Part shown: positions 1 through 64,000 of the stretch, piece after piece | Layout of the letters: each line of letters starts with the position of its first letter | Position numbering within the stretch: the first letter of the stretch is position 1 | From: Alphaproteobacteria bacterium | GTDB taxonomy: Bacteria > Pseudomonadota > Alphaproteobacteria > UBA828 | Length of the DNA stretch: 64,000 nt | Assembly: GCA_963422645.2 (NCBI GenBank) | Contig: CAXXVO010000004.1 | Span: 288,001-352,000, forward strand | Direction of reading: 5' to 3' | Translations under genes and position numbers: made by a program | Notes under the pieces: generated by a model | The model's input: the letters and a program-made list of their open reading frames with translations, nothing else | Database searches by the model: none | What the model was told of the DNA's origin: nothing

Positions 1-1014
1 ATGAAGGCCAGGAAGAGCAGGATCGTAGGCAAGCCGTAATAGCCCTTCGGCAGCAATGGCAGGAGACCGGTCTCGGAGAGAAGACCTTCCTTCAGCAGGG
101 CCGGCAGGGCGGCGAGCACGCCGCCGAAGCGGACACCGCGGGCGGCGGCGGCGAACTGCGGTTCGACCGGCCCCGCCTGTCCACAACTGGCCAGAACCCG
201 AGCCGGAACATCGCAAGTCGCACGCCCCATCGGCGCCTGCCGGTCCCGCCGATCGCGCGCGCTGCGATCCGTTTGCGGCTGCGCTTCCAGCCCCGGCGCC
301 GTCTCCGGCCCCGGGGCACCGGTACTCTCTTCATCGACACGGCCTTCAGGAGCCGCACCCGCGTCAGGCGGCGCAGCCAGCGCTGAGCGTCCGGGCTCCC
401 CATCCGCCTCCGTGTTGCCGATCAGTCCCTGACGGCGCCACTTGTTGACCGATGGCGCTGACACGCCGAGAACCCGGGCCGCCGCAGAGCCGCTCAGGCC
501 CGATGCCAGCAACGCCGTCGCCTTCTCCGCCAACTCCGGAGTGAACACCGACGGCCCGCGACCGCGCCGGGGCTTCATGAACCCCGCTTCGCCCTCGGCC
601 AGGTAGCGCCGTCGTGCGCGCTGCACCGTCGCGCGCGAGACAGCGAAAGCGTCAGCCAGTTCCTGCGGCGAGACCGCGCTGATCGCCGCGAGGCGGCCGA
701 TCCGCAAGAGCATGGCCGTGCGGTCATCGGCGGCGTGGCTGTCAAAGGGAATGAGGTTGGAAAAGTAGGTGAAGGTGTCGTCCGAGATCAGGACGGCGAA
801 GCAGCTGTTGCCGATCGAGACCGCCTCTGGAGGGCACATTGGGAGGGTACTGGGCATGGTTGAGACCCCGTGCAATTGGTATCAAATTATAATATCAGAC
901 CTCGGGCGCGACACCCAGCGAAAAACCGCCTGAAACAACCGAAATGTATCAGAATTCAAGGAGTTCCCGGCACGCTGCCCAGAACAGCCAGCATCACGAG
1001 GTCAGGAAGTCTGA
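1..1014 (-). mobile_element. Partial copy of the unclassified HTH-transposase IS (5' part and left end; runs off window)
   Basis: Near-identical to ~42474-43485; ends in IR GAGGTCAGGAAGTCTGA at 998-1014 and abuts internal IS66 transposase sequence. Confidence 0.9.
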
Positions 1015-1454
1015 TGCTTTTGAAGGCGGCGCGCGAGGTTGTGGCCGATGCGGCGTTTCTTTCGCCCTCGCTTTGCGATCTGGAGCGGCGGTTGGGCCTC
1101 ATGGAAGGCGATGGCTTCTTCGAGGATACGGTCCCATGCCCTTGAGATGCGGGCCACCAGGGAGGCGGGGACTTGACGGTCTTTCTCACGGGCGAAGCGG
1201 GCGGCCCTGCGCGCGCGCTGAAGCAGGCGGTGCATGCTCGCCGCCCATTCCTCCTTCTCGATGTCGATCAGGGCCTGGAGTTCGCGCAGGTGATGTGCGT
1301 TGCAGGCGCCGTGGCGGACGCCCTTGATGGTGAAGTAGGGGGCGAAGTCGTCGTGGACGAGGATGCCTTTCAGGTTCTTTTCGACATCGCCGCGTCCCTC
1401 GCCGATGCGCAGGACGGTGAGCAACGGGGTGCACAGCACATGGAGCCAGCGGGT
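1015..1454 (-). pseudogene. Internal fragment of IS66-A transposase
   Basis: Matches the TRWLHV...RLQKH segment of 35785-37323. Confidence 0.9.
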
Positions 1455-2322
1455 GTTTGCGAGGCCAAGAATGTGGACCCGCAGGAGGCCACAACTGGCC
1501 AGAACCCGAGCCGGAACATCGCAAGTCGCACGCCCCATCGGCGCCTGCCGGTCCCGCCGATCGCGCGCGCTGCGATCCGTTTGCGGCTGCGCTTCCAGCC
1601 CCGGCGCCGTCTCCGGCCCCGGGGCACCGGTACTCTCTTCATCGACACGGCCTTCAGGAGCCGCACCCGCGTCAGGCGGCGCAGCCAGCGCTGAGCGTCC
1701 GGGCTCCCCATCCGCCTCCGTGTTGCCGATCAGTCCCTGACGGCGCCACTTGTTGACCGATGGCGCTGACACGCCGAGAACCCGGGCCGCCGCAGAGCCG
1801 CTCAGGCCCGATGCCAGCAACGCCGTCGCCTTCTCCGCCAACTCCGGAGTGAACACCGACGGCCCGCGACCGCGCCGGGGCTTCATGAACCCCGCTTCGC
1901 CCTCGGCCAGGTAGCGCCGTCGTGCGCGCTGCACCGTCGCGCGCGAGACAGCGAAAGCGTCAGCCAGTTCCTGCGGCGAGACCGCGCTGATCGCCGCGAG
2001 GCGGCCGATCCGCAAGAGCATGGCCGTGCGGTCATCGGCGGCGTGGCTGTCAAAGGGAATGAGGTTGGAAAAGTAGGTGAAGGTGTCGTCCGAGATCAGG
2101 ACGGCGAAGCAGCTGTTGCCGATCGAGACCGCCTCTGGAGGGCACATTGGGAGGGTACTGGGCATGGTTGAGACCCCGTGCAATTGGTATCAAATTATAC
2201 TATCAGACCTCGGGCGCGACACCCAGCGAAAAACCGCCTGAAACAACCGAAATGTATCAGAATTCAAGGAGTTCCCGGCACGCTGCCCAGAACAGCCAGC
2301 ATCACGAGGTCAGGAAGTCTGA
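1455..2322 (-). mobile_element. Internally deleted copy of the HTH-transposase IS
   Basis: 1455-1491 equals 41131-41167, joined through CCA microhomology to sequence matching ~42655-43485; IR ends at 2322. Confidence 0.85.
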
Positions 2323-2397
2323 GTCTACGACATCGACGGGGCCTCGGAATCCGCGCGGCTCGTGTCACCTAAAATCAGCAGAGGTCAGGAAGTCTGA
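2322..2397 (+). mobile_element. Isolated 76-bp right end of the same IS in opposite orientation
   Basis: Reverse complement of 40972-41047, ending in GAGGTCAGGAAGTCTGA. Confidence 0.9.
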
Positions 2398-2625
2398 CCA
2401 TGTGACACCCGTCACATCTGGGCCGCGATTTCCTTTCCTGTAAATCTTGCCGCCATCGACTGCTGTAACCTCCCAAGACATGCCGATATTGTAAGTAACC
2501 TTGGTGCCAATCGGTGTCGGTTTCCACGTTCCATCCGGCTCTTCTGCGGCTATGGTGCTAGTTATGGACACCACCGAAACGACAAGCGCACACAATACGA
2601 ACTTGGGGATATCGAAAATTGCCAT
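2398..2625 (-). pseudogene. Secreted protein, 3'-truncated by IS end
   Basis: GGGAGGGG RBS, MAIFDIPKFVLCALVVSVVSITSTIA signal-like N-terminus; frame runs into the IS end at 2397. Confidence 0.6.
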
Positions 2626-2826
2626 GGCGCCCCTCCCGAGTATTCTTTTGCTTGAAGATTCGTAACTGCCCAGGTACCCCCTCTCTCTTATGGAACAAGC
2701 CAGTTCCTTTTGCGTCAACGCCCCCACGCCGCGGGGGTGCCTACTCTCTTGAGCGCGAGAGGATGATGAACGCCGCGTCGCGAACAAGATGAGAGGACAG
2801 CGATACTCAGGATGAGCCGGAGAAGT

Positions 2827-4368
2827 TCAGGAGCGCAGTATAGGGATCAGCTGCATCGGTTCCGGGTGCGCCAGGATTTGCAGGATGTTCCAGCCTTGCT
2901 TTCGAGCGGTGACGATGACGCTGCGGATTCCGGCGAAGTTGCAGGCGCCTTGCAGGGAGCGGAAGCCGCCTGAGATCTTCTCATGCACTTTGTTCATACG
3001 GATGTCACGCTCCGCCTCGTTATTCGTGAACGGCGTGCGCAGGTCGGTGAGGAAGCGCAGGCAGCCCTCCTTATGCTTTTGAAGGCGGCGCGCGAGGTTG
3101 TGGCCGATGCGGCGTTTCTTTCGCCCTCGCTTTGCGATCTGGAGCGGCGGTTGGGCCTCATGGAAGGCGATGGCTTCTTCGAGGATACGGTCCCATGCCC
3201 TTGAGATGCGGGCCACCAGGGAGGCGGGGACTTGACGGTCTTTCTCACGGGCGAAGCGGGCGGCCCTGCGCGCGCGCTGAAGCAGGCGGTGCATGCTCGC
3301 CGCCCATTCCTCCTTCTCGATGTCGATCAGGGCCTGGAGTTCGCGCAGGTGATGTGCGTTGCAGGCGCCGTGGCGGACGCCCTTGATGGTGAAGTAGGGG
3401 GCGAAGTCGTCGTGGACGAGGATGCCTTTCAGGTTCTTTTCGACACCGCGCGCGCTCACCTCGCCGATGCGCAGGACGGTGAGCAACGGGGTGCACAGCA
3501 CATGGAGCCAGCGGGTACGGGCGGCGATACGCAGGCCGGTCTCGTCGAGGTGCTTGACCGGCGCCTGCGTGCGGATCAGATCGGCGACATGGTCGAGGAA
3601 GCCCTCGAAGCGCTGCGCTGTGCGCCGGCCCATGGCGGCGATCGTGGCAGTGGAGATGGACACCGCGAAGATGTCGCTCATGAGTTCGGCCAGACGCTTC
3701 TCGGGCACGAACTGGGCGTACAGCAGGTAACTCACCCAAGCGGTGATGCGAGGGCCGTACTGGACCGGGGCGGTGACGCCCGGCGGGAAGGCGGCTCGTG
3801 TCAGCGTGCCGCATGCGCCGCAGAGGCAGCGATGGGCGCGGTGTTCGGTGACCTCGAGAGGCTGCGGCTCGGGTACGTCGAAGACCTGCCGACAGGCGGG
3901 CGCGCCTTGCCGGTCGGCGTCCGAGAGCTCGACGCCACAGCCGGAACAGGTGGAGGGGTGGTGATCGACGACACGGTCCGGGCTGTCGCTCCGCGCGAGG
4001 GTGGTTCCCTTGTGGCCGGGCTGGCCGCCACTGGGCCCGCCGGACTTTCCGCGCTGGCTTTGGGTGCGCCTCTGGGCTCCGCTTTTCTTCTTGAGCCCGT
4101 CGCTGGCGGGGGGCTTGCTGCTTGTGGTGCTGTTGAGGGCCGCGCTGCGCTCGAGTTCGGCGATGCGCTCGCGCAGGGCCGCGTTCTCCTGCTCGAGTGC
4201 GGCATTTTCCCGGGCGAGCGCGGTGGCTGATCGCAGCAGCCCCTGCCCCCATTCCCGGACGGCAACGACGACAGTGGTTGCGAGGGATGATGGCTCGAGA
4301 AGCTCCTTCAGGCAGCAGAAGGCCTCGTTACGGGCGGCGAGGTCTTCGTGCCAGTGCGACACCGTCAC
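2827..4368 (-). CDS. IS66 family transposase (TnpC-type)
   Basis: Coiled coil, SSKPPASD, GGQPGHKG, Cys-rich zinc motifs, DETG, TNNEAER; GTG start overlaps MTase stop (GTGA), start position inferred. Confidence 0.92.
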   Translation of the reverse strand: MTVSHWHEDLAARNEAFCCLKELLEPSSLATTVVVAVREWGQGLLRSATALARENAALEQENAALRERIAELERSAALNSTTSSKPPASDGLKKKSGAQRRTQSQRGKSGGPSGGQPGHKGTTLARSDSPDRVVDHHPSTCSGCGVELSDADRQGAPACRQVFDVPEPQPLEVTEHRAHRCLCGACGTLTRAAFPPGVTAPVQYGPRITAWVSYLLYAQFVPEKRLAELMSDIFAVSISTATIAAMGRRTAQRFEGFLDHVADLIRTQAPVKHLDETGLRIAARTRWLHVLCTPLLTVLRIGEVSARGVEKNLKGILVHDDFAPYFTIKGVRHGACNAHHLRELQALIDIEKEEWAASMHRLLQRARRAARFAREKDRQVPASLVARISRAWDRILEEAIAFHEAQPPLQIAKRGRKKRRIGHNLARRLQKHKEGCLRFLTDLRTPFTNNEAERDIRMNKVHEKISGGFRSLQGACNFAGIRSVIVTARKQGWNILQILAHPEPMQLIPILRS

Positions 4369-5030
4369 GTGTCTTCGGCCTCGACGGCCATCATGGCGGC
4401 GAGCACGGCGAGGCGTTCGCCCGGCGGCAAGGCCTGGTAGCGCCGGCCCCAGTTGGCTGCCTTGCGCTTGATGCGCTGGCGGTCGGTGAAGTTCCGGCCT
4501 GCGTGGCTGGCCCAATGCATCCGGTCGGGGGCGTAGTTGAACCAGACGACCTCGGTTCGCACCAGACCCTGGGTCGTGACCTGCAGCGCCAGCCGGCGCC
4601 ATCCCGCCAGCACCTCGTCATAGAGCGCCGACGGATGGCCCGAGATCATGACCTGGCAGGGCAGAGCCTTGAGCAGCGCGAGAAGCGCGACGTGGCCGGC
4701 CTCCTCGTACTCGAAGCGGTAGCGCTGCGCCGAGCGGCGGGTCGCGTGCAGATAGGGCGGATCGCTGTAAACCAGCTCCGGGCCCAGGAACGGGAACGAG
4801 GCCAGGAAGTCATGGGCACAGCCGTGAACCAGATCGACCGGGTAGTCGCAGACGAAGGCCTCGAGCGCCTGCGCATCGCGGTCGATGCCGATCGAACGCA
4901 CGGCCGGCGGCTTGCGCTTCATCAGCGCCCCGCCCCCAAGGTGGCTTTCGATGTAGACGGAGTGCGGCGGCATCAGCGCAATCAGCGCTTGGCACAGACC
5001 TGCTGTCGCCTTCGAGCCGAAATACCCCAT
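4365..5030 (-). CDS. Compact N6-adenine DNA methyltransferase (Dam/D12-like)
   Basis: YFGSK, ESHLGGG (SAM-binding motif variant), DPPY catalytic motif; 221 aa. Confidence 0.88.
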   Translation of the reverse strand: MGYFGSKATAGLCQALIALMPPHSVYIESHLGGGALMKRKPPAVRSIGIDRDAQALEAFVCDYPVDLVHGCAHDFLASFPFLGPELVYSDPPYLHATRRSAQRYRFEYEEAGHVALLALLKALPCQVMISGHPSALYDEVLAGWRRLALQVTTQGLVRTEVVWFNYAPDRMHWASHAGRNFTDRQRIKRKAANWGRRYQALPPGERLAVLAAMMAVEAEDT

Positions 5031-5182
5031 GGACCGCTCCCGTCACGCGAGAGAGCAGTCCATAGTCCCGCAACTCTATGAGGTCAAGAACCAATCGCGG
5101 TGGCAGAACCAGGCCGCGGCCGCCGCCATAATCACCGTCCTCAACTCAGGATTGGGGTACCTGGGTAGTTACGAAGATTCTC

Positions 5183-7061
5183 GTAACTGCCCAGGTTCTT
5201 GCTGTGAAAATTCTCTGGGATTCGGCGCAACGCTACCCACGCGACGCCCGTGTGCTCCTCTGTGGTCGCCGGGTTTCACAGCTCACGATGCCCCTCTTGC
5301 GGACTGCGACCGGTAAGCTACCCCGATGTGGCCCGAAGTCCGCCCGCGCGACGGGCACCGATTTTCATTCTATGGGGTGGTCCAGCACGGCGTCGACCAT
5401 GATCGTTTATGAGAATGGCTCCGCTGTTGGAGAACCCGTGCCAGGTGAGCTTACGCGCACTTGACGGTGGCGATGAGCCGATCCGATGGGCTGGTCAGGG
5501 CTTCGATGATATTCCAGCCCTGCTTTCTGGCGGTGGTGATGACGCTGCGCAGGATGGCGAAGTTCTCGGCCCCCTGCGCGGACCGGAAGCCCCCGGAGAT
5601 CTTCTGGCGCAGCTTCATCATCCGAAGGTCGCGCTCGGCCTCGTTGTTCGTGAACCCGACCTCGAGGTCGATCAGGAACCGGAGCACCGCGCATTTGTGG
5701 TCGCGCAGCCTCAAGGCCGGATTGTGACCGATCCTTCGCTTCCGGCGCTTCTTCCTCTTGCCAGGCGAGAACGGTGGTTGGCTCTCGTGAAAGGCCAGCG
5801 CATCGGCGATGATCTCGTCGTATCGGCGCTCGATCAGCGCCACAAGCCTCGCCGGAACGGCGATATCCTTGTCCAGCGCGATGCGGGCGGCGCGATTGGC
5901 TCGGCGCAGGAGCTGCTGCATCCGCCGGGCCCAAGCCTCCCCTTCGATGTCCACCAGCGCCTGCAACTCCCGCAGGTGATGGGCGTTGCACAGGCCGTGC
6001 TCCACCCCTTCCATCGCGAAGTACGGCTTCCAGTGATCGTGCACGACGATGCCGGAGACACCCGAGAGCAGGGCGCCGCGCTTGCCGCTGACCCGGTACG
6101 CCGCCAGCAGCGGCGTGCAGATCACATGAAGCCACTGCGTCTGACCGCCGATCCGCAAGCCGGTCTCGTCCATGTGTTTCACCCGCGCCGTGCCCGCCGC
6201 CAGGTCCTGTATGTGCAAGGCCGCGTCCCGCAGCCGCTCGGCCGCCCTCTCGCTCATCGTCGCCAACGTCGCAGCCGTCACCGGCGCGCCGAAGAGCTCG
6301 GCCATCACCTGCGACAGCCGATCCTCCGGCAGGAAGTGAGCGTGCTGAAGGTAGACCGCCACCCCGGCAATGCGCGGGCCGTACTGCACCGGCGCCGACA
6401 CCCCGTCGGGGAACGCCGCCCGGGTCACCGTCCCGCAATGCCCGCAGCACTTGGCATGCGCCCGGTGCTCGGTCACCTCCAGGGGGCTCGGCTCGGGCAG
6501 ATCGAACACCTGGCGGGCGACGGGCGTTCCCGCCCTGGCCGCGTCCGAAAGCGGCGAACCGCATCCCTTGCAGGAAGCCGGGACGTGATCCTTCACCCGA
6601 TCCGGGTGATCGGCGCGGCGCAGCGTCTTGCCCTTGTGGCCGGGCTGGCCACCGGGCTTGCGGCCCGATTTGCCGCGCAGGCTTCGGGTTCGCCGCTTCG
6701 AATTCGGCTTCCTCAGCCCATCGCTCGAAGGCGGCTTGCCGCTGTTGAGGCCGAGACGGCGCTCCAACTCCTCGATGCGCTCGACGAGACGCGCGACTTG
6801 CTCTTCCAGCCGCGCGTTCTGCTGCCGAAGCCAGGCATTTTCCTCCCGAAGCCGGGCGTTCTCCTCCTCCAGGCGGGCGATCTTCTGCGCGGGCGTTTCG
6901 GGCGCTGCTCCCGTCGAAGGGCCGCGCGGCGACTCGGGATTGCTCATGTCGTTGTTGAGTCATTTCCCGAAATTCCCGTCAAGCCCTTTCCACCAACTCC
7001 GAACGAGAAACGCCTCAATCCACTGGCCCAAAATGACAAATCAGACGACCTGGGCAGTTAC
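5183..7061 (-). mobile_element. IS66-family element B (single ORF), copy 1
   Basis: IR GTAACTGCCCAGGT at both ends; 1879 bp; flanks AGATTCTC / CAGGGGAG do not form a TSD. Confidence 0.95.
5451..6947 (-). CDS. IS66 family transposase
   Basis: KPPSSD, GGQPGHKG, DETG, TNNEAER; 498 aa. Confidence 0.95.
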   Translation of the reverse strand: MSNPESPRGPSTGAAPETPAQKIARLEEENARLREENAWLRQQNARLEEQVARLVERIEELERRLGLNSGKPPSSDGLRKPNSKRRTRSLRGKSGRKPGGQPGHKGKTLRRADHPDRVKDHVPASCKGCGSPLSDAARAGTPVARQVFDLPEPSPLEVTEHRAHAKCCGHCGTVTRAAFPDGVSAPVQYGPRIAGVAVYLQHAHFLPEDRLSQVMAELFGAPVTAATLATMSERAAERLRDAALHIQDLAAGTARVKHMDETGLRIGGQTQWLHVICTPLLAAYRVSGKRGALLSGVSGIVVHDHWKPYFAMEGVEHGLCNAHHLRELQALVDIEGEAWARRMQQLLRRANRAARIALDKDIAVPARLVALIERRYDEIIADALAFHESQPPFSPGKRKKRRKRRIGHNPALRLRDHKCAVLRFLIDLEVGFTNNEAERDLRMMKLRQKISGGFRSAQGAENFAILRSVITTARKQGWNIIEALTSPSDRLIATVKCA

Positions 7062-7135
7062 CAGGGGAGATTCGCTTTGCGTGCATGGCGGCTTTGGCGT
7101 TCAATCGGCCGCCACCATGGAGAGGGGAGAGTCGG

Positions 7136-8533
7136 ATGTCTGATCTGCACGAGCTGATGCTGACCGAGGTCGCGGCGAAGCTTCGGTCGCGGGAGGTGTC
7201 CGCCGCCGAAGTCACCGCCCACACGATCGCGCGGATCGAGCGGCTGGACGGCACGCTCCGGAGCTACGCCACCGTGATGGCCGACGTCGCGACCGCACAG
7301 GCGGCGCAGGCGGACGAGGAGATCGCGGGCGGCTCGGTGAGAGGCCCGCTGCACGGCGTCCCCTTCGGCCTCAAGGACCTCTGCCTGACGAAGGATGCCC
7401 CCACCCATGTCGGCTCGGTCGCGCTCCGCGACTGGTGCCCGGGCGTCGACGGCACCGTGGTGGCGCGTCTCAGGGAGGCCGGCACGGTCTTCGCCGGCAA
7501 GCTGCAGATGACCGAGGGCGCCTATGCTGTCCATCACCCCTCCATCGCGCCGCCGGTCAATCCGTGGCACCCCGACTACTGGACCGGCGTCTCGTCGAGC
7601 GGCTCCGGCGTCGCCACAACGGCCCGGCTCTGCTATGGCTCGCTCGGGACCGACACCGGCGGCTCGATCCGCTTCCCCTCGCAAGCCTGCGGCGTGACCG
7701 GGCTGAAACCCACCTGGGGCCGGGTGAGCCGGGCGGGCGCCTTCGCGCTCTCCGAGACCCTCGACCACATCGGGCCGATGGCCCGCTCCGCCGCCGACTG
7801 CGCCGCGATCCTCGGCGTCATCGCGGGCGTCGACCCCGACGACCCGACCACCGTGCAGGCTCCGGTGCCGGACTACCTCGGCAGCATCGACGCCGGCATC
7901 GAGGGCATGCGGATCGGCCTCGACGAGGCCTATTGCTCGGAGGGTGTGGACCCGCGCGTGACCACCATGGTGATTCAGGCGGCCGACGTGCTGCGCGGGC
8001 GCGGCGCCGACATCCGGCCCATCGCCTTCCCCGATGCCACGGTCATGGTGGACCGCTGGAACGATTTCTGCGGCGCGGACACGGCCATCGCGCACGAGCC
8101 CTACTACGAGGCGCACAAGGCCGACTACGGGCCCGTGCTCTCGGGCCTGATCGAGGTAGGGCTCGCGCTGAGCGGGGTCGATCACGCTCGCATCTTGATC
8201 GAACGGGACAAGTTCATCGGCGCGCTCAATGCGGTCTTCGCCGATGTCGACGCGATCATCATTCCCTCGCAGCCCTACCCGACACCCACCAACGCCTTCA
8301 TGGACACGTTGGGGGCGGAGGAAGGCTCGGTGGAGCGGCTGATTTCGTTCACCGCCCCCCACGACATGGCAAGAACGCCCGCGATGTGCCTGCCCGGCGG
8401 CTTCGACGAAGAGGGCGTGCCTTTGGGCTTCCAGATCGTGGGACCGCAGCTCAGCGAGGAGCGGCTGCTGCAGGCGGGGCACGCCTACCAGCAGGATACC
8501 GACTGGCACAGCCGCACGCCGCCTGCAGCCTGA
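7136..8533 (+). CDS. Amidase (amidase-signature family)
   Basis: LKD, GVSSSGS, GTDTGGSIRFP motifs; start chosen after GGGGAG RBS. Confidence 0.92.
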   Translation: MSDLHELMLTEVAAKLRSREVSAAEVTAHTIARIERLDGTLRSYATVMADVATAQAAQADEEIAGGSVRGPLHGVPFGLKDLCLTKDAPTHVGSVALRDWCPGVDGTVVARLREAGTVFAGKLQMTEGAYAVHHPSIAPPVNPWHPDYWTGVSSSGSGVATTARLCYGSLGTDTGGSIRFPSQACGVTGLKPTWGRVSRAGAFALSETLDHIGPMARSAADCAAILGVIAGVDPDDPTTVQAPVPDYLGSIDAGIEGMRIGLDEAYCSEGVDPRVTTMVIQAADVLRGRGADIRPIAFPDATVMVDRWNDFCGADTAIAHEPYYEAHKADYGPVLSGLIEVGLALSGVDHARILIERDKFIGALNAVFADVDAIIIPSQPYPTPTNAFMDTLGAEEGSVERLISFTAPHDMARTPAMCLPGGFDEEGVPLGFQIVGPQLSEERLLQAGHAYQQDTDWHSRTPPAA

Positions 8534-8546
8534 GGGAGATGCCAGC

Positions 8547-10001
8547 ATGACGGCAAAGGGCGAGCTCTGGCGACTGGGCGCGACCGAAGTCGTCGAATTG
8601 CTCCGCCGGCGCGAGGTCTCGCCGCTGGAGCTGGTGGAGGCGAGCACGGAGCGGATCGCGGCGACCGACGGCCACCTCAACGCGATCCCAACGCTCTGCA
8701 TCGAGCGGGCGCGCGCCCATGCCGAGCGGATCATGGCGGACGATTCCGACACCGAGCGCCCGCGCGGCTGGCTCGGCGGCGTGCCGATCGCGGTCAAGGA
8801 TCTGGTGGAGGTCGAAGGCGTGCGCACCACCTGGGGCTCGCCGATCTACGCCGACCATGTGCCGCCGCGCTCGGACATCGCGGTCGAGACCCTGGAGGCG
8901 CGCGGCGCCATCGTCATAGGCAAGTCCAACACGCCCGAGTTCGGTGCCGGCGCCAATACCTTCAACGAGGTTTTCGGCAAGACCCGCAACCCGTGGAACA
9001 CCGACAAGACCTGCGGCGGCTCCTCCGGCGGCTCGTCCACGGCGCTTGCCACCGGCCAGGTCTGGCTCGCGACGGGCTCGGACTTGGGCGGCAGCCTGCG
9101 GATTCCCGCGAGCTTCTGCAGCATCTTCGGCATGCGGCCGAGCCCGGGCCGCGTGGCCCACGGCCCGAAGCACCTTCCCTTCGAGGGGTTGATGGTGGAC
9201 GGCCCCATGGCGCGCAACGCGCGGGACTGTGCGCTCATGCTCGATGCCATGAGCGGCGCTCACCCGGAAGACCCGCTCTCCATCGAAGCGCCTGCGGAGA
9301 GTTTTTCGGAAGCAGTTGCAACGCTGCCGCCGCCGAGCCGGATTGCCTACAGCCCGGACCTGGGCCTGCTACCGGTGGAGCGCGAGGTCGCCGCCGTCTG
9401 CGCCGGCGCCGTGGAGACGCTCGCTGGCGACGGCATGGAGGTCGCGGAGGCGTGCCCGGACCTCTCCGGCGCGCTCGATGTGTTCCAGGTGCTGCGCGCC
9501 GCGCTCTTCGCCGCCGACAAGGGCGAGATGCTGGAGACCCACCGCGGCGCGCTCAAGCCCGAGATCATCTGGAACATCGAGAAGGGACTCGCGCTCGACG
9601 CCGACAGGATCGCGCGGGCCGAGCGCGCGCGTGGCGCCATCTACCAGCGCTGCGTGCGCTTCTTCGCGCGCCACGACGTGCTGGTTTGCCCCTGCGTGAT
9701 CGTGCCGCCCTTCGACGTGGACACGCGCTGGATCGACGAGATCGATGGCCACCGCTTCGACAACTACGTGGATTGGCTGGGCCTCACTTTCGTGCTGACG
9801 CTGACCGCGTGTCCTTCCGCCTCGGTGCCGGTGGGCTTCACGGAATCCGGGCTGCCGGTGGGCCTGCAAATCCTCGGGCCGCCGCGCGGCGAGGCAGCGG
9901 TGCTGCGGGCAGCGGCGGCGATCGAGGAGGCAATCCCGCTCGGGACCGACATCCCCATCGACCCGCGTGGCGCCGACGGCGCCCTACTCCCGCTCGCCTG
10001 A
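8547..10001 (+). CDS. Amidase (amidase-signature family)
   Basis: VKD, GGSSGGS, GSDLGGSLRIP motifs. Confidence 0.93.
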   Translation: MTAKGELWRLGATEVVELLRRREVSPLELVEASTERIAATDGHLNAIPTLCIERARAHAERIMADDSDTERPRGWLGGVPIAVKDLVEVEGVRTTWGSPIYADHVPPRSDIAVETLEARGAIVIGKSNTPEFGAGANTFNEVFGKTRNPWNTDKTCGGSSGGSSTALATGQVWLATGSDLGGSLRIPASFCSIFGMRPSPGRVAHGPKHLPFEGLMVDGPMARNARDCALMLDAMSGAHPEDPLSIEAPAESFSEAVATLPPPSRIAYSPDLGLLPVEREVAAVCAGAVETLAGDGMEVAEACPDLSGALDVFQVLRAALFAADKGEMLETHRGALKPEIIWNIEKGLALDADRIARAERARGAIYQRCVRFFARHDVLVCPCVIVPPFDVDTRWIDEIDGHRFDNYVDWLGLTFVLTLTACPSASVPVGFTESGLPVGLQILGPPRGEAAVLRAAAAIEEAIPLGTDIPIDPRGADGALLPLA

Positions 10002-10270
10002 CTCCTCCCTGCGCGCACGCTTCTGCTTTTGGGCCCGCGACCTTGCTTTCGCGCCTTCTGTCCAAAACGGCCAACCCGGACATGAGGGACTCGGTGTTTG
10101 TCGGCGCATGGGTTTGGTGCCGATTGGCGCGCTAACCCTTTGATCTCGCTGGATTGCGAGGGGTCAACAAGGCGCGCTTGGCAACAGGCGAGGAAGACGT
10201 GAGTGGGTCCCAGGCGGTGCCTGGAGCACATGCGAACGGCACAATGACGGGTCTTTGGGGGTTTCCGACA

Positions 10271-11470
10271 ATGCATCGACCTCCCGCAATCGATATCGCC
10301 GACGAGAAAAGGATCCGCGCCTGGCGGGCGGAACGCATCCGGGGGGAACTCCGCCGCCGGGATCTCGGGGCGGTGCTGGTGGTCGATCCGATCAACCTGC
10401 GCTACGCCACCGGCACGCGGAACATGCAGGTCTGGACCATGCACAACATCGTCCGCTACGCACTCGTCTTCGCGCATGAGCCGACGGTGCTGTTCGACCT
10501 GGCCACCGGCCGCCATTTGAGCGCCGGTCTGGAGAGCGTGAGTGAGGTGCGCACGTCGGTCCCCTTCGACTACATGCTGGTCGGGGTCAACGCCGAGACG
10601 ATGGCGCGGCGCTGGGCGCTCCAGATTCACGAGGCGCTGGGTGAGCATGGCTGCGCTGCCGACAAGTTAGCCGTCGACCGCGCCGACACGCTGATGATCC
10701 AGGCGCTGGCAGAACTCGGTACGCGCGTGGTCGACGGAAAGCAGGTTCTGGAGCATGCGAGAGCCATCAAGTCGGCAGAGGAGATCAGGGCGTTCCGGGC
10801 TTCGCTCGCCACCTGCGAGGACAGCGTTCGCTCGCTCCACGCGTTTGCGGTGCCGGGCGTGACGGAGGCGCAAGCCTTCGGTCACCTCGTCGGCCAGAGC
10901 CTTGCGCGGGGCGGCGAGTATCCGGAAACCCGCCTGCTGACCGGGGGTCCGAGGACGAATCCCTGGTTCCAGGAGACATCCGATCGCGTCCTGCAAGCGG
11001 GAGACCTCCTGGCCTTCGACACCGACCTCATCGGACCGATGGGCTTCTACAACGACATATCCCGCAGCTGGGTTATCGGCGAGCGGCGACCGACCCCGGC
11101 GCAGGCAACCCTGCTCGACATCTCCACGGAGCAGCTTGCCCACAACATCGACCTGCTCCGCCCCGGCACGTCATTCGTCGATCTTGCGTCGAAGGCGTTT
11201 CGACTGCCCGACGCCTATCTCGCCAATCGCTACGCCGATCTGGTGCACGGCTGTGGCCTAGGGGTGGAATACCCCTTCGTGCTGTATCCGGAGGACGCGG
11301 ATGACGGGATGTACGACGGCCGTTTCGAGGCGAACATGATCGTGTGTGTGGAGAGCTATGTGGGTGCGCAGGATGGACCGGAGGGAGTCAAGCTGGAGCA
11401 GCCGGTTCTGATCACCGACCGGGGCCCAGAAGTGTTGAGCGTGCTGCCGCTCGATGCGAGCGACTCTTAG
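10271..11470 (+). CDS. M24-family metalloprotein, DddP (DMSP lyase)-like
   Basis: DPINLRYAT..NMQVW, GPRTNPWFQE, FDTD, DISR, HGCGL, CVE, KLE resemble the DddP clade; start uncertain. Confidence 0.75.
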   Translation: MHRPPAIDIADEKRIRAWRAERIRGELRRRDLGAVLVVDPINLRYATGTRNMQVWTMHNIVRYALVFAHEPTVLFDLATGRHLSAGLESVSEVRTSVPFDYMLVGVNAETMARRWALQIHEALGEHGCAADKLAVDRADTLMIQALAELGTRVVDGKQVLEHARAIKSAEEIRAFRASLATCEDSVRSLHAFAVPGVTEAQAFGHLVGQSLARGGEYPETRLLTGGPRTNPWFQETSDRVLQAGDLLAFDTDLIGPMGFYNDISRSWVIGERRPTPAQATLLDISTEQLAHNIDLLRPGTSFVDLASKAFRLPDAYLANRYADLVHGCGLGVEYPFVLYPEDADDGMYDGRFEANMIVCVESYVGAQDGPEGVKLEQPVLITDRGPEVLSVLPLDASDS

Positions 11471-11593
11471 AAATCGCGAGTCCAGCCGTCACCGTCTCGA
11501 GCTCTTGTTCAGCGTCGAAGTCTGATCCCTCCGAAACAAGATGAGTCAATGCGTTAGCGCGCCGCTCGGCGTCCGATTTACACGCCGAGATTC

Positions 11594-12634
11594 TTAGTCT
11601 TCGAAAATCTGTACGCGGATCGGGGTCGGTCGGCCTCCGGCAGCCGGGTTGTTGACTTGAGGGCAGTTGGAGACGATTGCGAGGACGTCGCGCTCGGCTC
11701 GCAAATCGACGTGGTCACCGGGCTTGGACGGACCGCCGACGAAGGTCCGCTCTGCCAGACGGCCTCCCTCATAGACCGGCACGGCGCAGAAAAAGTTGAC
11801 GTTGGGCACGATATCCGTCCAGCCCAGGCCGTGCTCCGCCAAGGCGGCCAGGAAATTCTCGCGGCATCCCGGCACGTCTTCCACGCCGTAGAGCATGGCG
11901 GTGGCGTTGGCGCAGTCAAAGCTTCCTTCGACGCCACTCAACGACCCGTCGATGGTGTCGCCGTTTTCGATATACACCACCAAGAAATCTCGACCGGGCG
12001 GAAGAGTCGGCGCCCCGTCGAGCGAAATGTCTTGCGCACGGTTGGTCGCCGTATCCCATTGGTCTGCGGCCCCATCCGTGCTCTGCACATCCGTTGCGAT
12101 ACCGACTTCCAGAGTACCGGCGTTTTCGTAGTCCTTCCTCAGCTCCTCTACGTGCCACTCCGACCCCAGATTATGACCGGTTATCACCTCTCTGGACGTC
12201 GTTACGCCTTCCGGATCGTCACCAATGTAGTATGTACTGACGAACCGACTAGCCTGCATCCAGGGATCGGTTTGCAGAGGCTCTCCGTGCTGAAAAAGCC
12301 CAACATTCAACTGCGGCCCGTTCGCATCGTACGAAATCACCGCTTGTGCGCTTGAACCGTCGCGGTGCGAATGACTCAGGTGCTCCTGATTTCCAGAATC
12401 GTTTGTGCCACGCCGCCACCACCCACTGATGGTGTTGCCGCTGGCATCCTCCGTGGCCCAACTGGCAACCAAGTCGATCCCGCTGGCCACGGCCTGCGGA
12501 TCGGGCTCTGGCGCGGGGATCATTGTTCCGCCCCCAGTCGCCGGGCCGTCGCCGCCCCCGCCACCGCAGCCGTAGAGCCCCAGCCCCAATGCCGCGACTG
12601 CGGCGAGCGGTAGATACGCCTTCCTCTTGATCAT
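11594..12634 (-). pseudogene. Chimeric ORF: lipoprotein N-terminus fused to C-terminus of a DUF1989 (urea-carboxylase-associated) protein
   Basis: LYGC-GGGGG lipobox and linker; after ~11905 reads GCRENF..NVNFF..SKPGDHVDLRAERDVLAIVSNCPQVNNP. Confidence 0.72.
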
Positions 12635-12826
12635 GGCTCTTGGTCCTCCCCTTCTTCGCCGGGGTCCCGCTTAGAGGCCTCGGTTGCTCGGACCTGGCCC
12701 CTTGCAGGGCGCGGAGCCTCGGCATCCCGATTCACATGTCCGCTCCGTTCCACCGAACTCCGGCGCTGGAAGAGCGGAGCGGTGCGTTCTCCTTCGCTCA
12801 CGTCGATATACTGTTTACGCATATAT

Positions 12827-12875
12827 ATTCTGTTTATACTTGGATGATATGTCAATTAAGTTATTGACCTATCAT
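12827..12875 (-). promoter_or_regulatory. Candidate sigma70 promoter overlapped by a palindromic operator
   Basis: Minus strand TTGACA (12855-12850), 17 bp, CAGAAT; palindrome ATGATA-T-GTCAAT-N6-ATTGAC-C-TATCAT at 12844-12875. Confidence 0.55.
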
Positions 12876-13004
12876 TATAGATATTCCCGTCGGCGTCTCC
12901 TCCATCCGGTTGTGCGGAGGCGATTGGTGAGGCTGGCCGGCGGCAGGGACGCTCCCTAGAATGGGGGGGCGGAACGTAAGGCGCGGGAACGGCCGGACTG
13001 CCCA

Positions 13005-14075
13005 ATGCCCCAAGCATCGGCCCCAGGAACGGCGACGACGCCTGTGCGGGCGGCGCACCGCTTCGATCAGGCGGGGCTCGCGCGCTATCTGGGCGCGCAT
13101 GTGCCGGAGGCGGTGCCGATCCTGGGGGTGAGCCAGTTCGCGGCGGGGCAGTCGAACCCGACTTATCTGATCGAGGGGCCGGAGCGGCGCTTCGTGCTGC
13201 GCAAGAAGCCGCCGGGGACGCTGCTGCCCTCGGCCCATCTGGTGGAGCGCGAGTACCGCATCCTCGCGGCGCTGGCCGAGACCGACGTGCCCGTGCCGCA
13301 GGTCCACCACCTCTGCGAGGATCCTGAGATCATCGGCACGGCCTTCTACGTGATGGACCATGTGGAGGGCTCGGTCGATCAGGACCCGGCGTGGCCCGCG
13401 CTCGGCACCGAGCGCCGCAGGGCGCTCTATGGCTCGATGGCCGCCGTGCTGGCGCGGCTGCACAGCGCCGATTGGCGGGGGCTGGGCCTCGCCGACTTCG
13501 GCAAGGAGGGGGGAAACTACATCGCGCGCCAGATCCGGCGCTGGAGCGGCCAGTACGAGGCCTCGCGCACCGACGAAATCCCGGAGATGGACCGGCTGCT
13601 CGCCTGGCTCCCCGACCACATCCCCGACGACGACGAGACCACCATCGTCCACGGCGACTACCGGCCGGGCAATCTGATCGTGCACGCGCACGAGCCCCGC
13701 ATCGCGGCGGTGCTGGACTGGGAGCTCAGTACCCTCGGCCACCCGCTGAGCGATCTCGCCCACAACTGCCTCGCCTTCTCGATCCCCCGGGGCACGTCGG
13801 CATTGCCGGGGCTCGGCGGCGCCGACTTCGAGGCGCTGGGGCTGCCGGCGGAGGAGGACTACCGGGACGCCTACTGCGCGCGGGCGGGGCGCGGGCCGAT
13901 CGCCGAGTGGCGCTTCTACATGGCCTTCGCCTTCTTCCGCATGGCAGCGATCTGCCAGGGGGTCTACTCGCGCGGGCTCAAGGGCAACGCCAGCGCGCCC
14001 AACGCGCACGAATACGGCAACCGCGCCCGCGCTCTCGCCGAGCTGGGCTGGGAGAAGGCTTCCGGTAAGGGTTGA
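13005..14075 (+). CDS. Phosphotransferase (APH / ACAD10-N-like)
   Basis: GQSNPTY, VLRKKPPG, HGDYRPGN, LDWELSTLG. Confidence 0.92.
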   Translation: MPQASAPGTATTPVRAAHRFDQAGLARYLGAHVPEAVPILGVSQFAAGQSNPTYLIEGPERRFVLRKKPPGTLLPSAHLVEREYRILAALAETDVPVPQVHHLCEDPEIIGTAFYVMDHVEGSVDQDPAWPALGTERRRALYGSMAAVLARLHSADWRGLGLADFGKEGGNYIARQIRRWSGQYEASRTDEIPEMDRLLAWLPDHIPDDDETTIVHGDYRPGNLIVHAHEPRIAAVLDWELSTLGHPLSDLAHNCLAFSIPRGTSALPGLGGADFEALGLPAEEDYRDAYCARAGRGPIAEWRFYMAFAFFRMAAICQGVYSRGLKGNASAPNAHEYGNRARALAELGWEKASGKG

Positions 14076-14091
14076 GCGGGGAAAGCCCGGA

Positions 14092-15072
14092 TTAGACGCC
14101 GTAGTGCTCGCGGTACCAGGCGACGAAGCGGGGGATGCCCTCGTCGATGGTGGTCTTGGGCGCGTAGCCGTGGTCGCGCTGCAGCGCCGAGATATCCGCC
14201 CAGGTCTCTTCCACGTCGCCGGGCTGCATCGGCGCGTGCTCGATCAGGGCCTTGCGGCCGAGCGCCCGCTCCAGCGCGGCGACGAAGTCGGTCAGGGCCT
14301 CGGGCCTGTTGTTGCCGACGTTGTAGAGGCGGTGGGGCACGCCGCCCCCGGCCGCCGGCGGCGCGTCGAGGACGCTCAGGACTGCCGGCACCACGTCGTC
14401 GACATAGGTGAAGTCGCGCTTCATGCGGCCGTGGTTGAAGAGCGTGATCGGCCGGCCCTCCAGGATCGCCCGAGTAAAGAGGAAATAGGCCATGTCGGGC
14501 CGCCCCCAGGGGCCATAGACCGTGAAGAAGCGGAGCCCGGTCGCCGGCACGGCATGGAGATGCCCGTAGATGTGGCCGATCAGCTCGCCCGCCTTCTTGG
14601 TCGCCGCGTAGAGGGAGACCGGCGTATCGACGCGGGCATCGGTCGAGAAGGGCACCTCTGCGACGCCGCCATAGACCGAGCTCGAGCTGGCGTAGACGAT
14701 GTGCTCCAGCGCAGGCAGTTCGCGGCAGAGCTCCAGGACCACCACCTGGCCCATCACGTTGGCCTGCACGTAGGCGTAGGGATCGACCAGGGAATGGCGC
14801 ACCCCGGCCTGGGCCGCGAGATGGACGATCCGCGTGATCGATTTGCGCTCGGGCGCGACCGCCGCAGCCATGGCCTCGCGCTCGGCGATATCGGCGCGGA
14901 CGAATCCGAAGCCCGCGTGCTCCGCCAACACGGCGCGCCGGACCTGCTTGAGGCGCACATCGTAGTAGTCGTTGAGATTGTCCACGCCGAGGACGCGCTC
15001 GCCCCGCGCAAGCAGCGCCCTGCACACGTGGAATCCGATGAAGCCGGCGGCCCCGGTCACGAGGATCGTCAC
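14092..15072 (-). CDS. NAD-dependent epimerase (UDP-glucuronate 4-epimerase-like)
   Basis: GAAGFIG, HLAAQAGVR, YAATK, FFTVYGPWGRPDMA. Confidence 0.93.
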   Translation of the reverse strand: MTILVTGAAGFIGFHVCRALLARGERVLGVDNLNDYYDVRLKQVRRAVLAEHAGFGFVRADIAEREAMAAAVAPERKSITRIVHLAAQAGVRHSLVDPYAYVQANVMGQVVVLELCRELPALEHIVYASSSSVYGGVAEVPFSTDARVDTPVSLYAATKKAGELIGHIYGHLHAVPATGLRFFTVYGPWGRPDMAYFLFTRAILEGRPITLFNHGRMKRDFTYVDDVVPAVLSVLDAPPAAGGGVPHRLYNVGNNRPEALTDFVAALERALGRKALIEHAPMQPGDVEETWADISALQRDHGYAPKTTIDEGIPRFVAWYREHYGV

Positions 15073-15761
15073 CCGGCCGGCGACCCCCGGAATAGACGCT
15101 CGATCGAGGCCGGCAGCTCGGCGAAATCGTCGATCACCGCGTCGGCGCCGAGCTCGCGCGGCGGGATCGGGCTGTACCCATAGGTCGTGACGATCACGGC
15201 GACGCCCGCACCCTTCGAGGAATCGACGTCGGCGGCGCTGTCACCCACCATGACCGCGCGTTCGGGCCGAGCGCCGAGCGCCGCCAGCGCCTCCTGGATG
15301 TGGCCGGGATGGGGCTTAATCCTGGCGACCGTGTCGCCGGCGAGCACCGCGTCGATGTGACGGTCGATGTCGAAGTGCGCGAGCAGGCGGCGGGTCGAAC
15401 GCTCCCCCCTGTTGGTGCAGACGGCGAGCGAGATGCCCGCGTCGCGGAGCCGCTGGATCGTGGCCGCGACAGAGGGGAAGAGCTGCACCCGCTCGGTCTC
15501 GATCTCGAAGTAGTAGGCGATGAGCCGCTCGATCAGGGGCCGGAGCGCCGCATCGTCCGGCCGCTCTGCGCCTTGCGAATCGAGGGCCGCGAGGAGGAGG
15601 CGCTTGGCGCCCGCGCCCGCGCTTTGGCGAAAGCGCTCGAACGCCACCGGCGCGTGGCCGAGTTCCATCAACAGCCGGTTGAGCGCCGCAATGAGATCGG
15701 GCGCAGTGTCGAAGAGCGTCCCGTCGAAGTCGACGAGCACCGCGTCCACATGCTCACGCAT
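15069..15761 (-). CDS. HAD hydrolase, phosphoglycolate phosphatase-like
   Basis: DFDGTL, KPHP, MVGDS..D motifs; 4-bp overlap with the epimerase. Confidence 0.88.
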   Translation of the reverse strand: MREHVDAVLVDFDGTLFDTAPDLIAALNRLLMELGHAPVAFERFRQSAGAGAKRLLLAALDSQGAERPDDAALRPLIERLIAYYFEIETERVQLFPSVAATIQRLRDAGISLAVCTNRGERSTRRLLAHFDIDRHIDAVLAGDTVARIKPHPGHIQEALAALGARPERAVMVGDSAADVDSSKGAGVAVIVTTYGYSPIPPRELGADAVIDDFAELPASIERLFRGSPAG

Positions 15762-16096
15762 CGCGCCGATGGTGCGGGAACCCGCGCATGTTGACAAGGC
15801 GTGCTGCTGGAGCCAGCACCCGTGGGCTGACCGCCGGCGCCCAAGACATTCGACACGGCACGTTGTCCGCCCGTCTCCCATCTGCTCCGCCGATCACCCG
15901 GCTTGGCCGTGAAACCGTCTGTGCACTAACATCCAAGTAAGTTCAGCAGATGAAAGCCGGCTAGAATACGAGTCGCCAGGCACCCTGAAGGACCTCGGCC
16001 TCAAGGTCGGCGCCCATGACCGGCACTGGCCGCGGGGTGCCGGGCGACTCGAGCGCTTTGCCCTCGTACAGGACAACGGATGAAGGAGATCATGTC

Positions 16097-17041
16097 GTGA
16101 TTCCGTTGATCGATCTCTCCCGGAGCCAGGACGAAGTGGCGGACGCGCTCGCGGACACGCTGGAGCATGTCGGCTTCTTCATCGTCGTGAACCACGGCGT
16201 ACCAAGGGAGCTTGTCCGGCAAGTATTCGCGGAAGCGGAACGGTTCCAAGCCCAGCCGCAGGCGGCCAAGCACGCTGTGCTGATGAACGAGCACAACAAC
16301 GGCTACGTGGCGATGGCTCGCTACAATGTGCGCACCTCGCGGGTCAGCGAAGCCGCGCTGCCGGACATGAACGAGGCCTTCTTCATCAAGCGCGAGCGCA
16401 GCCAGGACGACCCGCTGGCCGGGCGGCGCTTCGCCGGACCCAATCGCTGGCCGGCGGACCTGCCCGGCTTTCGGGAATCAGTGCTGGACTATTGCGAGAC
16501 CGTGGATCGGCTGGCGGTGAGCGTCCTGCCGGCGCTTTCCCTGTCTCTAGGCCTGCCGGAGGACTGGTTCGCGCCCAAATTCACGCGCAGCCAGTTCACC
16601 TTCCGGCTCTCGCACTACCCGCCCGCGGCGGCCAAGCCGGGACGCTACGGCATCGCGCCGCATACGGACGCTAATTTTCTGACCTTCCTTGCGCAGTCGG
16701 ACGTGCCGGGGCTTCAGATCAGGCGAGAGGGACATGGCTGGGAGGACGTCCCCTTCGTCGAGGACTCCTTTGTCGTCAACACTGGCGACATGCTGCATCG
16801 CTGGACCAACGGGCGCTACAAGTCGACCCCGCACCGCGCGCTGCCACCGGCCGGGCGCCACCGCTACGCGATCCCTTATTTCTTCGGCCCCAATCTCGAC
16901 GCCGAAATCCGCTGCGTGCCGACTTGTACCGGTCCCGACAACCCGCCGCGCTGGCCTCCTATCCTCTACGAAGACCACCTCGCCTGGTGGTACGACGCTA
17001 ACTACAACGCCGCTGAGCAGCAGGATCTCGTCACGGTGTGA
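16097..17041 (+). CDS. 2OG-Fe(II) oxygenase, isopenicillin N synthase family
   Basis: IPLIDL, GFFIVVNHGV, HTD...HR...RY; GTG start after AAGGAG. Confidence 0.9.
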   Translation: MIPLIDLSRSQDEVADALADTLEHVGFFIVVNHGVPRELVRQVFAEAERFQAQPQAAKHAVLMNEHNNGYVAMARYNVRTSRVSEAALPDMNEAFFIKRERSQDDPLAGRRFAGPNRWPADLPGFRESVLDYCETVDRLAVSVLPALSLSLGLPEDWFAPKFTRSQFTFRLSHYPPAAAKPGRYGIAPHTDANFLTFLAQSDVPGLQIRREGHGWEDVPFVEDSFVVNTGDMLHRWTNGRYKSTPHRALPPAGRHRYAIPYFFGPNLDAEIRCVPTCTGPDNPPRWPPILYEDHLAWWYDANYNAAEQQDLVTV

Positions 17042-17287
17042 TCGTCGCGCTCGCCCCTTGGGACCCGCTCGAGGATGGCGATGCCGCGATCGAGCCAGGG
17101 GCTGTGGATTTGGCCAAGCGCGGCGATTCGGTGGTTGACCATATGTGGCCGGGCCTGGTGCAGGACGACCCGACGACCCAGCTACTATGTGTGGAGCACT
17201 ATTGTGCTGCCGCTAACACAGTGCGCTTAGCGGCCTAACTCCAACCGAATACCTTGCGCAACAAGCAGCCCAAGACCCCCAGCCGTC

Positions 17288-17669
17288 TGGACTTGCCCCG
17301 GTTTCGTGGACGGTTATGGATTTGGGCGAGCGGGGGGTAGTTTGCTCCGTTCGTAGTTGACGGGTGACAGGTATCCGATGGCGGAGTGGCGCCGCCGTGG
17401 GTTGTACCATCCCTCGATGAACTCGAAGACGGCCATGCGTGCTTCGGCATGGGAGCGGAACCTCCGGCGGTCGAGCAGCTCGCATTCGAGGGTGGCGAAG
17501 AAGCTCTCGCACATGGCGTTATCGTAGCAATCCCCGACCGATCCGGTCGAGGGGCGCCCGCCGGCGTCCTGGCAGCGCTTGCCGAAGGCGATCGAGGTGT
17601 ACTGCGATCCCTGGTCGGAATGGTGGATCACGCCGTCGGGCCGGCGTTGCCAGAGGGCCATGTCGATGT
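17288..17669 (-). mobile_element. IS3-family remnant (orfB C-terminus and right end), cut by IS21
   Basis: HSDQGSQY, DNAMCESFF, YNPRRRHS; terminus TGGACTTGCCCCGGTTTCGTGGAC. Confidence 0.88.
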
Positions 17670-17785
17670 TGTTAAGCGTGGAAAAGTGACCCCCTATTGG
17701 GGGTGATCGGCGTCCAAAATTGACCCCCTTGGATTTGTGTCCATGAACACACCTCGTCGTTTGGACGGACGGGGTGGTGGGGGAG

Positions 17786-19300
17786 ATGCTGGTTGTGGAA
17801 ACGATCGCGAAGATCCGTCGGGATCATCTGGTGAAGGGCGTTCCGATCAAGAAGCTCGCCCGGGATTTGAGGGTTTCCAAGAACACGATACGCAAGGTGG
17901 TGCGGGGCGATGCGACCTCGCACAGCTACGAGCGCAAGATCCAGCCGATGCCGAAGCTTGGGCTGTGGGTGGAGGAGCTTGAGCGCCAGCTGAAGGCCAA
18001 CGAGAAGAAGGCACGCAAGGATCGGCTGTCTCTTCTGCGGATTCATGAAGACCTTGTGTCGCTGGGCTACAAGGGCGGCTATGACGCGGTTCGCCGCTAT
18101 GCCAGGGCCTGGCGGCGCCGGTGGCGGCTGTTGTCGCCGGCGCAGGCCTATGTGCCGCTGATCTTCGATCCCGGCGAGGCCTACCAGTTCGACTGGAGCC
18201 ACGAGTACGCGCGTCTGTCGGGCGCGACGACCAGGGTGAAGGCGGCGCACATGCGGCTGTGCCACAGCCGGATGTATCTGGTCCAGATCTTTCCCCGCGA
18301 GAGCCAGGAGATGGTCTTCGAGGCGCACGAGCGTGCCTTCCGCTTCTTCGGCGGGGTCTGCCGGCGGGGCATCTACGACAACATGAAGACGGCGGTGAGC
18401 ACGATCTTCGTGGGCAAGAAGCGGGACTACAACCGCCGCTTCCAGGAGCTGTGCTCGCACCATCTGGTGGAGCCTGTGGCGTGCACGCCAGGGGCTGGCT
18501 GGGAGAAGGGGCAGGTCGAGAAGCAGGTGGGTGACCTTCGCGGCCGCCTGTTCGTGCCCATCCCGCGGGGCCGCTCCTACGCCGAGATCAACGAGTGGCT
18601 GATGGATCGGTGCATCGAGGACGCCAAGAAGCATCCGCATCCGACAATCCCGGGCAAGACGGTGTGGCAGGTGTTCGAGGAGGAGCAGCCCTTCCTGATG
18701 GCGTATCGCGGCCCCTTCGACGGCTTCCATGCCAGCGAGGTGTCGGTCTCGAAGACCTGTCTGGTGCGCTTCGACAACAACCAGTACAGCGTCGCGGCCC
18801 GCGCCGTCGGCCGGCCGGTGGACGTGCGGGCCTATGCCGATCGGATCGTCATCCGCCAGGACGGCGAGACCGTTGCCGAGCACCCCCGCAGCTTCGGGCG
18901 CGGCCGGTTCGTCTACGATCCGTGGCATTACGTGCCGATCCTGACGCGGAAGCCCGGCGCGCTACGCAATGGCGCGCCCTTCAAGGACTGGCAGTTGCCC
19001 AACGCGCTCGGCCGCCTGCGAACCCGGCTCGCGGGCCACGACGACGGCGACCGGCAGTTCGTCAAGGTGCTCGCGGCGGTGCTGGAGGACGGACTGGAGG
19101 CGGTTGAGGCGGCCTGTGCCGAGACGCTCGACTGCGGTGCCTGCAGCGCCGACGTGGTGCTCAACATCCTCGCCCGGCAGCGCCAGCCGGCACCGCCGGC
19201 AATCATCCCGACGCCCGAGGGCCTGCAGCTTCGCCACAAGCCGGTAGCCGACTGTCAGCGCTACGACAGCCTGAGGGAGGCCGGTCATGGAGCGTCATGA
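17786..19300 (+). CDS. istA: IS21 transposase
   Basis: N-terminal [30 protein letters not shown]. Confidence 0.95.
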
Positions 19301-20015
19301 TGTGCTGGAGATGATGACCCAGCTGAAGCTCGCAGGTATGCGCGCCGCTTACGACGACATCCTTGCCGACGGGCTCAAGCGCCGCCATCCGGTGCAACAG
19401 ATCATCGGTACGCTGCTGCAGGTCGAGATCGCCGACAAGAGGGCCCGCTCGATCAAGTACCAGATGGCCTCCGCCAAGCTGCCGACGGTCAAGGAGCTGG
19501 CCGACTTCGACTTCGCCGCCTCGCCGGTCAACGAGCCCCTGATCCAGGAGCTCGCCGGCGGCGGCTTCCTCGAGGGCAAACGCAACATCGTGCTGGTCGG
19601 CGGCACCGGTACCGGCAAGACCCATCTCGCCGTCGCCATCGCGCGGTCCTGCATCCGCAAGGGCGCGCGCGGCCGGTGCTACAACGTCGTCGACCTGGTC
19701 AACCTCCTCGAGGCCGAGCTTCGCGCCGGACGCCAGGGCCGCACTGCAGACCAGCTCGTCCGCCGCGACTTCGTCATCCTCGACGAGCTCGGCTACCTGC
19801 CCTTCGCCCAGGCCGGTGGGCAGCTGCTCTTCCATCTGATGAGCCGGCTCTACGAGCGCACCTCGATCGTCATCACCACAAACCTCGCCTTCGGCGAATG
19901 GCCATCCGTCTTCGGCGACCCCAAGATGACCACAGCGCTGCTCGATCGCCTCACCCATCATTGCGAGATCATCGAGACCGGCAACGAGAGCTGGCGCTTC
20001 AAGAACCGCTCCTGA
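19287..20015 (+). CDS. istB: IS21 helper ATPase
   Basis: GGTGTGKT Walker [16 protein letters not shown]. Confidence 0.96.
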
Positions 20016-20946
20016 CCCGCCGCCGGCCTCCCTTGCGGCCCGGTTGCCCCGGTGGGCCAACCAATGGCATTCACTTAGCGGTTTTCGACTGTTCACTTAA
20101 GGAGTCGTGTTCTTGCGCTGTCGGTTGCGTGCGTTTCTGTCGTTCAGGTGTTCAGGCGACGGCCCGCTTTGCGCGTGCCCACTTGCCGCGGGGTTTGCGC
20201 GACCTGCGTTCGCAGGACCGGCCGGGGCGCGGGCGCTGACGCGCCTGGTTGATGCAGGAGAGGACATGGCTGAGGGTTTCGGCGACCATCGCCGTATGGC
20301 GCAGCAGCAGCGCTTCGAGGTTGCGCGCGACGGTGGCGAGGCCGTTGCTGAAGTTGGCTTTCATCGCCGGCTTGCCGTCGGCAGGGCGCTCGGCGTCGAG
20401 GCTTGCGTTGCTGCGGTTGGTGAAGAGCCGGGTCATGGCGATGAGGTTGAAGTGGGCGAAGAGCTCCTGGCGGACGCCGCGCTCGGTCTGGCTGTGGAAG
20501 GCCTCGACGGCCATGGCCTGTTTCGAGGTCTTGTAGAGTTCCTCGATTCCCCAGCGCGCGTGATAGAGCTCGGCCAGTTCCGCGACGCTCCAGGCCTTGG
20601 GGTCGAGGAGGGTGGTGGCGAGGATGAAGACCGTGCTGCCGATGCGGTAGCGGACCAGTCGCAGGCGCAGCGGGGTGGCGTCGACGTGCGGCGTCTTGCG
20701 GCGCAGCTTTCTCAGGGTGTCCTTTCCGGGAGCGACGGTGATCGGCGCGTCCGTGCGGCCGTCGGCGATGAAGGCGTCGAGGGCGGCGCCTGCCTTCTTC
20801 TTGATCCGGAACACGGGGTGCAGGCCGCGGGCGACATGGGCGTGCAGCATCTCCCAAGAGTAGTAGCCGCGGTCATAGACTGAGGTGGCCCCGGAAAATC
20901 GGACAGGTGTCTAAGGTGTATTCCACCGTCTGACGGAGGAATACAG

Positions 20947-21231
20947 ATGAGCAGCAAGCGACGCAGATTTTCAGGGCAGCTGAAGGCGAAGGTAGCGCTT
21001 GAGGCGCTTCAGGGTGATCGGACACTTCAGGAGATTGCCTCGAAATACCAGGTTCACCCGAACCAGGTGGGCGCCTGGAAGCGCCAGGCGATCAAGGGGC
21101 TGGGCGAGGTGTTCTCGAAGGGCGCCGAGGGTCGGGTCCGGGACCATGAGAGCGAGGTCCGCGATCTTCACGCCAAGATCGGGGAGCTGATCGTGGAGCG
21201 GGATTTTTTGTCGCGCGGGTCCGGTCGATGA
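20947..21231 (+). CDS. IS3 OrfA
   Basis: KAKVALEAL...HPNQV..WK HTH followed by zipper-like region. Confidence 0.92.
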   Translation: MSSKRRRFSGQLKAKVALEALQGDRTLQEIASKYQVHPNQVGAWKRQAIKGLGEVFSKGAEGRVRDHESEVRDLHAKIGELIVERDFLSRGSGR

Positions 21232-22163
21232 GCCGGCCGGAGCGCCGCGCGATGGTGGAGCGCGATCACCCGGCGCTGAGCCTGAGCCGGCAATGCCGCC
21301 TGCTGTCGATCGGGCGCTCCTCGCTCTACTACGCAGCGAAGGGCGAGAGCGCGGAGACCCTGGCGCTGATGCGTCGGATCGACGAGCTGTTCCTGAAGTA
21401 TCCGTTTTATGGCGCCCGCCAGATGGTCCGGCACCTGCGCCGCGAGGGCGTGCGGATTGGGCGCGGCCGGGCCGCTCGCCTGATGCGCCTGATGGGGCTT
21501 GAGGCGATCTATCGGGCACCGCGGACCAGCGCGCCGCATCCCGAGCACCGGGTCTACCCTTATCTGCTGCGGGGTCTGGCGATCGAGCGGGCGAACCATG
21601 TCTGGTGCGCCGACATCACCTACATCCCGGTGCGGCGCGGCTTCCTTTACCTGGTGGCGATCATGGACTGGGCGAGCCGGTACGTGCTGGCCTGGCGGCT
21701 GTCGAACACGCTGGACGCGGGCTTCTGCACGGACGCGCTCGACGAGGCCCTGGCTCGGCATGGCGCGCCGGAGATCTTCAACACCGATCAGGGCAGCCAG
21801 TTCACCAGCTTCGTCTTCACCGGCCGCTTGCAGGCGGCCGGCATCCGGATCTCGATGGACGGCCGGGGCCGGTGCATGGACAACATCTTCATCGAGCGGC
21901 TGTGGCGCTCGCTCAAATACGAGGCGGTCTACCTGCACGACATCGCCGACGGTTTCCAGGCCCGGCGCCTGATCCGTGATTGGATCGGCTTTTACAACGC
22001 CGAGAGGCCTCACTCGGCGCTGGGAGGGAGAACCCCGGCCGAGGCATACCGCGGCGAGACGCCTGTGGATATGATGGACAAGCCGCTACGCGCCTTGACC
22101 ACATCTCCACAGGCGCAACAGCAGCAACAGGAAGATCGATTCAAGAGGATCATGGCGGCCTGA
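21228..22163 (+). CDS. IS3 OrfB transposase
   Basis: WCADITY, NTDQGSQF, DNIFIERLWRSLKYE; ATGA overlap with orfA. Confidence 0.95.
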   Translation: MSRPERRAMVERDHPALSLSRQCRLLSIGRSSLYYAAKGESAETLALMRRIDELFLKYPFYGARQMVRHLRREGVRIGRGRAARLMRLMGLEAIYRAPRTSAPHPEHRVYPYLLRGLAIERANHVWCADITYIPVRRGFLYLVAIMDWASRYVLAWRLSNTLDAGFCTDALDEALARHGAPEIFNTDQGSQFTSFVFTGRLQAAGIRISMDGRGRCMDNIFIERLWRSLKYEAVYLHDIADGFQARRLIRDWIGFYNAERPHSALGGRTPAEAYRGETPVDMMDKPLRALTTSPQAQQQQQEDRFKRIMAA

Positions 22164-24336
22164 GAAACAACCGGAATACACCTTACCTTGGCCGCTAAGC
22201 TGTCCGAATAGGCGAGGCCACCTCAGACCACGATGTCGTTGGCCGAGAGCGCCTTGAGGTGGGCGAGGGCGGCCCTTCTTTCGTCGCCGTGCGCGACCAG
22301 GTCGAAGTCCACCGGGATGTTCGCGTGCAGCCGGTAGAGGCAACTCAGCAGGCCCTGCGGGTAGTGGGCCGCCTCGGAGGGCGTGCGGTAGCCGGCCTTG
22401 AGCAGCGGCCGCGGCAGGTTGAGCTTGGAGCCGTCGACCGCGAACACGCGGTGGCCCTTCCAGGCCGGGCCGTCGGCGCGCTTGAGGATCTCGGCGTGCA
22501 GCGTCTTGAACACCGCCTCGTCGACCTTGGCCCGCGCCATGCACATCGCCGAGGCCGAGACCGGCGCCGGCTGCGGCAGTGCGACGCCCAGGACCCGGCA
22601 CTGCTCCCACAGCCCGGCCAGCGTCGTGGCGTAGCCCGCGCGGCCGTTCGAGAACGCCAGCCGGAAGATGAAGAGCATGACGAGAAGGGTGTCGAGGACC
22701 CGCCGGCGGCTCTGCCACACCCGGTCGTGATCGGCGGCCACCGCCGCCAGTGCGCCGATCAGGTCCTGCCACAGCGCCACGAAGGGATCGTCCGGCGCCA
22801 GCGCTGCCGGCCGTGTCCTGTTCCCGCGCCGCGCCGGCCGCGGGCCTTCGAGCAGGATCGAGCGGAAGTCCGGCGTCAGCGGGTAGACGTAGACGCTTTT
22901 GCGGGTCTTGCCCTTGCCGCCCCCGGTCTCGCCGAGACAGCGCCAGTTGGCCGCGCGGTAGCAGGCGCCGTCGAAGAGGCTGGGGTCCACGAAGGTCTCC
23001 ACCAGAACCGGGCGCGCTCCGAAGCGCGCCTCCCAGTCGCCGGGCAGCTGGCGCAGCGCCATCGACAGCGCTTTCGACGCCAGGTTGTCGACCCGGACCC
23101 AGGGAAAGATCAGGAAACGCGTGTGACCCACGACCAGATCGAGGTGCTTGCGGAAGCCTTCCGCCGGCCACCCGATCCACTCGTCGCGGCAGGGCAGCGT
23201 GCGCGACGCCCGGGCAAACAGAAGGCAGCCCAGAGGCCGCCCGTGGCGGTCCAGGAGAAAATAGCGCAGATGCGCGCCGACCAGACGATGCAGCCCGAGA
23301 TAGTGGTGGCGCGCGACGAACTCGTTCCACAGCCCGCCCTCCTCCTTGCCCGCCGCAATCGACAGGCGCAGCGGCATCAGCGCGGCCAGGTCCTCCGCGA
23401 TCGCCGCGGCCGGCGCCGTCCGCTCGCTCCGGGCCATCGCCTCCTGCGGCCCCCGCACCTGCGCCTCGTCCCGCGCCGGCAGGGTCAGGATGCCCAGCCG
23501 CTCCAACTCCTCCAGCATCCGCAGGCAGACCGCGACACGGTTCCGCCCGCTCGGCGCGCGCCAGTTCAAATGCTCGCAGATCGTGTGCCCGAGCTCGTTG
23601 CGGCTGATCGCCGGAAACAGCGCCACCGTCTCCTGGATGTCGGCAATCTGCCGGCGGGTCAGACGTCTGCCGAAAAAGGTCGTCGACTTCAGCGCGGTGA
23701 TGCGGGGGTCCATGGGCCGGCTCCACTGACAGGGGGACAGCCACAGTGTGCCAAAGCACACGCCACCGGTCAATCCCCCTCGTGCGGGAAACGCCGAGAC
23801 CGACAATCCACACAAGAAATCAACTCGTTACGACACCACCAAAAAACCCCGGAACAATCTTCGCGCCAAATGAATGCCATTGGTGGGCCAACAGGGACCC
23901 CCCACGCGGCTTCGCTCCGCGTAGCGCAGGGCGCCACACGAAGCCGCGCGGGTCCCCCCTATTGGCTACCGGGACAACCTCCGCCGTGCCACTCAGGGGG
24001 GTCAATTTTGCACGCCGATCGGGGGTCAGTATTGAAAGCCGATTGACAATAGTGCACGCGAGGTAAGTGCCCGGGACGCCCGATTCGCCATGCTCCAGGC
24101 GTTGGAAGGCGTTGTGAGGCTTATCGCGGAACATCGTACTAGAGAACTAACGCCCGCTCAGATAATGGACTTGCGGGAGCTTCTTTGGAGCACGGAGACT
24201 GTCCGTCGCATGGTCCAAGAACGGGAACGGGTGCTGGCGGAGTTGGAGGATTATGGCAACATCTACCGATCTTTCGCTTCACTCAAATGGCTCGACCTAC
24301 CGCCGCACCCCCCTTGGGGCACCCCCCTTGGGACAC

Positions 24337-24833
24337 CTAGCCCCCGCCGAAGTCCACCGCGCCATCATCGCGCATGGCTTCACGGATGCGGTGCGACAGA
24401 AACCAAGCTGACCGGACCGTCACGCCCAATGTGCGGGAGAGCTGGTTGCTGCTGATGCCCTTCTTGCTGCTGGTCATCAGGTAGATCGCCCGAAGCCACA
24501 GATGCAGTTCGATGTGGCTGTCTTCGAAGATAGTTCCGATGCGGACGGTGAACTGCTTGCCGCAGCCCTTGCACTTCTTGAGGCCGTGGCGAACCTTGCC
24601 CTCGGGATTCTTCTTCGACGGCTTGGAGCGGACGCCCTTCAACTCGTAGGCTTCGCCAACAACGCCGCACTTGGGGCAGGTCGGACCATCCGGCCAAAGC
24701 ATCGCCTCGATGTGGGCGAATGCGGCAGTTTCATCGTGCATGTAAGGTGCTGAAAGGGCTGACATTGTGGGGTCTCCGTCGCTACCCCACTAACACGGGA
24801 GCTCACTCATGGTTTGTCAATTGACATAACGCC
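24337..24833 (-). mobile_element. IS1595-family remnant (left end and truncated transposase 24337-24765)
   Basis: WPDGPTCPKC..CKGCGKQFTV..GTIFE, SSKKGISS; stops before the DDE domain; GGCGTTATG-type end at 24833. Confidence 0.85.
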
Positions 24834-25010
24834 TTTTCTTTGCCGGCCTTTCAAGAGCCCGCGCCAATTGCGGGTGCAAATGGAGCTTCGAAACAAAACG
24901 GACTTGATTTTGTAACTTGGCGAAGGTCTTGAACTGGGTCATGATTACATCGATTCTAAACTTGCGCTTCGTAAGTTGAGAATTGGAACTATTACAAGGG
25001 GGGGTAAGCC

Positions 25011-25526
25011 ATGAAATGCGACAAGCTCGTCGACGTCGGTCGGCGGCGATTCCTGCAAGGGGGGGCCGTGGCGGCCGGTGTGGTCACGCTGGGTGTCTCC
25101 CATTCGCCCGCCAAAGCGGCGCCCGCCGCAGCCAGGGTGGAGTATCCGTCGAACCGGCTGGCCAATATCGCCGAGCTGAAGGTGGATATGCCAATGGACA
25201 TCCACTACCCGGATACGGACAGCCCCGGCGTGCTGCTCAAGCTGGGTTCAGCCGTCGAAGGCGGGGTCGGTCCGGATGGCGACGTCGTCGCCTTCTCCGT
25301 GATGTGCCCGCACAAAGGCTGGCAGCTCCAATACAACGCCGGCGACAGGACTCTGAACTGCCCCGGGCATTTCTCGCGTTTCGACTGCGAGGCCGGCGGC
25401 CAGCAGACCTGGGGACACGCGACCCAGAACCTGCCGCAATTCGTGCTGCGGATTGACGACCAGGGCGAGATCTACGCCGAAGGCGTGGACGAGCTGCTCT
25501 ACGGCCGTCTCTCCAACGTGCTCTGA
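25011..25526 (+). CDS. aioB: Arsenite oxidase small Rieske subunit
   Basis: Tat motif RRRFLQG, CPH...CPGH Rieske ligands, GHATQNLPQ, YGRLSNVL. Confidence 0.93.
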   Translation: MKCDKLVDVGRRRFLQGGAVAAGVVTLGVSHSPAKAAPAAARVEYPSNRLANIAELKVDMPMDIHYPDTDSPGVLLKLGSAVEGGVGPDGDVVAFSVMCPHKGWQLQYNAGDRTLNCPGHFSRFDCEAGGQQTWGHATQNLPQFVLRIDDQGEIYAEGVDELLYGRLSNVL

Positions 25527-25539
25527 GGGAGGCGATCAG

Positions 25540-27993
25540 ATGGCTTACAAGCGACAAGTCGACCGTCTGCCGATCATCCCCGCAGACGCCAAGGAGCAAA
25601 ACGTCACCTGCCACTACTGCATCGTCGGCTGCGGCTACAAGGCGTACACGTGGCCCGTCAACAAGCAGGGCACGGTCACGTCGAACAAATTCGGCGTGGA
25701 CCTGAGCAAGCAGCAGGACCAGGAAACCGAGTTCTGGTACGCGCCCTCAATGTACAACATCGTCCAGCAGAACGGGCAGGACGTGCATCTGGTGATCAAG
25801 CCGGACGTCAATTGTAGCGTCAACTCGGGCCTCGGCTCGGTGCGTGGCGCCCGCATGGCGGAGAACCGCCGTTCGGATGTCACCGGCACCCAGCAGCAGC
25901 GGCTCACGGAGCCGATGGTCTGGCGTTACGGCACGTGGCAGCCGACCTCGTGGAACGATGCCCTCGACCTGGTCGCCAGGGTCACCGCCCGTTACATCGA
26001 CAAGGACAACGAGGACGATCTCTACGTCTCGATGTTCGATCACGGCGGCTCGGCGGGCGGCTACGAGAACACCTGGGGCACGGGCAAGCTCTACTTCGGC
26101 TCGATGAAGGTCAAGAACTGCCGGATTCACAACCGGCCGGCCTACAATTCCGAGGTGCACTCGACCCGCGACATGGGCATCGGCGAGCTGAACTACTGCT
26201 ACGAGGACTACACGCTCACCGACACGATCTTCCTGATCGGCGCCAATCCCCTCGAGACCCAGACCAACCTGTACCTCAACCACATGGTGCCGGGCATGAG
26301 GGACGGCGCCCGCGTGATCATCGCGGACCCGCGCCGCACGGTGACCGTCAACGCCTGCGAGCAGGTGGCCGGCGCCGATCACGTGCTGCATCTGGCGATC
26401 AACTCGGGCACGGATCTCGCGCTCTTCAACGCGCTCTTCACCTACATCGCCGATCAAGGCTGGGTGGATAGCGACTTCATCGCCAACTCGACCTTCCAGG
26501 GCGGCGAGGCGCAGGCGCAGGGTACGGCGCATCCCTGTGCGCTCGGCTCCTTCGAGCTGGCGCGCGAGGCCTGCCGCATGTCCACCGCCGAGGCTGCCGA
26601 AATCTGCGGCGTCGCCGAGGGCGATATCGTCAAGGCGGCGCACTGGATTGCGGAGCCCAAGTCCGACGGCTCGCGCCGCAAGTGCGTGAGCGCCTACGAG
26701 AAGGGCATCATCTGGGGCAACGACAACTACCGCACCGTCGGCGCCCTGGTGAACATCGGCCTCGCCACCGGCAATATCGGCCGCGAGGGCGGCGGGGTGT
26801 GCCGTCTTGGCGGGCATCAGGAAGGCTATTACCGGCCGCCCGACGGCCATGTAGGCCGGCCTGCGCCCTATGTCGACGACCTGATCATCAAGGGCGGCGG
26901 CAAAGTCCACCACATCTGGGCCTGCGACCACTACAAGACCACGCTGAACGCCACCGAGTTCAAGCGCGTCTACAACAAGCGCACGAACATGGTGAAGGAA
27001 GCGATGGACGCGGCGGCGGGCAAGACCCGCGACGAGCTGGTCGACGCCATCGGTGCGGCGATCGAGGCAGGCGGCCTCTTCTCGGTCAACGTGGACATCA
27101 TCCACAGCCAAATCGGCCAGGCGGCCCACGTGATCCTGCCTGCGGTCGAGTCCGGCGAGATGAACCTCACGTCCATGAACGGCGAGCGCCGGATGCGCCT
27201 GGTCGAGAAGTACATGGACGGCCCCGGATCGTCGCAGCCCGACTGCTTGATCGCTGCCGACATGGCGCAGCATCTCGAGCGTGTGCTGAACGGGATGGGC
27301 AAGGCCGACTACGCGGCGCAGTTCCAGGGCTACGACTGGGCGACCGAGGAAGATGCCTTCATGGACGGCTATCACCAAGGGAATCCGGACGTCACCTACG
27401 ATCGGCTTCGCGCCATGGGCAACAACGGGGTTCAGGAGCCTGTCGTTGGCTATAAGAACGGCCAGTTGGTCGGCACCAAGCGCCTCTATGCCGATGGCAC
27501 TTTCGGCACCGGAGACGGCAAGGCCCGGTTCTGCGCAGGCGCGTGGCGCGGCCTGCAGGCGCCGGGCAAGGAGGAGCAGAAGGCCAAGTTCACGTACCTC
27601 ATCAACAACGGCCGCTCCAACATCAACTGGCAGAACTGGTTCCTCGATCAGGACAACGACTTCGCCACCGACCGCTATCCCTATCCCTTCATCGAGATGA
27701 ATCCGGATGACATGGCGGCGGTGGGCGTTGGCGCCGGCGACCTGGTGGAGGTCTACAACGACGACGGTGCGACCCAGGCCATGGCGTATCCCACGCCGAC
27801 GGCGAAGAAGGGCGAGACTTTCATGCTCTTCGCCGCGCCGACCGGCACGCAAGGCAACGTCATAAACAACGGGACCAACGAGCTGGTGCTGCCCAACTAC
27901 AAGCAGACCTGGGCCGACATCCGCAAGCTCGCGGAAGCTCCGGCGACCGTGTCGCATCTCTCCTTCAAGTCGAAGGAGTACAGTCCGGGGTAA
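25540..27993 (+). CDS. aioA: Arsenite oxidase large molybdopterin subunit
   Basis: CHYCIVGC...GSVRG 3Fe-4S motif, HNRPAYNSE, RLGGHQEG; aioBA order; GGGAGG RBS. Confidence 0.95.
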   Translation: MAYKRQVDRLPIIPADAKEQNVTCHYCIVGCGYKAYTWPVNKQGTVTSNKFGVDLSKQQDQETEFWYAPSMYNIVQQNGQDVHLVIKPDVNCSVNSGLGSVRGARMAENRRSDVTGTQQQRLTEPMVWRYGTWQPTSWNDALDLVARVTARYIDKDNEDDLYVSMFDHGGSAGGYENTWGTGKLYFGSMKVKNCRIHNRPAYNSEVHSTRDMGIGELNYCYEDYTLTDTIFLIGANPLETQTNLYLNHMVPGMRDGARVIIADPRRTVTVNACEQVAGADHVLHLAINSGTDLALFNALFTYIADQGWVDSDFIANSTFQGGEAQAQGTAHPCALGSFELAREACRMSTAEAAEICGVAEGDIVKAAHWIAEPKSDGSRRKCVSAYEKGIIWGNDNYRTVGALVNIGLATGNIGREGGGVCRLGGHQEGYYRPPDGHVGRPAPYVDDLIIKGGGKVHHIWACDHYKTTLNATEFKRVYNKRTNMVKEAMDAAAGKTRDELVDAIGAAIEAGGLFSVNVDIIHSQIGQAAHVILPAVESGEMNLTSMNGERRMRLVEKYMDGPGSSQPDCLIAADMAQHLERVLNGMGKADYAAQFQGYDWATEEDAFMDGYHQGNPDVTYDRLRAMGNNGVQEPVVGYKNGQLVGTKRLYADGTFGTGDGKARFCAGAWRGLQAPGKEEQKAKFTYLINNGRSNINWQNWFLDQDNDFATDRYPYPFIEMNPDDMAAVGVGAGDLVEVYNDDGATQAMAYPTPTAKKGETFMLFAAPTGTQGNVINNGTNELVLPNYKQTWADIRKLAEAPATVSHLSFKSKEYSPG

Positions 27994-28131
27994 GGGAGCG
28001 CTGAAACTCGGGCGTCATCGTCTGAGCAGTGCGCTCGTAACGAAGCAGGCGGTGCCCCACGGGCCCGCCTGCCTTCTTGTCCATTGTGGGGCGTTGCCAG
28101 GTCTTGTATCGACCTGTGCATTACCCCATCA

Positions 28132-28222
28132 CGTCATGGCCGGGCTTGTCCCGGCCATCCACGAGGGCACTCCGGTTAGGCCTCAACGCACATGGATGCC
28201 CGGAACAAGTCCGGGCATGACG
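28132..28222. repeat. Alphaproteobacterial REP/REPIN-like palindromic element
   Basis: CGTCATGGCCGGGCTTGTCCCGGCCATCCA ... TGGATGCCCGGAACAAGTCCGGGCATGACG: two hairpin units in inverted orientation, between convergent genes. Confidence 0.85.
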
Positions 28223-28285
28223 AAGTGTGTGGTTGACTGGCCCGGGGAGCGCGCACCAGGCGCTGTTGGCCTCGGGCGCGGGCGC

Positions 28286-29179
28286 CTACTCCGCTGCCTC
28301 GGCCTCGGGTCTCGCCCAGCGGCGTTCGAAGGCCCAGACGTCCTTGAAGCCCATGAGCGCGTGCATCTCGGGCAGCGAGATCATCGGCGCATCGACGTTG
28401 GCGGTGGAGCCGTCGCGCTTGAGGGACGCGAAGGCGCTGCGCATGGCGCCGGCCGCCGGCAGCATGCCGATCGCGGGATAGATCGCGATGTTGTAGCCGA
28501 GCGCCGCGAGGCGATCCGCCGGCACGATGGGGGTCTTGCCGCTGTCCACCATGTTGGCGAGCAGCGGCTTGTCGAAGGTCTCGCCGATGCGCGCGATCTC
28601 GGCCTCGTTCTCCGGCGCCTCGATGAAGATCACGTCGGCGCCGGCGTCGGCGAAGGCCTGGCCCCGGGCGAGGGCCTCGTCGAGGCCGAGGCTGGTGCGC
28701 GCATCGGTGCGCGCGATGATCAGGAAGTTGGGATCGCTGCGCGCGTCGGCGGCGACCCCGATCTTCTCCACCATGTCCTCCACCGGGACCACGCGGCGGC
28801 CTGGCGTGTGGCCGCACTTCTTGGGGATTTCCTGGTCTTCGAGCTGGATCGCGCTGCAGCCCGCGTCCTCGTAGCCCTGCACCGTGTGGCGGACGTTGAG
28901 GAGACCGCCGAAGCCCGTATCCGCGTCGCAGATCAGGGGCGAGTCCGTGCCGCCCGCGATGGCGCGCACCCTCGACACGACATCGGCGTAGCTCGCGATG
29001 CCGGCATCGGGCAGGCCGAGGTGGGAGGCCGCGACGCCATAGCCGGTCATGTAGAGCGCCCGAAAACCCATGCCGTCGGCGACCTTGGCGGAGATCATGT
29101 CGTAGACGCCGGGGGCCACGACGAACTGGCCCTCCCGGATCGCGCCGGCGAGCGCGGCGCGCTTCTCGCTCGCATTCAT
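28286..29179 (-). CDS. Isocitrate lyase/PEP mutase family lyase
   Basis: DADTGFG, LEDQ..PKKCGH, IIARTDA. Confidence 0.92.
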   Translation of the reverse strand: MNASEKRAALAGAIREGQFVVAPGVYDMISAKVADGMGFRALYMTGYGVAASHLGLPDAGIASYADVVSRVRAIAGGTDSPLICDADTGFGGLLNVRHTVQGYEDAGCSAIQLEDQEIPKKCGHTPGRRVVPVEDMVEKIGVAADARSDPNFLIIARTDARTSLGLDEALARGQAFADAGADVIFIEAPENEAEIARIGETFDKPLLANMVDSGKTPIVPADRLAALGYNIAIYPAIGMLPAAGAMRSAFASLKRDGSTANVDAPMISLPEMHALMGFKDVWAFERRWARPEAEAAE

Positions 29180-29219
29180 GGTTGAGTTCCTTCGTCTTGG
29201 GGTGGGGCCTGAGCAGGCG

Positions 29220-30107
29220 CTAGCCGCGATTGGCGTCCAGGAAGCCCAGCAGGGTTTCGAAATAGGCCTCCGGCTCCTCGTACATCGGCAGGTGGGAGGA
29301 GTTCGGGAACACCTTGATCTGCGAATTGGGAAGCGCCGCATGCATCTTCATCGAGCACGCCGGTGTGAGCTCGTCGTGCTGGCCGCAGAGCACCAGCGCC
29401 GGCTGGTGGATGCGATGCAGCTCGGGCAGCCAGTTCTTGTCCTTGATGCTGCCGGTGTAGCAGAACTCGTTGGGCCCCTGGATCGCCTCGTAGGGCCCCA
29501 TGTTCCAGTCGCCCAGCGAGCGCATGACCGGGGCCGGCCACGTGTCGAGCCGGCAGACGTGGCGGTAGTTGAGGATGGTGATCGCGGCCTGATAGGTGGG
29601 GTGGTCGAGGGTGCCCTCGGCCTCGTGGCGCTGCATCATCGCCTCGGTCTCGGGCCCGAGCGCGTGGCGCAGCCGGTGCAGCTCGCTCACCAGATGCGGG
29701 ATGTCACCCGCGCCGTCGGCGAGGGTGATCGTCTTGAAGCTCTCGGGATAGGTTAGCGCCCACTCCTGGCCGAGCCAGGTGCCCCAGGATTGCCCGTAGT
29801 AATGCACAGGCCCGAGTCCGAGGGCGGTGCGCACGGTCTCCGTCTCCTCGACATAGCGCTCGATGGTCCAGAGCGAGGCATCGTCGGGCCGGTCGGACTT
29901 GCCGGTGCCGAGCTGGTCGAAGGCCACGACCCGGTAGCCCTTGTCCGCGAGCCATGAATGCGCGTCGCGCACATAGTCGCAGGGCAGCCCCGGCCCGCCG
30001 TTGACGCAGAACAGCACCTCATCGCCGGAGCCGAAGCTGTAGGCCACGACCTTGTAGCCGTCGACGCTGACGTCGATGGTCTCGTCCGGCGCGCGATCGT
30101 CCATCAT
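29220..30107 (-). CDS. Proline iminopeptidase-family alpha/beta hydrolase
   Basis: NGGPG, FDQLGTGKS, GQSWG nucleophile, terminal His motif. Confidence 0.9.
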   Translation of the reverse strand: MMDDRAPDETIDVSVDGYKVVAYSFGSGDEVLFCVNGGPGLPCDYVRDAHSWLADKGYRVVAFDQLGTGKSDRPDDASLWTIERYVEETETVRTALGLGPVHYYGQSWGTWLGQEWALTYPESFKTITLADGAGDIPHLVSELHRLRHALGPETEAMMQRHEAEGTLDHPTYQAAITILNYRHVCRLDTWPAPVMRSLGDWNMGPYEAIQGPNEFCYTGSIKDKNWLPELHRIHQPALVLCGQHDELTPACSMKMHAALPNSQIKVFPNSSHLPMYEEPEAYFETLLGFLDANRG

Positions 30108-30234
30108 GGCCCGCCTCTCCCTCCCACGTGGCGCGGCGGACTATTCCACATTTGCCAATCGCCTCCAAGCGGGGCTGGGGTCGGGCGGCGCGTGCTAACA
30201 TGACTCCTCGATCATCGGGCGCCGCAACAAAATA

Positions 30235-32113
30235 GTAACTGCCCAGGTCGTCTGATTTGTCATTTTGGGCCAGTGGATTGAGGCGTTTCTCGTTCGGAGT
30301 TGGTGGAAAGGGCTTGACGGGAATTTCGGGAAATGACTCAACAACGACATGAGCAATCCCGAGTCGCCGCGCGGCCCTTCGACGGGAGCAGCGCCCGAAA
30401 CGCCCGCGCAGAAGATCGCCCGCCTGGAGGAGGAGAACGCCCGGCTTCGGGAGGAAAATGCCTGGCTTCGGCAGCAGAACGCGCGGCTGGAAGAGCAAGT
30501 CGCGCGTCTCGTCGAGCGCATCGAGGAGTTGGAGCGCCGTCTCGGCCTCAACAGCGGCAAGCCGCCTTCGAGCGATGGGCTGAGGAAGCCGAATTCGAAG
30601 CGGCGAACCCGAAGCCTGCGCGGCAAATCGGGCCGCAAGCCCGGTGGCCAGCCCGGCCACAAGGGCAAGACGCTGCGCCGCGCCGATCACCCGGATCGGG
30701 TGAAGGATCACGTCCCGGCTTCCTGCAAGGGATGCGGTTCGCCGCTTTCGGACGCGGCCAGGGCGGGAACGCCCGTCGCCCGCCAGGTGTTCGATCTGCC
30801 CGAGCCGAGCCCCCTGGAGGTGACCGAGCACCGGGCGCATGCCAAGTGCTGCGGGCATTGCGGGACGGTGACCCGGGCGGCGTTCCCCGACGGGGTGTCG
30901 GCGCCGGTGCAGTACGGCCCGCGCATTGCCGGGGTGGCGGTCTACCTTCAGCACGCTCACTTCCTGCCGGAGGATCGGCTGTCGCAGGTGATGGCCGAGC
31001 TCTTCGGCGCGCCGGTGACGGCTGCGACGTTGGCGACGATGAGCGAGAGGGCGGCCGAGCGGCTGCGGGACGCGGCCTTGCACATACAGGACCTGGCGGC
31101 GGGCACGGCGCGGGTGAAACACATGGACGAGACCGGCTTGCGGATCGGCGGTCAGACGCAGTGGCTTCATGTGATCTGCACGCCGCTGCTGGCGGCGTAC
31201 CGGGTCAGCGGCAAGCGCGGCGCCCTGCTCTCGGGTGTCTCCGGCATCGTCGTGCACGATCACTGGAAGCCGTACTTCGCGATGGAAGGGGTGGAGCACG
31301 GCCTGTGCAACGCCCATCACCTGCGGGAGTTGCAGGCGCTGGTGGACATCGAAGGGGAGGCTTGGGCCCGGCGGATGCAGCAGCTCCTGCGCCGAGCCAA
31401 TCGCGCCGCCCGCATCGCGCTGGACAAGGATATCGCCGTTCCGGCGAGGCTTGTGGCGCTGATCGAGCGCCGATACGACGAGATCATCGCCGATGCGCTG
31501 GCCTTTCACGAGAGCCAACCACCGTTCTCGCCTGGCAAGAGGAAGAAGCGCCGGAAGCGAAGGATCGGTCACAATCCGGCCTTGAGGCTGCGCGACCACA
31601 AATGCGCGGTGCTCCGGTTCCTGATCGACCTCGAGGTCGGGTTCACGAACAACGAGGCCGAGCGCGACCTTCGGATGATGAAGCTGCGCCAGAAGATCTC
31701 CGGGGGCTTCCGGTCCGCGCAGGGGGCCGAGAACTTCGCCATCCTGCGCAGCGTCATCACCACCGCCAGAAAGCAGGGCTGGAATATCATCGAAGCCCTG
31801 ACCAGCCCATCGGATCGGCTCATCGCCACCGTCAAGTGCGCGTAAGCTCACCTGGCACGGGTTCTCCAACAGCGGAGCCATTCTCATAAACGATCATGGT
31901 CGACGCCGTGCTGGACCACCCCATAGAATGAAAATCGGTGCCCGTCGCGCGGGCGGACTTCGGGCCACATCGGGGTAGCTTACCGGTCGCAGTCCGCAAG
32001 AGGGGCATCGTGAGCTGTGAAACCCGGCGACCCCAGAGGAGCACACGGGCGTCGCGTGGGTAGCGTTGTGCCGAATCCCAGAGAATTTTCACAGCAAGAA
32101 CCTGGGCAGTTAC
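30235..32113 (+). mobile_element. IS66-family element B, copy 2
   Basis: Same IRs; flanks CAAAATA / CAAAAATA (TSD with one homopolymer difference); sits in a divergent intergenic region. Confidence 0.95.
30349..31845 (+). CDS. IS66 family transposase
   Basis: Same protein as 5451-6947. Confidence 0.95.
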   Translation: MSNPESPRGPSTGAAPETPAQKIARLEEENARLREENAWLRQQNARLEEQVARLVERIEELERRLGLNSGKPPSSDGLRKPNSKRRTRSLRGKSGRKPGGQPGHKGKTLRRADHPDRVKDHVPASCKGCGSPLSDAARAGTPVARQVFDLPEPSPLEVTEHRAHAKCCGHCGTVTRAAFPDGVSAPVQYGPRIAGVAVYLQHAHFLPEDRLSQVMAELFGAPVTAATLATMSERAAERLRDAALHIQDLAAGTARVKHMDETGLRIGGQTQWLHVICTPLLAAYRVSGKRGALLSGVSGIVVHDHWKPYFAMEGVEHGLCNAHHLRELQALVDIEGEAWARRMQQLLRRANRAARIALDKDIAVPARLVALIERRYDEIIADALAFHESQPPFSPGKRKKRRKRRIGHNPALRLRDHKCAVLRFLIDLEVGFTNNEAERDLRMMKLRQKISGGFRSAQGAENFAILRSVITTARKQGWNIIEALTSPSDRLIATVKCA

Positions 32114-32184
32114 CAAAAATAAGGGGAGGCGACCGCAATCGTCGGGCCTCGGCGGCAGCGACGGAGGAAGGGGAGGAGAGCAGG

Positions 32185-33459
32185 ATGGCGCGAACTCTCA
32201 TTGCCGATGTGACGATCTTTGACGGCTCCGGCCGCGAGCCCTTCGCGGGCGAGGTCCTGGTGCAGGGCAACCGCATCGCCAAGGTGGCGGCCGGCGGCTT
32301 CCCCAGCGGCACGGCGGCCGACCGGGTCATCGACGGCGGCGGCGCCACGCTGATGCCGGGCCTGGTCAACTGCCACGGGCACCCGACCTATCCCAACATG
32401 GGCGCGGACTTCTACGGCACCGGCGAGCTCCCGGTGGAGGAGCACGTCTACCGCACCATGCACAACGTGAAGGCGATGCTGGACGCGGGCTTCACCGCCT
32501 CGGTCAACGGCTCTTCGGCCAAGGCCCGGCTCGATATCGCGACCCGCAACGAGATTAACGCCGGCGGCATCCCCGGCCCCCGGATGCGTGCGGCCACGCC
32601 TGAGATCACGGTCACCGGCGGGCTCGGCGACCTGCGCCAGTACCACATGTACCACGAGGGCTTCGCGGTGGTCTGCGACGGGCCGGAGGAAATCCGCAAG
32701 TTCTCCCGCCTGATGATTCGCGAGGGCGCGGACAGCCTCAAGCTGATGATCTCCGGCGACTTCTTCGTTCACGACACCGCCACCGGCGACATGACCGTGA
32801 TGCAGGAGGACGAGATCGTCGCCTGCACCAGCATCGCTCACATCCACAAGCGGCGCGTCATCGCGCATGCGCGCACGGCTGAGGCGGTGAAGCGCTGCGT
32901 GAGGCACGGGATCGACCTGATTTACCACGCCAACTTCTGCGACGAGGAGGCGCTGGACCTGCTGGAGGCGAACAAGGACCGCGTCTTCGTCAATCCGGCC
33001 ATCGGCCTCACCTACACCACCCTCTACGAGATGGCGGACTACGGGATGCCGCAGGAGAAGGCGGAGGAATGGGGCTTCAAGCGCGAGCTCGACGGTGCCA
33101 TCGCGGTCACCAGGGAGCTGCACCGGCGCGGCGTGCGCGTGCTGCCCTTCGGCGATTACGGCTTCGAGTGGAACCCGGTGGGCCGCGACGCCCGCGACCT
33201 GGAGCTCTGGCAGGAGCTCATGGGCTTCTCGTCCATCGACCTTCTCACCATGGCGACGCGCTACGGCGGCGAGTGCTTCGGCGATGCCGTGGGCCTGGTC
33301 GAGGAGGGCTATCTCGCCGACCTGATCATGGTCGACGGCGATCCGCTCGCGGACGTTCGGATTCTGCAGGATACCGACCGCATCGTCATGATCATGAAGG
33401 ACGGCGCCCTCCACAAGGAACCGGGTGCCCGCCAGCGCCAACAGGCCGCGGCCGAGTAG
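32185..33459 (+). CDS. Metal-dependent amidohydrolase family protein
   Basis: TLMPGLVNCHGH, LKLM, AHA, YH, ADLIMVDGDPL. Confidence 0.9.
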   Translation: MARTLIADVTIFDGSGREPFAGEVLVQGNRIAKVAAGGFPSGTAADRVIDGGGATLMPGLVNCHGHPTYPNMGADFYGTGELPVEEHVYRTMHNVKAMLDAGFTASVNGSSAKARLDIATRNEINAGGIPGPRMRAATPEITVTGGLGDLRQYHMYHEGFAVVCDGPEEIRKFSRLMIREGADSLKLMISGDFFVHDTATGDMTVMQEDEIVACTSIAHIHKRRVIAHARTAEAVKRCVRHGIDLIYHANFCDEEALDLLEANKDRVFVNPAIGLTYTTLYEMADYGMPQEKAEEWGFKRELDGAIAVTRELHRRGVRVLPFGDYGFEWNPVGRDARDLELWQELMGFSSIDLLTMATRYGGECFGDAVGLVEEGYLADLIMVDGDPLADVRILQDTDRIVMIMKDGALHKEPGARQRQQAAAE

Positions 33460-33608
33460 GCGACGGCGTTCCCGGCCCAATCCCATCCCGGCCGGCGGCG
33501 GTTCCACGCCCAGTCAACGATCGGTCTTGAAGCGAGCCCCACTTGCTTCTATATCCGGGCCGCACGCCCGTTCAGGGCCGGATGTTGAGACCTTGTCGAG
33601 CGAGAGAG

Positions 33609-34166
33609 ATGAGCGAAGCGAAGAGCAGCAAGAAGGCAGTGAAGCCCAAGGCCGAATCGGCGCCCAAGGCCAAGGCCGAGAGCAAGAGTGCCGACACCAA
33701 GACCAAGGCGAAGGACGACGCAGGCAGCGCGGCCTCCGCGGCGCCCTCCACCGAGGCGAAGTCATCGGATGGCGCCAAGGACTCTGGCAAGGATGCCGGC
33801 AAGTCCGCCCGCGAGTCCGCCGGCGGCAAAGCCGAGGCTCACTACGGCTACTTCTCCAGCGTGAGGACGCCCGAGTACCGCAGCGGCTGGGACTCGATCT
33901 GGGGCAGCAAGAACGGCGATGATGCCGAGAATGGCGAGGAGGCGCCGCGCCAGCCGGGGGCGGCACGCGCAAGCCGGTCCGCGAAGAAGGCGCGGAAGCG
34001 CCGCGATCCCGTCACCGTCACCCTCGACCTCGACACGCTGCCGCCCGAGCTCAAGGAGGGCCTGGTCGAGCTCGCGAGCGCCGAGCTCAAGAAGTCCCGC
34101 GTGAGCTACGCCCGGCGCGACAAGGCCGGCGCCATCGACTGGCGCATCACCTGCCGCGTGGACTGA
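33609..34166 (+). CDS. Hypothetical protein with Lys/Ala/Ser-rich N-terminus
   Basis: GC3-biased ORF; low-complexity N-terminus, aromatic motif YGYFSSVRTPEYRSGWDSIWG. Confidence 0.7.
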   Translation: MSEAKSSKKAVKPKAESAPKAKAESKSADTKTKAKDDAGSAASAAPSTEAKSSDGAKDSGKDAGKSARESAGGKAEAHYGYFSSVRTPEYRSGWDSIWGSKNGDDAENGEEAPRQPGAARASRSAKKARKRRDPVTVTLDLDTLPPELKEGLVELASAELKKSRVSYARRDKAGAIDWRITCRVD

Positions 34167-34206
34167 TCGCACAACCCGAGATCGCAGTACTTACGGTTAG
34201 GAGGGA

Positions 34207-34335
34207 CCGGGCCGCGCAGCGGGCCGGAGCGCGCAACGGCGCGCCGCGCGAAGCGCGGAGCCAAGCGAGCGGAGCGAGCGCCCGGCGATTGAGGGAAAGG
34301 GTTAAACAAAGCGCCCGCCGCCTGAGGGCAATGAT
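34207..34335. repeat. Dispersed GC-rich repeat (related to 45538-45653)
   Basis: 29-bp identity AGCCAAGCGAGCGGAGCGAGCGCCCGGCG (34259-34287 = 45587-45615) followed by TGAGGGAAA; partial extra copy at 34311-34335. Confidence 0.75.
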
Positions 34336-34395
34336 CGGGCGCGCGCGATATTCGTTGCAAACCGGGGCAAGTCGGTTCATCTGTAGGGAGACCAC

Positions 34396-34821
34396 GTGGG
34401 GGCTCGGGCAATGCTGAGGGTTGTCGTTTTCTGTGCCTTGCTGGTCGTTGGCGCCATGCCGCTTCATGCGGACGTCATCGACGTGGACGGCGCCGAGCTT
34501 GAGCGGTTGCGGGCGGAGGGGGTCGCCGTCATCGACGTCCGCAGGCCGGAGGAGTGGCGCAAGACCGGCGTCATCGAGGGCAGCCACCTGCTGACCTTCT
34601 TCGACAAGAAGGGGCGCTACGATTTGGACCGGTGGCTGCCGGCGCTCGCCGCGATCGCGGAGTCCGACCGACCCGTCGCGCTCATCTGCCGTAGCGGCAA
34701 TCGCAGCGGCAGGGTCGCGCACCTGCTGGACGAGCAGTTCGGATACCGGCACGTCTACAATGTGCGCGGCGGCATCCTGGGATGGCTCGACGAGGGGCGC
34801 TCCACCGTGGATCGTCAGTAG
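34396..34821 (+). CDS. Exported rhodanese-like protein
   Basis: Signal peptide, IDVRRPEEW, CRSGNRS, GGILGW. Confidence 0.88.
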   Translation: MGARAMLRVVVFCALLVVGAMPLHADVIDVDGAELERLRAEGVAVIDVRRPEEWRKTGVIEGSHLLTFFDKKGRYDLDRWLPALAAIAESDRPVALICRSGNRSGRVAHLLDEQFGYRHVYNVRGGILGWLDEGRSTVDRQ

Positions 34822-34953
34822 CGGCGGCTGATTGCGGGCTGCGAATTCCGCGGCCCGCTGGCTTTTCTGGTAGCCAGATGGAAAAAACCCGCTATATGTA
34901 GCGGGTTGGACTCGTTCGAGTCGCAACAGGGAACGACAGAGGGGCTTCCGACC

Positions 34954-35241
34954 ATGAGCAGAGCCGCATTCATCGAGAACGTCGCCAAGAAGGGCAAGAT
35001 GAGCAAGGCCGAGGCCAAGCGCACCGTAGACCTGGTGCTGGGCGAGATCGAGGCCGGGATCAAGAAGTCGAAGAAGGAAGGCCGCTACACCATCGGCAAC
35101 TTCGGCACGTTCACCATCGTCAAGCGCAAGGGGCGCAAGGGCCGCAACCCGCAGACCGGCGAAGCGATCCGCATCCGGGCCTCCAAGGCCCTCCGCTTCC
35201 GCGCCTCGGCCCAGCTTCGGAGAGCCGCCGGGGCGAAGTGA
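34954..35241 (+). CDS. HU family DNA-binding protein
   Basis: GNFGTF, RKGRNPQTGEAIRI. Confidence 0.93.
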   Translation: MSRAAFIENVAKKGKMSKAEAKRTVDLVLGEIEAGIKKSKKEGRYTIGNFGTFTIVKRKGRKGRNPQTGEAIRIRASKALRFRASAQLRRAAGAK

Positions 35242-35784
35242 CGACACCCCGACCGCCCCGCGACGTGAGGAGCGTCTCCCATGACAAGCTCATCCACAGG
35301 ATCCGGCGCTTCGCGGCTGCGCGAAGCTGCGAACGAGGCCGTTGCCTCTCTTCCGCGCTCCGCACCGCATGGTGCGGCCCTGGCCGGCATGTGTTTCGCG
35401 GCTCTGCTGATGGCCTCCAGCTGCGCAGTGCAGCGAGACCTTTCGGCCTTTGCTCCGGTGGAGAGTGCTGTAGCCGTGAGGGCCGGTTCGACCGATTCAC
35501 TGATCGGCAAGACCATCATCGTGGCATGGAGGGAGCGGACGGAAGTGTGTTCTCTGGGCCAAGAGTCGGCATCCGAACGGTGTGAGAGTGACGAGAGCGT
35601 CAACGAGAGGATAATTGCCGTAACTGCCCAGGTACCCCCTCTCTCTTATGGAACAAGCCAGTTCCTTTTGCGTCAACGCCCCCACGCCGCGGGGGTGCCT
35701 ACTCTCTTGAGCGCGAGAGGATGATGAACGCCGCGTCGCGAACAAGATGAGAGGACAGCGATACTCAGGATGAGCCGGAGAAGT

Positions 35785-37323
35785 TCAGGAGCGCAGTATA
35801 GGGATCAGCTGCATCGGTTCCGGGTGCGCCAGGATTTGCAGGATGTTCCAGCCTTGCTTTCGAGCGGTGACGATGACGCTGCGCATTCCGGCGAAGTTGC
35901 AGGCGCCTTGCAGGGAGCGGAAGCCGCCTGAGATCTTCTCATGCACTTTGTTCATACGGATGTCACGCTCCGCCTCGTTATTCGTGAACGGCGTGCGCAG
36001 GTCGGTGAGGAAGCGCAGGCAGCCCTCCTTATGCTTTTGAAGGCGGCGCGCGAGGTTGTGGCCGATGCGGCGTTTCTTTCGCCCTCGCTTTGCGATCTGG
36101 AGCGGCGGTTGGGCCTCATGGAAGGCGATGGCTTCTTCGAGGATACGGTCCCATGCCCTTGAGATGCGGGCCACCAGGGAGGCGGGGACTTGACGGTCTT
36201 TCTCACGGGCGAAGCGGGCGGCCCTGCGCGCGCGCTGAAGCAGGCGGTGCATGCTCGCCGCCCATTCCTCCTTCTCGATGTCGATCAGGGCCTGGAGTTC
36301 GCGCAGGTGATGTGCGTTGCAGGCGCCGTGGCGGACGCCCTTGATGGTGAAGTAGGGGGCGAAGTCGTCGTGGACGAGGATGCCTTTCAGGTTCTTTTCG
36401 ACATCGCCGCGTCCCTCGCCGATGCGCAGGACGGTGAGCAACGGGGTGCACAGCACATGGAGCCAGCGGGTACGGGCGGCGATACGCAGGCCGGTCTCGT
36501 CGAGGTGCTTGACCGGCGCCTGCGTGCGGATCAGATCGGCGACATGGTCGAGGAAGCCCTCGAAGCGCTGCGCTGTGCGCCGGCCCATGGCGGCGATCGT
36601 GGCAGTGGAGATGGACACCGCGAAGATGTCGCTCATGAGTTCGGCCAGACGCTTCTCGGGCACGAACTGGGCGTACAGCAGGTAACTCACCCAAGCGGTG
36701 ATGCGAGGGCCGTACTGGACCGGGGCGGTGACGCCCGGCGGGAAGGCGGCTCGTGTCAGCGTGCCGCATGCGCCGCAGAGGCAGCGATGGGCGCGGTGTT
36801 CGGTGACCTCGAGAGGCTGCGGCTCGGGTACGTCGAAGACCTGCCGACAGGCGGGCGCGCCTTGCCGGTCGGCGTCCGAGAGCTCGACGCCACAGCCGGA
36901 ACAGGTGGAGGGGTGGTGATCGACGACACGGTCCGGGCTGTCGCTCCGCGCGAGGGTGGTTCCCTTGTGGCCGGGCTGGCCGCCACTGGGCCCGCCGGAC
37001 TTTCCGCGCTGGCTTTGGGTGCGCCTCTGGGCTCCGCTTTTCTTCTTGAGCCCGTCGCTGGCGGGGGGCTTGCTGCTTGTGGTGCTGTTGAGGGCCGCGC
37101 TGCGCTCGAGTTCGGCGATGCGCTCGCGCAGGGCCGCGTTCTCCTGCTCGAGTGCGGCATTTTCCCGGGCGAGCGCGGTGGCTGATCGCAGCAGCCCCTG
37201 CCCCCATTCCCGGACGGCAACGACGACAGTGGTTGCGAGGGATGATGGCTCGAGAAGCTCCTTCAGGCAGCAGAAGGCCTCGTTACGGGCGGCGAGGTCT
37301 TCGTGCCAGTGCGACACCGTCAC
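35785..37323 (-). CDS. IS66 family transposase
   Basis: Near-identical to 2827-4368. Confidence 0.92.
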   Translation of the reverse strand: MTVSHWHEDLAARNEAFCCLKELLEPSSLATTVVVAVREWGQGLLRSATALARENAALEQENAALRERIAELERSAALNSTTSSKPPASDGLKKKSGAQRRTQSQRGKSGGPSGGQPGHKGTTLARSDSPDRVVDHHPSTCSGCGVELSDADRQGAPACRQVFDVPEPQPLEVTEHRAHRCLCGACGTLTRAAFPPGVTAPVQYGPRITAWVSYLLYAQFVPEKRLAELMSDIFAVSISTATIAAMGRRTAQRFEGFLDHVADLIRTQAPVKHLDETGLRIAARTRWLHVLCTPLLTVLRIGEGRGDVEKNLKGILVHDDFAPYFTIKGVRHGACNAHHLRELQALIDIEKEEWAASMHRLLQRARRAARFAREKDRQVPASLVARISRAWDRILEEAIAFHEAQPPLQIAKRGRKKRRIGHNLARRLQKHKEGCLRFLTDLRTPFTNNEAERDIRMNKVHEKISGGFRSLQGACNFAGMRSVIVTARKQGWNILQILAHPEPMQLIPILRS

Positions 37324-37985
37324 GTGTCTTCGGCCTCGACGGCCATCATGGCGGCGAGCACGGCGAGGCGTTCGCCCGGCGGCAAGGCCTGGTAGCGCCG
37401 GCCCCAGTTGGCTGCCTTGCGCTTGATGCGCTGGCGGTCGGTGAAGTTCCGGCCTGCGTGGCTGGCCCAATGCATCCGGTCGGGGGCGTAGTTGAACCAG
37501 ACGACCTCGGTTCGCACCAGACCCTGGGTCGTGACCTGCAGCGCCAGCCGGCGCCATCCCGCCAGCACCTCGTCATAGAGCGCCGACGGATGGCCCGAGA
37601 TCATGACCTGGCAGGGCAGAGCCTTGAGCAGCGCGAGAAGCGCGACGTGGCCGGCCTCCTCGTACTCGAAGCGGTAGCGCTGCGCCGAGCGGCGGGTCGC
37701 GTGCAGATAGGGCGGATCGCTGTAAACTAGCTCCGGGCCCAGGAACGGGAACGAGGCCAGGAAGTCATGGGCACAGCCGTGAACCAGATCGACCGGGTAG
37801 TCGCAGACGAAGGCCTCGAGCGCCTGCGCATCGCGGTCGATGCCGATCGAACGCACGGCCGGCGGCTTGCGCTTCATCAGCGCCCCGCCCCCAAGGTGGC
37901 TTTCGATGTAGACGGAGTGCGGCGGCATCAGCGCAATCAGCGCTTGGCACAGACCTGCTGTCGCCTTCGAGCCGAAATACCCCAT
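37320..37985 (-). CDS. Compact N6-adenine DNA methyltransferase
   Basis: Same protein as 4365-5030 (one synonymous change seen). Confidence 0.88.
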   Translation of the reverse strand: MGYFGSKATAGLCQALIALMPPHSVYIESHLGGGALMKRKPPAVRSIGIDRDAQALEAFVCDYPVDLVHGCAHDFLASFPFLGPELVYSDPPYLHATRRSAQRYRFEYEEAGHVALLALLKALPCQVMISGHPSALYDEVLAGWRRLALQVTTQGLVRTEVVWFNYAPDRMHWASHAGRNFTDRQRIKRKAANWGRRYQALPPGERLAVLAAMMAVEAEDT

Positions 37986-38525
37986 GGACCGCTCCCGTCA
38001 CGCGAGAGAGCAGTCCATAGTCCCGCAACTCTATGAGGTCAAGAACCAATCGCGGTGGCAGAACCAGACCGCGGCCGCCGCCATAATCACCGTCCTCAAC
38101 TCAGGATTGGGGTACCTGGGTAGTTACTAATTGCCATCGAGTCTGATGGGGCAACGTTTCTTTCTGACGATGGAGGCGTCATCGAGATGGCGGCTCACCA
38201 CAGCGTATCGTCCCCGTCCGAAGGTATTCGAAACAAGTCTTTCGTGCAGGGGAACCAGTATATAGCAGCGACATGGCTGGACATGTTCGACGTGCAGAAC
38301 CGATCCCGGACGATCTACGCAGTCTGGGGCGATACATGCACGGTCAAGAAGCCCGACACGCTGCGGTCCTCCGGCAGCGCGGGACAAACCCGGCGGTTCG
38401 AGGTCGAACTAATCTCGTGCGAGGTGATTTCCGGACCCTATTCGCCCTGAGGCGTGCGAGCCTGGGCGCCGGTCGCGGAAGAGGCAGCCGGGTGGCTGCC
38501 TCTCCGCGCAGACACTCCCGCGTCG

Positions 38526-39188
38526 CTACTGCCTGTGGGCGCCGAACGAGCCGGTGAGGCCACTGTCGCTGTGGTCGTCACCACTGGGTGACGAGACACC
38601 GAATATGCCAGCGACACCGGTCGGATGGTCGGTCGGCGACGCGCCGTTGCCGTAGAACGCGCCGTGCCACTGGCCATCCCAGTCCTCTCCGGCCACGCTG
38701 GCCTCTGTGTTGCCGTCGATGTGCCCTCTAGTGTTGGGCTCGTTGCCGCCATGGGACCCGACACGGATATTGGTCGACGTCAGAGTCACCGTCGAGGGCA
38801 GCAAGGACGCCACGCCGCCTTCGAAGACGAAGTTGCTCACCTCTCCGTCGATGACGCCGCTCGTGCCGAAATTAGCCTCCAGTTCGAGGTCGGCGGTGAA
38901 GGAACCGACCGTTGGGGCTCGACGTCCCGTTCGCATAGTACATGCCGACCGCTTCGCCTTCGTAAGTGGCTGTCGGTCCAGGCCCGGATGTTGGAGCTGT
39001 CGAACGGGTCACGGCCGCCTGCAAACACGCCGAAATTGTAGTTGACCGTGTCCGTCACGTCCTCCGGCACGTAGAGCCAGTGGCCGAACGCCAGGTAGTC
39101 GGCAGGCGGATCGGAACGCCACACTTGCGGGGCCACGTCCTGCGTTGTCCCGCCGTCCGGCGTAAAGGTGACGCCGGACGAGGTGGTG
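38526..39188 (-). pseudogene. C-terminal fragment of a TbpB-like beta-barrel surface lipoprotein, with two frameshifts
   Basis: DYLAFGHWL, ATYEGEAVGMY, FTADLELEANF, WHGAFYGNG, GVAGIFG, LTGSFGA spread over three frames. Confidence 0.7.
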
Positions 39189-39330
39189 TGAGGTGGCCGC
39201 CCTACTAAGGACTTTAGTAACTGCCCAGGTCGTCTGATTTGTCATTTTGGGCCAGTGGATTGAGGCGTTTCTCGTTCGGAGTTGGTGGAAAGGGCTTGAC
39301 GGGAATTTCGGGAAATGACTCAACAACGAC

Positions 39331-40836
39331 ATGAGCAATCCCGAGTCGCCGCGCGGCCCTTCGACGGGAGCAGCGCCCGAAACGCCCGCGCAGAAGATCG
39401 CCCGCCTGGAGGAGGAGAACGCCCGGCTTCGGGAGGAAAATGCCTGGCTTCGGCAGCAGAACGCGCGGCTGGAAGAGCAAGTCGCGCGTCTCGTCGAGCG
39501 CATCGAGGAGTTGGAGCGCCGTCTCGGCCTCAACAGCGGCAACAGCGGCAAGCCGCCTTCGAGCGATGGGCTGAGGAAGCCGAATTCGAAGCGGCGAACC
39601 CGAAGCCTGCGCGGCAAATCGGGCCGCAAGCCCGGTGGCCAGCCCGGCCACAAGGGCAAGACGCTGCGCCGCGCCGATCACCCGGATCGGGTGAAGGATC
39701 ACGTCCCGGCTTCCTGCAAGGGATGCGGTTCGCCGCTTTCGGACGCGGCCAGGGCGGGAACGCCCGTCGCCCGCCAGGTGTTCGATCTGCCCGAGCCGAG
39801 CCCCCTGGAGGTGACCGAGCACCGGGCGCATGCCAAGTGCTGCGGGCATTGCGGGACGATGACCCGGGCGGCGTTCCCCGACGGGGTGTCGGCGCCGGTG
39901 CAGTACGGCCCGCGCATTGCCGGGGTGGCGGTCTACCTTCAGCACGCTCACTTCCTGCCGGAGGATCGGCTGTCGCAGGTGATGGCCGAGCTCTTCGGCG
40001 CGCCGGTGACGGCTGCGACGTTGGCGACGATGAGCGAGAGGGCGGCCGAGCGGCTGCGGGACGCGGCCTTGCACATACAGGACCTGGCGGCGGGCACGGC
40101 GCGGGTGAAACACATGGACGAGACCGGCTTGCGGATCGGCGGTCAGACGCAGTGGCTTCATGTGATCTGCACGCCGCTGCTGGCGGCGTACCGGGTCAGC
40201 GGCAAGCGCGGCGCCCTGCTCTCGGGTGTCTCCGGCATCGTCGTGCACGATCACTGGAAGCCGTACTTCGCGATGGAAGGGGTGGAGCACGGCCTGTGCA
40301 ACGCCCATCACCTGCGGGAGTTGCAGGCGCTGGTGGACATCGAAGGGGAGGCTTGGGCCCGGCGGATGCAGCAGCTCCTGCGCCGAGCCAATCGCGCCGC
40401 CCGCATCGCGCTGGACAAGGATATCGCCGTTCCGGCGAGGCTTGTGGCGCTGATCGAGCGCCGATACGACGAGATCATCGCCGATGCGCTGGCCTTTCAC
40501 GAGAGCCAACCACCGTTCTCGCCTGGCAAGAGGAAGAAGCGCCGGAAGCGAAGGATCGGTCACAATCTGGCCTTGAGGCTGCGCGACCACAAATGCGCGG
40601 TGCTCCGGTTCCTGATCGACCTCGAGGTCGGGTTCACGAACAACGAGGCCGAGCGCGACCTTCGGATGATGAAGCTGCGCCAGAAGATCTCCGGGGGCTT
40701 CCGGTCCGCGCAGGGGGCCGAGAACTTCGCCATCCTGCGCAGCGTCATCACCACCGCCAGAAAGCAGGGCTGGAATATCATCGAAGCCCTGACCAGCCCA
40801 TCGGATCGGCTCATCGCCACCGTCAAGTGCGCGTAA
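39331..40836 (+). CDS. IS66 family transposase (501 aa)
   Basis: As other B copies plus an extra NSG repeat unit. Confidence 0.95.
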   Translation: MSNPESPRGPSTGAAPETPAQKIARLEEENARLREENAWLRQQNARLEEQVARLVERIEELERRLGLNSGNSGKPPSSDGLRKPNSKRRTRSLRGKSGRKPGGQPGHKGKTLRRADHPDRVKDHVPASCKGCGSPLSDAARAGTPVARQVFDLPEPSPLEVTEHRAHAKCCGHCGTMTRAAFPDGVSAPVQYGPRIAGVAVYLQHAHFLPEDRLSQVMAELFGAPVTAATLATMSERAAERLRDAALHIQDLAAGTARVKHMDETGLRIGGQTQWLHVICTPLLAAYRVSGKRGALLSGVSGIVVHDHWKPYFAMEGVEHGLCNAHHLRELQALVDIEGEAWARRMQQLLRRANRAARIALDKDIAVPARLVALIERRYDEIIADALAFHESQPPFSPGKRKKRRKRRIGHNLALRLRDHKCAVLRFLIDLEVGFTNNEAERDLRMMKLRQKISGGFRSAQGAENFAILRSVITTARKQGWNIIEALTSPSDRLIATVKCA

Positions 40837-40971
40837 GCTCACCTGGCACGGGTTCTCCAACAGCGGAGCCATTCTCATAAACGATCATGGTCGACGCCGT
40901 GCTGGACCACCCCATAGAATGAAAATCGGTGCCCGTCGCGCGGGCGGACTTCGGGCCACATCGGGGTAGCT

Positions 40972-43330
40972 TCAGACTTCCTGACCTCTGCTGATTTTAG
41001 GTGACACGAGCCGCGCGGATTCCGAGGCCCCGTCGATGTCGTAGACTATGCGCAGACGGGTGCCGGGGAAGACCGTTTCGGTGGCGTTCAGGTCGCTCAG
41101 AACCGCATCGATCCAACGGTCGCAGGCGTCGTTTGCGAGGCCAAGAATGTGGACCCGCAGGAGGCCATTGCCAGGATCCGGCAGGATGTCGGCATCGGCG
41201 GTGAGCAGCGCTTGAAGCAGTTTCCGGGGATGGGGCTTGTGGCCCTGCGCCTGCATGACGGGAAGCATCATGCGGGTTTCGGCGCGGTAGGCGATCATCC
41301 GGATGACGTCGAGGAGGAGGCGCTCGCGCGCGGGCAAGGCATCGAGCTGCTCGGCTTCGTCGAGGTCGCCGGCCCGGCAGTGCTTGGGCGTCTCCCTGCG
41401 GCTGGCCCTGACGATGTCGCGGACATCCTGGAGGTCCCTGACTTCCCTCCTGAGTTCCGCCGTCGGCTGCTTCTTCCGGGCCGTGTCGGCGATGCGGTTG
41501 CGCAGGCGGCCAAGCTGGCGGTCGAGGCGATGGATTGCCTTGTCATAGGCCCGCCGCAGCGGGTTGACGACCATGGCGGCGGGATCGAGAGGCTCGAGCT
41601 CGTGGGTCGGCAGGGCGTCGAGATTGAACTCGTCACGCATGTACTTGAAGAAGTTCTCCTGCGACCAGCGCGAGAACATGGCGCCCGCAACCTCAGCCAT
41701 CGGCTTGTGCGGATCGGTGGTGATCAGCGGCACCTGACGGCCGTTGTCGAGCAGGCGGCGGATCTGGCGCACCCTGAAGCCGTTCGGCAACGTCACCGGC
41801 TTCTCAGCCAGCCGCATGGTGGCGCTGCCGTCCGCCGCCGGTCCGTGAATGGGAACGGTCATCGCGCCGAAGTCCTCGGCCGGCCAGTCCTCGCCCCTGA
41901 AGTTCTTGTGCCAGGTCAGGCAGGCGACGCCGCGCCTCGCCAGCCGGCGGAACAGATCCGGGCTCCAGCCCTCGCGGTCGAAGACCAGGGTGAGCGCCGG
42001 CTGGCCGGGATGCTCGGCGGTCAGGTCCGGCGCCCCGGCGCCAACGATCCCAAGCTCCTGCAGCGCCGGCACCACGTCGGCTTCGATGGCCGCGACCATC
42101 TTCGGGTCCAGCGGCTTGTGCAGACAGAGCAGCGGCTTGCCGCCCAGAGCGTTGATCCAGTAGCTGGCGCTCGCCGGCAGGCACAGCTTCTCGCGCGAGA
42201 CGAAGTGCTTGGGCAAGCGCCCCTTGCGGCCGGAGTAGACCTTGACGTGCCCGTCGATGGCCAGCGTCGCCCAGAGCTCCGGCTCGTCGGCCTTGCCAGC
42301 GCCTGGCAAGGGCGAGCTGCCACGCCCGCACGCCGGCCTCGTCGTCGGCGATGAGAGCGATCTTGCGGCGCAGCGTCTTGACCTCGGGGCAGCGATCGAG
42401 GCCGAGAATGGCGCCCCATTCGCCCGGCGCCTGGTAGCGCAGGCTCTCGGGGTTGCGCACCCGCGCCAAGGTCATGAAGGCCAGGAAGAGCAGGATCGTA
42501 GGCAAGCCGTAATAGCCCTTCGGCAGCAATGGCAGGAGACCGGTCTCGGAGAGAAGACCTTCCTTCAGCAGGGCCGGCAGGGCGGCGAGCACGCCGCCGA
42601 AGCGGACACCGCGGGCGGCGGCGGCGAACTGCGGTTCGACCGGCCCCGCCTGTCCACAACTGGCCAGAACCCGAGCCGGAACATCGCAAGTCGCACGCCC
42701 CATCGGCGCCTGCCGGTCCCGCCGATCGCGCGCGCTGCGATCCGTTTGCGGCTGCGCTTCCAGCCCCGGCGCCGTCTCCGGCCCCGGGGCACCGGTACTC
42801 TCTTCATCGACACGGCCTTCAGGAGCCGCACCCGCGTCAGGCGGCGCAGCCAGCGCTGAGCGTCCGGGCTCCCCATCCGCCTCCGTGTTGCCGATCAGTC
42901 CCTGACGGCGCCACTTGTTGACCGATGGCGCTGACACGCCGAGAACCCGGGCCGCCGCAGAGCCGCTCAGGCCCGATGCCAGCAACGCCGTCGCCTTCTC
43001 CGCCAACTCCGGAGTGAACACCGACGGCCCGCGACCGCGCCGGGGCTTCATGAACCCCGCTTCGCCCTCGGCCAGGTAGCGCCGTCGTGCGCGCTGCACC
43101 GTCGCGCGCGAGACAGCGAAAGCGTCAGCCAGTTCCTGCGGCGAGACCGCGCTGATCGCCGCGAGGCGGCCGATCCGCAAGAGCATGGCCGTGCGGTCAT
43201 CGGCGGCGTGGCTGTCAAAGGGAATGAGGTTGGAAAAGTAGGTGAAGGTGTCGTCCGAGATCAGGACGGCGAAGCAGCTGTTGCCGATCGAGACCGCCTC
43301 TGGAGGGCACATTGGGAGGGTACTGGGCAT
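40972..43330 (-). pseudogene. Large HTH-containing putative transposase, frameshifted near 42292
   Basis: Two overlapping ORFs; IDGHVKVY, VFDREGW, RWSQENFFK; stop codon is the terminal TGA of the IR. Confidence 0.8.
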
Positions 43331-43485
43331 GGTTGAGACCGTGCAATTGGTATCAAATTATACTATCAGACCTCGGGCGCGACACCCAGCGAAAAACCGC
43401 CTGAAACAACCGAAATGTATCAGAATTCAAGGAGTTCCCGGCACGCTGCCCAGAACAGCCAGCATCACGAGGTCAGGAAGTCTGA
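40972..43485 (-). mobile_element. Unclassified (ISNCY-like) IS, 2514 bp
   Basis: 17-bp perfect IR TCAGACTTCCTGACCTC; 3-bp TSD GCT; empty site GGGGTAGCTTACC in IS66-B copy 2. Confidence 0.93.
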
Positions 43486-43952
43486 GCTTACCGGTCGCAG
43501 TCCGCAAGAGGGGCATCGTGAGCTGTGAAACCCGGCGACCCCAGAGGAGCACACGGGCGTCGCGTGGGTAGCGTTGTGCCGAATCCCAGAGAATTTTCAC
43601 AGCAAGAACCTGGGCAGTTACGGACTTTAAGGATGTCCGACATCGGGAAGGAACTCACGGGCCAACTCCCTACATTCGATTGCTCGAAAGGCTGGAGACA
43701 CATCTTCCGATTGGAAGAATAATTGTAGGCCCATCAACAAGTCAGGAAAGGGTGACGGACATCGTTATGGATTTAGCGTAGGGCTTGGACATGGAGGTGC
43801 AAAAGTCAGAGATACCTCTTGTCGGGTCTTCCAGAACCAATCTCTAAAATATTGCGCATGGTTCCAGTTGAAGCAAGCATATTGGCAAGACGCGCAAGTG
43901 AGCGGGAAAGTTGGATAGCCGTCTTTGTACGGATATGGACTTGGTTTCCGAA

Positions 43953-44678
43953 TTAGACTAGTTTGCTGGGCTGTTTGGTGGAGAGAGAATCACTCTCGAC
44001 AGCCTCCACACACTTCTCGTCATCATTCGCCGGCTTGTTCACCAGCGTGCTTACCGGGTGAAAGGTCATCGCGTCCGCAGGGTAGGGGGCGAGGGGGACG
44101 GCTTCGCCTGCGAGCCAGGGGGCGTAGGCGTGCGCCGGCAGGATCACGGGCATGCGGGGGTGGATCGGGGCGAGCGCCGGGTTGGCCTCGGTAGTGAGGA
44201 TGGTGCAGGTCTCCAGCACGTCGCCCGCTTCCAGCTCGGACAGCGAGCCGGTGAGAGCGAGGCCCGCCGGCACGCGCCAGCTTTCCCACAGCCCGGCGAA
44301 GACGAAGCCGGCGCCCTCCTTCAGCCCGATCAGATAGGGCTGCTTGGCCTTGCCCTCGCGCTGCCACTCGTAGAAGCCGTCAGCCGGAATCAGGCAGCGG
44401 CGCGCCTTGAAGGCGGCGCGGAAGGAGGGCTTCTGGTGCGCGGTCTCGGAGCGCGCGTTGATCATCTTGTAGCCGATGTTCGGCTCCCTGGCCCACGCGG
44501 GGACCAGCCCCCAGCGCAGCATGGAGAGGCGGCGGCCGCCCTCGCTCACGCGCACCGCCGCGATGGTCTGCCCCGGCGCCACGTTGTAGCGCGGCCGCAG
44601 GTTCTGGGCCGGGCCGATCAGCCCGAGGAGCTCGTGCAGCTCGCGCCAGGAGAGGCGCTGGGTGAAGCGTCCGCACAT
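43953..44678 (-). CDS. SOS response-associated peptidase (SRAP/YedK family)
   Basis: MCGRF N-terminus, RYNVAP, WGLVP, INARSET, GFYEW, HPRMPVIL. Confidence 0.95.
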   Translation of the reverse strand: MCGRFTQRLSWRELHELLGLIGPAQNLRPRYNVAPGQTIAAVRVSEGGRRLSMLRWGLVPAWAREPNIGYKMINARSETAHQKPSFRAAFKARRCLIPADGFYEWQREGKAKQPYLIGLKEGAGFVFAGLWESWRVPAGLALTGSLSELEAGDVLETCTILTTEANPALAPIHPRMPVILPAHAYAPWLAGEAVPLAPYPADAMTFHPVSTLVNKPANDDEKCVEAVESDSLSTKQPSKLV

Positions 44679-44707
44679 GGTGGTCGGGCGGGGGGCCGGC
44701 GCGCCGC

Positions 44708-45463
44708 CTACCAGGCGGTCCAGCCGAGGTCGATCATGAGGTGGGCGCCGTGCACCGCATCGGCCTCCGACGACGCGAGATAGGCCACGGCGCCCGAGAC
44801 GTCGTCGGCCTCCATCCAGTAGCGGCCCATCGGCGCGATGGCCGCCATTTTCTCCTCCTTGCCGGGCTGGGCGCGGATCGCCGCGTTCATGTCGGTTCTC
44901 GTGGCGCCGGGCCCCACGGCGTTGACGTTGATCCCGTGCGGCCCGAGCTCCAGGGCGAGCGCCTTGGTCAATTGCATCTGGCCGCCCTTCGACGCGCAGT
45001 AGGCGGCGCCGGCGCTCGAGCCGACGATGCCGAGCGTGGACGTGATGTTGACGATCTTGCCCGCGCCCTTGGCCTTCATCGCCGGCGCCACCGCCTTGGC
45101 CATGAAGAAGCTGCCCTTGAGGTTGATGTCGATCTGGGCGTCCCAGAGTTCCTCGGTGGTCTCCTCCATGGACAGCGGGTGGTAGACGCCGGCGTTGTTG
45201 ACGAGGATGTCGATGGTGCCGAAGGCGTCGGCCGCCTCCGCCGCCAGCCGCTCGCAATCGGCGACCCTGGAAACGTCCGCCTGGAAGGGCGCAGCCCGGC
45301 CGCCCCCGTCCACGATTTCCTGCGCCACGGCCTCCGCCTTGCCGCGCGCCGTGTGCGCAACCACCGCGATCACGGCGCCATCCGCGCCTAAGCGCCGCGC
45401 GATGCTGGCGCCGATCCCGCGCGAGCCCCCGGTGACGATCGCGACCTTGCCCTCAAGCCTCAT
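44708..45463 (-). CDS. SDR family oxidoreductase
   Basis: TGGSRGIG, NNAG, YCASK. Confidence 0.94.
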   Translation of the reverse strand: MRLEGKVAIVTGGSRGIGASIARRLGADGAVIAVVAHTARGKAEAVAQEIVDGGGRAAPFQADVSRVADCERLAAEAADAFGTIDILVNNAGVYHPLSMEETTEELWDAQIDINLKGSFFMAKAVAPAMKAKGAGKIVNITSTLGIVGSSAGAAYCASKGGQMQLTKALALELGPHGINVNAVGPGATRTDMNAAIRAQPGKEEKMAAIAPMGRYWMEADDVSGAVAYLASSEADAVHGAHLMIDLGWTAW

Positions 45464-45537
45464 GCCCTGCCTCCCCATCATTCGAGGCCGGCACGATAGC
45501 ATGCGCGGCGCCCCCGGAATGGCAGACATGGGGCGAA

Positions 45538-45653
45538 CCGGGCCGTCAGGCCCGGACGGCGCGACTGCGCCGCGCGCGAGGCGCGTAGCCAAGCGAGCGG
45601 AGCGAGCGCCCGGCGCCTGAGGGAAATGATTAAGTCAGGCCCGGACGGCGCGA
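45538..45653. repeat. Dispersed GC-rich repeat; second unit cut by IS4
   Basis: Shares core with 34259-34287; GTCAGGCCCGGACGGCGCGA occurs at 45545 and again at 45634 directly before the IS4 IR. Confidence 0.75.
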
Positions 45654-47246
45654 CAATGGCATTCACTTAGCGGTTTTCGACTGTTCACTTAAGGAGTCGT
45701 GTTCTTGCGCTGTCGGTTGCGTGCGTTTCTGTCGTTCAGGTGTTCAGGCGACGGCCCGCTTTGCGCGTGCCCACTTGCCGCGGGGTTTGCGCGACCTGCG
45801 TTCGCAGGACCGGCCGGGGTGCGGGCGCTGACGCGCCTGGTTGATGCAGGAGAGGACATGGCTGAGGGTTTCGGCGACCATCGCCGTATGGCGCAGCAGC
45901 AGCGCTTCGAGGTTGCGCGCGACGGTGGCGAGGCCGTTGCTGAAGTTGGCTTTCATCGCCGGCTTGCCGTCGGCAGGGCGCTCGGCGTCGAGGCTTGCGT
46001 TGCTGCGGTTGGTGAAGAGCCGGGTCATGGCGATGAGGTTGAAGTGGGCGAAGAGCTCCTGGCGGACGCCGCGCTCGGTCTGGCTGTGGAAGGCCTCGAC
46101 GGCCATGGCCTGTTTCGAGGTCTTGTAGAGTTCCTCGATTCCCCAGCGCGCGTGATAGAGCTCGGCCAGTTCCGCGACGCTCCAGGCCTTGGGGTCGAGG
46201 AGGGTGGTGGCGAGGATGAAGACCGTGCTGCCGATGCGGTAGCGGACCAGTCGCAGGCGCAGCGGGGTGGCGTCGACGTGCGGCGTCTTGCGGCGCAGCT
46301 TTCTCAGGGTGTCCTTTCCGGGAGCGACGGTGATCGGCGCGTCCGTGCGGCCGTCGGCGATGAAGGCGTCGAGGGCGGCGCCTGCCTTCTTCTTGATCCG
46401 GAACACGGGGTGCAGGCCGCGGGCGACATGGGCGTGCAGCATCTCCCAAGAGTAGTAGCCGCGGTCATAGACCACGATGTCGTTGGCCGAGAGCGCCTTG
46501 AGGTGGGCGAGGGCGGCCCTTCTTTCGTCGCCGTGCGCGACCAGGTCGAAGTCCACCGGGATGTTCGCGTGCAGCCGGTAGAGGCAACTCAGCAGGCCCT
46601 GCGGGTAGTGGGCCGCCTCGGAGGGCGTGCGGTAGCCGGCCTTGAGCAGCGGCCGCGGCAGGTTGAGCTTGGAGCCGTCGACCGCGAACACGCGGTGGCC
46701 CTTCCAGGCCGGGCCGTCGGCGCGCTTGAGGATCTCGGCGTGCAGCGTCTTGAACACCGCCTCGTCGACCTTGGCCCGCGCCATGCACATCGCCGAGGCC
46801 GAGACCGGCGCCGGCTGCGGCAGTGCGACGCCCAGGACCCGGCACTGCTCCCACAGCCCGGCCAGCGTCGTGGCGTAGCCCGCGCGGCCGTTCGAGAACG
46901 CCAGCCGGAAGATGAAGAGCATGACGAGAAGGGTGTCGAGGACCCGCCGGCGGCTCTGCCACACCCGGTCGTGATCGGCGGCCACCGCCGCCAGTGCGCC
47001 GATCAGGTCCTGCCACAGCGCCACGAAGGGATCGTCCGGCGCCAGCGCTGCCGGCCGTGTCCTGTTCCCGCGCCGCGCCGGCCGCGGGCCTTCGAGCAGG
47101 ATCGAGCGGAAGTCCGGCGTCAGCGGGTAGACGTAGACGCTTTTGCGGGTCTTGCCCTTGCCGCCCCCGGTCTCGCCGAGACAGCGCCAGTTGGCCGCGC
47201 GGTAGCAGGCGCCGTCGAAGAGGCTGGGGTCCACGAAGGTCTCCAC

Positions 47247-47698
47247 GAACGTCACAGACTACTATCTTGCAGGCTTCCGAGGCTCCTGAGCCCGTTCGCA
47301 TTCGACGCTACAAGCATCCTTTCGACGGTGAGGCGATCGAGATTCTCGATCGGCGCAAAGGAGGTTACGGGGGCCGGACTCTGAAGGTTCGGATGCCGGA
47401 CGGCAGCTGTTGTTGGATACCAGCGGCATGGACGAGCCTTGGAGCCCGTCCCGAGGATGCACCACGCCTGATCGGAGAGTTGTCTGATTTCCTCACCCTC
47501 CTTAATCTTCTGAATGACCTTGATGAGAGGGAACTCAGGCGCGATGGATGCGGAGCAGGAGTTGGCGCTGATCGCGCTGATGGAGTGGGAGGAGCGCCGG
47601 GACCGGTGGCTGGCGTTTCCGGCTCCGGACCGGGATCGCGTCGTGCAGGGTCTGGCCGATCTGATGGTTCGGATTGCGGATCGGGAGGCGGCCGATGA
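47247..47698 (+). CDS. Accessory ORF lacking its own start when integrated (start supplied by right end on the circle)
   Basis: VRIRRYKHPFDG..LKVRMPDGS..IPAAWTSL resembles small proteins (DUF5372-like) found before such recombinases; TGA overlaps LSR ATG. Confidence 0.65.
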
Positions 47699-47735
47699 CG
47701 GTCGATCCGTCGAAGATCACCCAGCGTCATCTTGA
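47544..47735 (+). CDS. Small helical accessory protein (63 aa)
   Basis: GAGAGGG upstream; W..FPAPDRDRVVQGLADLM motif; overlaps both neighbours in the third frame. Confidence 0.5.
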   Translation: MDAEQELALIALMEWEERRDRWLAFPAPDRDRVVQGLADLMVRIADREAADDGRSVEDHPASS

Positions 47736-49875
47736 GCGTCTTGCAGTTGTCTACGTTCGCCAGTCGACACCCTTGCAAGTGAACGCGCACCAGGAATCGC
47801 AGCTGCGCCAATACGCGCTTGGCGAGCGTGCCCGGGAGATTGGCTGGCCGGCCGAGCGGATACGGACGATCGACGCCGATCTTGGCGAGAGCGCAAGCGA
47901 GAAGGCGCGCGGCGAGCGTGGCGGCTTTCGGGAGATGTGCGACCTGATCGCCCGGGACCATGTCGGGGGCATCTTCGGGATTGAGGTTTCGCGGCTCGCC
48001 AGGAACACGATGGAATGGTTTCAGCTTCTCGATCTATGTCGCAGGCACGACACGGTTCTGGTTGAGGACTGCCACATCTACTGCCCGAGCCGGGACGACG
48101 ACTCCCTTGTCCTGGGGATCAAGGGAACCGTGAGCGCCGCTGAGCTGTCTCTTATTCGCGCCCGGATGGAGGGCGGAAAGCGGAACAAGGCGCTTCGTGG
48201 CGAGTTGTACTCGCGCGTTCCGATCGGATTTGTGCGGGATGGCTCGACTTTGCGGAAGGATCCGGATGCCCGGGTTCAGGCGGCGATTGCAACGGTCTTT
48301 GCGCGTTTTCGGCAAGCCGGTTCGGCCCGCCAGGCGACGATGCTGCTGCGTGAGGCGGGCGAGGATGTTCCCTCTCGCCGGCACCCGGGGGCAGCATTGG
48401 AATGGGGCCCGGCGCGCTATGAACGGGTGTACCGCATCCTCACCAACCCGGCGATGGGCGGCGCCTATGCCTACGGCTTCAAACGCGGCGTTGGTCACGG
48501 TGCGCCGCTGCGGCCGGTCCAGGAGCGCTGGGATATTCTTCAGCCGGAGAAGCATGAGGGATATGTCAGTTGGGCAGAATGGCTTGAAGTACAGGAGCAG
48601 CTGGCCCGCAACCACATGGCTCCGGACGGAGCCCGCGGCGCGGCGCGGGAAGGGTCGGCTCTGCTCCAGGGTCTCGCGGTCTGCGGCGGCTGCGGATTGC
48701 CGATGACCGTCTACTACAGCAAGACGGGCTGGGGGTATGAGTGCCGCAAGCGCGATGCTGCGCGCCGGCGCGGCGGTTGTTGGTCGACAGGCGGCAAGCG
48801 CGTTGATGCGGAAGTTGCCCGTCTGTTTCTCGATGCGGTCACGCCGGCGGGGGTGGAGGCGGCCCGGCAGGCGGCTTGTGATGTTGCTGAACGCGGCCTG
48901 CGCGCGTTGCGCCGTTGGGAGCTGGATCTTGAGCACTGCCGGTACGAGGCGCGGCTTGCCGAGCGGCGCTACAAGCAGGTCGATCCCGACAACCGTCTGA
49001 TTGCGGCAACGCTGGAGCGCGAGTGGGAGAAGGCGCTTCGCGCCGAGAAGGCTGCACAGGAAGCGCTTGAGGCGGCACGGGCGCGTCAGCCCGCGGCCCC
49101 TGCCCCGGCGGTTTTCGAGGGTCTCGGCGCGCGCCTGTCGCAGGTCTGGGGGGCGTCGTCGACGACCATGCGCGAGCGCAAGCGCCTGCTCGCCTGCCTC
49201 CTCGACGAGGTGACGATCGAGCTTGCGCGACAGGAGCGTGAGATCATGGCAACATTGCGCTGGCGTGGCGGGCAGATCGACGAGATCACTTTGCCGATGC
49301 TCGCGGGCTCTCCGACACCCCGGCGCGATGAGCGCAGCACGGTCGAGCTCGTGCGCAAGCTGTCATGCTTTTACAACGACCGGGAGACCGCGAAGGTTCT
49401 CACCCGCCAGGGACGGCGCACAGCACGGGGTCTGGATTTCACGGCCGAGCTTGTTGGCAGCCTGCGTCGCCGCCATGGCATTGCGCCCTACCAGCCCGAC
49501 GGGGACGAGCCGGTGCTCATGGGCGTTGCCGATGTGGCGAAGGAGATCGGAGTCTCGGATGACACCATCTATCGCTGGATCCGCGAGGGGCTGGTTCCGG
49601 TTGCCCAGCCCGATATCGAAGGTGCTCCTCTTCGGATCCGGATGACCCCGACCTTGCGCGAGCGCTTTCGTGAGGCGCCTCCGGAGGGGTTTGTTCCCCT
49701 CGCTGTGGCAATGGATCGTCTGGGTGTCACGCGGCAGACGGTCTGGGAACGGATCAAGGCGGGCAGGCTGGACAGCTGCCATGTGACCCGCGGCAAGACG
49801 CGCGGACTGTATGTGCGTTTGCCGGTCGAGGACGAACTGCCGCTGCTGCGCGGGCTCAACGGTGATGGGGGGTGA
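47695..49875 (+). CDS. Large serine recombinase with C-terminal HTH domains (726 aa)
   Basis: VYVRQS catalytic Ser, EVSRLARN, recombinase domain, CGGC..C..C zinc ribbon, coiled coil, two excisionase-like HTHs; GGGAGG RBS. Confidence 0.95.
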   Translation: MTVDPSKITQRHLERLAVVYVRQSTPLQVNAHQESQLRQYALGERAREIGWPAERIRTIDADLGESASEKARGERGGFREMCDLIARDHVGGIFGIEVSRLARNTMEWFQLLDLCRRHDTVLVEDCHIYCPSRDDDSLVLGIKGTVSAAELSLIRARMEGGKRNKALRGELYSRVPIGFVRDGSTLRKDPDARVQAAIATVFARFRQAGSARQATMLLREAGEDVPSRRHPGAALEWGPARYERVYRILTNPAMGGAYAYGFKRGVGHGAPLRPVQERWDILQPEKHEGYVSWAEWLEVQEQLARNHMAPDGARGAAREGSALLQGLAVCGGCGLPMTVYYSKTGWGYECRKRDAARRRGGCWSTGGKRVDAEVARLFLDAVTPAGVEAARQAACDVAERGLRALRRWELDLEHCRYEARLAERRYKQVDPDNRLIAATLEREWEKALRAEKAAQEALEAARARQPAAPAPAVFEGLGARLSQVWGASSTTMRERKRLLACLLDEVTIELARQEREIMATLRWRGGQIDEITLPMLAGSPTPRRDERSTVELVRKLSCFYNDRETAKVLTRQGRRTARGLDFTAELVGSLRRRHGIAPYQPDGDEPVLMGVADVAKEIGVSDDTIYRWIREGLVPVAQPDIEGAPLRIRMTPTLRERFREAPPEGFVPLAVAMDRLGVTRQTVWERIKAGRLDSCHVTRGKTRGLYVRLPVEDELPLLRGLNGDGG

Positions 49876-50952
49876 CCATGCCCGGACCGTCAGGCAAAAC
49901 GCCCGATGCAGATCCGCACCTCCAACGTGCGATACTGGAAAATCACGTCCGGCACGATGTAAAGGTCGCCGCGGCGGCAACAACGGAATCCAAACCGCCT
50001 TTTCTATCAATGCGGTAGAAACGCCCGCCCACCTGCACAACGGAGAAGCATTATGAAGCCTTCATCTCCACCAGAACCGGGCGCGCTCCGAAGCGCGCCT
50101 CCCAGTCGCCGGGCAGCTGGCGCAGCGCCATCGACAGCGCTTTCGACGCCAGGTTGTCGACCCGGACCCAGGGAAAGATCAGGAAACGCGTGTGACCCAC
50201 GACCAGATCGAGGTGCTTGCGGAAGCCTTCCGCCGGCCACCCGATCCACTCGTCGCGGCAGGGCAGCGTGCGCGACGCCCGGGCAAACAGAAGGCAGCCC
50301 AGAGGCCGCCCGTGGCGGTCCAGGAGAAAATAGCGCAGATGCGCGCCGACCAGACGATGCAGCCCGAGATAGTGGTGGCGCGCGACGAACTCGTTCCACA
50401 GCCCGCCCTCCTCCTTGCCCGCCGCAATCGACAGGCGCAGCGGCATCAGCGCGGCCAGGTCCTCCGCGATCGCCGCGGCCGGCGCCGTCCGCTCGCTCCG
50501 GGCCATCGCCTCCTGCGGCCCCCGCACCTGCGCCTCGTCCCGCGCCGGCAGGGTCAGGATGCCCAGCCGCTCCAACTCCTCCAGCATCCGCAGGCAGACC
50601 GCGACACGGTTCCGCCCGCTCGGCGCGCGCCAGTTCAAATGCTCGCAGATCGTGTGCCCGAGCTCGTTGCGGCTGATCGCCGGAAACAGCGCCACCGTCT
50701 CCTGGATGTCGGCAATCTGCCGGCGGGTCAGACGTCTGCCGAAAAAGGTCGTCGACTTCAGCGCGGTGATGCGGGGGTCCATGGGCCGGCTCCACTGACA
50801 GGGGGACAGCCACAGTGTGCCAAAGCACACGCCGCCGGTCAATCCCCCTCGTGCGGGAAACGCCGAGACCGACAATCCACACAAGAAATCAACTCGTTAC
50901 GACACCACCAAAAAAACCCCGGAACAATCTTCGCGCCAAATGAATGCCATTG

Positions 50953-51271
50953 GGGCGCCGACGGCAGCCACTCGCCACGGATTAGCGTCGAGGCGGCGGC
51001 TGCGGTCGACCCCGACGCGATCGTGCTCATGCCCTGTGGCTACGACCTGCCGCGCACGGTAGAAGACGGCCGCGCGCTGCTGGCCGACCCCGCCTGGGGC
51101 GGCCTGCGCGCGACACAGGCCGGCGCGGTCTACGCCACCGACGGCAACGCCTACTTCAATCGGCCAGGGCCGCGGCTCGTCGAGTCCCTGGAAATTCTGG
51201 CCGAAATCCTCCACCCGGCGCACTTCGCCTTCGGACACGAGGGCACCGGGTGGGTTCGCCTGGACGTGTGA
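50953..51271 (+). pseudogene. C-terminus of cobalamin-binding (BtuF-like) protein
   Basis: DPDAIVLMPCGYD, DGNAYFNRPGPRLVESLEILAEILHP; 5' part replaced by IS4. Confidence 0.82.
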
Positions 51272-51277
51272 GGACCG

Positions 51278-52312
51278 ATGCAAGACCAGAAAATTCCCGC
51301 GACCGTGATCACCGGCTTCCTCGGTGCCGGCAAGACCAGCCTCATCCGCCACGCGCTGGGGGCCGCGAGCGGCCGGCGCATCGCGCTCATCATCAACGAG
51401 TTCGGCGATCTCGGGATCGATCAGGAGGTGCTGCAGGGTTGCGGCGACGAGTCCTGCGACGAGACCGATATCGTCGAGCTCGCCAACGGCTGCATCTGCT
51501 GCACCGTGGCCGACGACTTCGTGCCGGCGATCGAGGCGCTGCTCGCCCGCGAGCCCGCGCCCGAGCACATCCTGATCGAGACCTCGGGCCTCGCGCTGCC
51601 GAAGCCGCTCGTCGCCGCCTTCAATTGGCCCGAGATCCGCACCCGGCTCACCGTGGACGGCGTGGTCGCGGTGGTGGACGGCCCGGCGCTGGCGGAGGGC
51701 CGCTTCGCGGACGACGAAGACGCGCTGCAGGCCCACCGGGAGGCGGACGAGGCGCTGGATCATGAGTCGCCCTTAGCCGAGGTGTTCGAAGACCAGATCG
51801 GCTGCGCCGACATGGTGATCCTCAACAAGGCCGACCTGCTGGCCGCAAACGGCGCCGATGAGGGCGCGGCGCGCCTGACACCGCACCTCCGCCCCGGTGC
51901 CCGCGTGGTCAAGGCGGCCCACGGGCGCGTGCCGCCGGACCTGCTTCTCGGCCTCGATGCGGCAGCGGAAGCCGATCTCGCGAGCCGCCGCTCGCACCAC
52001 GACGACCTCGACGAGCCGCACGACCACGACGAGTTCGAGAGCTTCGTCATGGCGCCCGGCGTGATTGACGACCCGGCCGCCTTCGCCACCCGGCTCGGCG
52101 CCGCTGCGGACGCACATGGCCTGCTGCGCGCCAAGGGCTTCCTCGATGTCGCGGGGAAGCGCCGTCGCCTGGTGGTGCAGGCGGTCGGCACCCGCGTGGA
52201 CCGTCACTTCGACCGCGATTGGCGCGCGGGCGAGGTACGCGAGAGCCGTCTCGTCGTGATCGGCCTCGCGCCCCTGGATCGCGCGGCCGTCGAAGCGGCG
52301 ATCAGAGACTAG
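51278..52312 (+). CDS. cobW: Cobalamin biosynthesis GTPase CobW
   Basis: GFLGAGKT, GCICCTVADDF, ETSGLALPKPL, His-rich segment. Confidence 0.94.
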   Translation: MQDQKIPATVITGFLGAGKTSLIRHALGAASGRRIALIINEFGDLGIDQEVLQGCGDESCDETDIVELANGCICCTVADDFVPAIEALLAREPAPEHILIETSGLALPKPLVAAFNWPEIRTRLTVDGVVAVVDGPALAEGRFADDEDALQAHREADEALDHESPLAEVFEDQIGCADMVILNKADLLAANGADEGAARLTPHLRPGARVVKAAHGRVPPDLLLGLDAAAEADLASRRSHHDDLDEPHDHDEFESFVMAPGVIDDPAAFATRLGAAADAHGLLRAKGFLDVAGKRRRLVVQAVGTRVDRHFDRDWRAGEVRESRLVVIGLAPLDRAAVEAAIRD

Positions 52313-52322
52313 GAGCTCAGTC

Positions 52323-55300
52323 TTGCACCTGCTTGCCGCGCAGCCCGGCGCCATCGAGGACGGCGCCGACGCGGTGGACCTCGGCCAGTCGCCGGGGGAC
52401 ATCGTGCTGCTCTCCGCCGCCGATACCGAGCTCGCCTGCTTCGCCCAGGCCCAGGCAAGGCTCGGCGCGGGCGCGCCCACGCTCCGCCTTGCGAACCTCA
52501 TGCAGCTCGGCCACAACCTCTCGGTCGACCGCTACGCCGACCACGTGATTGGCGGCGCCAGGCTGGTGATCGTGCGGCTCCTGGGCGGCGAGAGCTACTG
52601 GCCCTACGGCGTCGAGCGGCTGACCGAGGTCTGCACCGAGCGCGGCATTCCCGTCGCCTGGCTGCCGGGTGACGACAAGCCCGATGCCGGGCTCGCCGCG
52701 CGCGGCACCCTTGCGCCGGAGGCGGCCGAGATGCTCTGGCGCTACTGCACCCAGGGCGGCATCGACAATGCCGAGCACGCGCTGCGCTACGCTGCCGCGC
52801 TGATCGGGCACGACACGGCCTGGCGCCCGCCCCGTCCGGTGCCCCGCGCGGGCCTCTATTGGCCGGGCGACGGCGTACTCGCCCTTGAAGACCTGATGCA
52901 GCGCTGGCGCGACGGCGCGCCGAAGGCGTGCGTGGTCTTCTACCGGGCGCTGCTCCAAGCCGGCTCGCTCGCGCCAGTCGATGCGCTGGTGGCGGGGCTG
53001 CGCGAGGCGGGGCTCGACCCGCTGCCGATTTTCGTCACCAGCCTGCGCGATGCCCCGGCGGCGGAGCTGATCGGCACACTCATGCGCACGACGGAGCCCG
53101 CGATCGTGCTCAACGCGACGGGCTTCGCCGTCTCCCGCCCCGGCGCGCCCAAGGAAACCCCCTTCGCTCAAGCCGGCGTGCCCGTACTGCAAGCCATCTT
53201 CGCGGGCGCCACCGAGCGGCAATGGGCTGAGGCCACGCGCGGCCTCTCGCCCCGCGACATCGCCATGAACGTGGCGCTGCCCGAGGTGGACGGACGCATC
53301 CTCACCCGTGCGGTCGCGTTCAAGACCGAGGCCCGCTTCGACCAGGCCACGCAAGCGCCCATCGTGGTGTCGGAGGCGAACCAGGATCGCTGCCGCTTCG
53401 TCGCAGCCCTCGCCGCTGCCTGGGTGCGCCTCGCGCGCGCCGCGCCGGCGAAGCGCCGCGTCGCCCTGATCCTTGCCAACTATCCCAACCGCGACGGGCG
53501 CATCGGCAACGGCGTCGGTCTCGACACGCCAGCGAGCACGGTCCGCATCATGGACGCCCTCGCCGAGGCCGGCTACAGGGTGGAGCGCCCGCCGGCGGAC
53601 GGCGCCGCGTTGATGGCGCGTCTCACGGCAGGCCCTACCAACGCCGCCGACGCTGCGGAGCGTCCGGCCGAGACCACGCTCCCTCTCGCCGATTACGCGC
53701 GCTTCTTCACCGCGCTGCCCGAGCCTGTGCAGGCAACGGTCACCGAGCGCTGGGGCCAGCCCGAGGCAGACCCCTTCTTCCGTACGGCCGAGGGGTGCTT
53801 CGCTCTGCCTGCCGTGCGTTTCGGCAACGTGGTCGTCGCGATCCAGCCGGCACGGGGCTACAACATCGACCCGGAGAAGAGCTACCACGACCCCGGCCTG
53901 CCGCCGCCCCACGGCTATCTCGCCTTCTACGCTTGGCTGCGCACCGCCTTCGACGCCCATGCGGTGGTGCACGTGGGCAAGCACGGCAACGTGGAATGGC
54001 TGCCGGGCAAGGCGCTTGCGCTCTCCGCCGAGTGCTTTCCGGAAGCCGCGCTCGGCCCGCTCCCGCACGTCTATCCCTTCATCGTGAACGACCCCGGCGA
54101 GGGCAGTCAGGCCAAGCGGCGGGGCGCGGCCGTGATCGTCGACCATCTGACTCCGCCGCTCACCCGTGCCGGCAGCCACGGCGCGCTGGAGGAGCTGGAG
54201 CGGCTGGTTGACGAATTCTTCGACGCCGCCTCGGTCGATCCGCGCCGGTGTGCGCCCTTGAGCACGCGCATCCTGGAGCTTGCCGCGTCTGCCGGGCTCG
54301 ACCAGGATTGCGGCATCCGGGCTGCCGACGGCAGCGACGAGGCGCTCCGCAAGCTCGACGGCTATCTCTGCGAAATCAAGGAGATGCAGATCCGCGACGG
54401 CCTCCATGTCTTCGGCGAAGCGCCGGCGCCGGAGCGCCGCATCGAGCTCCTGCGTGCGATCGCGCGGAGCGTGCGCGGGCCCGGCGCAAGTGAGGCTTCC
54501 CTCTTGCGCGCGCTCGCCGACGATCTTGCCCTCGGCATCGACCCCCTCTCGGCTCCGCTCGGCGACCCGTGGCGTGGCCCGCGCCCCGAGGCCCTCGCCA
54601 ACGGCGCGTCCTGGCGCAGCACGGGAGACACGGTCGAGCGGCTGGAGACTCTGGCCGCCAGCCTGATCGCCGGCGCCTTTCGCCTGCCCGAGGAATGGGC
54701 TACCAGCGCCGCCGTGCTGCGCGAGGTTGAGGACACCATCGGGCCTGCGCTGGATGCGAGCGCGGAGGCGGAGACCGCAGGCCTGCTCACCGCGCTCGAC
54801 GGCCGCTTCGTGGCACCGGGCGCCGCCGGTGCGCCGACGCGCGGGCGGCCGGATGTGCTGCCCACGGGCCGGAACTTCTATTCGGTGGATACGCGCCAGG
54901 TGCCGACCGCCGCGGCCTGGCAACTCGGCTGGAAATCGGCGCAGCTTCTGGTGGAGCATTACGCCCAGACTCACGGCGACTGGCCGCGGGCGATGGCGCT
55001 CAGCGCCTGGGGCACGTCCAACATGCGCACGGGCGGGGACGATATCGCCCAGGCTTTGGCGCTCATCGGCGCGCGCCCGCGCTGGGAGGGGCCATCCGGC
55101 CGCGTCACCGGCTTCGAGATCATGCCGCTCGGCCTGCTGGATCGGCCCCGGGTGGACGTGACGCTCCGGGTCTCGGGCTTCTTCCGCGACGCCTTCCCCG
55201 GCCTGATCGACCTCTTCGATTCCGCCGTGCGCGCCGTCGCGGCCCTCGACGAGGGGCCGGAGGACAACCCGCTCGCCGCCAAGGTCGCCGCCGATGCCGC

Positions 55301-56063
55301 GACGCTCGCGCAGGAGGGCGCGCCGGAGGCACGGGCCCGGCGCCTGGCCTCCTACCGGGTCTTCGGCTCCAAGCCCGGTGCCTACGGCGCGGGCCTCCAG
55401 GCGCTGATCGACGAGCGCGGCTGGCAGGACGCGAGCGATTTCGCCCAGGCCTACGTCGCCTGGGGCGGCTGGGCCTACGGCGCGGGCGAAGGCGGCGCGG
55501 CCGAGCACAAGCTCTTCGAGCGCAGGCTCGGCGCGGTCGAGGCGGTAGTGCAGAACCAGGACAACCGCGAGCACGACCTCCTGGACAGCGACGACTACTA
55601 CCAGTTCGAGGGCGGCTTGGCCGCGGCGGTGACGGTCCATGCCGGCCGCGCGCCCGCGCTTTACCACAACGACCATTCGGTGCCCGACAATCCTCGCATC
55701 CGCACGCTTGCCGACGAGCTCGGCCGCGTGGTCCACGCGCGCGTGACCAACCCCAAGTGGATCCAGGGCGTCATGCGCCACGGCTACAAGGGCGCCTTCG
55801 AGATCGCGGCGACGGTGGACTACCTCTTCGCCTTCGCCGCCACCACCGGTGCGGTGAAGGACCACCATTTCGACGCGGTGTTCGACGCCTACGTAGCCGA
55901 CGACGATGTGCGGGGGTTCATGGAGGACGCGAACCCGGCGGCGCTGCGCGAGCTTGCCGAGCGACTGCTGGAGGCACAGGAGCGGAGCCTCTGGCGGCCT
56001 CGCGCGAACCACGCGCATGCGCTGCTCGCGGCGCTCCGCGACGGCAGGCAGGAGGTGCTTTGA
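52323..56063 (+). CDS. cobN: Cobaltochelatase subunit CobN
   Basis: MHLLAAQPG, HVGKHGNVEWLPGK, LPTGRNFY; 1246 aa. Confidence 0.96.
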   Translation: MHLLAAQPGAIEDGADAVDLGQSPGDIVLLSAADTELACFAQAQARLGAGAPTLRLANLMQLGHNLSVDRYADHVIGGARLVIVRLLGGESYWPYGVERLTEVCTERGIPVAWLPGDDKPDAGLAARGTLAPEAAEMLWRYCTQGGIDNAEHALRYAAALIGHDTAWRPPRPVPRAGLYWPGDGVLALEDLMQRWRDGAPKACVVFYRALLQAGSLAPVDALVAGLREAGLDPLPIFVTSLRDAPAAELIGTLMRTTEPAIVLNATGFAVSRPGAPKETPFAQAGVPVLQAIFAGATERQWAEATRGLSPRDIAMNVALPEVDGRILTRAVAFKTEARFDQATQAPIVVSEANQDRCRFVAALAAAWVRLARAAPAKRRVALILANYPNRDGRIGNGVGLDTPASTVRIMDALAEAGYRVERPPADGAALMARLTAGPTNAADAAERPAETTLPLADYARFFTALPEPVQATVTERWGQPEADPFFRTAEGCFALPAVRFGNVVVAIQPARGYNIDPEKSYHDPGLPPPHGYLAFYAWLRTAFDAHAVVHVGKHGNVEWLPGKALALSAECFPEAALGPLPHVYPFIVNDPGEGSQAKRRGAAVIVDHLTPPLTRAGSHGALEELERLVDEFFDAASVDPRRCAPLSTRILELAASAGLDQDCGIRAADGSDEALRKLDGYLCEIKEMQIRDGLHVFGEAPAPERRIELLRAIARSVRGPGASEASLLRALADDLALGIDPLSAPLGDPWRGPRPEALANGASWRSTGDTVERLETLAASLIAGAFRLPEEWATSAAVLREVEDTIGPALDASAEAETAGLLTALDGRFVAPGAAGAPTRGRPDVLPTGRNFYSVDTRQVPTAAAWQLGWKSAQLLVEHYAQTHGDWPRAMALSAWGTSNMRTGGDDIAQALALIGARPRWEGPSGRVTGFEIMPLGLLDRPRVDVTLRVSGFFRDAFPGLIDLFDSAVRAVAALDEGPEDNPLAAKVAADAATLAQEGAPEARARRLASYRVFGSKPGAYGAGLQALIDERGWQDASDFAQAYVAWGGWAYGAGEGGAAEHKLFERRLGAVEAVVQNQDNREHDLLDSDDYYQFEGGLAAAVTVHAGRAPALYHNDHSVPDNPRIRTLADELGRVVHARVTNPKWIQGVMRHGYKGAFEIAATVDYLFAFAATTGAVKDHHFDAVFDAYVADDDVRGFMEDANPAALRELAERLLEAQERSLWRPRANHAHALLAALRDGRQEVL

Positions 56064-56686
56064 TGCCACGCGAGACCCAGACCGAGGCCGAGCTGGACCA
56101 ACGCCATGCCGAGAAGATGCGCAAGCGCAAGGCGGCGCGCGAGCGCATGCTGGCCACCAAGACCATCGAGAAGGGCCTGCTGATCGTCCACACCGGCAAG
56201 GGCAAGGGCAAGTCGACCGCCGCCTTCGGCCTCGCCGCACGCGCCATCGGCAACGGCATGAAGGTGGGCGTGGTGCAGTTCGTGAAGGGCAAGTGGGCGA
56301 CCGGCGAGCGCGTGGTGCTGGAGCGCTTCCCCGACCTCGTCACGGTTCGCGTGATGGGCGAGGGTTTCACCTGGGATACGCAGGACCGCCAGCGCGACAT
56401 CGCCGCCGCCAAGAGGGCGTGGGAGTCGGCCAAGGAGTTCCTCGCGGACCCCTCCTATCGCCTCGTGGTGCTCGACGAGCTCAACATCGTGCTGCGCTAT
56501 GACTATCTGGACCTCGACGAGGTGCTCGCCGGGCTCGCCGCGCGCGATCAGGGCCAGCACGTCGTGGTCACCGGCCGCAACGCCAAGCCCGCGCTGATCG
56601 AGCTGGCCGATCTCGTGACCGAGATGACACAGATCAAGCATCCCTTCCGCGCCGGCGTGAAGGCGCAGGTGGGCATCGAATTTTGA
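56063..56686 (+). CDS. cobO: Cob(I)yrinic acid a,c-diamide adenosyltransferase
   Basis: [34 protein letters not shown]. Confidence 0.95.
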
Positions 56687-58185
56687 TGACAGACGCTACC
56701 CGCAGGCCTCCGGCCCTGATGTTTCAGGGCACGGGCTCCAACGTCGGCAAGTCCCTGCTGGTCGCGGGCCTCTGCCGGGCTTACGCAGCGCACGGGCTCC
56801 AGGTGCGTCCCTTCAAGCCGCAGAACATGTCCAACAACGCCGCGGTCGCAGGCGACGGGCGCGAAATCGGCCGCGCCCAGGCGCTCCAGGCCCGCGCCGC
56901 CGGCATCGAGCCCTCGGTTGACATGAACCCGGTGCTGCTCAAGCCCGAAAGTGAGCACGGCGCCCAGGTGGTGGTGCAGGGCAGCGTCACCGGCACTGCC
57001 GACGCGCGGGGCTACCACGCGCTCAAGGCCGAGCTCATGCCGCGCGTACTGGAGAGCTTCGAGCGGCTCGGGCAGGACGCCGACCTGATCCTGGTGGAAG
57101 GCGCGGGCAGCCCGGCCGAGGTCAACCTGCGGGAAAACGACATCGCCAACATGGGCTTCGCCCTGGCCGCCGGCATGCCCGTGGCGCTGGTGGGCGATGT
57201 GGATCGGGGCGGCGTGATCGCGAGCCTGGTCGGCACGGCGGCATTGCTGCCGGCGGCGGAACGCGCACTCACCAAGGGCTTCATCATCAACAAGTTCCGG
57301 GGCGATGCCACGCTCTTCGACGATGCGAACGCGATCATCGAAGAGAAGACCGGATGGGCCGCACTCGGCCTCGTGCCCTGGTTCGAGGGCGCAAGGCTGC
57401 TCCCCGCCGAGGACAGCGTGGGCCTGGACTCCACACCGGCGGTACCGGCGGCGACGGCTCCGCGCGGCCGCGCGATCAAGATCGCCGTCCCCCGCCTGCC
57501 GCGCATCTCCAACACCGACGACCTCGATCCCCTTCGCGCCGAGCCCGATGCCATGCTCGACATCGTGCCGCCGGGCCGTGCGCTGCCGGGGGATGCCGAC
57601 CTCGTGCTGCTGCCGGGGAGCAAGGCCACCCGCAGCGACCTCGCGGCGCTGCACGCCGAGGGCTGGGCGCTCGACATCCAGGCGCACGTGCGGCGCGGCG
57701 GCTGGGTGGTGGGCCTCTGCGGCGGCTACCAGATGCTGGGCCAGCGCGTCGCCGATCCCGCCGGCGTCGAGGGGCCGCCGGGGGAGACCCCGGGTCTCGG
57801 CCTGCTCGATGTCGAGACGGTGATGAGCGCGGGCAAGCGCCTGGTCCGCACGTCGGGGCACGCGAGTGAGGGCGGCGAGGCAGTCGCGGGCTACGAAATG
57901 CACATGGGCCGCACCAGGGGACCCGACACCGCGCGTCCGCTAGTCACACTGGAAAGCGGCCCTGACGGTGCGCGGGCGGCGAACGGCCGGGTCATGGGCT
58001 GCTACCTGCACGGGCTCTTCGCCGCCGACGGCTTCCGCCGCGCCTTCCTCGGCCGGCTGCGGCGGCGGGAGACGACCGGCATCGCCTACGACGCCCTGGT
58101 GGAAGAGACGCTCGACGCCCTCGGCGCCCATCTGGAGGCCCATCTCGACCTCGACCGCCTGCTGGAGGTGGCCCGTGCGCGCTGA
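56686..58185 (+). CDS. cobQ: Cobyric acid synthase
   Basis: [42 protein letters not shown]. Confidence 0.96.
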
Positions 58186-58192
58186 GCCTCGG

Positions 58193-59191
58193 CTACGTCG
58201 TGCCGAGCACCATACCCGCGGCGATGGCGGCGGTAAGCACCGCCACCAGCGCGCAGGCCGCCGCGAAAACCCACACCGTGCGCCTGAGATCGCCCGCCGT
58301 TGCGTCCCGGCGCCCGTCGCCGAGCCAGGCTTCGTCCGCCGCTGCCTCGCCCTCGTAATTGCGCGGCCCCAGCAGCGCGAGGCCCAGTGCGCCTGCCATC
58401 GCGGCCTCGGGCCAGCCGGCGTTGGGCGAGCTGTGCCGGGGGGCGTCGCGCAGCATGGTGCGCCACGCCGTGCCCGGCGCGGCGCCGGGCACGGCGAGTG
58501 CCGCCAGCGCGACCAGCCCGCCCGCAATCCGCGCCGGCACCCAGTTCACCGCATCGTCGATGCGCGCCGCCGCGCGGCCGAAGGCATGGTGCCGGGGCGA
58601 GCGGTGGCCGATCATGCTGTCCATGGTGTTGATCGCCTTGTAGGCGAAGAGCCCCGGCAGGCCGAGCAGCAGGTACCAGAAGGCCGGCGCCACCACGCCG
58701 TCGGAATAGTTCTCGGCGCCGCTCTCGATCGCCGCGCGCGCGATGCCGTGCTCGTCAAGGGCGCGGAGGTCGCGGCCCACGATGTGCCGCACCGCCTCCC
58801 GCGCCGGTTCCGCGCCGCGATCCAGCGCCCGCGCCACCCGCATCAGGTGATCGGCCATGTCGCGCTGGGCGAGCAGCATCGCGACCAGCGCGAGCTCGGC
58901 GAGCCAGCCCCAGCCGAGGGCGGCCGCAGAATAGGCGACCGCCCAGCCGGCGGCGGCGCTCGCACCCACCACCAGCAGCACCGCGACCCCTCCGAGGAAC
59001 GCCCGGGCGCTCTCGCCGTGCCCCTCCCAATTGAGGGCACGGTCGAGGAGGCCGGTGAGCCAGCCCATCAGGCGGACCGGGTGCGGCAGCCAGCGCGGGT
59101 CGCCGATCAGCGCGTCGAGCGCGAGCGCGAGCAGCAGGATGAAGGGCGCCGCCGGGCCGATCGGCCAGTCGGGCGCGGCGAAGAGGAGCAT
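58193..59191 (-). CDS. cobD: Adenosylcobinamide-phosphate synthase CobD/CbiB
   Basis: GDPRWLPHPV, IVGRD, AENYSDGVVAP, YKAINTMDSMIG, SPNAGWPEAA. Confidence 0.95.
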   Translation of the reverse strand: MLLFAAPDWPIGPAAPFILLLALALDALIGDPRWLPHPVRLMGWLTGLLDRALNWEGHGESARAFLGGVAVLLVVGASAAAGWAVAYSAAALGWGWLAELALVAMLLAQRDMADHLMRVARALDRGAEPAREAVRHIVGRDLRALDEHGIARAAIESGAENYSDGVVAPAFWYLLLGLPGLFAYKAINTMDSMIGHRSPRHHAFGRAAARIDDAVNWVPARIAGGLVALAALAVPGAAPGTAWRTMLRDAPRHSSPNAGWPEAAMAGALGLALLGPRNYEGEAAADEAWLGDGRRDATAGDLRRTVWVFAAACALVAVLTAAIAAGMVLGTT

Positions 59192-59247
59192 CGGTCCACA
59201 ATGAAAAGCCTACGCATTGCGGTCAATGGACGGAAGGGAGGCAAGCA

Positions 59248-60201
59248 ATGAGCGCGCCGGCGGTGTTGCTCTGCGGCCACGGCAGCCGCGACGATGCGGC
59301 GGTGGCCGAGTTCGAGCACCTGGCCGAGGTGGTCGCCGCGCGCCTGCCGCATCGCCAGGTGCGCCACGGCTTCCTTGAATTCGCCAGGCCCACAATCGGC
59401 AGCACGCTGGAGGCGATGCGGGACTCGGGCGCCAGCGCCATCGATGCCGTGCCCGGCATGCTCTTCGCCGCCGGACACGCGAAGAACGACATCCCCTCGG
59501 TGCTCAACGGCTTCGCCGCCGCCAATCCCGATCTCACGGTCCGTTACGGCCGCGATCTCGCGGTCGATCCGCTGCTGCTCCGCGCCGCGGCGGAGCGCAT
59601 TGAGGCCACGCAGGAACCCGGTGACGCTCCGCCCGCCGACAGCCTCCTCGTCGTGGTCGGTCGTGGCACCTCCGACCCCGACGCCAACAGCAACATCGCC
59701 AAGGTCACCCGCATGCTGTGGGAAGGTCTGGGCTTCGGCTGGGCGGAAACCTGTTTCAGCGGCGTCACCACGCCTCTCGTGAGTCCTGCGCTCGAACGAA
59801 TCGCGGGCTTCGGCTTCCAGCGCATCGTTGTCTTCCCCTACTTCCTCTTCACCGGCGTTCTGGTGCGGCGCATCTACGACGCGGTGGACGAGGCAGCCCG
59901 CGCCCACCCGGCGATCGCCTTCCGCAAGGCCGCCTATCTCAACGACCACCCGCTGGTGGTGGACGCCTTCCTCGCCCGGATCGCCGAAATCCCCGAGGGC
60001 GACAACCGCATGAATTGCCAGCTCTGCAAGTATCGCGAGCAGATCATCGGCCACGAGGGCGATCTCGGCGCGCCCCAGGTGGGCCATCACCACCATGTCG
60101 AGGGCATCGGCACCGATGCGGACCACGCCGGCGGCCACGGGCACGGCCATCACCACCACGACCACGGATCGGACGGACATGGCGGTCACGGCCACGGCTG
60201 A
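59248..60201 (+). CDS. cbiX: Sirohydrochlorin chelatase CbiX with His-rich tail
   Basis: GHGSRD, HAKNDIP, GRGTSDPDAN, MNCQLCKY, poly-His C-terminus. Confidence 0.88.
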   Translation: MSAPAVLLCGHGSRDDAAVAEFEHLAEVVAARLPHRQVRHGFLEFARPTIGSTLEAMRDSGASAIDAVPGMLFAAGHAKNDIPSVLNGFAAANPDLTVRYGRDLAVDPLLLRAAAERIEATQEPGDAPPADSLLVVVGRGTSDPDANSNIAKVTRMLWEGLGFGWAETCFSGVTTPLVSPALERIAGFGFQRIVVFPYFLFTGVLVRRIYDAVDEAARAHPAIAFRKAAYLNDHPLVVDAFLARIAEIPEGDNRMNCQLCKYREQIIGHEGDLGAPQVGHHHHVEGIGTDADHAGGHGHGHHHHDHGSDGHGGHGHG

Positions 60202-60835
60202 CTACCTGCGCGACCCGGACGGAATCACGCGGCGCTCCTTCGCCATCATCCGGCGGGAGACCGATGTCGCTGGCCTGCCGGCGGACCTGGTGGACGTCGC
60301 CTACCGCATGGTTCATGCCTCCGGCATGACCGATCTGGTGGCGGACCTCACCTTCTCGGCCAATGTGGCGGACGCGGCGCGCGCCGCGCTCGCCGCGGGC
60401 GCCCCCATCCTTGCGGACTGCCAGATGGTGGCGTCCGGCATCTCCCGCGGCCGGCTTGCGGCAGGCAACGAGGTGATCTGCACGCTTGGCGCAAAAGGCC
60501 TCGCCGAGCGCGCGGCGTCCGCCCGGACCACGCGCTCGGCGGCGGCGGTGGAGCTCTGGCAGCCACACGTTGCGGGCGCGCTCTGCGTGATCGGCAACGC
60601 GCCTACTGCGCTCTTCCGCCTGCTGGAGCTGCTGGCCGAAGGCGCGTCCCGGCCGGCTGCGATCATCGCGACACCCCCCGGCTTCGTCGGCGCGAGCGAA
60701 GCCAAGGCGGCGCTTGCGGAGGGGAGCCACGGCGTGCCCTTCCTCACCCTGCTGGGCCGGCGGGGCGGCAGCGCGGTCGCGGCGGCGGTGGTGAACGCGC
60801 TCGCGGCACCGCCCGAGGCCGAGCGCAATCCATGA
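60179..60835 (+). CDS. cobH: Precorrin-8X methylmutase
   Basis: RSFAIIR, TRSAAA, IGNAPTAL, GRRGGSA. Confidence 0.94.
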   Translation: MAVTATADYLRDPDGITRRSFAIIRRETDVAGLPADLVDVAYRMVHASGMTDLVADLTFSANVADAARAALAAGAPILADCQMVASGISRGRLAAGNEVICTLGAKGLAERAASARTTRSAAAVELWQPHVAGALCVIGNAPTALFRLLELLAEGASRPAAIIATPPGFVGASEAKAALAEGSHGVPFLTLLGRRGGSAVAAAVVNALAAPPEAERNP

Positions 60836-62040
60836 GCGGCTGGCTCACGGTCATCGGCCTCGGCGAGGACGGGCCGGATGCGCTCGCCCCCACCGCCCGC
60901 GCGCTGATCGACCGGGCAGAGGTGCTGATCGGCGGCGAACGGCATCTCGCCATGATCCCGGACGGCACGGCCCGCCGCCTGACGTGGCGCCGGCCGCTGT
61001 CGGAGGCCATGGACGATATCCGCGCCGTGAGCGGTCAGCAGGTCGTCGTGCTGGCGACCGGTGATCCCTTCTGCTTCGGCATCGGCACGACGCTTCGCCG
61101 CGCCTTCCCCGACGAGGAGATCGTGACCATCCCGGCACCGTCGGCCTTCAGTCTCGCCCGCGCCCGCCTCGGCTGGAGCGCCGATGAGACCGTGGGCGTG
61201 ACCCTGCACGGCCGCCCGCTGGAGACCATTCGCGCCTACCTCGCGCCCGGGCAGCGGCTGCTGGTGCTCTCCCACGACGGGGCGACGCCGGCCCAGGTTG
61301 CGGCGCAGCTCACCGTCGTTGGCTATGGCGCGAGCACGCTCACCGTCTTCGCCCACATGGGCGGGCCCGCCGAGGCCTGCGCCACCGAACGCGCCGAGTG
61401 CTGGGGTGAGACGCAGGTGCCGGACCTCAACACCATCGCCGTGGACTGCCGGGCGGAAGGCAAGGTGAAGCGCTTTCGCGGCGCACCCGGCCTGCCGGAC
61501 CGCGCGTTCGAGAACGACGGACAGCTCACCAAGCGCGAGATCCGGGTGCAGACGTTGAGCGCGCTCGATCCGCGACCGGGCGCTCTGCTCTGGGACGTGG
61601 GCGCGGGCTCCGGCTCGGTGGCGATCGAATGGCTCCTGAGCGAGCGCACTTGCAACGCCATCGCGATCGAGCGCGACGCTGACCGCTGCGCCCGCATCGC
61701 CCGCAACGCCGCGGCCCTCGGCGTGCCCCGCCTCCAGGTGCAGGAGGGAGCGGCGCCCGCGGCGCTGGAGCTCCTGCCGGAGCCCGACGCGCTCTTCATC
61801 GGCGGCGGGCTCACGGTCGGCGGCCTGATCGAGACCTGCTGGTCGAGGCTCGCGCCCGGCGGCATCTTGGTGGCCAACGCCGTTACCGTCGCCGGCGAGG
61901 CGGTGCTCGCCGACTGGTGCGCGCGCCACGAGGGCTTCATGGCACGCCTCGCGGTCTCCCGCGCACGCCCCGTGGGCCGCCACCTCGCCTGGCGCCCGCT
62001 GATGCCGGTGACGCAACTCACGCTGGTCAAGCCGCTATGA
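60832..62040 (+). CDS. cobL: Precorrin-6Y C5,15-methyltransferase (CbiE/CbiT)
   Basis: GDPFCFGIG, GQLTKREIR, WDVGAGSGS. Confidence 0.94.
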   Translation: MSGWLTVIGLGEDGPDALAPTARALIDRAEVLIGGERHLAMIPDGTARRLTWRRPLSEAMDDIRAVSGQQVVVLATGDPFCFGIGTTLRRAFPDEEIVTIPAPSAFSLARARLGWSADETVGVTLHGRPLETIRAYLAPGQRLLVLSHDGATPAQVAAQLTVVGYGASTLTVFAHMGGPAEACATERAECWGETQVPDLNTIAVDCRAEGKVKRFRGAPGLPDRAFENDGQLTKREIRVQTLSALDPRPGALLWDVGAGSGSVAIEWLLSERTCNAIAIERDADRCARIARNAAALGVPRLQVQEGAAPAALELLPEPDALFIGGGLTVGGLIETCWSRLAPGGILVANAVTVAGEAVLADWCARHEGFMARLAVSRARPVGRHLAWRPLMPVTQLTLVKPL

Positions 62041-62738
62041 GCGGCCTGCTCAGCGGCATCGGCGTCGGCCCCGGCGACCCCGACCTGATCACGCTCAAGG
62101 CTCTAAAGGCGCTCCGGCAGGCCGGGGTCGTGGCTTATCCCGCGCCGCCGGAAGGTGAGAGCCTCGCGCGCAGCATCGCAGCACCGCACCTCCCCGGCGG
62201 GCAGGAGGAAATCGCCATCCGCATGCCGCTGGAGCCCAGCCGCTTTCCGGCGGCGGAGGTCTATGACGAGGCGGCGGCGACCCTCGGCGCGCGCCTTGAT
62301 GCGGGCCGCGACGTCGCGGTGCTCTGCGAGGGCGACCCCTTCGTCTACGGCTCCTTCCTCTACCTCTTCGAGCGCCTGGCCCGGCGCCACAGGGTGGAGG
62401 TGATTCCCGGCGTCTCCTCGCCCATGGCCTGCGCCGCCGCGCTCGGCCTGCCGCTGGCGGCGCGCAACGACGTACTTACGGTGATCCCGGCGACCCTCGA
62501 TGACCAGCGGCTTACCGCCCAACTCGCCAACTGTGATGCGGCGGCAATCGTCAAGGTCGGCCGCCACCTGGAGAAGGTGCGCCGCGTGCTCGATAACCTC
62601 GGGCTGCTCTCGCGCGCGCACTACGTCGAGCGCGCCTCCATGGCGGCGCAGAGGATATTGCCGCTGGCCGAGGTCGAGCCGCCCGCACCCTACTTCTCCA
62701 TGATCATCGTCCATAAGCGGGGCGCGGCATGGCGCTGA
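62037..62738 (+). CDS. cobI: Precorrin-2 C20-methyltransferase
   Basis: GVGPGDPDLITLKA, EGDPFVYGS, PYFS. Confidence 0.94.
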   Translation: MSGLLSGIGVGPGDPDLITLKALKALRQAGVVAYPAPPEGESLARSIAAPHLPGGQEEIAIRMPLEPSRFPAAEVYDEAAATLGARLDAGRDVAVLCEGDPFVYGSFLYLFERLARRHRVEVIPGVSSPMACAAALGLPLAARNDVLTVIPATLDDQRLTAQLANCDAAAIVKVGRHLEKVRRVLDNLGLLSRAHYVERASMAAQRILPLAEVEPPAPYFSMIIVHKRGAAWR

Positions 62739-64000
62739 GCCCGCCAGCCGTGGTGATCCTCGATGCACGCCAGATGGCGCTGGCGCGGCGCATCGCGGCC
62801 GCTCTGCCCGGCGCGGCGATTCACGGTCCCGCGTCGCTCGAAGGCACCGCCGATGTCGCCTACGCGCGCCTCGCGCCCCATCTCGCCGCCCTGTTCCGCG
62901 CCGGGACACCCATCGTCGGCATCTGCGCATCAGGCATCCTCATCCGCCTGATTGCGCCGCATCTCGCGGACAAGGGCGCCGAGCCGCCGGTGCTCGCGGT
63001 CTCGGAGGACGGGCAGAGCGTTGTACCCCTGCTCGGCGGTCATCACGGCGCGAACCGCCTCGCCCGCGAAATTGCCGCCGCCTACGGCACCCATGCCGCA
63101 ATCACGACGGCAGGTGACACCGCCCTGGGCTTCGCCCTCGACGCGCCACCCGCGGGCTGGCGCCTCGGCGAAGGCGCGCGGGTGAAGGAAGTCACTGCCG
63201 CGCTGCTGGCCGGCGAGCCGGTGCGCCTCGTGACCGAGGCCGCATCGGCCGATTGGCTCACTGCCGGCGGGGCGCCGTTCGGGGACTGGGGCCGACTCAC
63301 GGTGCAGATTACCGAGCGGAGCGTCGTGCCGGGTGACGACGTGGCCGATGTCACGCTGCATCCCGCCGTGTTGGCCCTCGGCCTCGGCTGCGAGCGGGGC
63401 TGCAGGCCTGAGGAGCTTATCCTTCTGGCCAAACGCGTGCTCGTCGCTGGCGGGCTCGCGCCCGAAGCCGTGGCCTGCGTCGCCTCGCTCGACCTGAAGG
63501 CGGACGAGCCGGCGGTGAGCGCCGTTGCGGACTGGCTCGGTGTCCCGCTCCGCCTCTTCGACGCCCCGACCCTGGAGCGCGAGACCCCGAGGCTCACGGC
63601 ACCGTCCGAGGTCGTGTTTCGCGCGGTCGGCTGCCACGGCGTGGCAGAGGCCGCGGCGCTCGCCTGCGCCGGCGCGTTCGGCACGCTCACCATGCCCAAG
63701 GCACGGAGCGAACGGGGCACCTGCGCCATCGCCAGGGCGCCCGAAATCATCGAGCCCGAGCGCTGCGGGCGCGGGCGCGGGCGTGTCATCGTGGTGGGCA
63801 TCGGCCCCGGCGCCCGGACATGGCGGACTCCGGGGGCCGACGCTGCCATCACGGACGCCACCGACCTCGTGGGCTACGGCCGCTACCTTGACCTGCTCGG
63901 GCCGCTGCCGCCGGGCTCTGCGCGTCACGCCTATCCCATCGGCGCGGAGGAGGAGCGCTGCCGGGCCGCGCTCGCGCTCGCGGCAGAGGGCCGCCGCGTC
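62729..64000 (+). CDS. cobJ: CbiG-CobJ fusion (precorrin-3B C17-methyltransferase), runs off window
   Basis: Not in ORF track; translates MALSPPAVVIL..ASGILIR..PLLGGHHGAN..GLGCERG..GVAEAAAL, then VVGIGPG..LVGYGRYL. Confidence 0.88.
   Translation, partial: MALSPPAVVILDARQMALARRIAAALPGAAIHGPASLEGTADVAYARLAPHLAALFRAGTPIVGICASGILIRLIAPHLADKGAEPPVLAVSEDGQSVVPLLGGHHGANRLAREIAAAYGTHAAITTAGDTALGFALDAPPAGWRLGEGARVKEVTAALLAGEPVRLVTEAASADWLTAGGAPFGDWGRLTVQITERSVVPGDDVADVTLHPAVLALGLGCERGCRPEELILLAKRVLVAGGLAPEAVACVASLDLKADEPAVSAVADWLGVPLRLFDAPTLERETPRLTAPSEVVFRAVGCHGVAEAAALACAGAFGTLTMPKARSERGTCAIARAPEIIEPERCGRGRGRVIVVGIGPGARTWRTPGADAAITDATDLVGYGRYLDLLGPLPPGSARHAYPIGAEEERCRAALALAAEGRRV

What the first reader, a model, noticed from the sequence alone, without database searches (positions are those of the whole stretch)
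47240..50071. Serine-recombinase element whose first gene is assembled only on the excised circle
Seen: the element is bounded by TCTCCAC repeats. The right end carries GGAG (50042-50045) and ATG (50053) reading outward, ATG AAG CCT TCA TCT CCA C|. The left end begins |GA ACG TCA CAG ACT..., an ORF with no start before its conserved-looking core. Joining the ends at the 7-bp core gives one in-frame 156-aa gene, MKPSSPRTSQTTILQASEAPEPVRIRRYKHPFDG..., whose TGA overlaps the recombinase ATG (ATGA, 47695-47698). Inference: attP lies inside a gene, so excision switches on this accessory protein and may couple translation into the recombinase, and integration switches it off. Known IS circle junctions (IS3, IS110) create promoters; I do not know whether a junction-built CDS has been reported for this kind of element.
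Basis: partly seen in the sequence, partly recalled or inferred. Interest (0 to 1): 0.88.

Follow-up and report, generated by a model that had tools for sequence, protein, structure and literature searches.

The report
Gene completed only on excised circle
A small jumping DNA element keeps the start signal of one of its genes at one end and the rest of the gene at the other, so the gene should be readable only after the element has cut itself out as a circle; relatives in many bacteria share this layout.

Summary

**The element.** Window 47240-50071 holds a 2,825-bp element with a 726-aa large serine recombinase. The genome carries 7 full and about 5 broken copies. Every copy sits at one conserved site of a DruA/DDE transposase gene, antisense to it. 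13 unoccupied sites lie elsewhere in the genome.

**The split gene.** The first gene (ORF-A, a distant DUF5372 member) has no credible start in the integrated copy. GGAG, 7 nt and ATG sit 19 nt from the right end and join ORF-A in frame across the ends.

**Relatives.** I defined the ends of 11 elements of 10 types (recombinases 36-44% identical; Alpha- and Gammaproteobacteria).
- All 11 show the same layout.
- All 15 ATGs in the last 30 nt of the right ends are in frame.
- The ATG sits 5, 8 or 11 nt from the crossover, always in steps of three.
- In 4 of 11 the integrated ORF-A has no ATG, GTG or TTG at all.

**Coupling and binding.** In 10 of 10 two-small-ORF elements the ORF-A stop overlaps the recombinase ATG. 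A complex model places ORF-A on the recombinase (0.72; best control 0.00).

**Gaps.** No circle junction was found in reads or assemblies.

The parts
47240..47246 (+). Left copy of the 7-bp repeat TCTCCAC (attL core region). Only TCTC (47240-47243) is shared with the variant targets. The inferred crossover dinucleotide is TC at 47242-47243.
   Evidence: Crossover position inferred from the arm geometry seen.
47244..47262 (+). Left (P') arm of attP: 11 nt, then CAGACTAC. It also encodes residues of the ORF-A N-terminus.
   Evidence: Same arm motif at the same distance in Pseudomonas and Mesorhizobium relatives.
47249..47698 (+). ORF-A as it stands in the integrated copy. It has 149 codons and no start of its own; the in-frame TTG at 47267 lacks an SD. 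The stop TGA at 47696-47698 overlaps the recombinase ATG.
47315..47515 (+). DUF5372-like domain of ORF-A, predicted as an SH3/Tudor-like barrel followed by a C-terminal helix.
   Evidence: Pfam PF17342: 18.4-19.9 bits, E 0.002-0.0008, below the cut-off of 25. Alignment A1. Model pLDDT 78.
47514..47735 (+). ORF-B, a small gene in another frame (likely start ATG 47544). It lies inside the tail of ORF-A and ends 40 nt after the recombinase start.
   Evidence: Third-position G+C 0.82-0.85 in this frame. Equivalents of 52-54 aa are annotated as hypothetical proteins. No Pfam family.
47695..49875 (+). Large serine recombinase, 726 aa: Resolvase, Recombinase, zinc ribbon and C-terminal HTH_17.
49876..50041 (+). 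Non-coding right part of lower G+C. It would have to carry, or pass on, the transcript that reaches the junction start.
   Evidence: No sigma-70-like promoter or terminator. No Rfam match.
50042..50071 (+). Outward-facing translation start at the right end: GGAG 50042-50045, ATG 50053-50055, six and a third codons, right copy of TCTCCAC at 50065-50071. The inferred crossover dinucleotide is TC at 50067-50068.
50072..50884 (-). 5' half of the interrupted target gene (DruA/DUF4338-like domain of a transposase).
   Evidence: Pfam PF14236, E 9e-28. It reads on in frame into 47239 downward.
45744..47239 (-). 3' half of the interrupted target gene (DDE_Tnp_1 transposase domain).
   Evidence: Pfam PF01609, E 3.5e-21.

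Best explanation
This is an insertion-sequence-like element moved by a large serine recombinase. It inserts, antisense, at one conserved site of another mobile element's transposase gene.

Its attachment site (attP) lies inside the 5' end of its own first gene. The ribosome-binding site, the ATG and the first six codons of ORF-A lie at the right end. The rest of ORF-A lies at the left end. In the chromosome ORF-A therefore has no start. Once the recombinase has excised the element as a circle, the two ends join and ORF-A becomes translatable.

Ribosomes that read ORF-A stop on the recombinase's own ATG (ATGA). The circle should therefore also make more recombinase by termination-reinitiation.

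The ORF-A protein is a small barrel plus a helix. It is predicted to sit on the zinc-ribbon domain and the foot of the coiled coil of the recombinase, the region where directionality factors act. My reading is that ORF-A is a circle-specific partner that biases the enzyme towards re-integration and is switched off again by integration.

Shown by sequence and comparison: the ends, the site-specific insertion, the split start, its conservation, and the stop/start overlap.

Inferred: circle formation in this strain, translation from the junction, coupling, binding, and the direction of the effect.
For: **Ends and mobility**
- 7 full and about 5 broken copies at 99.9-100% identity.
- Three flank variants sharing TCTCCAC or only TCTC.
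- 13 empty sites.
- The empty-site joint 47239->50065 is present in contigs of 3 of 3 runs that covered the stretch.

**Split start**
- 11 of 11 instances (10 types) have an ATG 11-19 nt from the right end with a purine-rich run 4-8 nt before it. It is in frame with ORF-A and meets no stop.
- Their ends were defined by copies in different flanks or by continuity of the interrupted protein.
- All 15 ATGs in the last 30 nt are in frame; of the 5 ATGs lying 31-60 nt from the end, none is.
- The distance from the ATG to the domain motif is 57, 60, 63, 72, 75 or 84 nt.
- By my reading of the printed ends, the ATG is 5, 8 or 11 nt from the crossover.

**Internal starts**
- 6 of 11 have no ATG/GTG/TTG inside the element before the domain; 4 of 11 have none before the upstream stop.
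- ORF-A is left uncalled in 3 of 3 annotated records of the two-small-ORF type.
- Gene callers give 28 inspected homologues four kinds of N-terminus; 7 of these starts cut into the domain.

**Right arm versus left arm**
- The GAG of the SD and the ATG are kept in the right arm of 5 of 5 family-A elements found through the recombinase.
- The mirror positions of the left arm vary.

**Negative control**
- A relative without ORF-A (L019) has no ATG in its last 70 nt.

**ORF-A is a real protein family**
- 10 of 13 aligned ORF-As match PF17342, best E 3.5e-22.
- 189 database homologues.
- Model pLDDT 78.

**Coupling**
- The ORF-A stop overlaps the recombinase ATG in 10 of 10 two-small-ORF instances: 7 as ATGA, 3 as T(G/A)ATG.

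**Binding**
- ipSAE 0.72 in three runs; best of 3 controls 0.00.
- That mark was reached by 58 of 80 solved complexes and 2 of 110 mismatched pairs.
- Runs agree in at least 69% of contacts; partner pLDDT at least 65.
- Contacts are on recombinase residues 331-335, 381-394 and 466-528.
Against: **No direct evidence that the circle or the junction protein exists**
- Contigs of runs X1, X2 and X5 show no back-joint. The raw-read run laid 0 reads.
- No RNA holder was listed.
- A pattern for the contiguous family-A junction found 0 stretches in genome, metagenome and viral contigs.

**The ATG lies next to a conserved recombinase-binding arm**
- In family A the spacing is fixed. The same dinucleotide sits at the two predicted crossover positions in 10 of 10.
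- Part of the frame conservation therefore follows from site geometry, and the 10 types are relatives, not independent trials.

**Some elements do have an in-frame internal start**
- Own TTG; G005 TTG; G020 and B. barranii GTG; M. loti ATG.
- Four of 28 inspected homologues begin at an ATG 4-7 codons before the motif.

**Other points**
- The recombinase has its own good SD (GGGAGG 6 nt before the ATG), and the region shows no special RNA fold (z +1.3). Coupling may add little.
- Solved recombinase-directionality-factor complexes exist in the PDB, so the complex score may lean on likeness.
- A partner made only after excision is the opposite of what a classical excision factor needs. The direction of its effect is my guess.
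Confidence: 0.75

Rival explanations
1. ORF-A is translated in the integrated copy from an internal or non-canonical start (here TTG 47267). The right-end ATG and purine run are only part of the recombinase-binding arm of attP, and the frame match follows from fixed site geometry.
For: - The ATG abuts the conserved arm motif, and family-A spacing is fixed in 10 of 10.
- 5 of 11 instances have an in-frame TTG, GTG or ATG inside the element.
- 4 of 28 inspected homologues start at an ATG a few codons before the motif.
- No circle or junction peptide was seen.
Against: - 4 of 11 instances have no ATG/GTG/TTG at all between the upstream stop and the domain. None of the internal candidates has an SD-like run.
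- The ATG moves by 3 or 6 nt between lineages instead of staying fixed to the arm.
- The left arm has TCA/TCG/CGT where the right arm has the ATG complement, and the SD's GAG is not mirrored.
- 15 of 15 ATGs in the last 30 nt are in frame.
- One family-A element has GTA, not GTG, at the codon before the motif (L014).
Confidence: 0.12
2. The junction reading frame is real, but the protein matters little. ORF-A serves mainly as a leader that carries ribosomes from a strong junction start to the recombinase ATG, a translational version of the junction promoters of other insertion sequences.
For: - The stop/start overlap is kept in 10 of 10.
- The ORF-A tail of about 55 codons runs through ORF-B in a frame without coding-type G+C, as expected of a frame kept open only to be read through.
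Against: - In family A, ORF-A has its own stop far upstream of the recombinase, with another gene between, yet it keeps the split start.
- The domain is a conserved family: 10 of 13 match PF17342 and there are 189 homologues.
- It folds with confidence.
- It is predicted to bind the recombinase.
Confidence: 0.08
3. The left-end frame is not a gene. It is an open frame of a G+C-rich sequence lying over attP and regulatory DNA.
For: - Third-position G+C in 47260-47440 is flat (0.50-0.68 in all three phases).
- The Pfam score is below the cut-off.
- A word-based protein search with the own ORF-A found nothing.
Against: - ORF-A aligns with ORFs at the same place of 12 relatives and shares invariant H, G and L positions.
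- 10 of 13 aligned ORFs match PF17342.
- The frame stays open in Pseudomonas and Mesorhizobium elements of lower G+C.
- Between two Pseudomonas copies the domain has 1/2/5 changes at codon positions 1/2/3 (few sites).
Confidence: 0.03

Closest known systems
Junction promoters of circular insertion-sequence and transposon intermediates (IS3/IS911, IS2, IS30, IS21, IS492, IS110/IS1111; Tn4451 tnpX; ICEclc Pcirc). Recalled, not from a call; IS110/IS1111 papers appeared only in a search listing.
   Same: A signal for expression is split between the two ends and becomes whole only when the ends are joined. Recombination functions are therefore made by the free circle and shut off after insertion.
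   Different: In those systems a promoter is assembled (-35 in one end, -10 in the other). Here it is a translation start plus the first codons of a coding sequence. The product is an accessory protein, and the recombinase benefits only through stop/start overlap. A junction promoter was not tested here.
SSV1-type archaeal integrases and myxophage Mx8, where attP lies inside the integrase gene (recalled; the review 'Archaeal tyrosine recombinases', PMC8371274, was seen only in the listing).
   Same: attP lies within a coding sequence of the element, so integration splits the gene and the circle restores it.
   Different: Those are tyrosine recombinases, and the split gene is the recombinase itself. 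Here the enzyme is a serine recombinase that stays whole. The split gene is a small partner, cut six or so codons after its start.
Recombination directionality factors of large serine integrases (phiC31 gp3, Bxb1 gp47, SPbeta SprB). The first two are recalled. SPbeta recombinase structures, some fused to YotN, are in the PDB; that YotN is SprB is recalled.
   Same: A small element-encoded protein is predicted to bind the zinc-ribbon / coiled-coil region of the recombinase.
   Different: - No sequence or fold match to any of them.
- Known factors are needed for excision and must be made while integrated.
- ORF-A should be made only after excision, which suggests the opposite polarity or a different role.
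Transposon-type large serine recombinases TnpX (Tn4451) and TndX (Tn5397). Recalled.
   Same: A large serine recombinase excises a non-replicating circle and re-inserts it.
   Different: - This element is only 2.8 kb, carries no cargo and is multi-copy.
- It is aimed at conserved motifs of other mobile elements' genes.
- It carries DUF5372 and a second small ORF.

Membership tests
Large serine recombinase | N-terminal resolvase catalytic domain | tested here: met
   PF00239, residues 17-170, E 8.5e-17. Match to a conjugative-transposon recombinase catalytic domain, 3g13.
Large serine recombinase | Recombinase domain and zinc ribbon domain after the catalytic domain | tested here: met
   PF07508, residues 196-306, E 2.4e-10. 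PF13408, residues 323-362, at 24.1 bits, just under its cut-off of 25.3. The cysteines are invariant in alignment A2.
Large serine recombinase | Recombination at a 2-bp crossover between unlike att sites, leaving no target duplication | tested here: inconclusive
   The repeats are shared core, not duplication: empty sites carry one copy. The variant targets share only TCTC. The exact dinucleotide is inferred from arm symmetry only.
DUF5372 (PF17342) | Score over Pfam's gathering cut-off | tested here: not met
   18.4 and 19.9 bits against a cut-off of 25. I file ORF-A as a distant relative only, because it aligns with 12 ORFs in the same position, of which most match the family (10 of 13 at E <= 0.01 including ORF-A itself).
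Insertion-sequence circle with junction promoter | -35 and -10 hexamers brought together by joining the ends | not tested
   The scan of the right end alone found 0 promoter-like sites. The joined sequence was not given to any tool.
Insertion-sequence circle with junction promoter | A detectable circular intermediate | tested here: inconclusive
   No back-joint in contigs of 3 runs; 0 reads laid from the raw run.
Recombination directionality factor | Binds the recombinase | tested here: inconclusive
   The model passes: 0.72 against a best control of 0.00, a mark reached by 58 of 80 solved complexes and 2 of 110 mismatched pairs, with at least 69% contact agreement and partner pLDDT at least 65. 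This is a prediction only, and like complexes have been solved.
Recombination directionality factor | Switches the reaction between attP x attB and attL x attR | not testable with these tools
   Needs recombination assays.
Split-gene attP (SSV1 / Mx8 type) | attP lies inside a coding sequence of the element | tested here: met
   By sequence and comparison. The split gene here is an accessory gene, not the recombinase.

The most novel reading that the evidence does not exclude
DUF5372 proteins are a new kind of directionality factor with reversed logic. They are made only by the excised circle, from a start codon assembled at attP. They bind the zinc-ribbon / coiled-coil region and commit the recombinase to integration.

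The elements that carry them form a very widespread class of hyperparasitic transposons. These home into conserved catalytic motifs of other mobile elements' genes (DDE transposases, IS66 and IS21 helper genes, group II intron reverse transcriptases, integrases, even each other's recombinases) and so inactivate those genes.
Probability: 0.3. Interest if true: 0.92.

Novelty: new variant of a known kind. Interest (0 to 1): 0.82.

Why it matters
Mobile elements need to know whether they are integrated or free. The known ways are junction promoters and split recombinase genes. Here the switch appears to work at the level of translation: the ribosome-binding site and start codon of a partner protein are separated from its body by integration.

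This would matter for four reasons.
- It would explain why DUF5372, a family with 189 database homologues and no hit in my one literature search, is so erratically annotated.
- It would give large serine recombinases, which are tools for genome engineering, a new and simple regulatory partner to test.
- The recombinase family is common: homologues in 456 plasmid records, mostly rhizobia. The right-end motif of one subfamily occurs in at least 103 stretches from many phyla.
- Its members seem to insert into other mobile elements' genes, which bears on how genomes restrain transposons.

Tried and rejected
**Circles in reads.** Of 22 runs listed, none is on record as RNA (no RNA holder listed). 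I laid 4 of them.
- Contigs of X1, X2 and X5 show the empty-site joint only.
- The Hi-C raw run X14 laid 0 reads, so it is no test.
- Contigs drop rare forms, so this is not evidence of absence.

**Contiguous attP in assemblies.** A right-arm / gap / left-arm pattern for family A found 0 stretches in genome contigs, metagenome contigs (the second looser) and viral contigs.
- The left-arm part fits only about half of the left arms I saw.
- The metagenome and viral collections had no positive control.
- The right arm alone found at least 103 stretches in genome contigs. Several of those are ordinary gene starts such as pilin- or lipoprotein-like N-termini.

**Protein search with the own ORF-A.** 198 candidates, none at E <= 0.001.

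**Junction N-terminus in databases.** None of the 28 inspected homologues begins with right-end-encoded residues.

**Fold search of ORF-A.** 0 matches at E <= 0.001. The best is an SH3 domain at E 0.092, so only a fold class can be named.

**Signals in the right end and at the recombinase start.**
- Promoter/terminator scan of 49700-50120: 0 and 0.
- Rfam on 46900-50400: 0 matches.
- RNA fold around the recombinase start: z +1.3, so no support for a masked ribosome-binding site.

**Substitution pattern between the two Pseudomonas copies.** Clear for the recombinase (42/25/150 by codon position) but too few sites in ORF-A (1/2/5) and in the ORF-A/ORF-B overlap (3/2/2) to decide.

**Elements left out of the table.**
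- L013: left end ambiguous.
- L027: truncated; different genes on its two sides.
- L046-48, L015/23/32, L025/34, L041-43, L076: flanks alike, so ends are not defined by comparison.
- L014, L016, L044, L045: single copies.
- L066, L072/77, L082 (Streptomyces): no ORF-A recognised, or the recombinase is broken.
- L082 has AGGTG, 4 nt, then GTG right after its recombinase stop. I did not follow this up.

**Literature.**
- 'DUF5372': 0 papers.
- Four further searches gave listings in which I saw no paper on a junction-built coding sequence. I read only titles and the starts of abstracts.
- In PMC5812530 I read 9 passages found by term; none describes one.
- Subscription journals and supplements were not seen, so the claim 'not in print' rests on these five searches only.

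Full report
**What is at the coordinates**

- TCTCCAC lies at 47240-47246 and at 50065-50071.
- GGAG lies at 50042-50045 and ATG at 50053-50055, reading outward.
- A frame with no start of its own runs from the left end (47249) to a TGA at 47696-47698. That TGA overlaps the ATG of a 726-aa recombinase (47695-49875).
- The recombinase has Resolvase, Recombinase and zinc-ribbon domains and a C-terminal HTH_17. It is therefore a large serine recombinase.

On the other strand the flanks are the two halves of one gene. 50884-50072 holds a DruA/DUF4338-like domain and 47239-45744 holds a DDE_Tnp_1 transposase domain. The two halves join in frame across the repeat. An uninterrupted copy of this gene lies in the same window around 22996.

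**It is a mobile, multi-copy, site-specific element**

The own genome holds 16 blastn pieces at 99.9-100% identity. These are 7 full copies and 9 pieces of about 5 copies that other insertions have broken or truncated.
- Of the 7 full copies, 4 have the same flanks as the window copy.
- 2 sit in a diverged version of the target, where only TCTC is shared between the ends.
- 1 has a third kind of left flank.
- At 13 places the two flanks abut with a single copy of the repeat.

The repeat is thus the core shared by attP and attB, not a duplication. The element has inserted independently into several versions of one conserved site. Contigs of three sequencing runs carry the empty-site joint (47239->50065, 7 shared letters), as expected from the unoccupied copies.

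**The genes**

ORF-A (47249 onward) matches Pfam DUF5372 weakly, at 18.4-19.9 bits against a cut-off of 25.
- It aligns with the ORFs that hold the same position in 12 relatives, with invariant H, G and L positions.
- 10 of the 13 aligned ORFs match DUF5372, best E 3.5e-22.

From about 47500 the third-position G+C signal moves to another frame (0.82-0.85). That frame holds a second small ORF, ORF-B (47514/47544-47735). Its equivalents are the only small genes that NCBI annotates upstream of the recombinase in three related plasmid records.

Its last 55 or so codons run through ORF-B in a frame that does not look selected as protein.

**Relatives**

Recombinases 36-43% identical occur in 11 of 61 related genomes searched, the own genome included. 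Among the 20 other genomes of the same genus, 9 have a match, often in several copies. Homologues also occur in 456 plasmid records, mostly Rhizobium, Sinorhizobium and Bradyrhizobium, and in Pseudomonas, Azospirillum and Streptomyces.

Two architectures recur:
- ORF-A, ORF-B, recombinase, as here.
- ORF-A, an HTH gene, a third ORF, recombinase. I call this 'family A'.

I defined ends without reference to the hypothesis, in one of two ways:
- from copies of one element in different flanks: own, G005, G020, P. mandelii against pWW53, M. loti, S. medicae, and the Mesorhizobium 'MesB' element;
- from the continuity of the interrupted protein: L012, the Mesorhizobium 'MesA' element, and B. barranii.

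In all 11 instances (10 types) an ATG lies 11-19 nt from the right end with a purine-rich run 4-8 nt before it. The runs are GGAG, GGGTG, GAGGTG, GGGGTG, AAAGGG, AGGGGG, AAGGTG, AAGGG and GAGGG. Across the joined ends the ATG is in frame with ORF-A and meets no stop.
- All 15 ATGs in the last 30 nt of these right ends are in frame. None of the 5 ATGs lying 31-60 nt from the end is.
- The distance from the ATG to the conserved domain motif is 57, 60, 63, 72, 75 or 84 nt, so the lineages differ by insertions and deletions of whole codons.
- From the printed ends I read a common site plan: ATG, then 5, 8 or 11 nt, a 2-nt crossover, 11 nt, then a left-arm motif of the type CAGACTAC or TCAACTGCAC. 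The start codon has therefore moved relative to the binding arm, always by three or six bases.
- For the window copy this plan places the crossover at the second TC of TCTC (50067-50068 and 47242-47243). This agrees with the variant targets that share only TCTC.

**Is there another start?**

- In 6 of 11 instances there is no ATG, GTG or TTG inside the element before the domain.
- In 4 of them (L012, P. mandelii, pWW53, MesB) there is none at all after the upstream in-frame stop.
- The own TTG at 47267 and the other internal candidates have no Shine-Dalgarno-like run.
- Gene callers are at a loss. Of 28 inspected homologues, 12 start at the motif itself, 7 start inside the domain, 4 start at an ATG a few codons upstream, and 5 run in from the flank.

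**Binding site or translation signal?**

The ATG lies next to the conserved arm. In family A the spacing is fixed: in 10 of 10 elements the same dinucleotide (TT eight times, CG, CT) stands at the two predicted crossover positions. I read these by eye. Part of the frame match therefore follows from the geometry of the site, and the elements are relatives, not independent trials.

Four points argue that the start is selected as a start:
- The ATG shifts in steps of three.
- The left arm has TCA, TCG or CGT where the right arm has the complement of ATG. The GAG of the Shine-Dalgarno run has no mirror image.
- A relative that lacks ORF-A has no ATG in its last 70 nt (L019).
- A search with the 20-nt right arm also picked up ordinary gene starts, so it looks like a canonical initiation region.

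In the own genome a start of this kind in a 17-nt window is expected at about 0.027, and in frame at about 0.009.

**Coupling**

In 10 of 10 instances of the two-small-ORF architecture the ORF-A stop overlaps the recombinase ATG: 7 as ATGA and 3 as TGATG or TAATG. This holds in Pseudomonas and Mesorhizobium elements too, although the tail sequence is not conserved. I take this as selection for ribosomes that read ORF-A to end on the recombinase start.

The recombinase also has its own good ribosome-binding site, and I found no RNA structure that would mask it. The size of the effect is therefore open.

**What ORF-A may do**

The model (pLDDT 78) is a small SH3/Tudor-like barrel followed by a long helix. 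No solved structure matches at E <= 0.001.

A complex model of ORF-A with the whole recombinase passes:
- ipSAE 0.72 in three runs; best of three controls 0.00.
- The mark was reached by 58 of 80 solved complexes and 2 of 110 mismatched pairs.
- Runs agree in at least 69% of contacts; partner pLDDT at least 65.
- The ORF-A helix and its HPF motif touch recombinase residues 331-335, 381-394 and 466-528.

By Pfam coordinates and my recollection of these enzymes, those residues are the zinc-ribbon domain and the foot of the coiled coil. That is where directionality factors act. Structures of a serine recombinase fused to a small prophage protein, which I recall as its directionality factor, exist, so the score may lean on likeness.

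A partner made only by the circle fits a factor that favours integration, or blocks a second excision, better than it fits a classical excision factor. That is my inference.

**Targets**

The element lies antisense to the interrupted gene in all 7 types where I could read that gene (own, G005, L012, the Pseudomonas type, M. loti, MesA, MesB). The interrupted genes are themselves genes of mobile elements:
- DruA/DDE, IS3-like and IS66-like transposases;
- an IS66 accessory gene;
- group II intron reverse transcriptases;
- another serine recombinase.

Apart from the Pfam hits, these names rest on motifs I recognised in translated flanks, not on a search.

**What is missing**

Nothing shows the circle, the junction transcript or the junction protein. 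The case is comparative.

**Novelty**

I know of junction promoters and of split recombinase genes (recalled). Five literature searches turned up no coding sequence or translation start assembled at attP of a serine-recombinase element (passages). I rate it a new variant of a known principle.

Noticed in passing
window 22223-23815 (- strand): A second copy of the host insertion sequence with the target site unoccupied; the protein reads straight through the insertion point. Its ORF stops early compared with the copy at 45744-47255, so something else may interrupt it near 22223.
   Followed up: partly
own genome G000: C5:27665-34072, C5:441762-447286, C8:597532-601422, C13:39079-41704, C3:209157-209283: Five copies of the element are broken or truncated. 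In four places the pieces overlap by 6-9 nt (element positions 122-127, 267-275, 241-248, 505-512), as other insertion sequences would leave. All breaks lie in the ORF-A / ORF-B part.
   Followed up: no
loci L083, L087, L091 (Mesorhizobium sp. AR07 plasmid): One element of this class is inserted into the recombinase gene of another element of the class, at the conserved motif just before the LLLG.KG stretch. These are nested serine-recombinase elements.
   Followed up: partly
loci L093-L172 (genome contigs): The 20-nt right-end motif of family A occurs unchanged in genomes labelled Acidobacteriota, Chloroflexota, Cyanobacteriota, Planctomycetota, Desulfobacterota and Proteobacteria. The flank usually starts after ..CC TT and reads, antisense, like conserved motifs of DDE transposases. 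This suggests very wide and recent spread.
   Followed up: partly
window 50053-50676 (+ strand): In the integrated copy the right-end ATG opens a 207-codon frame that runs antisense through the 5' half of the target gene. If the right end is transcribed, a junk fusion protein could be made.
   Followed up: no
window 51278-52312 and 52323-56063 (+ strand): Two long ORFs that look to me like cobW (P-loop GTPase) and cobN (cobaltochelatase large subunit). Named from recollection of their sequences, not tested.
   Followed up: no
locus L082 (Streptomyces sp. YIM 121038 plasmid): Right after the recombinase stop stands AGGTG, 4 nt, then GTG, in the position where relatives have SD+ATG. I recognised no ORF-A upstream, so this element may use GTG or have another layout.
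   Followed up: no
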